Virus record (IMG/VR): IMGVR_UViG_2737471834_000007
Length of the DNA stretch: 36,329 nt
Direction: 5' to 3' (one strand)
Source: a virus
Lineage: Duplodnaviria > Heunggongvirae > Uroviricota > Caudoviricetes
Shown: positions 1 through 36,329 of the stretch, piece after piece
How positions within the stretch are numbered: the first letter of the stretch is position 1
How the letters are laid out: the number at the start of each line of letters is the position of its first letter
Position numbers and translations under genes: made by a program
Notes under the pieces: generated by a model
Databases searched by the model: none
What the model was told of the DNA's origin: nothing
Seen by the model: the letters and a program-made list of their open reading frames with translations, nothing else

Positions 1-174
1 ATGGGGTTATTGAACAGGAATGATGTCGAAGTTGAATTACACCTTTGTACCAGAGACGATGAGCCTAAAACCGCAAAGCTCAAATTAAGAAACATCAAAG
101 ATGTTGATGCGTGTGAGCGCCTGATTGATAAACTGGCTGCTGTGGTAATAACGTCAAAGAAAAATGAAGAATAA
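1..174 (+). CDS. Small ORF (57 codons) beginning at the first base of the window; hypothetical, may be a complete small protein or the 3' end of a gene to the left
   Basis: Open frame from ATG at 1 to TAA at 172-174; followed by a weak hairpin near 207-238 and a strong one at 291-312. No recognisable motif. Confidence 0.3.
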   Translation: MGLLNRNDVEVELHLCTRDDEPKTAKLKLRNIKDVDACERLIDKLAAVVITSKKNEE

Positions 175-290
175 TTGATAAGCCAACCACCATCTCTTGA
201 AATAAAAAGCCCACGATTAATCTTGTGGACTTTTTGCATTCAGGCTTGCGAGATAGGGTGCCTTATCGACCTTAACCCTGGCAACCGATT

Positions 291-321
291 GACGGGGGAT
301 TGCTCCCCCGTCGCGGTTTTC
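291..321. terminator. Stem-loop GACGGGGGA-TTGC-TCCCCCGTC followed by a T-run on the + strand; also lies directly 3' of the hok-like ORF on the - strand
   Basis: Perfect 9-bp inverted repeat at 291-299/304-312, then GCGGTTTTCTT. Confidence 0.45.
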
Positions 322-462
322 TTACTGTTTACATTGTAAGAACGCCGCAAACTCCGCACCCCAGAAGCTCATCCGTATTTCACACAGCGAACCGTGCAAC
401 ATCCAGATGATAAGGATGACCGTCGCGCAGAACGTGATGGCCGTAAGCGATTTTTGCGACAT
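322..462 (-). CDS. Hok/Gef-family type I toxin (46 aa small membrane peptide), missing from the ORF track because it is under 60 aa
   Basis: Translation MSQKSLTAITFCATVILIIWMLHGSLCEIRMSFWGAEFAAFLQCKQ: hydrophobic N-terminus, SLCEI motif and E-x-AAFL-x-CK tail resemble E. coli HokA as recalled from memory. AAGGAG lies 8 nt upstream of the ATG at 462; stop TAA at 322-324. Confidence 0.6.
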   Translation of the reverse strand: MSQKSLTAITFCATVILIIWMLHGSLCEIRMSFWGAEFAAFLQCKQ

Positions 463-482
463 AGCGCTTGCTCCTTTTTCAT
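369..482 (-). CDS. mok-like overlapping reading frame (37 codons) starting 20 nt upstream of the hok-like start
   Basis: ATG at 482 in a different frame from the hok-like ORF, ending inside it, as in hok/mok loci; no SD (preceded by CCTCC). Speculative. Confidence 0.25.
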   Translation of the reverse strand: MKKEQALCRKNRLRPSRSARRSSLSSGCCTVRCVKYG

Positions 483-727
483 GGAGGCGCTAACCTGTCA
501 CTTGCTAGGTAGACGGGATAGGGCCTCGGTTAAACAAAAGTGTTTTCCGGGGCCTTTCCACATCCGGCCTTCTGGTTTACCCTCCGACCATCAGCCGAAA
601 GGCACCCGCGTGTAATGTACTGATTTCATATTGTATGTGCAATGCTCGTCACATTTTTTAAATACGTGTAAAACGTAATTGCGCAAGAAAATGTAGTTTT
701 TATTCTGCTGATTTCAGCGTAGAGAAT

Positions 728-1108
728 TTATGAGTTCTGAAATTCTTCTGCACGCCTTTCCAGTTCAGCCATGAAAGATGTTCTGGCTTTTTCGTGAGCA
801 TCGGGGGCCATGATGCTGATGATTTGTATATTGTTATAATCCATCCAGTGCCTGGTATAAACCAGATAGATATTTGAAGTTCTGTCTATCTGGGCCTTGC
901 TTTTCTTCCATGGTGGTTCCGATGGTAGTCTTATGTGTAATTTATATACAAACGAACCACATAGTCTTGCGTTATCTTCCCACTGTCCTTCATTGCCGAA
1001 TCTGTCAGGGAGAACGCCGGTATTTAACCAGTTCTCCAGAGCTTTTCCGTAAATTTTTGCAATATCCTGGTATTCAACATCTTTATGAATACTTACTTTG
1101 CTCGCCAT
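728..1108 (-). CDS. Hypothetical cytoplasmic protein (126 aa), second gene of a two-gene cargo operon
   Basis: Start ATG overlaps the upstream stop by 1 nt (TGATG). No signal peptide. A YKLHIRL...IYLVYTRHW...IQIISI stretch is faintly RelE/ParE-like but not convincing. Confidence 0.5.
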   Translation of the reverse strand: MASKVSIHKDVEYQDIAKIYGKALENWLNTGVLPDRFGNEGQWEDNARLCGSFVYKLHIRLPSEPPWKKSKAQIDRTSNIYLVYTRHWMDYNNIQIISIMAPDAHEKARTSFMAELERRAEEFQNS

Positions 1109-1734
1109 CAGGAAAACTCCGGAGCCGGGAGTCCCATATTTTTATGCTCGGCAATAATCATTGTTTTCACATTTTCGTCAGACAGCGTATTGCCCAGACT
1201 GGTAGTTTTTTCAGGTGCAGTGCTTCGCTCGATGGCGTTGATGGTATCACGAACGATAAATTCACCCTGCGCAATTGCCCGACCAAAACGAACCAGTTTA
1301 TTGCGATAGGCGATTCTTTGCTCAAGACTGTCCGGATACATTTTTGCCAGGTTATCCGGGGCCATTACAATCCTGACAGCCTCTTTAACACGGGTGTGCT
1401 GCCTGAGTGACTCTTCGCATATTTTCGTTATTTTTGCTATGTTGTCAGTAAACAGCGCTCCTTTGCCTCTGTTCTGACGCTCTTCAATGACGGCATTGAG
1501 TGCAGCGCGCATGTTGTTATTCAGCCCGTTAATATATTCAATAGCTTCTTCAAGAGGCAGAAACACCTGGCCGTCATGATGCTCAAATGTAAGCATTGAA
1601 ACTACTCTGGCGTGCGTCCCGGATTCAATAACTGTTGTTGGTAGTATCGTGCTTTTAGCTGGCACCGGAGCCAGTGATGCTGTCAGAGCTGCAGCAATGG
1701 CAGCAATGGCAGCAGACTTTGATTTTTGTTTCAT
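1108..1734 (-). CDS. Predicted secreted/periplasmic protein (208 aa from the ATG at 1734; the track ORF starts at GTG 1746), first gene of the cargo operon
   Basis: N-terminus MKQKSKSAAIAAIAAALTASLAPVPAKS looks like a Sec signal peptide; GGAG 7 nt upstream of the ATG at 1734. No catalytic motif recognised. Confidence 0.55.
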   Translation of the reverse strand: MKQKSKSAAIAAIAAALTASLAPVPAKSTILPTTVIESGTHARVVSMLTFEHHDGQVFLPLEEAIEYINGLNNNMRAALNAVIEERQNRGKGALFTDNIAKITKICEESLRQHTRVKEAVRIVMAPDNLAKMYPDSLEQRIAYRNKLVRFGRAIAQGEFIVRDTINAIERSTAPEKTTSLGNTLSDENVKTMIIAEHKNMGLPAPEFS

Positions 1735-2215
1735 AATGCACTCCACAGGTTGATGTGTTCAGCATATCGCAAATAGCAACTTGCATAAAGAAACGCCACA
1801 TCGGCATCGATCGTTTTACGCGTTTTTTTTCTTGTTGTGATCCTTTTTTCAGTTTTATTTTACCCGTTAATTTTGCGCAGGCCGCGCCGTGTCTGGCTTC
1901 TTTGTCTGATGGTTGTTTGATGCGATCCCTTCGTGATCGTTTTTCGTCTCACGTAAAGTATGAAAACTCTTTTAATATCATGCTGTTTTATTGCTCCAGC
2001 CATTTGTGCGATCGAAAAAATCTCTCTTAAAATTGCAAAAAATTTCAAAGTGTGAAATTTCAGAACTTCGCTTTTCCCCCAGTTACTGCGCTGGCTGGCG
2101 GTCATTTTTGCACGACAGAAAACTGAAAAAGCGTTTCAACACAAAACCCGCGGGTTGGAGGGGGTAGCGCGGTTTACGTGACGTGACACTTTACGTCATG
2201 TCTGGCTGGTTATGT

Positions 2216-2241
2216 GCAAAATTGCCGCCTCAGTGAGGCGC
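2216..2241 (-). terminator. Candidate intrinsic terminator ending the long late tail operon (short stem plus AAUUUU on the - strand)
   Basis: On the - strand: CGCCTCA-C-TGAGGCG stem followed by GCAATTTTG, about 85 nt after the spike gene stop. Confidence 0.35.
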
Positions 2242-2325
2242 TGTCGTAATGATTTGATGAAAGGAGTGGTAACGCATGGGCATGGCTCATGCGTTATGTA
2301 ACGCGTGTTTTACGTGGGATTTATG

Positions 2326-4065
2326 TCAGGCGATAAGGTCGCGGTATTTTTCCCGCAGGGAGGATGACTGTCTGGCATCACCGGTAAATTCACCACTGTT
2401 GGTGGGTGTGCCTGTGCCAGGATGTGCGTGTGTGGCAGTATGTGTTGCCAGTTGTTCAATGAGATCCAGAATATCAACGAACAACGTCATCAGGTTCAGG
2501 CTGTCGCCACCCTGTGAACCATTTCGGCCTATAAACAGGGTCGGCGCAGAGAGGGAAAGACCACCACTGGCGGTGGTGGTCTGTGTACCGCTGATGTTCT
2601 CTGTGATATTCCCGCTTACTGTGCTGTTAACATTACCGCCGATGGTTTCCTGCCTGTCAGCACTGATGCGGCGTATCTCTGCCTGTAATTCCGCAATAAG
2701 GCTGTTTGCTTTCATCCTGATATCACCGGTGGCCACAATACCGTAATCACCATCAGAACCATGGACGATCTGCCCTGCCATCAGTGAACTCGTCCCGAGT
2801 ACCGTGGTACTGTCTGTGGCCTGTACGGTTGTTGTGCGGGTTGTCGTCCGGCGGCTTTCCTGGTCGCTGGTTATGATTCGGTGTGCAGATTCTTCCCTGA
2901 TTTTCTGGTCCGTTTCCCGGTGCCATGTGCCGTCACGGGTAACCCTCTGAAATACTTCTGCACGCTGTTGCTGTAGCTGCTCGCCAGGCTGGATATCAGG
3001 AAGATTCAGTCCGGATGGGAGTATCTGCCTTATTACCGGTTTATCTGGCCGTCCTTCGATATGCGCGATTTCCACTATCGTTCCGGCTTCCGGATAAGAA
3101 AAACAACCGGCCTCATTTCCGGCCATGGGTACCGGAAGCGGCACAGCAGGATATACAGGCGTGTTGTTGCTATCGTTGCCGTTTTCGTCCAGTAACTGCA
3201 GGTCAACAGCATAACGTGGGCGAAAACTGTCTGCCACATCGCCAAGCGTCGTGGATTCTGTTGGCGAGATAACGCGGGCCAGTCTTGGGCGTAATGTTCC
3301 GTCAGCCAGCTCCGGAAACTGCGATTCTGTCTGACGGCGCAGAGGTGAGCTGGATACGACAGAACCATCCTGGCGAAACCTGTCCCATGTCAGTGTCATG
3401 GTTTCATTATGAATGGCCACACGCGTGATCCGTCCTGCAGGAAGGTTAACGCCGGGGCGCAGAGTCTCTATCAACATGATATCCATACTGTTGCCGGCGC
3501 TGTGCCCCAGTGCATATTCATCAGGAATTTCCGGGATGGTCAGCGATGCAAAGCGTGAGTCACTGGCGCTGCCAACGAATACAGAACCATCCGGCATGGG
3601 ATGCCAGACGTAATCCTGAATGCTGAATATCCTGCCAAGATGATCAAGCAGGCGGGTACCGCTTCCGCTGTGAGTGACGCAGGGTACTGGTGTGGATACA
3701 TAGGCAGATGACGCGGTAATAAACACGATACCGCTCTTTTTTCCGAGATCATCAAGAACATCACGCAGAGTCGGGTGCTGGATGACACACGGAAAGCTGA
3801 AATCCAGTACCGCGGCAGCTTCCCTGATGAACAGACGGCGGGCGCCGTTTTCTGCCGGTTGATCGCGCTCAACGTAACCTGAGAAATAACGCCAGGCCTG
3901 GCCATCACGCCCAAAATCAATCTGAATCATGGCACCGGCCAGCGTGCTGCGCTGATTCGGCAGGGTGACAAAACCTCTTCCTGATGCGTTCAGTGACAGG
4001 ACCAGACTGATGTCTGTTATTTCTGTCTGTTTACCGTTTACCATGCATCTCTGAATAATTTTCAT
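2326..4065 (-). CDS. Baseplate central spike protein (gpV/VgrG-like C-terminal half with a ~330 aa N-terminal extension)
   Basis: AGTIVEIAHIEGRPDKPVIRQILPSG resembles the gpV OB-fold motif; C-terminal ATHTATHAHPGTG (H-x-H) resembles the spike apex of P2 gpV as recalled from memory. Start overlaps the upstream stop. Confidence 0.5.
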   Translation of the reverse strand: MKIIQRCMVNGKQTEITDISLVLSLNASGRGFVTLPNQRSTLAGAMIQIDFGRDGQAWRYFSGYVERDQPAENGARRLFIREAAAVLDFSFPCVIQHPTLRDVLDDLGKKSGIVFITASSAYVSTPVPCVTHSGSGTRLLDHLGRIFSIQDYVWHPMPDGSVFVGSASDSRFASLTIPEIPDEYALGHSAGNSMDIMLIETLRPGVNLPAGRITRVAIHNETMTLTWDRFRQDGSVVSSSPLRRQTESQFPELADGTLRPRLARVISPTESTTLGDVADSFRPRYAVDLQLLDENGNDSNNTPVYPAVPLPVPMAGNEAGCFSYPEAGTIVEIAHIEGRPDKPVIRQILPSGLNLPDIQPGEQLQQQRAEVFQRVTRDGTWHRETDQKIREESAHRIITSDQESRRTTTRTTTVQATDSTTVLGTSSLMAGQIVHGSDGDYGIVATGDIRMKANSLIAELQAEIRRISADRQETIGGNVNSTVSGNITENISGTQTTTASGGLSLSAPTLFIGRNGSQGGDSLNLMTLFVDILDLIEQLATHTATHAHPGTGTPTNSGEFTGDARQSSSLREKYRDLIA

Positions 4066-4637
4066 TATTCACCATCCTTCACGCTGCCAACACCTGTTTT
4101 ATCCAGCCATCCTCCCAGCGTATTATTCACCGCTCCCCAGAATGCGTCCTGAGTATTGATTTGTTCGTTGTCAGACGTTGAACTGGTTCCTGTCTGTGTC
4201 TGCTGGTTAACCCTGGTTTTCTGTTCGCTGCTGCGGGCCTCTTTTTTCTCAGGTACGCTGAGTTTTTCCCTCAGGGTAAATGAGACCTGCCAGTTCATTT
4301 TCCCCTGTTGCTCCGTGACGTCGACACTGCCGGAGAAAACACCCTGTCGCATATTCACCGCTCTGGCAGTAGCGTTGGCAATCCTGTAGCATTTTTTATC
4401 TCCTCCATTGCCCGTGGCTTCGGCCAGTTGAAAAAGGCGGGTCAGTATTTTTTCATCGTTGAAATCAACAATGCCCGTAACCTTCATTTCTTTCGCTTTG
4501 CAGCCTTTCTGGGCGCTGCTGGTACTGGTTGACTGACCTGACATATCCTTATCCGGCAGGCGCAGACTGACGCTGACAGTGATATTGCGTAACAGGATCG
4601 CTTCTCCGTCCAGCGCCAGCACGATGATTTGTGTCAT
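4065..4637 (-). CDS. Hypothetical tail/baseplate-associated protein (190 aa)
   Basis: Translationally coupled to both neighbours (4-nt and 1-nt overlaps); Ser/Thr/Gln-rich C-terminal half; no motif recognised. Confidence 0.45.
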   Translation of the reverse strand: MTQIIVLALDGEAILLRNITVSVSLRLPDKDMSGQSTSTSSAQKGCKAKEMKVTGIVDFNDEKILTRLFQLAEATGNGGDKKCYRIANATARAVNMRQGVFSGSVDVTEQQGKMNWQVSFTLREKLSVPEKKEARSSEQKTRVNQQTQTGTSSTSDNEQINTQDAFWGAVNNTLGGWLDKTGVGSVKDGE

Positions 4638-5392
4638 TTCAGGGCACCTCTCAGCGCGGATAAATCCTCACCTGCAAAGAGCATAATAGTGGTCAGCACC
4701 CGGTCAGGGTGAGGAATGTTTTTTTTCATCATGATTGCGGCCTGCCTGGTATCACCGGAAAAACAGAAACTCCATACCGGGCATGCCCTGTTTTGCGAGT
4801 CCTGCTTTTCTCCGGTTAATCTGTCCATCAGGTTCTGGCGATCTTTTCTGAACTGTGCCAGCGCCTGATCCAGCCCGGAAAAGGACAGCGGAGGAGGGGA
4901 AACGGCTGTGCTGATCAGTTCAGTCTGTGCCAGACTCCTGGCTGTGCTGAGTGACAGGGTGGTGCTTTCCGGAAGTGTTGCCGCTACTTTTGCCGGGATC
5001 TGCATTTTGCTGACGGCCAGCGATAACTGGCTGGCGATCAGCCTGTTCATTCGCTTGATTTCCGGCAAAGGGAATACGTCGGCAAAACGTTTTGTCAGTG
5101 CAAGAAATTCTGAAGCTGAAGTGGCACTGAGCATCATTAGTACCATGTCGCAATCCCGGCTGCCCTCCAGTCTGTGCAGAATGGCATCAATGGCATTTTC
5201 CGGGCTGAGGTAAGCCCCTGAACGGGTGACGTTTCCCACACCTTCCGACCATGGATGGAGACAAAGTTGTGAGCAGTTGATATTCATTGCAGCAGGCTTA
5301 AGAAGACTGCTTTTCCATTCCGCTGGCTGCATATTCATACCATTTATTTCTGATGTGTTGTTGTTTTTTGATGTAATACACAAATTTAACAA
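4634..5392 (-). CDS. Hypothetical protein (up to 252 aa; true start uncertain, candidates at 5338, 5332 and 5287)
   Basis: Track ORF starts at TTG 5392; no candidate start has a clear SD. Stop overlaps the next gene start (ATGA). Confidence 0.4.
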   Translation of the reverse strand: MLNLCITSKNNNTSEINGMNMQPAEWKSSLLKPAAMNINCSQLCLHPWSEGVGNVTRSGAYLSPENAIDAILHRLEGSRDCDMVLMMLSATSASEFLALTKRFADVFPLPEIKRMNRLIASQLSLAVSKMQIPAKVAATLPESTTLSLSTARSLAQTELISTAVSPPPLSFSGLDQALAQFRKDRQNLMDRLTGEKQDSQNRACPVWSFCFSGDTRQAAIMMKKNIPHPDRVLTTIMLFAGEDLSALRGALK

Positions 5393-5494
5393 AGTGTATG
5401 CAAGGCTGTTTAATATGCCATTCTGTAGTTATATGATCCCGGACGACCATAAGGGATACTGCACTGCAGTGTCTTCTCCCTTGGAAAACCTTTT

Positions 5495-5526
5495 CTGCCA
5501 TACATTTGTATGGCAGGCTTTTTTTC
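5495..5526 (+). terminator. Strong hairpin plus T-run oriented for the + strand, in an AT-rich gap inside the - strand tail operon
   Basis: CTGCCATAC-ATTT-GTATGGCAG followed by GCTTTTTTT on the + strand. Confidence 0.4.
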
Positions 5527-5905
5527 AGCAACAGGTTCCCTGCTGCGTGTCGCTGTATTTCCCTTTCCCGAACAACCTTACTGCAAGATACATTAACCGT
5601 CTGCGCCAGCGGGGAACTCCCAGCACCGTCATCGCATCCAGAAATATCCTGTCCGCTTCCGCCTTCGTGCGCAGGGCATTGTCATACAGCCAGTCATGAA
5701 TAATCGCGGCTTTCGCATAACGACCATGCGGCGGGAGCAGTGCCCACAGAAGCCGGGGCACACTGGCAAGGTCCGTCACATATCCCTCCGGAACATAAAT
5801 CACATCATCCGGGTTATCCGTCAGCCAGAATTCAAACGGCTCAACCAGACGCCAGCGGTAATCATCCAGCATCTCCAGAATGGCCGGTGTGGTGAACTTA
5901 CTCAT
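5525..5905 (-). CDS. DUF1353-like phage protein (about 126 aa from the internal Met)
   Basis: GYVTDLASVPR and IHDWLYD motifs resemble the DUF1353 family; the start overlaps the end of the upstream chaperone gene. Confidence 0.5.
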   Translation of the reverse strand: MSKFTTPAILEMLDDYRWRLVEPFEFWLTDNPDDVIYVPEGYVTDLASVPRLLWALLPPHGRYAKAAIIHDWLYDNALRTKAEADRIFLDAMTVLGVPRWRRRLMYLAVRLFGKGKYSDTQQGTCC

Positions 5906-6508
5906 CATCCCCCTCCGGCCAGCCAACAGGATACGCACGAATATCCGGCAGTGCGGTCAACCCTGCCACTTCTTCTTTCATCCGGCGCTGGCGTTCATGG
6001 ATTTTAAACCCCTGCATCACCATCGCCGCATTCATCGCAGTATCCAGTTGTATCAGCTCTTCCGGCGTCAGAGTGACATCCTGATTATCCGCATCCGTCC
6101 AGAAAAAATGCTCAGGCAACAGCCCGTTTCCTGCCACCGCAACTACCGGTGTCAGTCTGGACTGTGAAGCCTTTCCGGCATCCCAGCGATGACCACTGAA
6201 TTCAAAAACAAAACTGCTGTTCTCCTGGCTGTCACGCCAGCGACTGATTTCACCGTATTTCTGATTTCTGGCCTTTTCCAGTATCTCCTCTGTCACCACA
6301 AACGGCGTGACCTCACCCCAGGCCCCTGATATCAGCCCTGACCAGAGCCTTAACCCGAATTCTGTCGGGTCTGAAGCTCTGGCAGTATAAGGTACATATA
6401 CCCGCTGACTGTCATCAGAACGGTCTGCCATGAACACCTCACAGGTAATGCTGCCGTCTTCATTAAAACGGGCATTGCGCACGTCCGCTTCTGAATTCCT
6501 GGTATCCA

Positions 6509-6509
<1 letters not shown>
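5898..6509 (-). CDS. Putative tail fibre assembly/chaperone protein for fibre 2 (203 aa)
   Basis: Immediately follows fibre gene 2 with a 1-nt TAATG overlap; position and size fit a fibre chaperone; ends in GWPEGDDE. Confidence 0.45.
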
Positions 6510-8077
<1,568 letters not shown>

Positions 8078-8096
8078 TTTTGATTATCTCCGGTTT

Positions 8097-8624
8097 TTAT
8101 TTTGTTTCCGGTACAGCAGGCCAGTTAATTGCCTCAAAGTTATCCTTATTATCAATGTCTGAAATATTCAGAGAATTAAGCTCACGGATATACATCATCC
8201 ACTGAGTGAGTTTAAGCCTGTCATCGTCACTGATTATTCCAAGACTGAGCTCTGTCTGCCAGTCACTGGTAATACTCCTGGCTTCTGACAGTAACCTGTT
8301 GCGTTGTGTTTCAGCCTGTTGCCGGTAATCAACAGGAACCGGTAATATCTCACCATCCCTGTAATACCAGCGAGCTTCAATACAGAACCCTTCAGGAAGT
8401 TCGTCAACCTCCACAATGGAGAAACCTGCCGGATAGAGTCGTGAAGCATCCTCCGCCATGGAGTAAATCACTCCGGTGTCCGGATGAATGCACAATTTAT
8501 ATTTCTTCGTGAATTTATTGACAGAATCATAAAAATCCTGACCATCTTCACTGCAGAAATACTGGATACCCTCACCATAAGGCATGTTTTCAGGGTAATA
8601 GCGTGAAACGTTTCGGAGTTCCAT
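8097..8624 (-). CDS. Tail fibre assembly protein for fibre 1 (about 175 aa from MELRNV)
   Basis: C-terminal LTQWMMYIRELNSLN...INWP resembles the conserved Tfa/gpG tail; AAGGGA SD 7 nt upstream of the ATG at 8624, which lies just past the fibre 1 stop. Confidence 0.65.
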   Translation of the reverse strand: MELRNVSRYYPENMPYGEGIQYFCSEDGQDFYDSVNKFTKKYKLCIHPDTGVIYSMAEDASRLYPAGFSIVEVDELPEGFCIEARWYYRDGEILPVPVDYRQQAETQRNRLLSEARSITSDWQTELSLGIISDDDRLKLTQWMMYIRELNSLNISDIDNKDNFEAINWPAVPETK

Positions 8625-8635
8625 AATGTTGTCCC

Positions 8636-10189
8636 TTAACCGGATATGGTGCGCCATGCACCATTAATATAAATCTGTTTTGCTTTGTAATAGACACCGC
8701 CAATATTATCTGCAGAATGTGAGCCAGTTTCCTGAACGTTAATACCAGAAAGCACACAACCTGCCGGTGCACGGAATGTCCAGGAAATTTCATTACCACC
8801 TGGATTGTGAAAGGTTTCGTTTGTGTACTGTTCGTTCTGTACATAGCGGGCATCAGCTGCAGCCTGCGTCATTCCCGCTGAAATGGTGATATCCTTCGTA
8901 CCATCAAATGCAACACCATTTATTTTTCGTGCGTTCTGTAATTTTGTGGCGCTGCCGGCATTACCGGTTGTGTTCTGGTTGCCCTGGGTATTCACACCCG
9001 GGAGACTGATATCTCCTGAACCATCAAAACTGACGCCGCCGATTTTCCTGCTGTTTTTTAATTTTGTAGCCGTACCTGAATTGCCTGATATATCGGTGAT
9101 TGTAATATCTTCCGACAGTTCCTTACCGTTGACTTTCCTTGTTGACGGAACGCGACGTTTTGCCTCATCCATAGCGTTCTTTACGGCTTTGGGAGTGGCG
9201 GCACGATCTTCCCTGTCACTGTCTGTATCACTGCAATATTGCGCAAATCCCTTTTCGTCCAGCGTGGCGTCAGGGTGATTGCGTGAGCGCACGTGGGCTG
9301 CCAGTGCATCGCTGTTTTCTTCATCAGGTGTCTGTGGACGGACATCCTCAACATGACCGGCAGATAATACTGCCAGTGGTGCAACATAATGTCTGAATCC
9401 GTTATTATCGGTGTACTCTTCAGTTACCGGGCGCGTATTCATATTCCCGGCGTCTGGTTGTCTGGCAGTAAATACAAATACCGTTTTCCAGCAGCCTGAT
9501 ACATGTCCATGCCAGCTGGCATCAATCAGAATGATGTCATTTTCAGAGGCGGTAAGTGTGAAGGGCTCCGTTAACTGAACACGCAGGCCACCGATATAAG
9601 CCACACCGGCACTGATGGTAGCTGTGCTGTTAATGGCATCGTAACTGACATGCAGGCTGTTACCCAGACATGCGGCATCACCATAGTAATCAAAGGCCAG
9701 CAGACGACGCGATTCATCCATTCCTGTCAGTCTGGCAGTAAAATCAATCTGCCAGACGTCAGCGGTGACGTTTACCTGCATGGCTTCGGCTGCCCCTTCG
9801 AATTCCATGGCGAATGTGCGAATCAGGTTATTGCCCTGAATGCCATTGGCGGTCCTGATTTTCTGCTGTAGTGGTGTATGGGCAATCATACACAGTACAT
9901 GGCTTTCTTCGTGATACAGCCCAATCCAGTTATATTCAAAATCACCTGCGGTGGTGTCCAGAATCACGGAAAATGCAACCGTATCAGGTTCAAGCATGCC
10001 GAACTGTGTTACCGGAACGCGGCAGACAATATATTTTTCATCCGGCAGTTCTTCATCCACCGATATCGGTGCACTGATATCCATATCCGGAATGCAGGCA
10101 AAGATAAAAGTGTCCGGTCTGGCCGGTTCGTTGCTGATAAGCTGGTTTGCACACCAGTGCTCATATTGTCGCGTAATTACCGTGCTCAT
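8636..10189 (-). CDS. Tail fibre protein 1 (517 aa)
   Basis: Collar motif SRNHPDATLDEKGFAQ...AATPKAVKNAMDEA matches the P2 gpH/lambda Stf-type conserved region as recalled from memory; two ~36-aa fibre repeats follow; N-terminus shared with fibre 2. Confidence 0.7.
   Translation of the reverse strand: MSTVITRQYEHWCANQLISNEPARPDTFIFACIPDMDISAPISVDEELPDEKYIVCRVPVTQFGMLEPDTVAFSVILDTTAGDFEYNWIGLYHEESHVLCMIAHTPLQQKIRTANGIQGNNLIRTFAMEFEGAAEAMQVNVTADVWQIDFTARLTGMDESRRLLAFDYYGDAACLGNSLHVSYDAINSTATISAGVAYIGGLRVQLTEPFTLTASENDIILIDASWHGHVSGCWKTVFVFTARQPDAGNMNTRPVTEEYTDNNGFRHYVAPLAVLSAGHVEDVRPQTPDEENSDALAAHVRSRNHPDATLDEKGFAQYCSDTDSDREDRAATPKAVKNAMDEAKRRVPSTRKVNGKELSEDITITDISGNSGTATKLKNSRKIGGVSFDGSGDISLPGVNTQGNQNTTGNAGSATKLQNARKINGVAFDGTKDITISAGMTQAAADARYVQNEQYTNETFHNPGGNEISWTFRAPAGCVLSGINVQETGSHSADNIGGVYYKAKQIYINGAWRTISG
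8879..9109 (-). repeat. Tandem ~36-aa tail fibre repeat (two copies) in fibre 1
   Basis: SGNSGTATKLKNSRKIGGVSFDGSGDISLP versus TGNAGSATKLQNARKINGVAFDGTKDITIS. Confidence 0.6.
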
Positions 10190-10194
10190 GATGA

Positions 10195-19960: not shown

Positions 19961-20989
19961 TCAGTCTTTCCCTTTTGCATTTACGATTGTGACGGCTGAT
20001 TCGTCGATCGCTGCATACAGCTCCGGATTCCCAAGGGCGTAACCTTCATAACGCCAGTAGCTGTTCTCAAACTGTTTACGATCGCTGACGTCTTCTGCGC
20101 GACGACGACGCGAGCCCTGCAACGTCAGCACCTGCAGGTTCTGCAGTGTGGTGACCACAAGACGTTTTCCGGGCATGAATGGCGGACAGAAGGCGCGGCG
20201 ACCGGCAATATTTTTGCTCAGTTGCTGTGCGGCAACCTGCTCTGACGGGCGATCCTCTTTGTTGTAGAGGCGGACTTCCTCCGCAGCGAGCAGGTCAGCG
20301 CCAACCAGGACAACAAGGTTTGGGTTATCCTGCCATTGCGCAGGAATGGCACTTCGGATAATGTCAGATGCTGCAGCATCCAGACCAATAAAATCACCGC
20401 CCTCGCCAATGGTGACCGGGTCTGTCAGAATTTTTGAGGTACGTCCTTCTTCTTCCCCCCAGTTTCTGGCGATCTGATGCCAGCCAATATTGACGTCCTG
20501 ACCGAGCTTATTGGTTTCCGGATCTGAGTTTTCGGCCACGCTGGCCCCGTTAAAGCCGATACGTAAAATATCTTCGGCAAAGTTGTGAAGCGCGGCGTTG
20601 TTCATCAGATTGAAAAATTCCTGCTGGCTTCCCACATTGCCCCAGATGGCCAGTGTGTCCCATGGAATGATGTTGCAGGAATCGGTTTCGACCAGTTCGA
20701 AGGTATTACCGTCAAACGTTGACCCTTTGGTGAAACGTCCGTCTTTCACGCGCCCGGTACGCAGTACAGAGTCGCCAATATTGATAACCTGACCTTTCGG
20801 ATGTGGTACATCCATCATGGTGATCAGACTGAGGAAAGCCAGGTTTTCCATCAGTGCCAGGCGAATGGCTGTTGAAAGCGGTTCAGTTAATGAGAATGAT
20901 TTCCCGTCAGAGGTCTGGCAATTGCGGAAATTGCGATGAACGGCGTCGATATACTGTCGGACCAGTTCGGTGGCTTTTGGTGTCAGCAT
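19961..20989 (-). CDS. Major capsid protein, gpN-like (342 aa)
   Basis: Size, position after the scaffold gene, and P2 capsid-family character. Confidence 0.7.
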   Translation of the reverse strand: MLTPKATELVRQYIDAVHRNFRNCQTSDGKSFSLTEPLSTAIRLALMENLAFLSLITMMDVPHPKGQVINIGDSVLRTGRVKDGRFTKGSTFDGNTFELVETDSCNIIPWDTLAIWGNVGSQQEFFNLMNNAALHNFAEDILRIGFNGASVAENSDPETNKLGQDVNIGWHQIARNWGEEEGRTSKILTDPVTIGEGGDFIGLDAAASDIIRSAIPAQWQDNPNLVVLVGADLLAAEEVRLYNKEDRPSEQVAAQQLSKNIAGRRAFCPPFMPGKRLVVTTLQNLQVLTLQGSRRRRAEDVSDRKQFENSYWRYEGYALGNPELYAAIDESAVTIVNAKGKD

Positions 20990-20999
20990 CGTTTTATCC

Positions 21000-21938
21000 T
21001 TAAATCAGTTTAAACGTGTTGGTTTCCGGCGCTCTTCCAGGAATGGTGGTGGCTTCACGGCTGAGTTCGCTGAATGCGGTTTCAAGATTTTCCACCTTCT
21101 GTGCAATATTCACGATGGTGGAAAACATTTTCTGCAGTTGCTCTTCTGACTGGGTGAAGGTGGCTTCAGTGCCTTCAGTCTTCTGCGTGTTATCCTGTGC
21201 ATTCGTTGTCTTTTCTGCGTCAGGTTCTGATTTCTCCTGCGCTGACAGTTGACTGAACTGATTTTCCAGTCTGTCCAGGCGATCTCCGGTCTGCTGAATG
21301 GCGCTCATCATCTGGTTAAATTGTTCCTGGTTCATTGGTGCCTCTTCCTGTTTGTGAGGTGACGAAGTGAAAAAGCGGGAGAAAAAGCCCCGTTTGGCCT
21401 GCTCATCATCAGTCTGCAGCGTGAAATTCAGCGTTTCTGCATTCCCCATGCGGACAGCGTTACCCTGTGAAAAGTGCAGGCGGGTGGTGTTAATGCTGGC
21501 CGGTGTGTCGGTGACAGCGATACCACTGAGCCAGAATTTGCCGGTGCCCATGTAGTCATCGCTGATTTCCACGGATGTGAACAGCTTCTGTCCGGCCTTG
21601 TTGGCTTCCAGGAGGAAACGGTTCGGCACAATGCGGGCTTTGAGCTGGATCCTGTCGCCGAATTTTTCGGTTTTCAGTTCCTCAATTGTGCCGTAGTTGT
21701 TGGTGAAGGCACGCCAGCCAGGGTCAGCATGATATGGCCAGAGCATGGCAGTGTATTCTTCCGCGTTATAGACCTCTGTGGCATCTGTCAGCCATTTTTC
21801 TTCAATATCGCGACCGTCAACAGCCTTTCCCGAGGTGGCGACCACAACCCAGTCTGTTTTCTGTTTCGTCATAGGAAATTTATTCACTGATAAAACCGTA
21901 CTGCGGGTATTAGATGAATAATCCTGTGCCGGCGTCAT
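21000..21938 (-). CDS. Capsid scaffolding protein, gpO-like (start probably at 21872, MTKQK)
   Basis: WVVVATSGKAVDGRDIEEKWLTDATEVYNAEEYTAMLWPYH fits the gpO family N-terminal pattern; Gln/Glu-rich coiled-coil C-terminus. Confidence 0.65.
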   Translation of the reverse strand: MTPAQDYSSNTRSTVLSVNKFPMTKQKTDWVVVATSGKAVDGRDIEEKWLTDATEVYNAEEYTAMLWPYHADPGWRAFTNNYGTIEELKTEKFGDRIQLKARIVPNRFLLEANKAGQKLFTSVEISDDYMGTGKFWLSGIAVTDTPASINTTRLHFSQGNAVRMGNAETLNFTLQTDDEQAKRGFFSRFFTSSPHKQEEAPMNQEQFNQMMSAIQQTGDRLDRLENQFSQLSAQEKSEPDAEKTTNAQDNTQKTEGTEATFTQSEEQLQKMFSTIVNIAQKVENLETAFSELSREATTIPGRAPETNTFKLI

Positions 21939-22057
21939 CCTGTTTATTTCTGCTGTATTCGGATAAACCGGTATATCCGAAAATAACTGAATTCTGCTGT
22001 TCGTCTTCAGAAAGGCCTTTTTCGAAAATGGTCGAAGTTTATTTATACGGAGGAGTT
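21939..22057. promoter_or_regulatory. Divergent late promoter region between the scaffold operon (-) and the terminase-portal operon (+)
   Basis: Short AT-rich gap between divergent operon starts. The P2 late-promoter dyad TGT-N12-ACA was not found here. Confidence 0.4.
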
Positions 22058-23836
22058 ATGGCTTATTCTGATGAAGTGATAGCTGCTGCCCGTGCGCTGT
22101 ATCTGAAACGGTATACGCCGAAAGAAATACAAAAAAAGCTGGGGCTTAACAGTCCGCGTATTGTTTATTACTGGGCAACAAAATATGAGTGGTATACGCA
22201 GCTCAGTACCGAAGGTGTGGAGGAGGTGATCGCCCGTCGTGTGATGACGCTGACAGAGCGTGAACATAAAAGTCAGGAAGAGCGGGATGAACTTGATCGT
22301 CTTATCGGGCACCATGTGAAACTGATGTCTGCCAGACACAGACATACAGAACGAATGGCAGAAATTGAACATATGTCTGTTGAGATGGCAGACAGTTCGC
22401 CGGTATCCCGTGGTAACAGTGAAAGCGGTAAAAAAGAACGCCGACGTAAGGCTAATGATATTTCCGGACTGACGGCAGAGAGTTTTGAACCGTTTACTAA
22501 AAAACTGTTCGCTTATCAGTTACACCTTCGGAAAAACAAAATTCGCCGTGTACGTAATTTGCTTAAATCCCGTCAGATTGGAGCAACCTTTTATTTTGCC
22601 TTTGAAGCTTTCGAAGATGCTGTATTAACTGGCGACACTCAGATATTTCTGTCCGCTTCAAAACGTCAGGCGGAAGTCTTTCGTACCTATATTGTTAAAA
22701 TTGCACAGCAGGAATTTGGGATTGCAATTAAGGGTAATCCTGTCAGGTTAAGTAATATGGCTGAGCTGTATTTTCTGGCAACGAACAGTAACACCGCACA
22801 GTCAAACAGTGGTCACGTGTACATTGATGAATATCTGTGGATCCCCGGCTTTGAACGTCTTAATACGGTTGCTTCCGGTATGGCCACACACTCGCGGTGG
22901 CGTCTGACCTATTTTTCCACACCGTCCGGTAAAACACACCAGGGATACGCGTTCTGGTCCGGTGATGAATGGCGACGCGGAGATCCGAAGCGTAAACAGG
23001 TTGAATTCCCGTCCTTTGATGAGCTGCGTGACGGTGGACGCGAATGTCCTGACGGACAGTGGCGTTACGTGGTGACGCTGGAAGATGCCATTGCCGGTGG
23101 ATTTAACCTTGCCGATATCAACGAGCTGCGCGAACGATACAGTGAGACCGCGTTCAGGATGTTGTTTATGTGCCAGTTCGTGGACGACAAGGAGAGCATT
23201 TTCCGTTTTGAAGATCTGGAGCGTTGTGGTGTTGACCCCCGAATATGGGAGGACTTCAATCCTGATGAACCGGCGCCGTTCGGTAATCGTGAGGTCTGGG
23301 GCGGTTTTGACCCGGCGAGAGGGGGGGATAATGCCACGTTTGTGGTGGTGGCACCGCCACTGGTCGAAGGGGAACGCTTTCGTGTACTGGAAAAACATCA
23401 CTGGCGCAGCATGTCATTTCAGTATATGGCTGAACGTATCCGCGCCATTAAATCCCGCTATAACATGACCTTTATCGGGATAGATGTCACCGGGCTCGGG
23501 TATGGCGTTTATGAACTTGTTCAGGGATTTGCCCGCCGTGAAACCGTGGCCATTCATTACAGCGTTGAGAGTAAAAATCGTCTGGTGATGAAAATGCTGG
23601 ATGTGGTGGATGCCCGGCGCATCGAATGGGATGAAGAGGCAAAGGATATTCCGGCTTCATTCATGGCCATTCGCCAGGAAACCACAGGCAGTGGCAACAA
23701 AGTTACCTTTACGGCAGAACGTAGTGAGGAAACCGGCCATGCGGATGTGTTTTTCGCTATTGCCCATGCGCTCAGTAATGAGCCGCTGAATTACAAAAAT
23801 AAACGCAAATCAACGTGGGTTTTTGCTGATGACTAA
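22058..23836 (+). CDS. Terminase large (ATPase) subunit, gpP-like (592 aa from the ATG at 22058)
   Basis: GGAGGAG SD 5 nt upstream of the ATG at 22058; size matches P2 gpP; the track ORF begins upstream at 21914, overlapping the divergent gene. Confidence 0.8.
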   Translation: MAYSDEVIAAARALYLKRYTPKEIQKKLGLNSPRIVYYWATKYEWYTQLSTEGVEEVIARRVMTLTEREHKSQEERDELDRLIGHHVKLMSARHRHTERMAEIEHMSVEMADSSPVSRGNSESGKKERRRKANDISGLTAESFEPFTKKLFAYQLHLRKNKIRRVRNLLKSRQIGATFYFAFEAFEDAVLTGDTQIFLSASKRQAEVFRTYIVKIAQQEFGIAIKGNPVRLSNMAELYFLATNSNTAQSNSGHVYIDEYLWIPGFERLNTVASGMATHSRWRLTYFSTPSGKTHQGYAFWSGDEWRRGDPKRKQVEFPSFDELRDGGRECPDGQWRYVVTLEDAIAGGFNLADINELRERYSETAFRMLFMCQFVDDKESIFRFEDLERCGVDPRIWEDFNPDEPAPFGNREVWGGFDPARGGDNATFVVVAPPLVEGERFRVLEKHHWRSMSFQYMAERIRAIKSRYNMTFIGIDVTGLGYGVYELVQGFARRETVAIHYSVESKNRLVMKMLDVVDARRIEWDEEAKDIPASFMAIRQETTGSGNKVTFTAERSEETGHADVFFAIAHALSNEPLNYKNKRKSTWVFADD

Positions 23837-24878
23837 AAAGAATAAACAGTGCCGGCAGCAAGGTGATGTCGCAGTGAATACGCAAGGACAGTCAGCAGGC
23901 AAAAAAATGAGCCTGATTGAATTTGGTGATCCCGAGCCAGTTGCTGCCTGGGGAAGTTATAACGGCACATTCTGGGACGGTTATAACGGCTATTACCAGC
24001 CGCCTGTTGAACGGATGGACCTTGCCGTACTGGCCAATATTGCCCCCTATCATGGGGCAGTGTTACGTGCGCGGGTTAATATGATTATGCAGGGATTTAA
24101 AAGTGGTGGCGGCATGAGTCACGCGGCAATGACAGCAGCTGTCACCAACCTGCTGATATTCGGTGATGTCGGACTGCTGAAAGTGCGCAATGGTTTCGGG
24201 AAAGTGGTCAGGCTTGTCACGCTACCCTCCCTGTATCTGCGCCGCAACAGTAACGGTGGAACGGTGATCGTGCAGATGGCTATGGATGACACGGTATATG
24301 GACCTGATGAAGTGGTCTTTGTTGCCATCTACGATCCGCAACAACAGGTATATGGGGTTCCGGACTATATCCATGGTATGGAGTCCGCCATGCTTAATGT
24401 GGATGCCACCCGGTTCCGCCGTAAATATTTTAAAAACGGCGCACACCTCGGTTACATTTTATATACCACGGATCCTGATATGTCGCCTGAGCTCGAGGGT
24501 GAGTTTCGTAAAAAAATTGAACAGTCAAAAGGCGCAGGAAATTTTAAATCCATGTTTATTAATATACCCGGAGGGAATGCTGAGGGGGTGAAGGTAATTC
24601 CTGTTGGTGATACCGGTACCAAAGATGAATTTCTGAATATCAAGAATATCAGTGCGCAGGACCAACTTGTTGCGCACCGTTTCCCGCCAGGGCTGGCTGG
24701 CATTATTCCAGCCAATACTGCAGGACTTGGTGATCCGCTCAAATCACGCGAAGCGTATTACCGTGATGAAGTGATCCCTATGCGACGGCTGATAATGGAA
24801 AGTATCAACAGTGACCGTGATATTCTCCGCCTCGGGCGCGTGGTGTTTGACCTTAATTTTGAAGAGCAGGGCAGATAA
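23823..24878 (+). CDS. Portal protein, gpQ-like (351 aa)
   Basis: Follows the large terminase with a 14-nt overlap; size matches P2 gpQ. Confidence 0.75.
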   Translation: MLMTKKNKQCRQQGDVAVNTQGQSAGKKMSLIEFGDPEPVAAWGSYNGTFWDGYNGYYQPPVERMDLAVLANIAPYHGAVLRARVNMIMQGFKSGGGMSHAAMTAAVTNLLIFGDVGLLKVRNGFGKVVRLVTLPSLYLRRNSNGGTVIVQMAMDDTVYGPDEVVFVAIYDPQQQVYGVPDYIHGMESAMLNVDATRFRRKYFKNGAHLGYILYTTDPDMSPELEGEFRKKIEQSKGAGNFKSMFINIPGGNAEGVKVIPVGDTGTKDEFLNIKNISAQDQLVAHRFPPGLAGIIPANTAGLGDPLKSREAYYRDEVIPMRRLIMESINSDRDILRLGRVVFDLNFEEQGR

Positions 24879-24943
24879 TGTGCTGTACAGGACGAGAGCG
24901 GTTAAAATCACCACGACCGAAGCAATCTGTCGGGAGGTGGAAC

Positions 24944-25201
24944 ATGCGCAGACAAAAGGCACGGTGTCATTGCTGTGGTTCGGTGGCCATTATTGAAAAA
25001 ACCGTATGGAAAACGGACCATTTTGCTGATGTATATTACCGCTGTACCCGGCTTGACTGTGGACATACCTGGGTGATGAATCTGACCTATTCTCATACGC
25101 TTGTCCCAAGCGGTCTGGATAACGGTGTACTGAAATTACTGATAGAACGTATGCGCCCGGAAGAAAAGCAGATGGCGCTGGAATTGCTGCAGGCTGGATG
25201 A
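24944..25201 (+). CDS. Ogr/Delta-family zinc-finger late transcription activator (85 aa)
   Basis: C-x2-C ... C-x4-C arrangement (CHCCGS ... CTRLDCGH); GGGAGGTGG SD before the ATG at 24944. Confidence 0.6.
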   Translation: MRRQKARCHCCGSVAIIEKTVWKTDHFADVYYRCTRLDCGHTWVMNLTYSHTLVPSGLDNGVLKLLIERMRPEEKQMALELLQAG

Positions 25202-25279
25202 GTGTCTGTACATAGATTTGTGTAATTGTCTGATTGTGCATGTCCTGCTCAGCCATTTTCTGACGCGCTTTGCTTGTCC

Positions 25280-25324
25280 AACCGGGAACAGGCGCACAAA
25301 GAATTTGCGCACCTGTTCCCGGTT
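25280..25324. terminator. Bidirectional intrinsic terminator between convergent genes
   Basis: AACCGGGAACAGG ... CCTGTTCCCGGTT (13-bp arms) with T-rich sequence following on the + strand. Confidence 0.6.
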
Positions 25325-25332
25325 CTCTTTAA

Positions 25333-25824
25333 TTATTTCTTGTTATGCCATCTGACCACACCACCTGCCAGGATAACGGCTTTTTCGATATCCCGTTCAT
25401 AGCGTAAAGGCTGAAACACACCGTCGATGAAGTATTCACTGATTTCTGGCAGGGAAACCGTAAAGCTCCTTGATGTGTTTTTGTGCAGTAAGACTGCATG
25501 CTTTAGTGCATCCTGGGCTTTCTGGAATTTCAGCGCATAGTCAGTCGCGATTTCTTCCAGCTCAGCGATGCGCAGCTTCGCTTTTCCCAGTTCTTTTTCT
25601 GCTTTATCTGCACGTTCAGCCTCGGACCCGGCGAGCTGAAAGTAATGCCACTTTTCTCCTTCGTACAGGTTAACGTAATCCCTGAGTCTGTCCCGTTCGT
25701 CCAGGAGAGCCAGTACCACCGATGGTGTGGTCTTAATACGAAATGCCAGAAGTTTCTTTGGTGTTGCCACTTTTTCTGTTGCCGTTGCTGCGTCACGCAA
25801 CGCCTGATAATCGACTTCGTTCAT
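25333..25824 (-). CDS. Hypothetical coiled-coil protein (163 aa from MNEVDYQ)
   Basis: ATG at 25824 overlaps the upstream stop (ATGA); heptad-like KAEKELGKAKLRIAELEE segment. Confidence 0.5.
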   Translation of the reverse strand: MNEVDYQALRDAATATEKVATPKKLLAFRIKTTPSVVLALLDERDRLRDYVNLYEGEKWHYFQLAGSEAERADKAEKELGKAKLRIAELEEIATDYALKFQKAQDALKHAVLLHKNTSRSFTVSLPEISEYFIDGVFQPLRYERDIEKAVILAGGVVRWHNKK

Positions 25825-26252
25825 TGTGGTGTTCTCCGGTGTTGTGTCGGCCTGGCGAATGAATTGCGTTGTGGTGAAAAGACCATTCCCGCCAGCGCGG
25901 CCTTGCGATTGACGACATTCAGTGTTCTGGCCAGCGCTGCGTTGTGTTTGTGTGCCTGTTCTTCGTGGTACTTCTGCATGATTTTCCCTGCAGGTGTGCA
26001 CGGCTCCGACTCCTCCGGCGAACGGCGGGTACGAACTGAGACAATCCAGCTCTTATGTTCATTTCCCGGCCGTCTGTTGAGTATATCTGTAATGGTGGTT
26101 TTCGTGGTGCGGTCAGGATTGACCACTGTGATTTCCAGTTCATCGCCGGGTTGTGGTCTCGTGGCAATGTTGTTCAGAGTCAGTAATGGCGTGCGCTGGC
26201 GCATCATGTTGTCAAAGCGCTGGCGCTGCATGGTGCAGTAAAAACGGGTCAT
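25821..26252 (-). CDS. Hypothetical protein (143 aa) translationally coupled to the replication gene
   Basis: ATGA overlap with the gpA-like stop at 26249-26252. Confidence 0.5.
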   Translation of the reverse strand: MTRFYCTMQRQRFDNMMRQRTPLLTLNNIATRPQPGDELEITVVNPDRTTKTTITDILNRRPGNEHKSWIVSVRTRRSPEESEPCTPAGKIMQKYHEEQAHKHNAALARTLNVVNRKAALAGMVFSPQRNSFARPTQHRRTPQ

Positions 26253-28786
26253 TGTGGCCCCTCCGTTTTCTGTGCAGGGTTGAGCTCAATGCGGCGGGTG
26301 TTGTCGTTCCAGTACGCGGTGCGCCCGTCATCCAGGAGAACACGGGCCCCGTTACGCACGGAAATAATGGCTGCGTCAGGCAGTTGTACGCCCAGTGCAT
26401 CGAGTTCGCGGGTGATTTGTGCGGTGATGTGTGGCTCTGCTGTCAGTGCGACATCCACGCGAACGCCGTCAGTGGGCGCACTGATGCCGCCGTTTTTCAC
26501 GGTTTCTGTGTCAGGTGGCGGGTTTTTCAACTGCCGGGTGAGTTGTTTTCTCTGTACCGGTGTCAGCGACCTCAGCCATTCGGTTAAATCACCTTCCGGC
26601 AGGATAAGTCGTTGCTCCCTGCGTCTGTCCTGTTTCCCTTCTGGCGTGGCATTACTGGTTAAATTCTGGTCATGGGGACAGTTATTGCCACGAGTCCAAG
26701 GGGCGACAAAGTCGCCCTCAACGTCAAAATCAGTTTCGCTGGCGCTGTCTTCACCTTCCGGCTTACGTCTGACCAGTTTCCAGGTGTCCGGATGGGTGCA
26801 TATGGTGTACTGCTCCCCGAGTGACGGTGCACGGACACCGTAAATACGTTGCGGAAATTCGCCGTAGTCGTTGGCCTCTTCGGCGGTTTCGTATGCGGTG
26901 CGGACCAGGTACGTGTTGCGGGGAATGAGTACACCACCCTGCCTGGTGATGTAGGTGGCAAAACATCCCACATCAGCGGCGGCCAGTATGGCGTCAATGT
27001 CTTCATTATCGAGGCGCTGTGGTGCCTTCGGGTTACGGGCTATCTGCCCGGCAAGACGGCGGAGTTCGCGCCATACCTGGCGTGGCGGGATACCGAAGAA
27101 CTGGAACTGGCGGATGCGGTGAAGGGCCGCCCAGCCGATGGCGTTCTCCACGGTTTCGGCCATGGTTTTACCTGATTCCCTGTCGGAGTATGGTTTGCCG
27201 GTTTTCGGGTCATTTCCCATAAATACGCTGGCGTCCAGGTTCTTACCGATATAGGTCGCGATATAGCTTGCCGGGGTGCCTTTTGCCGGGTCGATTTTTT
27301 CGCATTTAAAACGCGGGGAGATATCATCACCCAGCTCTGCGCAGTCCTCCCTGATGGCGGCGTTGCGCATGATTTCAGTGATACGGGCTTCGTTTTCCTG
27401 GCTGGTGAATACCAGCATGTGCCAGTGCGGTGTGCCGTCGTGGTGAGGCTCCACGGTGCGTACACCGTACCAGCCCAGCCCGGCTTTGCTGATGATCTTG
27501 CGGACGGCAGCGAAAAATCTGTAAACCAGGTAATCACTGGCATCGCGTACCGTTGCCCCGCAGAATTTCTGGTTCAGGCTGCCGTCATCGTTCACGCTGT
27601 GAAAACGGGAAGGGGCGGTGACGGTGACGAAAAACGCCACATCGCCGCGCGCTTCGGCGACCTGCTCCATTCCCCGGACGCAGGCCATCATCTCGTTGCG
27701 ACGGTTGCGCGGATTGGCGAGTCCGGCCCAGTAGATATCCTCAAGGCTGAACCGCTCTCCCTCTTCGTTCTCGACATCCCAGGCTTTCAGAAAATCGCGG
27801 GTGCGCTGGCGTTTTTCGCGCCAGTCCAGTAACGCTTCATGGCTGATGTATACCGACTCCTTACGTGACACCAGACCTGCGGCGCGTAACAGCTCTTCCC
27901 GCCAGATGTCGCGAAGGTGTCTTAACTGACCGTTCCACCAGTTCGCGCAGGAAAGACGCATGACCGCACCCGGCACCTGTTCCAGGTCGGGGGCGGTGCG
28001 GCGGTCGGGTCTGATTTCCAGCGACGGCCAGCAGGGCGGGGTGATACCCAGTTTTAACGCCATATGTGCCAGCGGCTGGTAGGTCAGCAGCCAGGTGTAC
28101 AGGTCATCATCCCCCTTTCCGGTCCTTTTGATGGCCTCATCACATGCGCGCTCCAGTGCGGCGGAAAATGCGGTGGCGGTCAGGGTGGCAAGGCGCTGAA
28201 TGTCGTCGCGCTCCAGTTGCGGGAGTATCAGGAGTTCATCCAGTCGTTCGCGGGCAGCGGTGGCCTTAAATGCTGTAGTGGCAAACCGTTCATTCACCTG
28301 TCTGATGCGTTTCAGACGGGCACGCAGCCCGTGACGAACGAAGTTATCCGCTGCGTATGCGCTGTTGTTCTTAAGTTCTTTCTGACGGGCATCGTCCTGT
28401 TTGCGTCTGAAGAACGCCAGCCTGCGAATCAACGGTCCGGCGAGAAAGGCCGGAAGGGCGCGCAGCTCTGCCATGGCCTCGGATACCAGCGTGGGTGGGT
28501 TATCGCGTCTGTACCTGGCCAGCTTTTCCAGCCGTATCTGCCGCTCTTCGTCGTGATGAAGGTGCGAATTAATCTGCCTGCCTTTTTCTGTGCATGTCAG
28601 GAAGACGACGGTTTCTTCATCCAGCCGGGCATTAATCCGGATGTCTTCGTTGATGTAGCTCTGAATTGCCCTGCGTAATGCCGTCGGCTTCTGTGGTAAC
28701 GCTCTGCCGAAGGTTTCCGGGTCGATAACGGGCAGTGGAGCGTTCCATGACCAGGCCCATTCGCGGTTGGTGTTCATGGCGATCAC
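26249..28786 (-). CDS. Rolling-circle replication initiator/endonuclease, gpA-like (845 aa)
   Basis: HUH motif (TPHWHMLVF) and paired catalytic tyrosines (SYIATYIGK), characteristic of P2 A-type initiators. Confidence 0.8.
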   Translation of the reverse strand: MIAMNTNREWAWSWNAPLPVIDPETFGRALPQKPTALRRAIQSYINEDIRINARLDEETVVFLTCTEKGRQINSHLHHDEERQIRLEKLARYRRDNPPTLVSEAMAELRALPAFLAGPLIRRLAFFRRKQDDARQKELKNNSAYAADNFVRHGLRARLKRIRQVNERFATTAFKATAARERLDELLILPQLERDDIQRLATLTATAFSAALERACDEAIKRTGKGDDDLYTWLLTYQPLAHMALKLGITPPCWPSLEIRPDRRTAPDLEQVPGAVMRLSCANWWNGQLRHLRDIWREELLRAAGLVSRKESVYISHEALLDWREKRQRTRDFLKAWDVENEEGERFSLEDIYWAGLANPRNRRNEMMACVRGMEQVAEARGDVAFFVTVTAPSRFHSVNDDGSLNQKFCGATVRDASDYLVYRFFAAVRKIISKAGLGWYGVRTVEPHHDGTPHWHMLVFTSQENEARITEIMRNAAIREDCAELGDDISPRFKCEKIDPAKGTPASYIATYIGKNLDASVFMGNDPKTGKPYSDRESGKTMAETVENAIGWAALHRIRQFQFFGIPPRQVWRELRRLAGQIARNPKAPQRLDNEDIDAILAAADVGCFATYITRQGGVLIPRNTYLVRTAYETAEEANDYGEFPQRIYGVRAPSLGEQYTICTHPDTWKLVRRKPEGEDSASETDFDVEGDFVAPWTRGNNCPHDQNLTSNATPEGKQDRRREQRLILPEGDLTEWLRSLTPVQRKQLTRQLKNPPPDTETVKNGGISAPTDGVRVDVALTAEPHITAQITRELDALGVQLPDAAIISVRNGARVLLDDGRTAYWNDNTRRIELNPAQKTEGPQ

Positions 28787-29196
28787 TCCCCGGCAGTTGC
28801 CCGTTGAAACGCGGCACGGTACAGCACAAGAAGGCGCCGGTATTCGTCAATAAAGCCTTCTGCCGTTTTAATTCCTTTCACTGCCACGCTGTGGGTTGTC
28901 ATGTCCAGTACGAGCGCCATTTCTGACGATGACCAGCTGATAACGCTGCTGTCGAGTCCGTTGATGTGGAACAGGCCCAGATTCAGGCTGTGATTCAGGT
29001 CTCTGACGTCAACACGGTAACGGTCATCAACGGTGAAGGAGAAATCACCGGATGTGGCGGCGCTGCTGGCTGCCTGTTTACAGGCGAGGCGGTAATAGTC
29101 GTGCAGATCATTGAGACGGGAAGCGAGGCGTGGATCCACCGCCCACATCCAGTTAAAAAAATCCTGAATATCTGAAAGTCCCTTAACGTTCTTCAT
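28783..29196 (-). CDS. Hypothetical early protein (137 aa)
   Basis: CGGAGG SD; ATGA overlap with the replication gene start. Confidence 0.5.
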   Translation of the reverse strand: MKNVKGLSDIQDFFNWMWAVDPRLASRLNDLHDYYRLACKQAASSAATSGDFSFTVDDRYRVDVRDLNHSLNLGLFHINGLDSSVISWSSSEMALVLDMTTHSVAVKGIKTAEGFIDEYRRLLVLYRAAFQRATAGE

Positions 29197-29264
29197 GTGA
29201 ACCTCCGGTAACAGACGTGCGGAAGCCTCCCGCGCACGGGTGCGGGATGGCTTCAGGATATTGA

Positions 29265-29492
29265 TTAGTGGTGGTATTGCTGGCTGATGAGGTCCTGCAG
29301 CTCCGCGAGATCATCCGCCAGGTAGCTGAAGACTGCCGCGTAATACCCGGCAGCGATACCGCCGTTAAGCCGATGTAATACGTTTGACTGCATGATGAAG
29401 GCGACAGATGCAGCCCGATGGAGTCTGCGGTTGATTTCGGTGCGGATGTGAAGGCGCTCAGCGCGGGCGCGCTGTTGTTTGCGGTTTGCCAT
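29265..29492 (-). CDS. Hypothetical small basic protein (75 aa)
   Basis: GAAGAGG SD upstream of the ATG; Arg-rich N-terminus. Confidence 0.45.
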   Translation of the reverse strand: MANRKQQRARAERLHIRTEINRRLHRAASVAFIMQSNVLHRLNGGIAAGYYAAVFSYLADDLAELQDLISQQYHH

Positions 29493-29780
29493 GGTATGGC
29501 CTCTTCGTTTGTAAGTTTGGGAAACTCACCATCCAGAGGTTCCAAGCTCGGGGTGGCGAGACGTACGGGGTTGGAACTACCGGAAAACGAAGAAACCGGC
29601 CCGACCAGAGTCGGCCCCGTACGCCCCGCCATAATTTGGGTGCGAAAACGGCGTGGCGATACGGTACGCACAAAAAAACCGCTGGCGCGGCTGTGCGCTT
29701 CGTTTGTCGGCGGGGTTCCAATCCCGGCACCCGTTTTATGAGGTGCAGCGGGAATGTAACCCGACAGATTGCGGCATGGC

Positions 29781-29840
29781 AAGCGGTTTTTTTGTGTGTG
29801 CATGATGATCACTCAGTCCGGTAACAGTTCACGGAGCACG
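29781..29840. repeat. Direct repeat copy A (~57-60 bp) at the 3' end of the methyltransferase gene
   Basis: About 85% identical to 30876-30932 by hand alignment (AAGCGGTTTTT..GTGTGTGCATG...ACTCAGTCCGGTA.CAGTTC). Confidence 0.6.
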
Positions 29841-30828
29841 GCGTCAGCTGTTGTTCTGTGGTGTAAGAGGTAAACATCGCGCTGTAAGTTGTATCTCCCG
29901 TCACCGTGCCGCAGTCCGGACAGTAGCCGCCGCCATGGCGACCACAGGCGGCGCACTGTCTCAGGGTGGCGATAACCTCCGGTGCTGGTTTTCGGGTTTT
30001 TGCGCCAACGCTTCGAGGTGCCTGGATGCGGTTCATCCGGTAGCCCTGATAAATGCGCCGGGTTTCCGGTGTGTCGGAGCCGGAAATGGTTATGCTGGTC
30101 ATTCCACCTGTTTCCTGTGAAAGACGGTCAAGCGCTGCTCTCAGGCGAACGTGTTCGTCCTTCGTGAAGGGGTTTTCGTAGGCGGTGAAATTGTCCCGGC
30201 CACTGAATGGCAGGTAAGGGGGATCGCAGTACACGCAAAGCGTACTACCTATGCTGAACAGGTGACTGGCAGTGTTCAGCGTTTTCTGAAAATCGCCATG
30301 AACAAGCAGTGTTCTGGTGCTGTTTGCCTTGTCTGCAAATGCGCGGATTTCCCGTTCAGGGAAGTAGGGAGCCCGGTAGCCACCGAATGGGACATTAAAA
30401 TCCCCTTTTTCATTCACCCGGTACAGGCCATTAAAGCAGTGCCTGTTGAGGTATAAAAACATGGCGGCCAGCCGTAATTCGCGACGGTCGCTTATTCCCG
30501 TGCTCAGGAATGCATGATTCTCTGCATTAAAGGTGTTACGGATAGCGAGATAGTCAGTCCTGTTGTTGTGCTCCAGGAACAGGCCTTTTGCTTCGTTGAT
30601 CAGACTGTCGGTGTTGTCCCGTGCTGCCCGACAGAAATTAATCAGCGCACCATTGGAATCACCCGGGATGTAGCGGCTGTAACTGGTGTTCATGAATACC
30701 GATGCGCCACCCACGAACGGCTCAACCAGGCAGTCAGCTTCTGGCAGGTGCGCCTTCAGTGTGTTCATGATGCGGCTTTTCCCGCCCACCCATTTCAGCG
30801 GTGTGCCGGATAACAGTTCTTTGCTCAT
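29809..30828 (-). CDS. Dam-family N6-adenine DNA methyltransferase (339 aa), orphan
   Basis: AdoMet-binding motif (EPFVGGASVF) N-terminal and catalytic DPPY C-terminal (alpha-class order); Cys-rich C-terminal tail; no restriction endonuclease partner seen. Confidence 0.8.
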   Translation of the reverse strand: MSKELLSGTPLKWVGGKSRIMNTLKAHLPEADCLVEPFVGGASVFMNTSYSRYIPGDSNGALINFCRAARDNTDSLINEAKGLFLEHNNRTDYLAIRNTFNAENHAFLSTGISDRRELRLAAMFLYLNRHCFNGLYRVNEKGDFNVPFGGYRAPYFPEREIRAFADKANSTRTLLVHGDFQKTLNTASHLFSIGSTLCVYCDPPYLPFSGRDNFTAYENPFTKDEHVRLRAALDRLSQETGGMTSITISGSDTPETRRIYQGYRMNRIQAPRSVGAKTRKPAPEVIATLRQCAACGRHGGGYCPDCGTVTGDTTYSAMFTSYTTEQQLTPCSVNCYRTE

Positions 30829-30896
30829 AACGCGGCCTCTTTGTTACAGGTTTCGTGTGCCAACAAATCCCATGAAAGCGGTTTTTGTGTGTGCAT
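30825..30896 (-). CDS. Candidate upstream leader ORF (23 codons) coupled to the methyltransferase start
   Basis: ATG at 30896; its TGA overlaps the methyltransferase ATG (ATGA); lies inside repeat copy B. Confidence 0.25.
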   Translation of the reverse strand: MHTQKPLSWDLLAHETCNKEAAL

Positions 30897-30932
30897 GGCG
30901 ATTACTCAGTCCGGTAGCAGTTCGTACAGCAC
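30876..30932. repeat. Direct repeat copy B, spanning the 3' end of the HTH gene and the methyltransferase leader
   Basis: See copy A. Confidence 0.6.
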
Positions 30933-31460
30933 AATGTCGTCGACAGTGCGGCGGCGACTGTAAAGAAAATATGCTGTGTTAGTGGTCGCTTTTATTTGCA
31001 GTGTGTGATTGATGTGTTTTGCTATCGCGGCGAATGTCATACACTGTTCATCACGTAGTTCTGTTACCAGTTCCACCAGGCGATCGCTGTATCTGGTCAG
31101 GTGGTGCAGATCTCCGCATTTCTGCAGTCTGTAACCACGTTTACTCAGGTGTTCCTGTACTGTGCGACGGGTACATCCCACCATGACTGCCATTTCCTGC
31201 GCTGTTCTGGTGTGACGGTTTCTGATGAGAAAATTGATTTCTTCTCTGCTCAGCGTTTTTCTCTTGCGACCAATTAATCCACGATCACGTAAAACACGAA
31301 TTCTGTGCATAACTGCGCTGCGGGTGCGTTGAATTCGTTCAGCCATCTGGTATGTGCTGTTTTCCTGATAAAGCGAGGTAAGCATCTCGTCTTCCTGCCG
31401 TGTCCATGGTTTCACGTGCGCAGGGGCTTTGCCTGGTATCCCCATTGGTTGAAGTATCAT
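30906..31460 (-). CDS. Putative DNA-binding protein with helix-turn-helix-like segments (184 aa)
   Basis: ACGGAGGT SD; basic segments of HTH character (STYQMAERIQRTRSAVMHRIRVL; RTAQEMAVMVGCTRRTVQEHL). Confidence 0.5.
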   Translation of the reverse strand: MILQPMGIPGKAPAHVKPWTRQEDEMLTSLYQENSTYQMAERIQRTRSAVMHRIRVLRDRGLIGRKRKTLSREEINFLIRNRHTRTAQEMAVMVGCTRRTVQEHLSKRGYRLQKCGDLHHLTRYSDRLVELVTELRDEQCMTFAAIAKHINHTLQIKATTNTAYFLYSRRRTVDDIVLYELLPD

Positions 31461-31486
31461 CGTGATAACCTCCGTGCCTGTGCCGG

Positions 31487-31699
31487 TTATTCGGTCGGGT
31501 TCAGGGTGTAATCAATGGCGTTTTCAATACGGCGTTTAAGCTCGCGGTGGATCTCACCCGGTGTTACTGGTGCGCCAGGACCGCTCAGCGTTGCCGTGAA
31601 GTCGTCGATTTCCTCCATCAGCAGATTGCGGAGTACAGCGATGTGGTGGCGTACATCTTTTCCTGGTTTGCGTGCGTTGGTGGTGTACTTGCTGATCAT
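31487..31699 (-). CDS. Hypothetical small protein (70 aa from MISKY)
   Basis: ATG at 31699 overlaps the upstream stop (ATGA). Confidence 0.4.
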   Translation of the reverse strand: MISKYTTNARKPGKDVRHHIAVLRNLLMEEIDDFTATLSGPGAPVTPGEIHRELKRRIENAIDYTLNPTE

Positions 31700-31947
31700 G
31701 GTTGCAGTTCTCCATAGCCGTGCCTTTCTGATTTCCATGCTCCCCGGATGGTCATCACTTCGCGTACGGTATTTGCGACTGCCGTGATTTGTGTGCTGTC
31801 AGTCAGATGAATGTAGAGATAATCAGCGTCTGACGGGCACGGCGTGGTTGTTGTGATCAAATAACTTTCCACCATGAATTCGCGGCCCACGGCATCGGTG
31901 AAATGCGTCAGCATGGTTCGCCTTGTGGCAGTGAATATGTTGTTCAT
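31696..31947 (-). CDS. Hypothetical small protein (83 aa)
   Basis: AAAGGGG SD 8 nt upstream of the ATG. Confidence 0.45.
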   Translation of the reverse strand: MNNIFTATRRTMLTHFTDAVGREFMVESYLITTTTPCPSDADYLYIHLTDSTQITAVANTVREVMTIRGAWKSERHGYGELQP

Positions 31948-31959
31948 CGTCCCGCCCCT

Positions 31960-32238
31960 TTATGCTGAAAAGCGACCTGACTGTGCCCGGAGTTCTGCCA
32001 GTTCGCGCTCAAGGCGGAGGGTTTTCGCATGGAGTGCGCCGATGATGTTGTTTGCTGACGTCATGAGCATGTTTTCTATTTGCACCGTCTGGCTGACAAA
32101 AAATGATGGGCTGTTATCGTCGTCCATTTCCGATAGCAATTTCTTTCTTGCATTAATCAGTTCTGCCAGCGCTTTTTGTGTGGCTGTGATAACTTCCTTG
32201 CTGGTGAACATTTCGCTGATTTTTTCATTGCTGCACAT
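31960..32238 (-). CDS. Hypothetical coiled-coil protein (92 aa)
   Basis: GGAG SD; helix-prone C-terminus. Confidence 0.45.
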   Translation of the reverse strand: MCSNEKISEMFTSKEVITATQKALAELINARKKLLSEMDDDNSPSFFVSQTVQIENMLMTSANNIIGALHAKTLRLERELAELRAQSGRFSA

Positions 32239-32319
32239 TGTTCTTTCTCCGTTTTAAAGGTGAGTGAATCTCTCCGCTGTTGCGGATTGTTTGCTGGTTT
32301 TCCTGTTTAATCTGGCGTT

Positions 32320-32445
32320 TTATTTACGGCGTTTTTCGCCAGTAAATAATGATTCGATATCTTTTACGGAATCAACAATTCTTACGATGCCAATCGCGCA
32401 GAGCACGGAAATAATAAGAATCAGCCATGAGATAAATATATTCAT
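32320..32445 (-). CDS. Hidden small membrane peptide (about 41 aa), below the ORF-track size cutoff
   Basis: MNIFISWLILIISVLCAIGIVRIVDSVKDIESLFTGEKRRK: one transmembrane segment and a basic C-terminus; ATG overlaps the upstream stop (ATGA). Confidence 0.4.
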   Translation of the reverse strand: MNIFISWLILIISVLCAIGIVRIVDSVKDIESLFTGEKRRK

Positions 32446-32687
32446 GCTGCCACCTGTGAATAATAAGGTTCGATAATGTCAGAACCGTTAAACAGTTCTG
32501 CCACAATGCTTTTTAATTCTTCCTGTGCTTCTTTGTCGTCGCTGGCAAAGGCGTGAATAAACAGTCCATAGATAGCCTGTTCCATTAATTCGCGTGCGGT
32601 TACGTCTTCCTTCACTCCCAGCTCTGCCAGGCGGAAGTGATAACGTTCCAGTGCATGGTTCACCAGTGTTTTATAGGCTTCGTTCAT
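32442..32687 (-). CDS. Hypothetical small acidic protein (81 aa)
   Basis: GGAGGA SD 8 nt upstream of the ATG. Confidence 0.5.
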   Translation of the reverse strand: MNEAYKTLVNHALERYHFRLAELGVKEDVTARELMEQAIYGLFIHAFASDDKEAQEELKSIVAELFNGSDIIEPYYSQVAA

Positions 32688-32706
32688 GGTCTGAATCCTC
32701 CGTTTA

Positions 32707-33186
32707 TCACCTGCGATATTGAGGATGCTGAAAACTACGACCGCTGATTAATCGGTCTGCTGTTCTTAATGCTTCGTGCAATGTGAAATCCTGTCCGAAC
32801 TGATCATCACCGCGAGTCAGGTAATAACAGGTGTTTCCGGTAATCGGGTTGCGTGCGCCTCTGTGTATGACAATTCCGGCATCATTAATCAGCCAGGTGT
32901 GTTTACCTGTTTGTTTAACCAGATACCCGTCAGGTGTGGCGTGTGTTTCCTGCAGGCTGTAGCGTTTTGTGCTGGCAGCACTGGTGGAGAAACGGTTAGC
33001 GTGGCGTTCTGCATTGCTGCGGAAGCGCTGCTGTGAAGAATTGTGCTGTTGCTTCATACAAAAATATCCCGCTGTTGTTGCGAATTTGTGCCGGGTTTTA
33101 GCCATGCCCGGCGCATGGTTTTGTGGTATTTTTCCACCGCCTGCAGTCTTGAAGGGGCTGTGAATGGCGCGTGTTTTACTAACCAC
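32707..33186 (-). CDS. Hypothetical protein (start uncertain; candidates at GTG 33186, ATG 33105 and ATG 33057)
   Basis: Open frame only; no candidate start has a clear SD. Confidence 0.35.
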   Translation of the reverse strand: MVSKTRAIHSPFKTAGGGKIPQNHAPGMAKTRHKFATTAGYFCMKQQHNSSQQRFRSNAERHANRFSTSAASTKRYSLQETHATPDGYLVKQTGKHTWLINDAGIVIHRGARNPITGNTCYYLTRGDDQFGQDFTLHEALRTADRLISGRSFQHPQYRR

Positions 33187-33199
33187 AAAGGAATAAAAT

Positions 33200-33382
33200 A
33201 TGTCCTATGATGAAAAGGTTATTGATGCGCTAAATGCGGCAATTTCTGTATTAGAGAAAGCGCCGGTTAATCCTCCGAATAAAGGAGAACCATCAAATAC
33301 CATTCGTAAGCTTATGCGCGAAGTGCGTAAACTCACGCTAAAAAAATATCCTCAGGCAAGCAAATATATTTTTCCTGATTAA
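33200..33382 (+). CDS. Small + strand protein (60 aa) convergent with the early operon
   Basis: AAGGAA SD 6 nt upstream of the ATG; its stop overlaps the stop of the convergent 135-aa gene (TTAA). Confidence 0.4.
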   Translation: MSYDEKVIDALNAAISVLEKAPVNPPNKGEPSNTIRKLMREVRKLTLKKYPQASKYIFPD

Positions 33383-33786
33383 TTAACTTCTGTGCCGGAG
33401 ATTTTCTCTGGCACATTTCCGACCTCAATAACCATGTTGTCATTACTTAAAATTTGCCGATAAAGTTCAAAGGCTTCTTCTGCAGGGAAACGGAGCATGA
33501 CACCGCATGCAGGTTCTAAAATCATTCCAATAGTTCCTTTAGCATCGTCACGACAAAAATGGCCGTATTCATCGTCAGGATGCAGGATGACATCTTTCAA
33601 ATCTTCGCCATTCTGAAGCTTTGATTTTAATGCCATCAGACCAGCGAACGTTCTGTGTAATTCGTGGTAGTCAACGCTGATTTCAATCTGCGGTTTTCCC
33701 GGGAAAACCAGCAAAAGCTTCTGGTGTGGTTTTTCGTTTTTCAGATTTTCCAGTTGTTCCAGTAGTACTTCATCTTCGTGATTCAT
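33379..33786 (-). CDS. Hypothetical early protein (135 aa)
   Basis: AAAAGAGG SD upstream of the ATG; acidic; first gene after the Cox-like gene. Confidence 0.5.
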   Translation of the reverse strand: MNHEDEVLLEQLENLKNEKPHQKLLLVFPGKPQIEISVDYHELHRTFAGLMALKSKLQNGEDLKDVILHPDDEYGHFCRDDAKGTIGMILEPACGVMLRFPAEEAFELYRQILSNDNMVIEVGNVPEKISGTEVN

Positions 33787-33890
33787 TCTACTGTTACCTC
33801 TTTTAACTCATTCAGGCAGTGTGATATAGCCCACTAACTGCCCGTGTTTGAAATAACGGCGACGAAAATAATGTGTTAACAATAAAGCAA

Positions 33891-34250
33891 TCATGCGGCC
33901 CTCGCTTTTTTAGTTCTGCTTCGTTCGCTATGTGTTGGCTTAAATAAAAACAGACGGTTTTCCCAGTCGTGCCATTCTTGTGGAGCATTTTCGATCAAGC
34001 GATCACATGCTTCATCCCACGCTTTTCTGTTGATGTAGAGTTCAGCGTTTCCGCCTGGTTTGAGAGGGTCTGCCATATACACGGCTGGCAATTTCCCTGC
34101 TTTAGCCATGCTCACAATGGCGTTAACTGTTTTGCCGATATACATCGCAAACCCTTCTTTTGACAGGAGATGCGAGGGATTTTCTGAAAGTCGAATTTCT
34201 TCACGTTCACGTGCTTTGCGTCCTGTTTTTTGATACTCCCCCTCTGGCAT
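33891..34250 (-). CDS. Cox/Apl-like excisionase/transcriptional regulator (start uncertain: 34250, 34145 or GTG 34355)
   Basis: YIGKTVNAIVSMAKAGKLPAVYMADP resembles P2 Cox (LIGKSTGAVRRMIDKGKLPVIDMTDP) as recalled from memory; divergent from the C repressor gene. Confidence 0.55.
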   Translation of the reverse strand: MPEGEYQKTGRKAREREEIRLSENPSHLLSKEGFAMYIGKTVNAIVSMAKAGKLPAVYMADPLKPGGNAELYINRKAWDEACDRLIENAPQEWHDWENRLFLFKPTHSERSRTKKARAA

Positions 34251-34430
34251 TTCTGACAGGTGATCGCATCGTGTTCCGCAAAGTGACTCAGGCGCGTTTT
34301 GAGTGCTTTCTTGCATCTGATATCCTCCGCCATTGGTGCTCTTTCTAATTGGCACTAGTTGGAACCACTTAGAACATTTGTTTGCTGTTAATATGTGGTG
34401 TTAATCTACACATATGTAGGAGTTTGTCAA
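34251..34430. promoter_or_regulatory. Lysis-lysogeny switch region between the cox-like and C genes, with candidate operator repeats
   Basis: Inverted repeat ATATGTG-N11-CACATAT (34391-34415) and repeated GTTAAT elements just upstream of the C start. Confidence 0.45.
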
Positions 34431-34724
34431 ATGGACATTCCGCAAAAAATTCGCGTCATGCGCAAATCTGAAGATCTCACTCAGCGGGAATTCGCTGATA
34501 TGATTGGAATTTCTTATTCTGCTCTGACCAGTTATGAGTATGGTCGTAACCTTCCTGGCCTTGAGATCACTATCAAGCTTTTCAAGCACCCGAGATTTTC
34601 TAAATACCGCGACTGGTTTTTGTTCGATGAGGTCGAACCAAAGGCCGGGCAGGTGGTACCGGCTCTCGCACACATTGGGCAAAGCGAAGCGGAATCGTCC
34701 CGCTCCGGCAAGAAGACTGGCTAA
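34431..34724 (+). CDS. C: Immunity repressor, P2 C-like (97 aa from the ATG at 34431)
   Basis: C-terminal PALAHIGQSEAESSRSGKKTG matches P2 C (PALAHFGQ...SGQKTG) as recalled from memory; HTH segment near the N-terminus; AGGAG SD. Confidence 0.7.
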   Translation: MDIPQKIRVMRKSEDLTQREFADMIGISYSALTSYEYGRNLPGLEITIKLFKHPRFSKYRDWFLFDEVEPKAGQVVPALAHIGQSEAESSRSGKKTG

Positions 34725-34790
34725 CGGTCCATCTGGCCTTTATTTCTCAAAATTGTGATCAAGATGATGTTTTCATTGGGGGGCTTCCTT

Positions 34791-35801
34791 ATGTCGATTA
34801 AGAAGCTCGCTGATGGCAAATACTGTGTGGACGTGCGGCCTGCTGGATCTGAAGGAAGAAGATTTCGGCGGCGATTTCCTACCCGTGGTGAAGCGGCGAT
34901 GTATGAACGCCATGTTCTGACGCATTATCACGATAAGGACTGGGTAGAAAAACCCATTGAACGTAAAGCGTTAAGCGATCTTCTGGAACTGTGGTGGGTG
35001 TACCACGGTAAGAATCATCGTTATGGCGCGATGAATCGGGTCAGAATTGAAGCGGTTCTTCGTGATATGCGAGAGCTTGGTATTAACAGAAGTGACCATT
35101 TAACCCGAAAAAATATTATCAGATATCGCCTTGAATTAATGAATCGTGGAATTAAGCAGTCAACGGTAAATCGTTATTGCGCAATGATGAGCGGTTTCTT
35201 TGAAAAGCTGATTGATGTTGAAGAGTTTGTGGGTGATAACCCATTTCACGAGATACGCAAGCTAACAATTAATCAGCCTGAAATGGCTTATCTTGCACAT
35301 GATGATATTCCCAGGCTAACCGCGCTTTTATCTGGCGATAATCTTAAGGCTGTATTGTTAAGCCTGGCCACTGGCGGTCGTTGGGGTGAAGTTGCCAATA
35401 TTAAAGGTGAACACATAATTGGTGGGAAGGTTATTTTCATGGAGACAAAGAATGGATCTAGGCGGGTTATTCCTATAGCTAAAGATCTTGAATCTCTGAT
35501 TAAAGTAAAGGCGACGGGAAGATTAATAAAACCCAGTTATGCAACTGTCAGGAGTGCGATAAGGAGTGTTCGACCTGATTTGCCAGTCGGTCAGTCTGTG
35601 CATGTTTTACGACACACATTTGCAACTCATTTTATGATTAATGGGGGGAATATTATTACCCTGCAGCGTATTTTAGGACATAGCACAATCCAGCAAACAA
35701 TGACCTATGCGCACTTTGCACCTGATTATCTCCAGGATGCGGTAAGGTTCAATCCTGTCGCGGAGTTGTCCAGATATTGTCCACAAATAGGGACTAAATA
35801 G
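34791..35801 (+). CDS. int: Tyrosine integrase, P2 Int-like (336 aa from the ATG at 34791; track ORF starts at GTG 34755)
   Basis: MSIKKLADGKYCVDVRP matches the P2 Int N-terminus (MAIKKLDDGRYEVDIRP) as recalled from memory; catalytic HVLRHTFATHFMINGG and LGHSTIQQTMTYAHFAPDYLQDA motifs. Confidence 0.85.
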   Translation: MSIKKLADGKYCVDVRPAGSEGRRFRRRFPTRGEAAMYERHVLTHYHDKDWVEKPIERKALSDLLELWWVYHGKNHRYGAMNRVRIEAVLRDMRELGINRSDHLTRKNIIRYRLELMNRGIKQSTVNRYCAMMSGFFEKLIDVEEFVGDNPFHEIRKLTINQPEMAYLAHDDIPRLTALLSGDNLKAVLLSLATGGRWGEVANIKGEHIIGGKVIFMETKNGSRRVIPIAKDLESLIKVKATGRLIKPSYATVRSAIRSVRPDLPVGQSVHVLRHTFATHFMINGGNIITLQRILGHSTIQQTMTYAHFAPDYLQDAVRFNPVAELSRYCPQIGTK

Positions 35802-35877
35802 GTCTACTTAGAATGATGTTGATTAGTTTAACTTATTGATATGTCAAGGGGATGCCGGTATTTCCGGCCCCCTTCAT

Positions 35878-35901
35878 GCCACCTTCGGGTGGCGTTGTTT
35901 T
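35878..35901 (+). terminator. Intrinsic terminator downstream of int
   Basis: GCCACC-TTCG-GGTGGC followed by GTTGTTTTAT. Confidence 0.5.
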
Positions 35902-36046
35902 ATGCGATGTATCTCGCGATTTTTTTTTGTAACTTTTCCATCTTTTGCTTTTCTCTCCGAGCCGCTTTCCATATCTGCAATCGCATAAAAAACTCTGCTG
36001 GCGTTCACAAATGTGCAGGGGTAAAACGTTTCCTGTAGCACCGTGA

Positions 36047-36063
36047 GTTATACTTTGTATAAC
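36047..36063. promoter_or_regulatory. Palindromic operator in the chpS promoter
   Basis: Perfect palindrome GTTATAC-TTT-GTATAAC overlapping a TATACT -10-like hexamer, upstream of AAGGAGG and the chpS ATG. Confidence 0.55.
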
Positions 36064-36077
36064 TTAAGGAGGTGCAG

Positions 36078-36329
36078 ATGCGTATTACCATAAAAAGATG
36101 GGGGAACAGTGCAGGTATGGTCATTCCCAATATCGTAATGAAAGAACTTAACTTACAGCCGGGGCAGAGCGTGGAAGCGCAGGTGAGCAACAACCAACTG
36201 ATTCTGACACCCATCTCCAGGCGCTACTCGCTTGATGAACTGCTGGCACAGTGTGACATGAACGCCGCGGAACTTAGCGAGCAGGATGTCTGGGGTAAAT
36301 CCACCCCTGCGGGTGACGAAATATGGTAA
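36078..36329 (+). CDS. chpS: ChpS (ChpBI) antitoxin of the chpSB toxin-antitoxin pair (host gene); the chpB start codon overlaps its stop at 36324
   Basis: MRITIKRWGNSAGMVIPNIVMKELNLQPGQ...GDEIW is the MazE-type AbrB-fold antitoxin ChpS; AAGGAGG SD; terminal ATGGTAA gives the overlapping chpB start. Confidence 0.85.
   Translation: MRITIKRWGNSAGMVIPNIVMKELNLQPGQSVEAQVSNNQLILTPISRRYSLDELLAQCDMNAAELSEQDVWGKSTPAGDEIW

Follow-up and report, generated by a model that had tools for sequence, protein, structure and literature searches.

Results

Gene order at the locus

The window, by which we mean the whole stretch of DNA analysed (36,329 nucleotides; IMG/VR record IMGVR_UViG_2737471834_000007), is a P88-like (Xuanwuvirus, P2 family) Escherichia prophage that adjoins chpS-chpB/ppa in the Escherichia chromosome GCA_000798075.1. 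All genes of the locus described here lie on the minus strand. Read along that strand, early genes and an HTH gene are followed by repeat copy B, a Dam methylase, repeat copy A, isrK, C4, a 75-aa derepression-family protein, a 137-aa protein and replication gene A (845 aa, Phage_GPA); the neighbours of the methylase are thus the HTH gene and RNA genes (Table 1). The 3′ end of the HTH gene makes up most of repeat copy B, and homologues of this gene are annotated in the Citrobacter phage Shae_phiSM and in a prophage of E. coli N51.

Table 1. Features of the methylase locus, in minus-strand order. Positions are those of the window.
Feature	Positions	Strand	Content or basis
HTH (SANT/Myb-like) DNA-binding gene, 184 aa	30906..31460	-	ORF; weak HTH Pfam matches; PHROG 323 transcriptional regulator
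Repeat copy B	30876..30964 (core 30876-30932)	-	final ~20 codons of the complete HTH gene, then ATGCACACACAAAAACCGCTT
23-codon chimeric ORF	30825..30896	-	ATG and first codons from the repeat; last 16 codons, SWDLLAHETCNKEAAL, from a ParE-like gene
Dam-family N6-adenine DNA methyltransferase, 339 aa	29809..30828	-	PF02086, TIGR00571 and 2g1p matches
Repeat copy A	29781..29869 (core 29781-29839)	-	stub of a second, N51-like HTH allele plus upstream edge of the isrK promoter
Predicted isrK promoter, TTGCCA-18-TACATT	29753..29782	-	only sigma-70-like match in 29200-31600
isrK-type leader RNA (RF01394), with intrinsic terminator and a1/b1 target boxes	29672..29746	-	68.1 bits against a gathering score of 50
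isrK terminator, 3′ half and U-run	29666..29686	-	complementary to 29779-29799 in copy A and 30877-30891 in copy B
C4 antisense RNA (RF01695)	29549..29636	-	83.2 bits against a gathering score of 45
Derepression-family protein, 75 aa	29265..29492	-	PF25738, 28.6 bits; C4 b2 target (29510-29502) over the Shine-Dalgarno region

A Dam-family methylase with a foreign tail

The methylase belongs to the D12-class Dam family: its profile matches exceed the curated cut-offs (PF02086, 173 bits against 22; TIGR00571 dam, 228 bits against 114.85), it matches the E. coli Dam structure 2g1p (E=1e-51), and both the AdoMet-binding FxGxG motif (EPFVGGASVF) and the catalytic DPPY motif (VYCDPPYLP) are present. 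Its score with the equivalog model NF008152, 217.7 bits, lies under that model's cut-off of 441. The fold and the two motifs are shared with E. coli Dam (2g1p; TIGR00571), to which the protein is ~45% identical. In contrast to the E. coli enzyme, it has an additional C-terminal CxxC...CxxC segment, which is native to this subfamily of phage methylases, and a 19-residue tail acquired from the junction described below. Native methylase sequence extends from 30828 to ~29866, and the remaining 19 codons (29865-29809) come from an HTH stub translated in a different frame. Native relatives have 324 residues and end in ...YSAMFTSAHP.

The residues that align with K9, N120, L122, R124, N126, N132, P134 and Y138 of E. 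coli Dam are conserved, while a glycine stands in place of R137. We take these positions, most of which are thus retained, to be the GATC contacts of the literature on the E. coli Dam-DNA structure. Judged from its sequence, the phage methylase probably methylates GATC.

The first-pass annotation had described the gene as an orphan Dam-type methyltransferase, and the profile and structure matches agree with the Dam assignment. As with other orphan phage methyltransferases of the Dam family, there is no restriction partner in the prophage: among the genes called over L006, from the integrase to the portal/terminase genes, a precomputed Pfam list contained no restriction-enzyme domain and no restriction-modification nuclease. 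The methylase is predicted to be expressed within the early operon and would be an accessory gene of the orphan, anti-restriction or epigenetic kind.

Two copies of one boundary flank the methylase

A repeat search found a pair of direct repeats at 29789-29839 and 30882-30932 (51 nt, 84% identity, 1093-nt spacing) and no other repeat of comparable quality anywhere in the 36-kb window. Gapped local alignment pairs 29781-29830 with 30876-30923, with one 2-nt indel in the A-run, and scores 69; shuffled sequences (n=2000) gave a mean of 17.2, a standard deviation of 2.3 and a maximum of 32. For a 19-nt core pattern, the window has two occurrences where 0.02 would be expected. We therefore rejected a chance match, whose probability is vanishingly small: the score is far beyond the shuffle maximum, and dozens of relatives have a single site to which the two copies are both homologous.

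The earlier description of ~57-bp, ~85% identical direct repeats around the methyltransferase was accurate in placement and has been refined in extent. The cores, 84-88% identical, bracket the methylase, and comparison with single-copy relatives extends the duplicated unit to ~89 nt. Over these 89 nt copy A and copy B are 71% identical, against 84-88% over the 3′ ~57 nt. Each copy consists of the last ~20 codons of an HTH gene and ~25 nt upstream of the isrK promoter -35; these ~25 promoter-proximal nt form the conserved margin of the isrK promoter on its upstream side. Copy B ends within the position of the isrK -35 hexamer.

The open reading frames bore out the way in which the two copies had been said to close two different genes. 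Copy B ends the HTH gene (...VLYELLPD, stop at 30906-30908), and copy A ends the methylase in a different frame (...PCSVNCYRTE, stop at 29809-29811). The stop in the HTH frame of copy A lies at 29813-29815, which gives the reported 4-nt offset.

Translated in the HTH frame, copy A reads ...LLHHRTTADAVLRELLPD; its counterpart in the N51 prophage reads ...HLYHRRTATDAVLCELLPD. Compared with the single copy of N51 across the 89 nt, copy A has 88.8% identity and copy B 76%. These values, taken with the lower identity of the copies to one another, show that the copies come from two lineages carrying different HTH alleles. Duplication in situ was rejected as their source, as two alleles this different are present.

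Relatives with one copy and with two

Prophages with an undivided site had been named as the test of a recombination joint, and they were found. We took relatives of the HTH gene from IMG/VR: 20 of the 23 loci with an HTH homologue have a single copy, with the HTH gene directly before isrK. A second IMG/VR sample, of 80 loci retrieved through the derepression protein, contained 22 with the same single-copy arrangement. The two samples overlap; across them the empty site occurs in 42 relatives, and it occurs also in Shae_phiSM and in the N51 prophage (L005), in each of which isrK directly follows the HTH gene.

The N51 prophage shows how the site is divided in the window. Window positions 29200-29869 correspond to L005 3001-3670 (87%) and 30876-31500 to L005 3582-4208 (74%), and both window copies map to the same 89 nt of N51, L005 3582-3670. 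Across many upstream contexts the conserved isrK block invariably starts at about ATGCACACACAAAAAAACCGCTTGCC, ~-60 of the promoter. Together, this block start and the comparisons with N51 and the other single-copy relatives define the repeat unit as an HTH 3′ end together with the upstream margin of the isrK promoter.

The doubled arrangement was found in only three genomes, the window included. The other two, IMG/VR 2737471860 (L007) and JACXXQ010000004 (L035), have identical junctions, which indicates a single origin. L007 is ~99% identical to the window from the HTH gene through the methylase and ~87% from the joint onward; L035 is 96.3% identical in an overall comparison. In both, copy A is 96% identical to copy B of the window, and in L007 the two copies are identical to each other over 46 nt. 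The converted copy A in these genomes and the divergence of L007 past the joint show that the copies and the downstream module keep recombining.

Other relatives carry a methylase in different arrangements. The order Dam, DUF4406, HTH, isrK occurs in L080, L083-L086 and L088, with a Dam allele only 45% identical to that of the window, and L028 has the order Dam, DUF4406, HTH without isrK. L003 has a shorter HTH stub downstream of its own Dam block, fused to another ORF. This stub is independent of that in the window, which shows that such deletions recur. Neither the doubled arrangement nor a close copy of this HTH allele was present in complete E. coli genomes or phage records, and scans of a one-genome-per-species collection with the HTH protein and the HTH alignment found no relatives.

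The inserted block and its joints

Between the repeats, 29866-30875 is 89-91% identical to the ParE-like/Dam block of the E. coli P88-like prophages L003 and L004. There the Dam methylase, of 324 aa, comes after a ParE-like gene, and the small genes ahead of isrK are different ones. Homology to both stops exactly at the repeat edges, that to L004 extending up to 30875. The ~1-kb block consists of the last 16 codons of the ParE-like gene and the methylase gene without its last 3 codons, and truncated gene remnants lie at both joints, the ParE-like remnant at one and the HTH stub at the other.

The upstream joint reads CCGCTT followed directly by TCATGGGATTT; to the left is boundary sequence cut at the -35 position, to the right the 3′ end of the ParE-like gene. 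Comparison of the parental sequences showed essentially no microhomology here. At the downstream joint (GATGTTTACCTCTT) the HTH stub replaces the native end of the methylase (...GATGTTTACCTCTGCTCACCCGTGA, ...FTSAHP) after ACCTCT, and the parental sequences, GTTTACCTCT and GTTTCATCTCT, agree at 9 of 11 positions. The methylase lacks its own last three codons; its frame continues instead into the HTH stub, out of register with the HTH gene, and this adds 19 codons.

The short ORF before the methylase had been read as a leader. It does have 23 codons (30896..30825) and does overlap the methylase ATG through ATGA, as first described, but it is a chimera in which an ATG from the repeat is joined to the ParE-like remnant. 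Its ending, SWDLLAHETCNKEAAL, matches that of the L004 ParE-like protein, SWDLLTHETYNREAAL, and we therefore regard the ORF as a chance fusion; a designed leader peptide was rejected on the same ground. The remnant retains the ATGA overlap and a GAGG Shine-Dalgarno sequence for the methylase.

An isrK/C4 module next to the repeat

Directly downstream of copy A lies an isrK/C4 module that the first-pass annotation did not mention. Both covariance models score above their gathering scores and complementary boxes lie on either side of C4, identifying the module as a C4/isrK antisense immunity module. The -35 hexamer of the predicted isrK promoter abuts the end of copy A, and the promoter lies ~7 nt upstream of the Rfam 5′ end of isrK. 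The C4 loops are complementary to boxes in isrK (29721-29715 and 29705-29698) and to boxes in the leader of the derepression gene (29545-29539 and 29510-29502), the second of which covers the ribosome site. The target boxes show three-way covariation across 107 loci.

IsrK has been described as a structural homologue of the P4 seqA RNA, and the RNA downstream of it (STnc1160) has been likened to P4 CI (PMC4825925). The module here shares the a1/b1, a'/b', a2/b2 layout of the P1/P7 c4, P4 CI and Gifsy-1 isrK modules, with the second target over the ribosome site of the next gene. Unlike them, it lies inside a P2-like early operon, just upstream of gene A, and the next gene encodes the 75-aa derepression-family protein rather than orf45/AnrP or icd/ant. 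Among the papers searched, there was no report of isrK/C4 in P88-like phages.

We also considered the repeats as targets of the C4 RNA. This was rejected, as the complementarity spans only 7-8 nt and the methylase gene contains other matches just as good.

Discussion

Origin of the repeats

Mosaic joints in temperate phages are formed by illegitimate recombination, according to the Hendrix-Hatfull model of phage mosaicism. The joints described here have the features of such events: there are sharp shifts in similarity at or within the ends of genes, truncated remnants are left behind, relatives carry alternative modules, and one joint has a short microhomology. Unrearranged relatives, a donor-type block that ends at the joints and truncated remnants were all found. 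The repeats are very probably the scar of illegitimate recombination between P88-like (P2-family) prophages. They differ from most described mosaic joints, which have one copy of the boundary, in that both parental copies have been kept, leaving the acquired gene flanked by repeats.

The suggestion that the methyltransferase was inserted or exchanged as a module through a recombination joint is in keeping with this. The single-copy relatives, together with the presence of the same block in a different context in other P88-like prophages, indicate that the methylase indeed arrived by modular insertion or exchange. Elsewhere among E. coli P88-like prophages, the ParE-like/Dam block is part of the accessory early region. 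In HTH-bearing relatives the usual order is HTH gene, isrK promoter, isrK, C4, derepression gene and gene A, and here the ~1-kb block of ParE-like remnant and methylase has been joined between the HTH gene and the isrK promoter, which accounts for the presence of the 89-nt boundary on both sides. The downstream junction, at the short shared patch, fuses the methylase out of frame to the HTH stub. As the upstream junction cuts its copy of the isrK promoter at the -35, only copy A is predicted to keep a working promoter.

An accessory gene flanked by direct repeats might also be a mobile cassette, whether a transposon, an integron-like or other site-specific element or one driven by a homing endonuclease, with the repeats as target-site duplications or attachment sites. 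We consider this very unlikely. The segment encodes only the methylase and a 16-codon remnant, contains no recombinase, transposase or homing endonuclease gene, has no terminal inverted repeats at its ends and is bounded on both sides by truncated genes. An 89-nt duplication with 71-88% identity is unlike a target-site duplication, the same Dam block occurs without these repeats and in other contexts in other prophages, and only a single origin of the junctions was found.

For the course of events we somewhat favour two steps, a deletion followed by an unequal crossover. A phage with ParE-like, Dam and other genes, then an N51-like HTH gene and isrK, may first have lost sequence by a deletion, leaving Dam joined to the HTH 3′ end. 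Unequal crossover with a phage carrying the other HTH allele beside isrK could then have placed that HTH gene and a copy of the boundary upstream. The expected intermediate, with the ParE-like gene, the Dam-stub fusion and isrK and without the upstream HTH gene, did not turn up in 5,426 complete E. coli genomes, in IMG/VR or in a metagenome scan, and the order of the steps is thus inferred rather than observed. Two further points count against our reading: the Dam allele of the relatives with the order Dam, DUF4406, HTH, isrK is distant from that of the window (45% identity), and the upstream joint has essentially no microhomology.

The main alternative to this two-step route is a single insertion, possible though the less probable of the two, in which copy-choice replication or template switching copies the block into an HTH-isrK phage and re-enters the template 89 nt upstream, the copy A and isrK side being replaced later. 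The two copies would initially have been identical, until exchange with other P88-like phages by homologous recombination or gene conversion. One event would then account for both junctions and for the exact 89-nt duplication. The near-identity of L007 to the window from the HTH gene through the methylase, and the drop to ~87% past the junction, show that the stub and isrK side is readily exchanged, and conversion between copies is seen in both L007 and L035. Against a single insertion, the 71% identity of the copies and the closeness of copy A to N51 require further replacements, and the relatives in which Dam lies upstream of HTH-isrK, along with the L003 stub, make a route through deletion at least as simple.

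Could the duplication have a regulatory role?

The two-step and single-insertion routes need no function for the repeats, which can nonetheless support gene conversion and loss of the cassette. We considered whether the duplication has instead been kept for regulation, with the element CACACAAAAA(AA)CCGCUU serving as a partner of the isrK terminator (an antiterminator) or as an antisense target like P4 seqA/seqC. The terminator, in its 3′ half and U-run, has complementarity to each copy, over 21 nt in copy A (90%) and 15 nt in copy B (93%). When RNA including copy A was folded, pairing between the element and the terminator was predicted (-60.9 kcal/mol, z = -4.3), even with the RNA truncated at the terminator stem; when the RNA began at the isrK promoter start, the terminator hairpin was predicted instead. 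Element and terminator are essentially invariant across ~100 P88-like loci, with few length or point variants, and four lambdoid isrK loci lack the element.

Against this, one copy suffices in nearly all relatives. A covariation test of the element against the isrK terminator in the ~100 loci gave no support: the few variants, among them A5 elements with U7 terminators and a CCGC-to-CCAC change, are uncompensated. The A-run of the element lies at ~-40 to -50 of the isrK promoter, where UP-element function would explain its conservation equally well. For an antisense target, the complementarity of C4 to the repeat, at 7-8 nt, is no better than at other sites. A duplication retained for regulation therefore seems improbable.

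A narrower proposal is that the promoter-proximal part of the repeat, CACACAAAAAAACCGCUUGC, acts beyond its role as promoter edge as a promoter-selective antiterminator. We consider this unlikely. If it were true, in RNA from the upstream early operon the element would pair with the terminator at its 3′ half and U-run, and such transcripts would read on to gene A, while transcripts from the isrK promoter, which lack the element, would terminate. Insertion of the methylase would in that case have doubled the element.

Accessory-gene gain in a temperate phage

The arrangement is ordinary phage mosaicism around an ordinary phage Dam methylase, and involves no new mechanism. It is a clear case of accessory-gene gain by a temperate phage: both joints are mapped to within a few bases, relatives supply a block of the donor type and the empty site, and there is evidence that the flanking copies later underwent conversion. 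It also illustrates how, at such joints, a protein can acquire a chimeric tail and a spurious small ORF can arise, either of which could be mistaken for a designed feature. The biologically richer feature adjoins the repeats: the isrK/C4 antisense switch upstream of the P88-like replication gene.

The isrK/C4 antisense-RNA module

The copy of the flanking direct repeat at the distal end of the Dam methylase gene (copy A) adjoins an isrK/C4 antisense-RNA module, which lies between the early genes on one side and replication gene A on the other. The module was not among the features named in the first-pass annotation. In the window, the C4 loops match four boxes: two lie within isrK and the other two 5' of the gene for a 75-aa protein of the derepression family. 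The second of the two boxes preceding that gene covers its ribosome site.

Features of the isrK/C4 region and the adjoining repeats
Feature	Position	Strand	Remarks
isrK-type leader RNA and C4 antisense RNA	29549-29746	-	directly downstream of copy A
C4 target boxes ahead of the derepression gene	29537-29547, 29498-29512	-	match C4 loops
21-nt element	29779-29799		just 5' of the isrK -35; 90% complementary to the 3' half of the isrK terminator and its U-run (29666-29686)
Counterpart of this element in copy B	30877-30891
209-codon ORF	29183-29812	-	in a different reading frame; passes through copy A, isrK, C4 and the derepression gene

We compared the boxes in 107 loci of P88-like prophages (L001-L115) aligned to window positions 29485-29746. 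Across these loci the three 'a' boxes (a1, a' and a2) covary, as do the three 'b' boxes. At least six 'a' types (for example TTGGAAC, TTTCCAC, TTCGCAG, TTCTCAA, TTGCAAC and TTGAGAC) and a dozen 'b' types occur in 36 combinations. Such variety has the look of a large repertoire in which box types are combined to give different antisense-RNA immunity specificities.

Among about 100 P88-like loci the 21-nt element is almost unchanged, and it is missing from all four lambdoid isrK loci compared. RNA folding predicts that it disrupts the isrK terminator solely in transcripts arriving from upstream. The element could be an antiterminator, or it could simply be an UP element.

The 209-codon ORF that crosses this region is probably spurious; its start, ATGCACACA, is kept across many upstream contexts.

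The repeats, Dam alleles and other features

The doubled arrangement occurs in two other genomes, L007/L034 and L035. Their equivalents of copy A are 96% identical to copy B of the window, the repeat on the other side of the Dam gene, and within L007 itself copies A and B match at every position over 46 nt. These identities indicate gene conversion between the flanking repeats.

Six P88-like phages from IMG/VR (L080, L083-L086 and L088) have the order Dam, DUF4406, HTH gene directly before isrK. Their Dam allele differs from that of the window (45% identical). L028 has the same Dam-DUF4406-HTH order with a ParE-like gene in front, and no isrK/C4.

GATC occurs 98 times in the whole window, where base composition predicts about 140, a mild depletion in a phage with a Dam-type enzyme of its own. 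At the left end, positions 1-610 are 84-93% identical to regions of E. coli whose annotation gives a Hok/Gef family protein adjoining a RuvC family or hypothetical protein.

Possible implications for replication control

In P88-type loci, including L040, L041 and L046, a hairpin rich in G and C, with a run of T after it (CCGGCCAGTGAAAACCGCTGGCCGG...TTTTTT), lies just 5' of the isrK promoter, about 30-75 nt upstream of the promoter element. If this hairpin terminates early transcription, gene A would rely on both the C4 switch and the promoter of isrK, a dependence that would then be like that of P4, whose replication operon depends on the CI RNA.

Follow-up and report, generated by a model that had tools for sequence, protein, structure and literature searches.

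Results

Gene Content of the Early Region

The window (the whole stretch of DNA analysed, 36,329 nucleotides) is, by its gene content, a P2-family (P88-like, Xuanwuvirus) prophage. Besides the replication, integrase, repressor and Cox genes listed in Table 1, it encoded a P2-type capsid protein, GPO scaffold, terminase and portal, and a Dam-type methylase. Its nearest annotated relatives were Xuanwuvirus phages (Peduoviridae), including P88 and Citrobacter phage Shae_phiSM, and a near-identical syntenic contig was present in a public read-set assembly.

A small open reading frame (ORF) coding for a 41-residue peptide (MNIFISWLILIISVLCAIGIVRIVDSVKDIESLFTGEKRRK) was found between the Cox gene and replication gene A (Table 1). 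A preliminary description made from the sequence alone had placed a 41-aa ORF at this site without stating the strand, and within the early operon of a temperate phage; both the ORF, on the minus strand, and the P2-family early operon around it were confirmed. The ATGA overlap of its start codon with the stop codon of the upstream gene, encoding a DUF4754 protein, had also been claimed and was read directly from the sequence. The AGGTGG motif within the final DUF4754 codons is the putative ribosome-binding site of the peptide gene, and other clades carried G-rich motifs (GGTGG, GGAGT or GGGGA) at -5 to -10 of the peptide start. Past orf92, the minus strand continued with two 83-aa ORFs, a 184-aa HTH protein, the methylase and the replication genes.

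Table 1. Coordinates of the peptide gene, its predicted parts and the surrounding features in the window.
Feature	Position	Strand	Remarks
GPA replication protein	26249-28786	minus	P2-family marker
orf92	31960-32238	minus	Next early gene after the peptide gene
5-bp hairpin	32273-32286	minus	Sense RNA UCCGC-AACA-GCGGA, then GAGAUUCAC; in the 81-nt spacer (32239-32319) from the peptide gene to the next early gene
Membrane micro-protein gene	32320-32445	minus	41 codons, ATG start, TAA stop
KRRK basic end	32323-32334	minus	Codons 38-41; one clade only, dispensable
Predicted juxtamembrane amphipathic helix	32341-32382	minus	Codons 22-35 (RIVDSVKDIESLFT); hydrophobic moment, column profile
Predicted transmembrane helix	32383-32439	minus	Codons 3-21 (IFISWLILIISVLCAIGIV); Kyte-Doolittle mean over 19 residues 2.92, column profile, AF2
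ATGA start/stop overlap	32442-32445	minus	Peptide ATG 32445-32443, DUF4754 TGA 32444-32442
DUF4754 gene (upstream partner)	32442-32687	minus	81-aa acidic helical protein; Pfam DUF4754 62 bits, phrog_2549 79 bits
SD-like AGGTGG	32450-32455	minus	4 nt 5' of the peptide ATG; putative ribosome-binding site
DUF4761 gene	32707-33057	minus	Between orf135 and DUF4754
orf135	33379-33786	minus	First gene after Cox; no family match
Cox gene	33891-34355	minus	Faces C repressor gene
C-type HTH repressor gene	34395-34724	plus	Faces Cox gene
Candidate early promoter Pe	34403-34430	minus	TTGACA-16-TAGATT, upstream of cox; consensus scan
Integrase gene	34755-35801	plus	P2-family marker

On the minus strand, a consensus scan of positions 31400-34800 returned no promoter-like site other than the candidate promoter Pe, whose position matched the P2 and 186 switch regions. 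A weak terminator-like site was present at 33084-33068 (minus strand), after the orf135 module. Because of this site and of the module, it is somewhat doubtful that transcription from Pe reaches the peptide gene unattenuated in the window prophage, and Pe-driven transcription through both is assumed in what follows. The region from 33200 to 33786 held orf135 and a 60-aa ORF on the opposite strand (33200-33382, plus), both without a family match. P88 lacked this pair, its cox gene being followed directly by DUF4761, and both ORFs were called in a near-identical contig (L087). The orf135 region may be an inserted accessory module.

Architecture and Predicted Topology of the Peptide

The 4 kb around the locus contained 79 ORFs of at least 20 aa, so that the peptide ORF by itself was not significant; it exceeded chance through its conservation across loci. 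Its best 19-residue Kyte-Doolittle mean (2.92, residues 3-21) exceeded that of every other ORF in a six-frame set of 137 from the window, all ATG-initiated and 30-60 aa long (runner-up 2.08). AF2, with an alignment of six sequences, predicted one continuous helix from residue 2 to residue 40, with pLDDT above 90 in residues 1-20 and lower in the tail. Hydropathy and the predicted single helix supported the earlier claims of a hydrophobic N-terminal helix and of a single-pass membrane peptide, and on these predictions the peptide is in all probability inserted in the membrane. Its positive charges were confined to the region after the membrane helix (R22, K28 and the end), so that, by the positive-inside rule, the N-terminus is predicted to be periplasmic and the C-terminus cytoplasmic.

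In a column profile built from 45 unique full-length peptides, residues M1, S6, W7, I23 and F34 were invariant, and F4, L10, G19, I24, K28, I30 and E31 came close to it. Variation in the tail (positions 25, 29, 32 and 36) was confined to one helical face, and the hydrophobic moment of residues 20-35 was 0.5-0.73. Judged from this profile, the conserved design comprises the membrane helix (residues 3-21) and the amphipathic helix (residues 22-35), with the KRRK end outside it. The basic C-terminus that had been ascribed to the peptide was present in the window (KRRK, with a net charge of +2 for residues 22-41) but was not conserved: 39 of 50 unique homologues ended after residue 37 and lacked KRRK, codon 38 being TAA instead of AAA. 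In the P88 clade, which carried this TAA, a second TAA persisted at the old stop position.

Copies of the P88 type contained a run of seven A at codons 28-30 (GTG AAA AAA ATT), where the window had only four. Truncated (30 aa, ending in SVKKD) and frameshift-extended (45 aa) variants all broke at this run (loci L029, L032 and L059; proteins P0013, P0014 and P0023). They could result from homopolymer slippage, sequencing error or decay; their existence implies that some prophages can do without the tail or without the gene as a whole.

Database Matches

The peptide was 70.7% identical (tblastn; 76% over 37 aligned residues) to gp07 of Escherichia phage P88, annotated as "membrane protein" (YP_009113050.1). 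A RefSeq homologue (WP_267237464.1) was annotated as "hypothetical protein", and some phage records named the gene "putative membrane protein"; the names of P88 gp07 and WP_267237464.1 are automatic predictions. P88 gp07 shared with the window peptide its position, the ATGA overlap on DUF4754 and the early operon of Xuanwuvirus prophages; it differed in its end, since P88-type copies stop at residue 37 without KRRK. The gene was thus already in public annotation, which the preliminary description had overlooked. Its word "hidden" was accurate relative to an ORF-length cutoff, but not with regard to GenBank and RefSeq, in which homologues are annotated, or to assemblies, in which they are called.

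The peptide matched no family in Pfam, PHROGs, PADLOC or NCBIfam, and a literature search found no paper on the peptide, DUF4754 or P88 gp07. Scanning 1.84 billion representative proteins with the peptide profile gave 16 matches, and the 13 sequences retrieved all belonged to the same family, frameshifted and truncated versions included; because only its own family was returned, the family appears narrow and enterobacterial. Matches in the scan with the peptide HMM were at 1e-12 to 4e-21.

Conservation and Selection

Loci were gathered, from scans and from annotated records, with the upstream DUF4754 protein as anchor and not with the peptide, which avoided circularity. This gave 87 loci including the window, which reduced to 50 distinct nucleotide sequences and 41 distinct peptides. 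Many of the loci were near-identical E. coli prophages, so that the independent evidence comes from about 4-5 clades. A hydrophobic overlapping ORF of 30-50 aa was kept in all 87 loci, with the ATGA overlap in 86 and GTGA, still a start codon, at locus L037. The 50 unique nucleotide versions coded for 37 aa (39 versions), 41 aa (8), 30 aa (2) and 50 aa (1). The 50-aa version belonged to a divergent Salmonella locus (L005), whose peptide was 22% identical to that of the window and retained FSW...AIxIVR.

Over all pairs, the sense frame gave a Nei-Gojobori dN/dS ratio of 0.26, and four of the five remaining frames gave ratios of 1.1-1.75. Between pairs of clades, pS was 0.42-0.79 and pN 0.15-0.25, with dN/dS of 0.09-0.30 (Fisher p from 0.018 to 1e-7), and both the transmembrane part and the tail of the peptide were constrained. 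The fifth, an antisense frame whose wobble positions are also those of the sense frame, had a dN/dS of 0.35, which is deceptive; the 70-aa ORF in this frame (32264-32476, plus) was rejected as a gene and regarded as an echo of the sense frame, because stops interrupted it in 26 of the 50 unique relatives.

Compared with the window, the three other main clades had identities of 66-78% for the peptide and 41-59% for DUF4754. The pattern was reversed in the closest relative of the window (L004; 68% for the peptide vs. 81% for DUF4754).

Loss of the frame in relatives had been named beforehand as one observation that would speak against the gene; the frame was conserved in 87 of 87 loci, with purifying selection in the sense frame only. 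The earlier opinion that the ORF is very likely translated also agreed with the conserved ATGA or GTGA overlap, the SD-like motif and dN/dS of 0.1-0.3. On this comparative evidence, 32320-32445 (minus) can be taken with high confidence as a genuine translated gene.

Association With DUF4754

The DUF4754 protein of the window had a net charge of about -8 (counted from the sequence), and its AF2 model (single sequence) consisted of four helices with a pLDDT of 78. Foldseek against PDB gave no fold match to the model with E below 3, and a sequence search of PDB returned nothing informative.

DUF4754 was present in 14 records of the phage collection, and real peptide matches occurred in precisely these 14. 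Seven of the eight peptide matches in plasmid records had an annotated DUF4754 gene under the match, and in one phage record (503458) frameshifts broke both genes. The pair was invariant amid three unrelated groups of upstream genes and eight unrelated groups of downstream genes. The genome-contig scan gave no match with the single DUF4754 protein and only three loci with the DUF4754 alignment, and a scan of viral contigs with the divergent Salmonella-type DUF4754 gave no match. Throughout the loci compared, the peptide gene and DUF4754 go together as an invariant two-gene unit, an aspect that the preliminary description had missed. This pattern leans towards the peptide being a functional partner of DUF4754.

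Spacer Downstream of the Peptide Gene

The hairpin in the spacer was present in 79 of 87 loci, though the downstream gene fell in eight unrelated groups. It had two compensatory pairs and two G-U pairs workable only on the sense strand, because of which a role on the antisense strand is disfavoured. Rfam had no match in 32100-32600. The hairpin was considered as an intrinsic terminator comparable to tR1 of 186 or to that of P2, and rejected as such: those terminators have U-tracts and unrelated sequences, and the hairpin had no sense-strand U-tract. It may serve in RNA processing or stability, or mark a recombination boundary. In one clade (loci L008, L009-L014 and L017), the hairpin spacer was replaced by a second small hydrophobic ORF (MKNVKAILTIATVWVIFQVSALIWLALKIWE, 31 aa), about 15-110 nt past the peptide stop and without a Pfam match.

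Other Features of the Window

Near the left end of the window, an ORF of 46 aa at 322-462 (minus; MSQKSLTAITFCATVILIIWMLHGSLCEIRMSFWGAEFAAFLQCKQ) matched the Hok/Gef family (Pfam PF01848, 28.4 bits vs. a cutoff of 22) and is likely a type I toxin gene; the Rfam gathering scan reported no Sok-type RNA for the window. Gathering-level Rfam matches to the C4 antisense RNA (83 bits) and to the Hfq-binding RNA isrK (68 bits) were located at 29549-29636 (minus) and 29672-29746 (minus), respectively, with the Dam methylase gene on one side and, on the other, a 75-aa ORF of the "Derepression" family (29265-29492, minus; PF25738, 28.6 bits). This region looks like an RNA-controlled antirepressor module of the P1/P7 or Gifsy type inside a P2-family prophage. 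A 209-aa ORF with a GTG start (29183-29812, minus) is probably not a gene.

Discussion

Proposed Function

The best overall explanation of the locus, favoured with moderate confidence, is an inner-membrane micro-protein that is coupled to DUF4754 and modulates the host in lytic growth. The peptide would be a 41-residue bitopic protein of the inner membrane, crossing it with residues 3-21 and placing residues 22-35 as an amphipathic helix on, or just off, the cytoplasmic face. Ribosomes terminating DUF4754 translation at the TGA would re-initiate at the overlapping ATG, so that both proteins would be produced together; because the unit lies in the early lytic operon running from Cox to replication, they would be made after infection or induction and not in a stable lysogen. 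The peptide would act at the inner membrane with the acidic helical DUF4754 protein, as membrane anchor or effector, and its conserved membrane helix (F4, S6, W7, L10 and G19) may bind either itself or a conserved inner-membrane protein of the host. The unit would then be a non-essential, host-modulating early function in the operon position of 186 fil and dhr. That position is a weak argument for host modulation in lytic growth, and this part of the explanation is put forward tentatively.

More speculatively, DUF4754 and the micro-protein might form a two-component early function of P88-like phages directed at a conserved enterobacterial inner-membrane target, for example by depolarising the membrane in the manner of a viroporin, or by inhibiting a divisome, transport or insertion protein. 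If the micro-protein were the target-binding part, this would explain why three of the four clade comparisons show it to be better conserved than DUF4754.

Alternative Explanations

The preliminary description had proposed an exclusion, host-takeover or toxic factor. This was a guess at class, for which no homology, PADLOC match or paper was found in support.

Among the alternatives, a stand-alone membrane-damaging toxin or viroporin-like protein survives best, and is nevertheless rather unlikely. The peptide would oligomerise and dissipate the inner-membrane potential, like Hok, TisB, Fst or the viral channels composed of a transmembrane and an amphipathic helix, and would thereby stop host functions or block the entry of superinfecting phage DNA during the lytic cycle; DUF4754 would either have no connection with it or act as a modulator. 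Size and architecture fit, with a very hydrophobic helix followed by an amphipathic or charged segment, and so does the predicted early expression from the lytic operon; the second small transmembrane ORF that follows the peptide in one clade suggests, in addition, that the site collects membrane peptides. However, the peptide had no toxin match in Pfam, whereas the Hok/Gef ORF elsewhere in the window was recognised; neither a dedicated promoter nor an antisense RNA was apparent at the locus; and its strict coupling to DUF4754 is left unexplained. The conserved S6, W7 and G19 suit specific helix packing as well as they suit pore formation.

A superinfection-exclusion or immunity factor protecting the lysogen, like T4 Imm and Sp, P22 Sie or HK97 gp15, would likewise be a small phage-encoded inner-membrane protein, and exclusion was among the earlier suggestions. 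The gene is, however, preceded by cox and by about 2 kb of the early lytic operon and runs opposite to the C repressor gene, and no minus-strand promoter-like site was found nearer than Pe, so that it should be silent in lysogens. Exclusion in the lysogen is improbable because the operon is a lytic one under repressor control; moreover, searches of PHROGs, PADLOC and Pfam gave no homology to known exclusion or defence proteins (Imm, Sp, SieA/B and gp15 included).

Slightly less probable still is a leader peptide of the MifM or SecM type, in which translation or membrane insertion of the nascent chain would control the downstream hairpin and the following early genes, the mature peptide being functionless. 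MifM consists of an N-terminal transmembrane segment plus a C-terminal tail, a layout that the peptide resembles, and the conserved, covarying hairpin is found 28-40 nt past the stop codon, ahead of varied genes. Yet the C-terminus, where an arrest motif would be expected, varies in sequence and in length (37, 41 or 50 aa, or truncated at 30 aa), and a ribosome terminating at the stop codon would be too far from the hairpin to melt it. The hairpin also leaves uncovered the SD of the downstream gene, which is 15-25 nt further on, and purifying selection extends over the whole peptide, membrane helix included.

A chance ORF, kept by constraint on DNA or RNA or by the opposite-strand 70-aa ORF, would agree with the shortness of the ORF and with the low-dN/dS antisense frame being open in the window, but was rejected on the comparative evidence, given the stops in that frame among relatives, the sense frame uninterrupted in every one of these relatives, its start unchanged and its stop at either of two fixed positions, synonymous sites near saturation between clades (pS 0.5-0.8) with pN of only 0.15-0.25, and a hydropathy unequalled among the small ORFs of the window.

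Significance

The general kind of protein is known, being a small phage-encoded membrane protein, and its family is narrow, uncharacterised and already annotated as hypothetical; the practical gain is modest because a functionally blank gene of this sort was already in public annotation. Micro-proteins shorter than 50 aa are routinely lost to ORF-length cutoffs, and across most clades this one was under stronger constraint than its annotated 81-aa neighbour. With DUF4754 it makes up a fixed cassette that is shuffled among the early operons of P2-family phages. Finding its target would add to the phage tools that act on the inner membrane of enterobacteria and would assign a function to DUF4754.

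Comparison With Known Systems

The location of the gene between cox and replication gene A, in the early operon, does not fit a holin or antiholin, which would be expected beside the endolysin in the lysis cassette and to be expressed late. Type I toxins (Hok/Gef, TisB, Ldr and Fst) are 20-55 aa long, have one hydrophobic helix and often reside on mobile elements (PMC12648545). The peptide is like them in size and in its single hydrophobic helix, and unlike them in matching no toxin family (Pfam, NCBIfam) and in its predicted translational coupling inside an operon, with no separate promoter or antisense RNA apparent; on the opposite strand of the peptide locus, promoter-like sites were no commoner than in shuffles.

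With TatA and TatE, the peptide shares an N-terminal transmembrane helix, a Gly hinge and an amphipathic helix. Membership of that family was rejected: the NCBIfam match, over residues 5-33, scored 15.7 bits against a cutoff of 104, and the peptide is less than half as long. The resemblance to TatA is, on these scores, compositional and architectural.

Regulatory small membrane proteins such as Blr, MgrB, AcrZ and MgtS are bitopic, of about 30-50 aa, and bind larger inner-membrane proteins through their transmembrane helix (PMC12648545). The window peptide differs from them in being encoded by a phage and coupled in an operon to a soluble partner, and shows no significant homology to them. The transmembrane helix of Blr aligned weakly (7 of 26 residues identical). 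Homology to Blr was rejected, the pairwise E of 2e-4 being that of a one-sequence search between two transmembrane helices, and Blr was not recovered in the whole-library scan.

The cell-division inhibitor fil and the host replication inhibitor dhr of phage 186 are small non-essential genes at an equivalent place in the early operon. No sequence similarity to the peptide was found in 186, which was absent from the 15 phage-collection records matched by tblastn, and neither fil nor dhr carries a membrane-protein annotation in the 186 record. The likeness is positional only: in 186, as for the pair in the window, these genes follow the switch genes and precede the first spacer or terminator.

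Follow-up and report, generated by a model that had tools for sequence, protein, structure and literature searches.

Phages of the P2 type serve as textbook models and are known to carry anti-phage systems, and the morons of temperate phages, in the sense of Hendrix and Juhala, are represented in P2 by old, tin and Z/fun. Convergent type I toxin-antitoxin (TA) loci that overlap at their 3' ends are known from Bacillus prophages (txpA/ratA and bsrG/SR4), and the lambda oop RNA is placed in a similar way against cII. In P2-like phages, two moron positions have been described, A-Q and G-FI (PMC3573123). The antiviral hotspots of P2-like phages, which lie between gpA and gpQ or in the tail genes, are likewise small prophage loci with a high turnover of cargo (Rousset et al. 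2022, PMC9122126; 2026 survey, PMC13586616).

Here, we analyzed a window of 36,329 nucleotides (the whole stretch of DNA, to which all positions refer) from a P88-like (Xuanwuvirus, P2-like) Escherichia coli prophage. When the window was compared with phage P88 by BLASTN, homology stopped at 33072 and restarted at 33911. About 37 to 43 bp separate the cox stop from the start of the DUF4761 gene in P88, and the window is ~838 bp longer. The GC content was 0.39 to 0.43 within the inserted segment (33200-33900) versus 0.47 to 0.51 in the cox and DUF4761 flanks. These comparisons indicate that the gene pair studied here is an accessory cassette between cox and the DUF4761 gene, situated ~4.6 kb before gpA on the - strand. 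The features of the region are as follows.

34430-34403, - strand: Pe-like promoter, TTGACA-16-TAGATT (promoter scan)
33891-34319, - strand: Cox-family gene, first of the early operon (PF10743, E = 5e-28)
33073-33910, no strand: accessory cassette of ~840 bp, limits relative to phage P88
33808-33894, - strand: candidate 28-aa micro-ORF, MIALLLTHYFRRRYFKHGQLVGYITLPE, its ATG overlapping the cox stop as ATGA
33379-33786, - strand: 135-aa gene, ATG start, stop TAA being the complement of 33379-33381
33379-33382, both strands: TTAA, the 4 nt shared by the stop codons of the convergent 60-aa and 135-aa ORFs
33200-33382, + strand: 60-aa gene, ATG start, stop TAA at 33380-33382
32707-33057, - strand: DUF4761 gene, next early gene downstream of the cassette (PF15958, E = 4e-44)

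The full pair was found in only 1 of 5,426 complete E. coli genomes, none of the phage records covers it, and literature searches returned no description of the cox-DUF4761 slot, the leader described below or the gene pair. The sequence-only reading had placed the 135-aa gene first after the Cox-like gene. Its position behind cox stands, and the word "first" is in doubt, since the 28-codon ORF at 33808-33894 may precede it. This micro-ORF ends 21 nt short of the 135-aa start, and its peptide ...FRRRYFKHG(Q/M)LVGYI is kept in loci with the same right flank. In one related locus (L027), it carries four synonymous changes (AAA>AAG, TTA>TTG, GTG>GTT and GGC>GGA). The substitution pattern is of the coding type, and the micro-ORF may therefore be considered a candidate gene, although no Pfam match was obtained.

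The sequence read and the ORF list confirmed the convergent arrangement that had been noticed, with the two stop codons overlapping at TTAA. The 60-aa gene does have its own Shine-Dalgarno sequence (AAGGA at 33188-33192, with the ATG 7 nt further on), and AGAGG lies 8 nt 5' of the ATG of the 135-aa ORF. However, the stop overlap is not a conserved feature: the 4-nt TTAA occurs only here and in the closest relatives of the window (L015), and in most related loci the stops merely adjoin with a 0-nt spacer (TGA followed directly by TTA). The conserved trait is very tight tail-to-tail packing rather than stop overlap.

As had been stated, the 135-aa protein is acidic (pI 4.8; 25 D+E versus 13 K+R), and both products are hydrophilic, with GRAVY values of -0.38 and -0.60. 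Comparison of the 135-aa ORF with its Yersinia copy gave a dN/dS of 0.12 to 0.19 at a dS of about 1, and by this measure the gene is genuine and under purifying selection. Its family comprises 33 clusters among 5.8 billion proteins; among 1.84 billion representatives, there were just 2 further relatives, which are more distant. Approximately 120 aa form a conserved core, followed by a short C-terminal tail that is predicted to be disordered (AlphaFold2 model, pLDDT 78.8, residues 125 to 135 below 50), and this tail differs wherever the + gene is exchanged. The 60-aa protein is basic (pI 9.6), and against its Yersinia copy the dN/dS was 0.13 to 0.14 at a dS of 0.9 to 1.3. In every related locus examined, whether from E. 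coli, Yersinia enterocolitica or IMG/VR contigs, the ORF retains its frame and length, despite 24% nucleotide divergence and indels at the junction. Five close clusters were found, and a profile search extended the family to 28 clusters in Escherichia, Yersinia, Pectobacterium, Brenneria and Serratia. In the AlphaFold2 model (pLDDT 84), helices 3-20 and 32-49 form a helical hairpin. A lack of conservation of the 60-aa ORF had been named as what would speak against the sequence-only reading; the dN/dS instead points to a genuine gene under purifying selection.

Neither protein had a usable match in Pfam, PHROGs, PADLOC, NCBIfam, PDB or BFVD; PADLOC returned 0 matches at E values up to 1, and profile searches against PDB sequences returned nothing. 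No fold neighbor of the 135-aa protein was found in fold searches including PDB and BFVD, and the 60-aa protein matched neither PDB nor Pfam entries. For the alternative cargo described below, Pfam, PHROGs, PADLOC and NCBIfam yielded only the uninformative name "ECs1072 family." The 135-aa gene is thus without recognizable function in Pfam, PHROGs, PADLOC, NCBIfam and fold searches, as previously read, and an anti-defense or host-shutoff activity, for which a test had been proposed, finds no support in the same searches.

Next, the sequences surrounding the 60-aa gene were examined for transcription and translation signals. Four features were recognized.

33088-33118, no strand: near-invariant ~32-nt core, GTGCCGGG-TTTTAG-CCATG-CCCGGCG-CATGG, two interleaved inverted repeats
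33124-33132, + strand: candidate extended -10 motif TGgTATTTT (TGnTAnnnT), conserved across downstream variants
33139-33199, + strand: predicted 5' leader with a stem-loop, the CA-rich stretch ACTAACCACAAA and AAGGA
33391-33415, + strand: terminator-like 11-bp hairpin, TGTGCCGGAGA-TTT-TCTCTGGCACA, then TTTCC, inside the 135-aa tail codons

A consensus promoter scan upstream of the + gene gave no match because there is no -35 element. The -10-type motif was followed through 42 unique downstream variants, which were collected with a pattern ending at TA that left position -7 unconstrained. Position -7 was T in all 42, with positions -10 to -8 varying among 10 different hexamers, and the predicted start, the G at 33139 in this window, was G in 38. 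Folding placed a stem-loop at 33139-33168, beginning at the first transcript nucleotide. The leader stem TTGTGGT/ACCACAA may be an RNA helix, for which two compensatory variants speak, but its 5' arm overlaps the -10 motif and would lie upstream of the predicted start. The leader classes have different GC-rich hairpins at an equal position and ACCAACCACAAAGGA in common, and one distant locus (L111) without the canonical core nevertheless has the TGnTAnnnT motif, a hairpin and a CA-rich leader. Conservation ends at the Shine-Dalgarno sequence, after which come at least 12 unrelated families of small + strand ORFs. The combination of leader and + strand ORF occurs in Peduoviridae early regions; 66 IMG/VR contigs have it, as do the cultured phages SEN4/SEN5 and vB_YpM_115. 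Contrary to the sequence-only reading, early operons with a + strand gene are not unusual in this phage group.

The hairpin behind the 60-aa ORF folds with -17 to -20 kcal/mol, which is within the range of random windows, and it was not flagged by a consensus terminator scan, its U-tract consisting of only three U's. We therefore dropped the idea of a strong terminator; position, the TTT and conservation are what suggest a terminator-like role. In Yersinia, the hairpin is kept through three one-sided, pair-preserving changes, while the encoded peptide EKISG becomes ESLPD, and about half of the cargo ORF families have a hairpin with TTT behind the + stop. The - strand after the hairpin is not U-rich, so the early operon could read through. 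Taken together, the + gene looks autonomously transcribed from putative promoter-like and terminator-like signals of its own. The proposal of an independently regulated moron thus holds at the level of sequence, given the absence of the cassette from P88, its AT-richer composition, the -10-type motif with its leader and the hairpin-TTT.

Like a moron, the cassette is extra DNA of deviating base composition that is missing from close relatives; its gene is flanked by promoter-like and terminator-like signals, and variable cargo occupies a fixed slot. Unlike one, it lies antisense within the early lytic operon, which is essential, at a point between cox and the replication genes; moreover, the 3' end of the + unit is packed tightly into the neighboring gene, and the promoter and leader are portable, near invariant and common to many unrelated cargo ORFs. 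It also differs from the antiviral hotspots of P2-like phages in its location between cox and the DUF4761 gene, in its cargo of single small ORFs (56 to 160 aa, no PADLOC match) and in its conserved boundary, which is a non-coding leader and not a core gene.

To see how closely the two genes are associated, we compared their neighbors in other prophages. Two distant homologues of the 135-aa protein, P0039 (35% identity) and P0042 (26%), each have a convergent 62- to 64-aa relative of the 60-aa protein next to them, and in one of these distant pairs, that of L111, the stops overlap by 4 nt as CTAG. Three lineages of the 135-aa family (this one, P0039 and P0042) thus have a convergent partner from the 60-aa family, and their prophages differ in the int, C and cox genes. 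The partner gene in L054 is probably a fourth such lineage (hhalign E = 0.0028); those in L030 and SEN4 were rejected as family members by comparison. The linkage of the two genes appears from these alignments to be old and to extend across deep divergence. Nevertheless, the pairing is not obligate, and either gene occurs with other partners: the 135-aa core is also found beside a 78-aa gene or an ECs1072-family + gene, members of the 60-aa family adjoin unrelated - strand genes in L030 and SEN4, and in L028 the - gene is deleted and the + gene retained.

The core upstream of the putative promoter spans -51 to -21 and was found in 39 to 66 IMG/VR contigs and in 17 of 5,426 E. coli genomes. It is ~95% identical in Yersinia, compared with ~76% for the flanking genes. 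It contains the dyad GCCGGG-N11-CCCGGC, centered near -38 of the predicted start, and in one leader class the -10 motif sits 8 nt nearer to it. On the - strand, the core can be drawn as an H-type pseudoknot whose geometry is impossible on the + strand, with a loop 1 of 1 nt and an A-rich loop 3 of 5 to 8 nt. In 23 variants, stem 1 (CCAUG/CAUGG) has all of its pairs, and one change from U-A to C-G in it is compensatory. For stem 2, the internal pairs hold in 22 of these 23 variants (the exception is L087), and they include one G-U that could not pair on the + strand. The z-score of the single-sequence fold was -1.8, and the independent changes are too few to prove the pseudoknot structure. Pairing of the core arms as RNA on one given strand was dropped as a general statement: there is no clear strand bias, because the one-sided changes split three + versus two -, although a finer parse of the variants slightly favors the - strand. 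An N-terminal "MAKTRH" extension of the next gene encoded by the core was also rejected, as the frame is not kept between loci and all codon positions are invariant.

No Rfam family corresponds to the core or leader, only isrK (RF01394) appearing below threshold: cmscan gave 14.6 bits against a gathering threshold of 50 (E = 2.1 in a 1-kb search, - strand, 33060-33140). The - strand of the core resembles the Hfq-binding IsrK RNA in its order, a GCCGGG..UGG..CCCGG hairpin and then ACAAA, but by score it is not a member of the family. A true isrK copy is present in the window at 29672-29746 (68 bits). By eye, the loop of the window's C4 RNA shows no complementarity to the core; the same loop does match the window's isrK. 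Consensus sites for sigma-54, CRP, marbox and Ogr (TGT-N12-ACA), also compared by eye, do not fit the core. Near invariance of this kind is not explained by a simple constitutive promoter and could mean that the + unit depends on a regulator, so that it is not necessarily expressed in the lysogen. Two candidate roles for the core are a regulator site and an RNA pseudoknot on the - strand; in the latter form, it could act as RNA on the other strand.

On balance, we consider it probable, by a modest degree, that the two genes make up an accessory cassette of long-standing linkage, inserted between cox and the early gene that follows, in which the 60-aa gene is a moron-type antisense unit in the Pe operon. 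Promoter activity, expression in the lysogen, interference and any protein function are inferred here from sequence. The 135-aa gene would be read from Pe within the early lytic operon, and the 60-aa gene would form a separate + unit with a sigma-70 extended -10 promoter (TGgTATTTT, no -35 element). The predicted + transcript would start at about 33139 and carry the 5' stem-loop, the CA-rich leader, the Shine-Dalgarno sequence and the ORF, and the unit would end at the one-directional hairpin and TTT buried in the last 135-aa codons. In the lysogen, C would repress Pe, and therefore the + unit could be expressed and the small helical-hairpin protein made. After induction, strong transcription from Pe would run head-on through the + unit and silence it; the 135-aa protein would be made from this transcript, which would go on into the replication genes. 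Expression of the two genes would thus alternate. If Pe leaked in the lysogen, its transcript would meet a + RNA complementary to it throughout, and the geometry implies antisense interference between the + unit and the Pe operon if both promoters fire.

Alternative explanations differ mainly in what they make of the 60-aa ORF and its partner. It is scarcely credible that the ORF is a chance or annotation-artifact frame antisense to an untranslated spacer. Its shortness, its lack of a known domain and its constant annotation as "hypothetical" would fit, but a frame and length that survive 24% divergence and junction indels, a dN/dS of 0.13, diverged homologues in five genera, a confident helical-hairpin model and a conserved Shine-Dalgarno sequence have effectively refuted this idea. 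A dedicated pair is possible, if doubtful: the 135-aa early protein would be harmful or decisive for the host (takeover or lysis commitment), and the 60-aa protein and/or its mRNA, made in the lysogen from the opposite strand, would neutralize any leak, giving a lysogeny fail-safe that is toxin-antitoxin-like or type I-like with a protein-coding antisense RNA. Such a role would fit a linkage that outlasts deep divergence in otherwise mosaic prophages (P0039 and P0042, probably L054), the opposite charges of the proteins (pI 4.8 versus 9.6) and a + RNA that would be complementary to the early transcript over its full length. The change of the 135-aa tail each time the + gene is swapped points the same way, although a recombination breakpoint inside the gene also accounts for this covariation. 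Against a dedicated pair, each partner is seen without the other (the 78-aa and ECs1072-family combinations; L030 and SEN4), the + gene persists in L028 beside a deleted - gene, and PADLOC and TA-family matches are nil. Type I TA loci share the tail-to-tail prophage units and complementary RNAs, for which RNase III-type interference is expected, but they combine a small hydrophobic toxin with a non-coding antisense RNA; here, neither product is hydrophobic and the antisense partner encodes a conserved protein under purifying selection. Type II systems, which are co-directional two-gene operons, do not correspond either, as the genes here are convergent and Pfam, NCBIfam, PADLOC and fold searches revealed no toxin or antitoxin family or fold.

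It is improbable, and clearly more so than a dedicated pair, that the + promoter serves mainly for regulation, as an establishment-type promoter comparable to lambda PRE or 186 pE and dependent on an activator bound to the core at about -38, with the small ORF as a passenger and a transcript running antisense through the 135-aa gene and cox into C and int, thereby favoring lysogeny. The + unit is oriented like C and int, the weak U-tract of the post-ORF hairpin would suit such a transcript, and the known promoters likewise lie inside the lytic operon aimed back at the repressor and integrase genes, lack a -35 element, have a dyad around -38 and give a transcript antisense to a cro/apl/cox-type gene. 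However, a scan of ten ORFs from the early region found no match to the CII family, weak CII-like PHROG matches being confined to the C repressor, and here an ORF and a hairpin directly follow the promoter. Purifying selection acts on the ORFs that follow the leader, their Shine-Dalgarno sites are good, and a hairpin lies 3' of most of these ORFs. The distance from the -10 motif to the core differs between leader classes (8 nt closer in one), which does not fit a fixed activator geometry. Moreover, P88 and other Xuanwuvirus phages do without the cassette, and the + unit is, in view of P88, dispensable. A broader proposal, which we regard as rather unlikely, is that the core and leader constitute an undescribed mobile expression platform of the Peduoviridae that plants small lysogen-side genes antisense into the early lytic operon, with the core as RNA or regulator element and the + RNA, the 60-aa protein and the 135-aa early protein as a lysogeny fail-safe or decision module. 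Through the core, either as a new structured RNA (an H-type pseudoknot of the early transcript) or as a site for a regulator, the operon would be able to tolerate or sense the insertion.

Overall, the cassette adds to the A-Q and tail-gene positions, where accessory genes of P2-like phages have been placed so far, a third, overlooked slot inside the early operon, filled by small, unannotated, backward-facing genes with one common portable promoter-like leader. United by this leader, the slot genes make up a set, compact and testable, of at least 12 small-protein families. Their likely place of action is the lysogen or the lysis-lysogeny switch. The ~32-nt core, better conserved than the surrounding genes and outside any Rfam family, is a candidate new regulatory element. 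With its head-on transcription and zero spacer, the layout would be a simple design for alternate lysogenic and lytic gene expression.

The end of the window forms the left arm of a P2-like prophage whose nearest cultured phage is Escherichia phage P88 (Xuanwuvirus, Peduoviridae). Two convergent genes lie there between cox and the DUF4761 gene, in the following setting.

36072-36329: host MazE/ChpS-type gene
34755-35801, + strand: integrase
34431-34724, + strand: HTH C-type repressor
34430-34403, − strand: Pe-like (early-operon) promoter, TTGACA-16-TAGATT
33891-34319, − strand: Cox gene, early operon (PF10743)
33379-33786, − strand: 135-aa gene of the pair
33200-33382, + strand: 60-aa gene of the pair
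32707-33057, − strand: DUF4761 gene, early operon, past the pair
− strand, beyond DUF4761: DUF4754 and further genes, early operon
29809-30828, − strand, inside the early operon: Dam-type methylase (D12-class N6-adenine DNA methyltransferase, 339 aa, PF02086)
29672-29746, − strand: isrK RNA (RF01394, 68 bits)
29549-29636, − strand: C4 antisense RNA (RF01695, 83 bits)
29268-29492, − strand: 75-aa 'Derepression' family gene (PF25738)
26249-28786, − strand, farther down: gpA

The integrase adjoins the host chpS/MazE-type antitoxin gene. A related prophage (L009) uses the same site, with the order MazE, PemK, ppa, and other cassette carriers are integrated beside dmsA, glutaminase, citrate synthase or serS. 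Farther down, isrK and C4 stand in tandem immediately upstream of the 'Derepression' gene (29265-29746, −) and form with it a P1 immI/Gifsy-1 IsrK-type antirepressor control module within this P2-like early operon. Inspection by eye shows complementarity between the C4 loop (CUUCGUUU) and AAACGAAG of the window's isrK copy.

As described by the sequence-only reading, the two stop codons overlap in TTAA (33379-33382), good Shine-Dalgarno sequences precede both ORFs and the 135-aa product is acidic (computed pI 4.8); the 60-aa product is basic (pI 9.6). That reading had allowed that the 60-aa ORF might lack conservation, which is not the case. Pair loci from E. coli, Yersinia enterocolitica and IMG/VR contigs were compared, in prophages that differ in integrases, repressors, Cox types and integration sites, and both frames were uninterrupted in every one. 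Against the Yersinia copy (Nei-Gojobori, dS ~0.9-1.8), the 60-aa ORF had a dN/dS of 0.13-0.14 and the 135-aa ORF one of 0.12-0.19. Despite indels at the junction, both frames always terminate exactly there: most loci have directly adjoining stops, and the window has the 4-nt overlap. Taken together, the intact frames, low dN/dS and fixed junction show that both ORFs are protein-coding genes under purifying selection.

Upstream of the 135-aa gene we also observed a candidate 28-aa micro-ORF (MIALLLTHYFRRRYFKHGQLVGYITLPE, 33808-33894, −), whose start codon overlaps the cox stop in ATGA and which is without annotation in the related annotated records L001, L002 and L027. The basic/aromatic peptide that it encodes, FRRRYFKHG.LVGYI, is conserved; L027 has synonymous changes there. 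In the prophage with the most diverged pair (L111/L112), a 58-aa gene (2672-2848) takes the micro-ORF's place between cox and the 138-aa homologue; by eye, its product looks strongly hydrophobic and membrane-spanning.

Searches of Pfam, PHROG, PADLOC and NCBIfam with both proteins gave no family match, and no relatives were found among PDB sequences, in agreement with the earlier view that the 135-aa gene has no recognisable function; what either protein does can therefore be read from the layout only. Both families (33 clusters for the 135-aa protein; 5 close clusters, and 28 by profile, for the 60-aa protein) are confined to Enterobacterales, and every name is 'hypothetical'. AlphaFold2 predicted an alpha/beta model for the 135-aa protein (pLDDT 78.8), with a disordered tail at residues 125-135, and a helical hairpin for the 60-aa protein (pLDDT 84.4).

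Among 1.84 billion representatives, a profile search yielded two small proteins distantly related to the 135-aa one and no more; the genes for both come right after cox, in P2-like prophages that have other int, C and cox genes. Each is followed by a convergent 62-64-aa protein clearly of the 60-aa family (signatures MSYDDELIKMLK...IRDLANDVR...KYP and MNEDEKIINLLK...EKYP), across a 13-nt gap in one and a CTAG stop overlap in the other. The partner of the 60-aa-family member in locus L054 is probably related to the 135-aa protein as well (hhalign E = 0.0028). Members of the 60-aa family in locus L030 and phage SEN4 face unrelated genes, and the 135-aa core is also found beside other + strand genes. 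The pair is thus old and not obligate; since distant pairs are linked and partners have been swapped, it looks like the ancestral state, with either member replaced later.

The pair belongs to an accessory cassette. P88 has 37 bp from the cox stop to the DUF4761 start, and the window has ~838 bp more (33073-33910), with a GC content of 39-43% versus 47-51% in the flanks. The pair is present in 1 of 5426 complete E. coli genomes (90% identity), and none of the phage records of the collection covers it. Other P88-like prophages keep the first ~120 codons of the − gene and, at 95% identity, the noncoding sequence 33058-33192 ahead of the + gene; the segment between is exchanged, giving other forms of the slot.

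155-aa 'ECs1072 family' + gene with a 202-aa − gene, 50-bp overlap
78-aa + gene with a 162-164-aa − gene, 7-bp overlap
unrelated pair of 155 aa and 117 aa
deletion derivative, + gene alone retained

The swapped segment includes the 135-aa family's variable C-terminal tail; in the window, residues 125-135 are encoded by the hairpin 3' of the + gene. The 202-aa gene (L002/L014) and the 162-163-aa gene (L025/L026) are family members with long alternative C-terminal extensions, each paired with a different convergent + gene; one extension is 80 aa and looks coiled-coil by eye, and another is a 40-aa basic tail ending in KKGKFLGFINQ.

In Yersinia, the ~110 nt upstream of the + gene match at ~95% identity, compared with ~76% for the genes. 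This region holds a near-invariant, noncoding core of ~31 nt (GTGCCGGGTTTTAGCCATGCCCGGCGCATGG, 33088-33118), found in 39 IMG/VR contigs by a strict pattern and 66 by a relaxed one, in 17 of 5426 E. coli genomes (annotated in none) and in the cultured Peduoviridae phages SEN4/SEN5, vB_YpM_115 and vB_YenM_42.18. After it, on the same strand, nearly always come a short variable spacer, ACCAACCACAAAGGA and then a small ORF. These ORFs encode 56-160 aa, belong to 12 or more unrelated families and converge tightly on a − strand early gene (stop to stop, −50 to +33 nt). The core is present twice in some contigs (L056, L079) and in E. coli MSB1_4I. In vB_YenM_42.18 (L069, 2500-2730), the annotated gpB start lies inside the core. 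Behind the leader is a 39-aa + ORF (MSNTEDEVHTLVQRDF...) that carries no annotation and is wholly contained in gp08, an annotated − strand gene of 221 aa; one of these two calls may therefore be mistaken.

Variants were gathered by a search pattern ending in ...TTGTGGTA, and we tabulated the positions beyond its end. In the motif TG-n-TA-nnn-T, the unconstrained last T occurred in 42 of 42 unique variants, and the three middle positions varied freely (ten different hexamers). A G stood 7 nt further on in 38 of the 42, where, by alignment and folding, a class-specific GC-rich hairpin begins. Together these features are the signature of a predicted extended −10 sigma-70 promoter (33124-33132 in the window), whose predicted transcript begins at ~33139 with a 5' stem-loop. 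L111 is without the canonical core and keeps TGcTATGTT, the hairpin and a CA-rich leader. A two-hexamer consensus promoter scan upstream of the + gene found nothing, because the −35 element is absent.

Conservation of the core, which spans −51 to −21 relative to the predicted start, exceeds that of the surrounding genes. It is built from two inverted repeats that interleave, GCCGGG...CCCGGC and CCATG...CATGG. At the DNA level, it may serve as a regulator site for the predicted promoter, which lacks a −35 element. As − strand RNA, the early-operon sense, it is suggestive of an H-type pseudoknot, with exactly that topology and those loop lengths: a 5-bp stem 1, a 1-nt loop 1, a 6-bp stem 2, no loop 2 and an A-rich loop 3 of variable length (5-8 nt). 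The + strand would leave 1 nt for the last loop, too short to span the 6-bp stem, so the pseudoknot fits the − strand only; one G-U in stem 2 would be a mismatch on the + strand. Stem 1 is fully paired in 23 of 23 sequence variants, with one compensatory U-A to C-G change, and stem 2 keeps its internal pairs in 22 (exception, L087), its terminal pairs alone being loose; very few independent changes among these variants inform the pseudoknot. Single-sequence folds are unremarkable (z ~ −1.8), and Rfam has no family matching the core.

An 11-bp hairpin (33391-33415) followed by TTTCC lies 8 nt beyond the + stop. In Yersinia, three one-sided substitutions keep all its pairs as the overlapping peptide tail changes, and a hairpin directly followed by TTT stands after about half of the cargo families behind the leader. 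On the − strand, no U-rich sequence follows these hairpins, which makes the signal one-directional. The folding energy of the window's hairpin is no better than that of random windows of the same genome (mean −12.0, sd 4.5 kcal/mol), and a consensus terminator scan did not call it. The suggested independently regulated moron is borne out in part: absence from relatives and deviating composition, both marks of a moron, hold, and the promoter-like and terminator-like motifs are conserved, with both consensus scans negative.

Beyond what the comparison establishes (real genes, accessory status, linkage, and conserved promoter-like, leader and hairpin motifs), we lean slightly towards a layout and expression model of an antisense cassette. 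The + unit would be transcribed independently while Pe is off, i.e., in the lysogen, where leaky Pe RNA would pair with + RNA over ~280 nt. After induction, Pe transcription would run head-on through the + unit and silence it, yielding the 135-aa protein before reading into the replication genes. In position and orientation the + unit resembles lambda PRE and 186 pE, but no CII was found among the early ORFs scanned. The geometry resembles that of 3'-overlapping type I toxin-antitoxin loci; unlike in those, both partners are soluble conserved proteins. The cargo matched no known defence system, and a literature search found no paper on the slot, leader or pair.

Overall, the pair consists of real, conserved but rare convergent genes, best read as a putative moron-type cassette in antisense orientation that brings a portable promoter and leader. 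Two moron positions have been described in P2-like phages (PMC3573123), and the cassette lies at neither; its position would be a third accessory slot of these phages.

Follow-up and report, generated by a model that had tools for sequence, protein, structure and literature searches.

Paired CATATGT sites around the early promoter as the probable operator of a P2-type C repressor in a P88-like prophage

Background

The family model for P2-type C repressors has two directly repeated half-sites flanking a -10 or -35 element, with one C dimer per half-site, cooperativity between dimers, bending of the DNA and RNA polymerase kept off the early promoter; in P2 itself, the C footprint consists of four patches that start at O1 and reach about 12 nt past O2 (PMC1904268, PMC2995052, PMC1904263). 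The half-sites of P2 are identical 8-mers (GTTTAGAT) in direct orientation, 22 bp apart; those of P2 Hy dis are direct, 8 bp long, 26 bp apart and flank the -35 element; and those of W-phi are direct, 10 bp long (GTCACCAATA), 34 bp apart and flank the -10 element of the early promoter, Pe (PMC1904268). The related controller protein C.Esp1396I, a small helix-turn-helix (HTH) dimer like P2 C, binds cooperatively with one dimer per directly repeated palindromic site (PMC2995052). P2 has six or more cox-boxes with the consensus TTAAA(G/C)NC(A/C), 10-11 bp apart and in mixed orientation over the promoter of C, Pc (PMC3936717). A survey of P2-like regulatory regions published in 2011 lists the tentative immunity classes VIII-X (PMC3448106). 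Here we compare with these systems the switch of a prophage whose repressor belongs to the same family.

Layout of the locus

The sequence analysed, hereafter the window, is a stretch of 36,329 nucleotides from a virus (IMGVR_UViG_2737471834_000007). The element is a P88-like prophage of the P2 family that carries an ordinary lysis/lysogeny switch: among sequenced phages, Escherichia phage P88 (Peduoviridae, Xuanwuvirus) comes nearest, with 82% nucleotide identity over cox-C-int, and host chpS-like DNA follows the integrase. The gene order, cox<- ->C-int, is that of P2: a cox-family gene on the minus strand (33891..34316, 141 aa plus stop; recognized from the ORF list, Pfam PF10743 and annotation in relatives) diverges from C (34431..34724, plus strand, 97 aa), which is the first gene of a C-int operon whose second gene encodes an integrase of 336 aa (34791..35801, plus strand; ORF list and annotation in relatives). 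The original prediction of a switch region flanked by divergent cox-like and C genes is borne out by the ORFs, by Pfam and by the homology of C to the P2 repressor, but its left boundary at 34251 is wrong. The internal Met at 34250 is ruled out as the start of cox by the upstream ATG at 34316, which is conserved together with the N-terminal MQExxQN and preceded by a Shine-Dalgarno sequence GGAGG (34324..34328, minus strand, CCTCC on the plus strand, 7 nt from the ATG), and by in-frame conservation of the N-terminus, where indels among relatives keep the frame. Positions 34251-34316 are therefore coding, and the cox-C spacer is 34317-34430, an AT-rich stretch of 114 bp compared with about 110 bp in P2 (PMC3936717).

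The Cox protein has a Phage_Cox domain (Pfam PF10743) at residues 40-120 (E=4.9e-28), and relatives carry the same 426-nt coding sequence under the annotation 'Cox family DNA-binding protein'. In this phage group Cox is 135-167 aa long, compared with 91 aa in P2; the 141-aa protein of the window has an N-terminal extension (residues 1-39, window 34200-34316) in which the conserved MQExxQN is followed by an acidic low-complexity linker of variable length. Just downstream of cox, between it and a DUF4761 gene, lies a 135-aa ORF without Pfam match (33379-33786, minus strand) that is present in L127, L128 and L130-L132 and replaced by other small ORFs in L129 and L002; this region looks like a variable accessory slot. 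At the other end, prophages with an identical C and an adjacent integrase (336 aa; 331 aa in L129) are flanked by different host genes (L127-L132), namely a chpS/MazE-like antitoxin gene (found also in the window, 36072-36329), an NMN-transporter gene or a QRPTase (nadC-like) gene, a pattern that points to multiple attachment sites or to rearranged flanking DNA.

Repressor and immunity class

C matches the P2 C structures 2XCJ and 2L49 over its full length (phmmer against PDB, residues 3-97 on 5-99, E=2e-25) and carries a Pfam HTH_3 domain. P2-like and 186-like repressors are told apart by size and sequence (PMC1904268); the window's C is a full-length homologue of P2 C (97 aa, within the 97-99 aa of the P2 comparison), not a two-domain CI repressor of the 186 type, which binds inverted-repeat operators. 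As far as the sequence allows a judgement, the switch belongs to the P2-type C/Cox kind, in its repressor, gene order, early promoter and paired half-sites.

The distinct immunity specificity proposed in the original prediction is very likely to be real with respect to P2, W-phi and P88, since C shares 44% identity with the C of P2, 42% with that of W-phi and 71.6% with that of P88, and the operator sequences of those phages are unrelated to the sites described below. The comparison with P88 is the closest: P88 shares the 141-aa Cox, the cox-proximal leader and the TTGACA at the C start with the window, whereas its C differs in the HTH region (LTQEKMAEITGLTLAALRQYEQGRN vs LTQREFADMIGISYSALTSYEYGRN) and its C-proximal spacer has GTTAAT/GTTAAC motifs in place of CATATGT. 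From these sequences, P88 and the window prophage are presumably heteroimmune. We found no description of a P88 operator in the literature; GTTAAT-N19-GTTAAC, which flanks the P88-type -10, was considered for that role and left unassigned, the left copy being missing in the L005 type.

The switch type occurs in 7 of 5,426 complete E. coli genomes, none of them identical to the window, and in a wider protein collection the same repressor or the same HTH was found in E. coli, E. albertii, Shigella, Salmonella and Yersinia. The prophage of UTI89, assigned to class IX ('PhiECO5', PMC3448106), has a different C protein, only 36% identical to that of the window, which rules out class IX; with class IX as the one numbered class compared, the window's C class may already have its place among I-VII (Karlsson 2006), VIII or X (E22, 101-1). 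Neither an operator for this C class nor a characterized phage of the class was found in the literature. The operator predicted here, CATATGTRG twice at 21 bp, thus adds to a P2-type immunity class for which no characterized phage was found, and could be used in annotating prophage switches and in predicting homo- or heteroimmunity among P88-like (Xuanwuvirus) prophages; it leaves the current understanding of the P2-type switch unchanged.

Predicted early promoter and paired sites

A consensus scan identified a single sigma-70 promoter in 34100-34600, a predicted leftward Pe matching the consensus at 10/12 positions, with TTGACA at 34430..34425 (TGTCAA on the plus strand, 34425..34430), a 16-nt spacer and TAGATT at 34408..34403 (AATCTA on the plus strand, 34403..34408). 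Promoter scans recovered the same leftward promoter in Yersinia and Salmonella relatives. Its -35 hexamer abuts the C start codon, as that of P2 lies at or overlaps it; TGTCAA at the C start is common to the window, P2 and W-phi, and the longer TGTCAAATG at this place is identical in W-phi and the window.

All the repeats of the original prediction are present: the inverted repeat ATATGTG-N11-CACATAT (34391..34415), with arms at 34391-34397 and 34409-34415 and 11 nt between them, two copies of GTTAAT (34387-34392, 34400-34405) and a TAATAT (34389-34394). The placement of the inverted repeat at the promoter of C is not upheld: it brackets the -10 of the predicted leftward early promoter that drives cox, in the layout annotated for P2. 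Two copies of CATATGT, or in the window one copy and a near-copy, bracket this -10: the right core lies inside the -35/-10 spacer, and the left half-site, separated by 4 nt from the downstream side of the -10, spans the predicted Pe start at about 34396. In P2, O1 and O2 hold the corresponding positions, O1 between the -35 and the -10 and O2 immediately after the -10. Accordingly, the predicted O1-like right half-site is CATATGTAG (34411..34419, plus strand) and the predicted O2-like left half-site is AATATGTGG (34390..34398, plus strand), both assigned from conservation and from position relative to the annotated P2 sites. Read along the Pe strand, the window has TTGACA-aactc-CTACATATG-tg-TAGATT-aaca-CCACATATT where P2 has TTGACA-tggt-GTTTAGAT-ctcaa-TAGTAT-tta-GTTTAGAT. 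The half-sites of the window are about 9 bp long with centres 21 bp apart, about two helical turns, compared with 22 bp in P2 and 34 bp between the 10-bp half-sites of W-phi; they flank the -10 element, as in W-phi, rather than the -35 element as in Hy dis. The sequences themselves are unrelated, the P2 half-site bearing no resemblance to C(T/C)ACATATG of the window (Pe strand), and the window core differs further in being self-complementary, so that the pair reads as inverted too.

The base that completes some of the originally predicted motifs is private to the window. The window has A at position 34390, where the 15 further upstream haplotypes (35 other locus entries) all have C, even at 6 loci with a C protein identical to that of the window, and no complete E. 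coli genome among the 5,426 matches the window switch at 100%. Because the first GTTAAT and TAATAT exist only by virtue of A34390, and the second GTTAAT reads ATTAAT, ACTAAT, AATAAT or GCTAAT in relatives, with only AAT constant as part of the -10 hexamer, the GTTAAT repeats and TAATAT, while present, are not conserved and were rejected as functional elements. Nor does TAATAT serve as a -10 for Pc: it has no -35 at 16-18 bp, it is absent in relatives, and the scans give the leftward Pe alone. The same C-to-A change turns the family consensus CATATGTGG into the window's left half-site and might slightly weaken repression; in P2, single point mutations in a half-site do not abolish repression in vivo (PMC1904268).

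Conservation and linkage to repressor type

A repeat of this kind in one sequence is not statistically remarkable. Dinucleotide shuffles of the 114-bp spacer contained an exact inverted repeat of at least 7 nt with a loop of 3-25 nt in 11% of cases and a direct repeat of at least 6 nt at 15-36 bp spacing in 36%, and the zero expectation for ATATGTG-N11-CACATAT concerns that exact pattern only. What stands above chance is the position and the conservation of the CATATGT pair. The sample comprised 36 entries for loci of the window HTH type (with a few contigs present twice). They reduce to 16 distinct upstream haplotypes, which come from E. coli, Yersinia, Salmonella and metagenomes and share one encoded recognition helix, SYSALTSYEYGRN. 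The CATATGT core is found at both positions, 21 bp apart, throughout these 16 haplotypes with three exceptions of one haplotype each: A34390 in the window, CATGTGT at the right site of L016 and CATATGTGA at the left site of L034. Among 13 distinct 48-nt haplotypes, the hexamers of Pe are invariant (0 of 12 columns), the half-sites show variation in 4 of 18 columns, limited to a single haplotype each time, and the other columns do so in 12 of 18. Positions between the cores, apart from the -10, are among the variable ones. The relatives are closely related, and the conservation therefore carries limited weight; about four independent lineages differ much outside the sites.

The pair also follows the type of repressor. 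L002 and L006 have an identical Cox (WP_001158283.1), different C types and different C-proximal spacers, which diverge from about 34341 rightward, the sequence of L006 being of the P88 type. Prophages with two tandem C genes have the CATATGT pair if the window-type C is proximal to cox (L034, L044) and lack it if that C comes second (L032, L033). In IMG/VR, CATATGTNG-N12-CATATGTNG matched 85 stretches, of which 8 adjoin a C homologue, in every case (8/8) of the window type; the remaining 77 are unrelated, AT-richer contigs and look like chance matches. A scan of genome contigs gave spurious distant matches only, and one of metagenomes gave no new informative haplotype except a variant with a 1-bp deletion. 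Within the window, no second paired CATATGTRG was found, only single copies with one mismatch and fewer of them than expected by chance, and secondary operators of this form elsewhere in the prophage were rejected. The ATATGT-containing repeats thus came through the test that non-conservation among phages with the same repressor type would count against them, and they are the best candidates for the operator that the original prediction sought here, unlike the GTTAAT repeats.

The tandem P2-type C genes lie between the switch and int in Salmonella and E. coli prophages (L032 590-1197; L033 590-1197; L034 901-1502; L044 2347-3024, the same contig as L018), separated by 12-14 bp in L032-L034 and by about 110 bp in L044. 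The predicted operator by Pe fits the HTH type of the cox-proximal C only, and the second C, of the window type in L032 and L033 and P88-like in L034 and L044, has no cognate operator nearby. The second gene may provide extra immunity against heteroimmune relatives or be a recombination remnant.

Orientation of the half-sites

The original prediction emphasized an inverted symmetry that differs from the direct-repeat operators of P2. This distinction was not sustained. Because the core CATATG is self-complementary, any two copies of it form a direct and an inverted repeat at once, and the 7-nt arms go beyond the core only in that T34396 and G34397 pair with A34410 and C34409. The outer pair, G34397:C34409, is broken by a C-to-T change at 34409 in 8 of the 16 haplotypes with no compensation at 34397, and the direct register is kept. 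The inverted repeat at 34391-34415 is probably a by-product of two self-complementary cores and one extra pair. Across haplotypes, the direct register CATATGTRG is matched at 7-9 of 9 positions and the inverted register at 7-8 of 9. In one Salmonella lineage (L019, L120, L121), CATATGTGG occurs twice (9/9) as part of a 17-nt direct repeat, AATCTAT(T/A)CATATGTGG (16/17, 21-bp spacing), with the same recognition helix, a C that is 85% identical overall, and a diverged remainder of the spacer. These comparisons favour tandem half-sites in direct orientation, as in P2, with the qualification that a palindromic core does not by itself fix orientation in the sequence.

The strongest competing explanation, which we consider unlikely, is that the operator is genuinely dyad-symmetric and departs from the direct-repeat rule, as was suggested originally, either with a head-to-head C tetramer on (T)CATATGTG ... 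CACATATG(A), centred on the -10, or with each C dimer bound symmetrically to a local palindrome such as ACATATGT. Support comes from the inverted register, which at 8/9 equals the direct register in the commonest haplotype, and from A34410, which is invariant and pairs with T34396; but the only inverted pair beyond the core is the one lost without compensation in half of the haplotypes, the drawn arms lie 18 bp apart from centre to centre and so on different helical faces, and the L019 lineage has its 17-nt repeat in direct orientation. Further support comes from the right site, where ACATATGT (34410-34417) is an 8-bp perfect palindrome overlying the half-site, extended to 10 bp in Salmonella (TACATATGTA; in E. 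coli, CTACACA abutting TATGTAG), an extra local dyad that could permit symmetric binding. The P2 C dimer is itself symmetric and resembles palindrome binders, and C.Esp1396I does bind directly repeated palindromic sites (PMC2995052), as dimer-length palindromes 15 bp apart, compared with a core of 6-8 bp and a spacing of 21 bp in the window. An 8-bp palindrome is too short, however, for recognition helices about 26 Å apart (PMC2995052), and the left site has no symmetry beyond CATATG.

The idea of symmetric docking draws some weight from the 8-10 bp palindrome at the right site and from a P2 model that leaves open how a symmetric dimer reads a direct repeat (PMC2995052). There is a small chance that this C class recognizes a self-complementary core (CATATG or ACATATGT), the dimer docking either way or symmetrically. 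If so, it would be intermediate between palindrome-binding HTH repressors and the direct-repeat reading of P2, Hy dis and W-phi, and a simple system in which to see how a symmetric C dimer reads asymmetric DNA; the palindromic core makes the locus a modestly attractive test case for symmetric C dimers reading direct repeats in any event. The cox-C spacer of the UTI89 prophage, which belongs to another P2-type class, contains a perfect 22-bp palindrome, TTCTTCACCATGTGGTGAAGAA (L126, about 1950-1975); it counts in favour of a dyad operator and hints that some P2-type C classes lack direct-repeat operators. Taken with it, symmetric recognition in the window's class would imply that P2-type C proteins do not follow the direct-repeat rule as a whole family.

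Other explanations

It is improbable, more so than a dyad operator, that the repeats are chance features without a role for the repressor, kept by their overlap with the spacer and start site of Pe and with the leader and ribosome-binding site of C, while the operator lies elsewhere. Comparable repeats do arise in 11-36% of shuffled spacers, every conserved column falls within promoter or leader, and the relatives are close. Against this, the sequence between -35 and -10 and that following the start normally vary, as the neighbouring non-site columns do (12/18); the switches of the P88 type, the L005 type and P2 keep TTGACA and the layout, while their sequences differ by repressor type; and there is no other repeat pair near Pe and no second paired copy in the window.

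It is very improbable that the inverted repeat functions at the RNA level, as a hairpin in the leader of the C transcript (from Pc) that controls the translation or stability of C. The rightward transcript has both arms ahead of the C ribosome-binding site, and a 7-bp stem is predicted, but the predicted folding energies are unexceptional (z = -0.75 for the leader, z = -1.7 for the repeat by itself), the closing pair is lost in half of the haplotypes without compensation and there is no covariation, the Shine-Dalgarno sequence is not sequestered, and an Rfam search gave no match to a known RNA family.

Proposed regulation

We conclude that the CATATGT-core sites at 34390-34398 and 34411-34419, with the family sequences CATATGTGG and CATATGTAG, are probably the operator half-sites of the prophage's P2-type C, a proposal that draws on the layout of the locus, the homology that links C and Cox with their P2 counterparts, the conservation of the sites and their linkage to repressor type; unlike that of P2, this operator is a prediction from sequence. 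Binding, stoichiometry, orientation, promoter activity and start sites are predictions modelled on the family. By analogy with P2, each half-site would bind one C dimer, with both dimers facing the same side of the helix; they would cooperate, bend the DNA and exclude RNA polymerase from Pe, so that cox and the early lytic operon would be turned off. Rightward transcripts from Pc would have to cross the operator sites to reach C and int, which makes autoregulation as described for P2 possible (PMC3448106): relief of convergent interference would act positively, and roadblocking at high C negatively. Conversely, Cox expressed from Pe would bind an array of TTRGMAC boxes (34342-34375) over Pc and turn C off.

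Putative Cox-box array and rightward promoter

The array lies in the cox-proximal half of the spacer (34342..34375, plus strand) and is defined by TTRGMAC boxes in a 10-bp register. Its direct boxes, TTGGCAC (34349), TTGGAAC (34359) and TTAGAAC (34369), are spaced by exactly 10 bp, and directly next to them 34342-34348 holds the box in inverted orientation (TTTCTAA, reverse complement TTAGAAA). TTRGMAC-N3-TTRGMAC-N3-TTRGMAC occurs nowhere else in the window and in none of 100 shuffles, and boxes resembling (T/C)TRGMAC recur in the same register in P88 and in Yersinia and Salmonella relatives. These boxes look like a putative Cox operator. They share with the cox-boxes of P2 and the Apl sites of 186 a cox-proximal location, mixed orientation and short boxes every 10-11 bp (PMC3936717, PMC7498355), and differ from the cox-boxes of P2 in consensus and in number, with 3-4 recognizable. 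The cox Shine-Dalgarno region, CATCTGATATCCTCCG, is conserved in every relative whatever its C type.

Promoter scans detected no rightward consensus promoter in 34100-34600 or in relatives. TTGGTG (34333-34338) is conserved in all types, yet a search for Pc found no convincing -10 after it. The Pc promoters of P2 and W-phi adjoin cox and are poor consensus matches too, and a weak Pc is probably located inside the Cox array region, 34342-34375. The Shine-Dalgarno sequence of C, GGAG (34419..34422, plus strand, 8 nt before the ATG), is largely conserved in relatives, with AGAGG in some from Salmonella. Two loci carry probable lesions of the operator or promoter: in L136 (about 355-400) a 1-bp deletion turns the -10 of Pe into GAGATT and brings the half-sites to a spacing of 20 bp, and in L016 (about 1470-1490) the right half-site is the CATGTGT variant; these may be decaying prophages or assembly errors.

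Follow-up and report, generated by a model that had tools for sequence, protein, structure and literature searches.

The stretch of DNA analyzed here (36,329 nucleotides, IMG/VR record IMGVR_UViG_2737471834_000007; hereafter the window) ends with a phage integrase gene, a short gap and the gene chpS, and it raises the question of where the phage stops and the host begins, and whether everything to the left of the gap belongs to the same prophage. We found that the gap, 35802-36077, is very probably the site of attR, the right junction of a complete prophage of the P2-like kind (Peduoviridae), about 36.2 kb in length, which lies between the E. coli genes ytfP and chpS and carries a heterobivalent tyrosine integrase of the P2 type.

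The stop codon of the integrase open reading frame was located at 35799-35801 and the ATG of chpS at 36078, leaving exactly 276 nt between the two genes. The region 35700-36329 was compared with 5,426 complete E. coli genomes, 5,247 of which matched, and the match included the integrase end in only 13 genomes. In more than 5,200 genomes the ytfP–chpS interval was empty and the window was matched only from 35875 or 35878 on (query base 176 or 179). Since the matches of all the empty-site genomes listed began at one of these two positions, the boundary is not a chance feature. In strain ETEC4091 the empty site consists of the ytfP stop codon, TAATAAAAGCAC, GCCACCTTCGGGTGGCGTTGTTTTATGCG and then chpS, and BLAST aligned it to window 35875-36329 with 99.8% identity. 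The host ytfP-chpS intergenic DNA (the B' side, 35894..36077, + strand), which was 99.8–100% identical to empty-site genomes, contains the T tract that belongs to the ytfP terminator, another terminator-like hairpin (35903-35918) and an operator-like palindrome before chpS (36046-36064). The palindrome has the perfect arms AGTTATAC (36046-36053) and GTATAACT (36057-36064) and is nested in a longer imperfect inverted repeat (36033-36053/36057-36077). The antitoxin gene chpS itself (36078..36329, + strand) maps onto the annotated chpS of ETEC4091, and its stop codon is the end of the window. The insertion has left chpSB and its promoter region untouched.

These results agree with the first-pass annotation of the DNA, which had been made from the letters of the window. 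It had placed the end of the integrase gene 276 nt before chpS, had described the chpS promoter palindrome as intact and had confined the att core to 35802 to about 36040; the distance and the palindrome were both recovered as described, and the core was found at 35878-35893, 76 nt past the integrase stop codon. It had also proposed an alignment to an E. coli genome free of the insertion, naming as the finding that would count against it an integrase region lying away from the insertion boundary. The alignment to such genomes set the right junction at 35875/35878 onward, with the integrase region adjoining it.

The left junction is not definable from the window alone, because the window holds no second copy of the core GCCACCTTCGGGTGGC, even with up to three mismatches allowed, and no ytfP sequence; the earlier remark that no matching direct repeat could be seen at the left end by eye was therefore correct. 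The exact 57-aa product of window 1-174 was used as a look-up, and two public contigs were returned. The Logan contig SRR2239595_160 (L004) was 100% identical to window 1-2900; it is a separate assembly, whose source genome may differ, and it overlaps the window by about 5.5 kb, of which 2.9 kb was compared. To the left of window base 1 this contig contains tamA, tamB, ytfP, TAATAAAAGCAC, GCCACCTTCGGGTGGC and ACGAAAAATGCTG, in this order. The attL core (L004 5652-5667) directly follows ytfP and falls 334-349 bp before window base 1. As the attL core lies outside the window, all of window 1-35877 is inside one att-bounded element, and the length from attL to attR is 36,227 bp, compared with 35,814 bp for Escherichia phage P88. 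For annotation, both ends of the prophage are thereby fixed (attR core at 35878-35893, attL core 334-349 bp before the window).

The att core GCCACCTTCGGGTGGC (attR copy, 35878..35893) is 16 bp long and forms the stem-loop of the ytfP intrinsic terminator; the terminator-like call spans 35876-35895 together with the T tract. The 16 bp were common to attR in the window, attL in L004 (the contig that matches the left end of the window at 100%) and attB of the empty site. When attR (window and prophage H1), attL (L004, L005 and H1) and attB were aligned, this block was the only one shared by all; leftward of it attL tracked attB, and rightward of it attR tracked attB. The same block was the only one common to the attL/attR/attB alignments of eight independent prophages. 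The insertion has the P88-type att specificity, with integration between ytfP and chpS at the hairpin CACCTTCGGGTGGC and with int beside chpS. The attB site is a perfect 20-bp palindrome except for a loop of 4 nt, so that the direction of insertion can depend on the loop only; all occupied genomes inspected had the same orientation, int adjoining chpS and the P' arm adjoining ytfP. No tRNA gene was found in the window, and a tRNA target was rejected on this ground. The exact 24-nt E. coli attB string also occurred in records labeled Streptococcus sanguinis (a contig of 524 bp), Comamonas, Pseudoduganella and an Aquabacterium MAG, probably as contamination or as chance terminator look-alikes.

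The integrase gene (34791..35801, + strand) is transcribed toward the att site and encodes a P2-type tyrosine integrase of 336 aa with the likely start at the ATG at 34791. The product contains the Pfam domains Int_N and Phage_integrase (E = 3e-15 for the latter), the catalytic residues R197, K220, H271, R274, H297 and Y306 were readable in the alignments, and the identity to the Int of phage P88 was 81% over 331 aa. The closest solved structures were 5c6k/5dor (labeled 'Integrase' by the tool; E = 6e-75 for 5c6k), which we take to be the P2 integrase, and 1aih, the HP1 integrase (E = 1e-39). According to PMC3448106, the arm-binding domain is discriminated by the residues Y, D and R in the P2 type and W, E and Y in the 186 type; the N-terminus of the present Int, MSIKKLADGKYCVDVRP, has Y11, D14 and R16, spaced 3+2 like the published discriminators if the positions are mapped as we infer. 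Upstream of int, and first in a C-int lysogenic operon, lies a C-type immunity repressor gene (34431..34724, + strand; Pfam HTH_3, E = 2.7e-9). An alternative TTG start is present at 34425 and the mechanical ORF starts at 34395; in contigs with an identical Int, gene calls of 97 and 99 aa were found at this position. Divergent from C is a Cox-family gene (33891..34355, - strand; Pfam Phage_Cox, E = 6e-28), and its product is predicted to be the excision directionality factor and the switch repressor.

The attP of the phage (567 bp) was reconstructed from window 35660-35893 and L004 5668-6000, and it was scanned for arm-type Int sites, the P2-type consensus of which is given as tgTGGaCa in PMC3448106. 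On the P arm, two putative sites were found as direct repeats 11 bp apart over the last int codons (35767..35785, - strand): read on the minus strand, repeat 1 is TCTGGACA (35767-35774, one mismatch) and repeat 2 is TGTGGACA (35778-35785, no mismatch). Among the related P arms read (H1, P88, L020 and L026, the last two described below), repeat 1 was invariant and repeat 2 differed by one or two bases. The P' arm has a perfect TGTGGACA repeat 64 bp after the core start and, 11 bp further, a weak second repeat, TTGCCATA, which matches the arm consensus poorly; the P'-arm repeats were kept in seven attL sequences. All arm repeats have the same orientation, and three hits to tgTGGaCa with at most one mismatch were obtained in the 567 bp against 0.39 expected. 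Arm repeats thus stand on both sides of the core, as belongs to the P2 type. Between the P-arm sites and the core, a putative IHF consensus site, TATCAATAAGTTA (35829..35841, - strand), was the only exact match to WATCAANNNNTTR in the 567-bp attP; its consensus positions were retained in P88 and H1, and its N positions varied. A GC-rich phage hairpin without a T tract of its own follows past int (35846..35874, + strand), and the RNA fold of 35840-35925 had a free energy of -36.6 kcal/mol (z = -3.8).

In the circular phage, attP would then be ordered as the int 3' end with two TGTGGACA-type sites, the IHF site, the hairpin, the core, an A-rich spacer and two arm-type repeats, and across the core it is predicted to read CCCCCTTCAT-GCCACCTTCGGGTGGC-ACGAAAAATG. 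By analogy with P2, Int would bridge the arms and the core, IHF would bend the P arm, and the strands would be exchanged with attB inside the central CCTTCGGG; on the same analogy, Cox (33891-34355) would direct excision.

The site is rarely occupied. An attL-type junction was detected in 29 complete E. coli genomes at a coverage of at least 80% and in about 6 more at 75–78%, a related attR was detected in 13-26 genomes, and about 0.5–0.6% of complete E. coli genomes have the site occupied. An index of the public collection lists the identical Int protein in 56 blocks, and those with the 24 longest contigs were read; chpS, chpB and ppa followed the identical Int in 6 of the 8 places shown, with two exceptions. 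In the first, a strain without chpSB (L026; GCA_030711025.1, 3250-3760), the same prophage type was inserted at the same hairpin with ppa directly next to it, so the insertion is independent of chpSB.

The other exception is a second locus. In Logan contig SRR32855147_32 (L020, 3960-4320) an identical Int of 336 aa with its P arm abuts the cellulose gene bcsC, the DNA reading catGTCGCCTTCGGGCGGCGcaccg, with the junction between catGTCGCCTTCGGG and CGGCGcaccg. Intact bcsC reads AATGTCACCTTCCGGCGGCGCACCG and contains the look-alike hairpin ATGTCACCTTCCGGCGGCG (L035, 150-175), and the crossover fell within the same central bases as at ytfP. The bcsC site is probably a secondary attachment site, the use of which would disrupt the gene, although the matching bcsC attL was not recovered. 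The Int of this prophage lineage may have two natural targets, the ytfP site and the look-alike hairpin in bcsC, a reading that we put forward tentatively. If Int did make this junction, the lineage is also able to enter bcsC and inactivate it.

This second locus also bears on the activity of the prophage. The element could be a decayed remnant that is no longer able to excise, the junction being a fossil att site. The excised attP junction gave zero hits in IMG/VR viral contigs, and the attP and attL junctions gave zero hits in GTDB representative genomes, as a remnant would lead one to expect for the attP form of the present variant; moreover, the tail module is unlike that of P88 and the combination of modules was unseen in complete E. 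coli genomes. Against decay, however, the integrase is complete and has its six catalytic residues, both arm sites and the core are intact, as are C, Cox and every structural and replication gene checked, the presence of an identical Int in 56 blocks suggests recent spread, and the occurrence of the same Int and P arm at bcsC implies recent activity. We therefore consider a remnant unlikely and a complete prophage the better reading.

Genes for the capsid, packaging, the tail, replication and the switch are present as a full set. PHROG matches were obtained for the portal, the large and small terminase, the scaffold, the major head protein, the head-tail adaptor, the sheath, the tape measure, the baseplate and the origin nicking protein; the candidate for the tail tube was phrog_1182, which is named only 'tail protein'. 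The element thus has the P2-like capsid and packaging module (equivalents of Q, P, O, N, M and L), a gpA-type replication nickase and contractile tail genes that mark Peduoviridae, in a tail gene order unlike that of P2 or P88. The last structural operon (2326..5392, - strand) was assigned by family searches to a baseplate protein (2326-4065; phrog_2258, E = 5e-213), an HP1_ORF34 baseplate protein (4065-4637; Pfam HP1_ORF34, E = 2e-57) and a 252-aa protein of phage families of unknown function (4634-5392; phrog_1677).

Two successive tail-fiber genes lie on the minus strand within 5525-10189 (8636-10189 and 6509-8077), each followed by fiber-assembly or chaperone genes, and the stretch 5364-7247 was 94–96% identical to fiber genes annotated 'prophage tail fiber N-terminal domain' in other E. 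coli genomes. Judged from these matches, the tail-fiber stretch may be a recently swapped host-range module. Two Rfam matches above the gathering score were found on the minus strand, the C4 antisense RNA (29549-29636, 83 bits) and isrK (29672-29746, 68 bits); both are inside a mechanical ORF (29183-29812) beside a DNA methyltransferase gene (29809-30828).

At the left end, window 1..174 (+ strand) holds the last 57 codons of a phage ORF matching positions 72-128 of the 128 positions of the phrog_14142 profile. In L004 the ORF runs from 5758 to 6174, about 128-138 codons, and starts between attL and window base 1, just past the terminator-like hairpin of the P' arm. It is followed by a toxin gene of the hok/gef family (322..462, - strand; locus extent about 250-620), which was called HOK_GEF in L004, where the call was marked weak, and which has E. 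coli matches annotated Hok/Gef. A YafO-family toxin gene (728-1108, - strand; Pfam YafO_toxin, E = 1e-27) overlaps an ORF of 212 aa upstream of it (1108-1746, - strand), in which no Pfam or PHROG match and no recognized family was found. The pair, 728-1746, is an accessory (moron) locus inside the prophage. The 212-aa ORF greatly exceeds the typical YafN antitoxin in size, and its product may be an atypical partner of YafO. In 1860-2326, which separates the accessory genes from the last baseplate gene and is where P88-like prophages have ogr, no ogr/delta-like late activator was recognized, and the 81-aa ORF at 1860-2105 had no family match.

The first-pass annotation had left it undecided whether a cargo operon, the hok locus and the first small ORF are inside the prophage or in flanking island DNA. 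Given the attL core to the left of base 1 in L004, the first of these holds and the second does not. If the operon meant is 2326-5392, it is likewise inside the prophage, but it is not cargo: that reading was rejected on the family searches, which gave baseplate proteins (phrog_2258 and HP1_ORF34). In a stronger form, the left part (the small ORF, hok, the YafO pair and the leftward operon) would be a separate tandem island or satellite with its own boundary inside the window. Its typical accessory genes (hok and the YafO toxin) would suit an island, and the whole left end had only partial or diverged matches in the 5,426 complete E. coli genomes, with no close full-length match for the left 2.5 kb. 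Such an island is nevertheless very improbable, as the window contains no second core or core-like sequence at three mismatches, no tRNA gene and, among the ORFs examined, no second integrase, and the core directly after ytfP is only 334 bp left of base 1. The P' arm adjoining that core is the same as in P88 and about 35 other prophages at the ytfP-chpS site, hok occupies the identical position beside attL in P88-like prophages, the operon 2326-5392 is baseplate, and the total length suits a single P2-like genome. With one att-bounded prophage as the preferred reading, the phage carries hok, the YafO pair and the leftward baseplate operon along with it.

Polymorphisms within the core were used to locate the strand exchange. 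At the int-side junction, a phage-specific T stood at core position 2 (P88, H1, L026 and L020) and a phage-specific G at position 4 (L026 and L020); the attL counterparts retained the host bases at both positions. On the other side, position 13 was host-type in attR, and position 17 had a phage-specific A in attL. At position 10, a non-host C (GCCACCTTCCGGTGGC, loop TTCC) was found in the attL of one related prophage (L030; NZ_CP148318.1, Z1323MEC0001), the attR of which had the normal TTCG. This C either segregated from a heteroduplex in the overlap region or arose afterward as a point mutation. At the bcsC junction, position 10 of attR was the phage-type G and position 13 was the C of the host. 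The overlap regions of tyrosine recombinases are expected to contain positions that can end on either side. The occurrence of the non-host base at position 10 on either side places the exchange within core positions 5-12, CCTTCGGG (35882-35889), to which it is probably confined as far as these few polymorphisms allow; the region consists of the 4-nt loop and two base pairs on each side. If the bcsC junction was truly made by Int, the polymorphisms would map the strand exchange to the loop of a palindromic terminator, in which only the 4-nt loop sets the orientation. That the recombination core is instead a neighboring sequence, such as the T tract or the CA left of the hairpin, with the identity of the hairpin incidental, is hardly conceivable, for although the CA at 35875-35876 is common to attP and attB and carries the BLAST host match to 35875, position 35877 is T in the phage and C in the host, attL and attR differ right of 35893 in most prophages (A or G at position 17, with no similarity beyond), the int side retains phage-specific bases at core positions 2 and 4, and the published P88 attP is the hairpin itself.

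With the hairpin as the core, the insertion would affect the transcripts on its two sides differently. At attR, terminator-like sites are present at 35876-35895 and 35903-35918, both before the unchanged chpS control region, and the host T tract after the phage and core hairpins would stop transcription from C-int before it reaches the chpS promoter, which is unaltered. At attL, ACGAAAAA takes the place of GTTGTTTT behind the ytfP hairpin, for which no terminator is then called on that strand; ytfP would retain the hairpin and lose the T tract. The phage brings in a terminator-like hairpin of its own 77 nt downstream (L004 5744-5765).

Compared with known systems, the attachment machinery is like that of phage P2 in its heterobivalent tyrosine integrase, in the tgTGGaCa-type arm repeats on both sides of the core with a putative IHF site on the int-side arm, in the Cox gene divergent from C and in the intergenic, non-tRNA insertion site. 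The P2 core has 27 bp; the present core is a short perfect hairpin, unlike that of P2. The sites listed for P2 (2,165,238), WPhi (4,104,392) and PhiD145 (950,293) in MG1655 are elsewhere, ytfP-chpS lying near 4.45 Mb, and those of phage 186 are the tRNA-Ile genes ileY (2,783,812) and ileX (3,213,703). Haemophilus phage HP1 has a related integrase catalytic domain (1aih, E = 1e-39), and the terminal baseplate gene here matches Pfam HP1_ORF34; HP1, however, integrates into a tRNA-Leu gene according to PMC3448106, whereas no tRNA gene is involved here.

The closest likeness is to phage P88 (Xuanwuvirus P88, Peduoviridae), for which the terminator hairpin of ytfP, upstream of chpS, likewise serves as attB. 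This phage was recovered after induction with mitomycin C, and its attP was published as the 14-bp GCCACCCGAAGGTG (PMC5285337), corresponding in reverse complement to positions 3-16 of the present core. In the literature, neither ytfP nor chpS was found named as a phage attachment site, the site being only implicit in this 14-bp attP (PMC5285337). The P88 record is circular and cut at the core, and across its ends it reads cttcatGTCACCTTCGGGTGGC joined to ACGAAAACTGC (also cttcatGTCACCTTCGGGTGGC joined to ACGAAAACTGCTGTAATGC). P88 shares the order C, int, P arm, core and P' arm, its arm repeats are conserved, the first P-arm repeat exactly, the IHF consensus positions are kept, and hok is likewise beside attL. 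The two nevertheless differ in several respects. The int-att DNA of P88 is only about 79% identical to that here, and the C found here at core position 2 is a T in P88. Between attL and hok, P88-type prophages have DUF4177 and a yidD-like gene where the present element has phrog_14142, and no ogr-like gene was recognized at the left end, unlike in P88-like prophages. P88 has the classical P2 tail order, whereas here the sheath, tube and tape measure precede the baseplate, and the HP1_ORF34-type baseplate operon comes last. Int/IHF/Cox systems of the P2 type that use a short intergenic core are well known, and the core of P88 has been published; the junction is an ordinary prophage junction, as the first-pass annotation had read it. 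The element is assigned to the P88-type integration specificity, and it is a new mosaic P2-like phage that uses the P88-type site.
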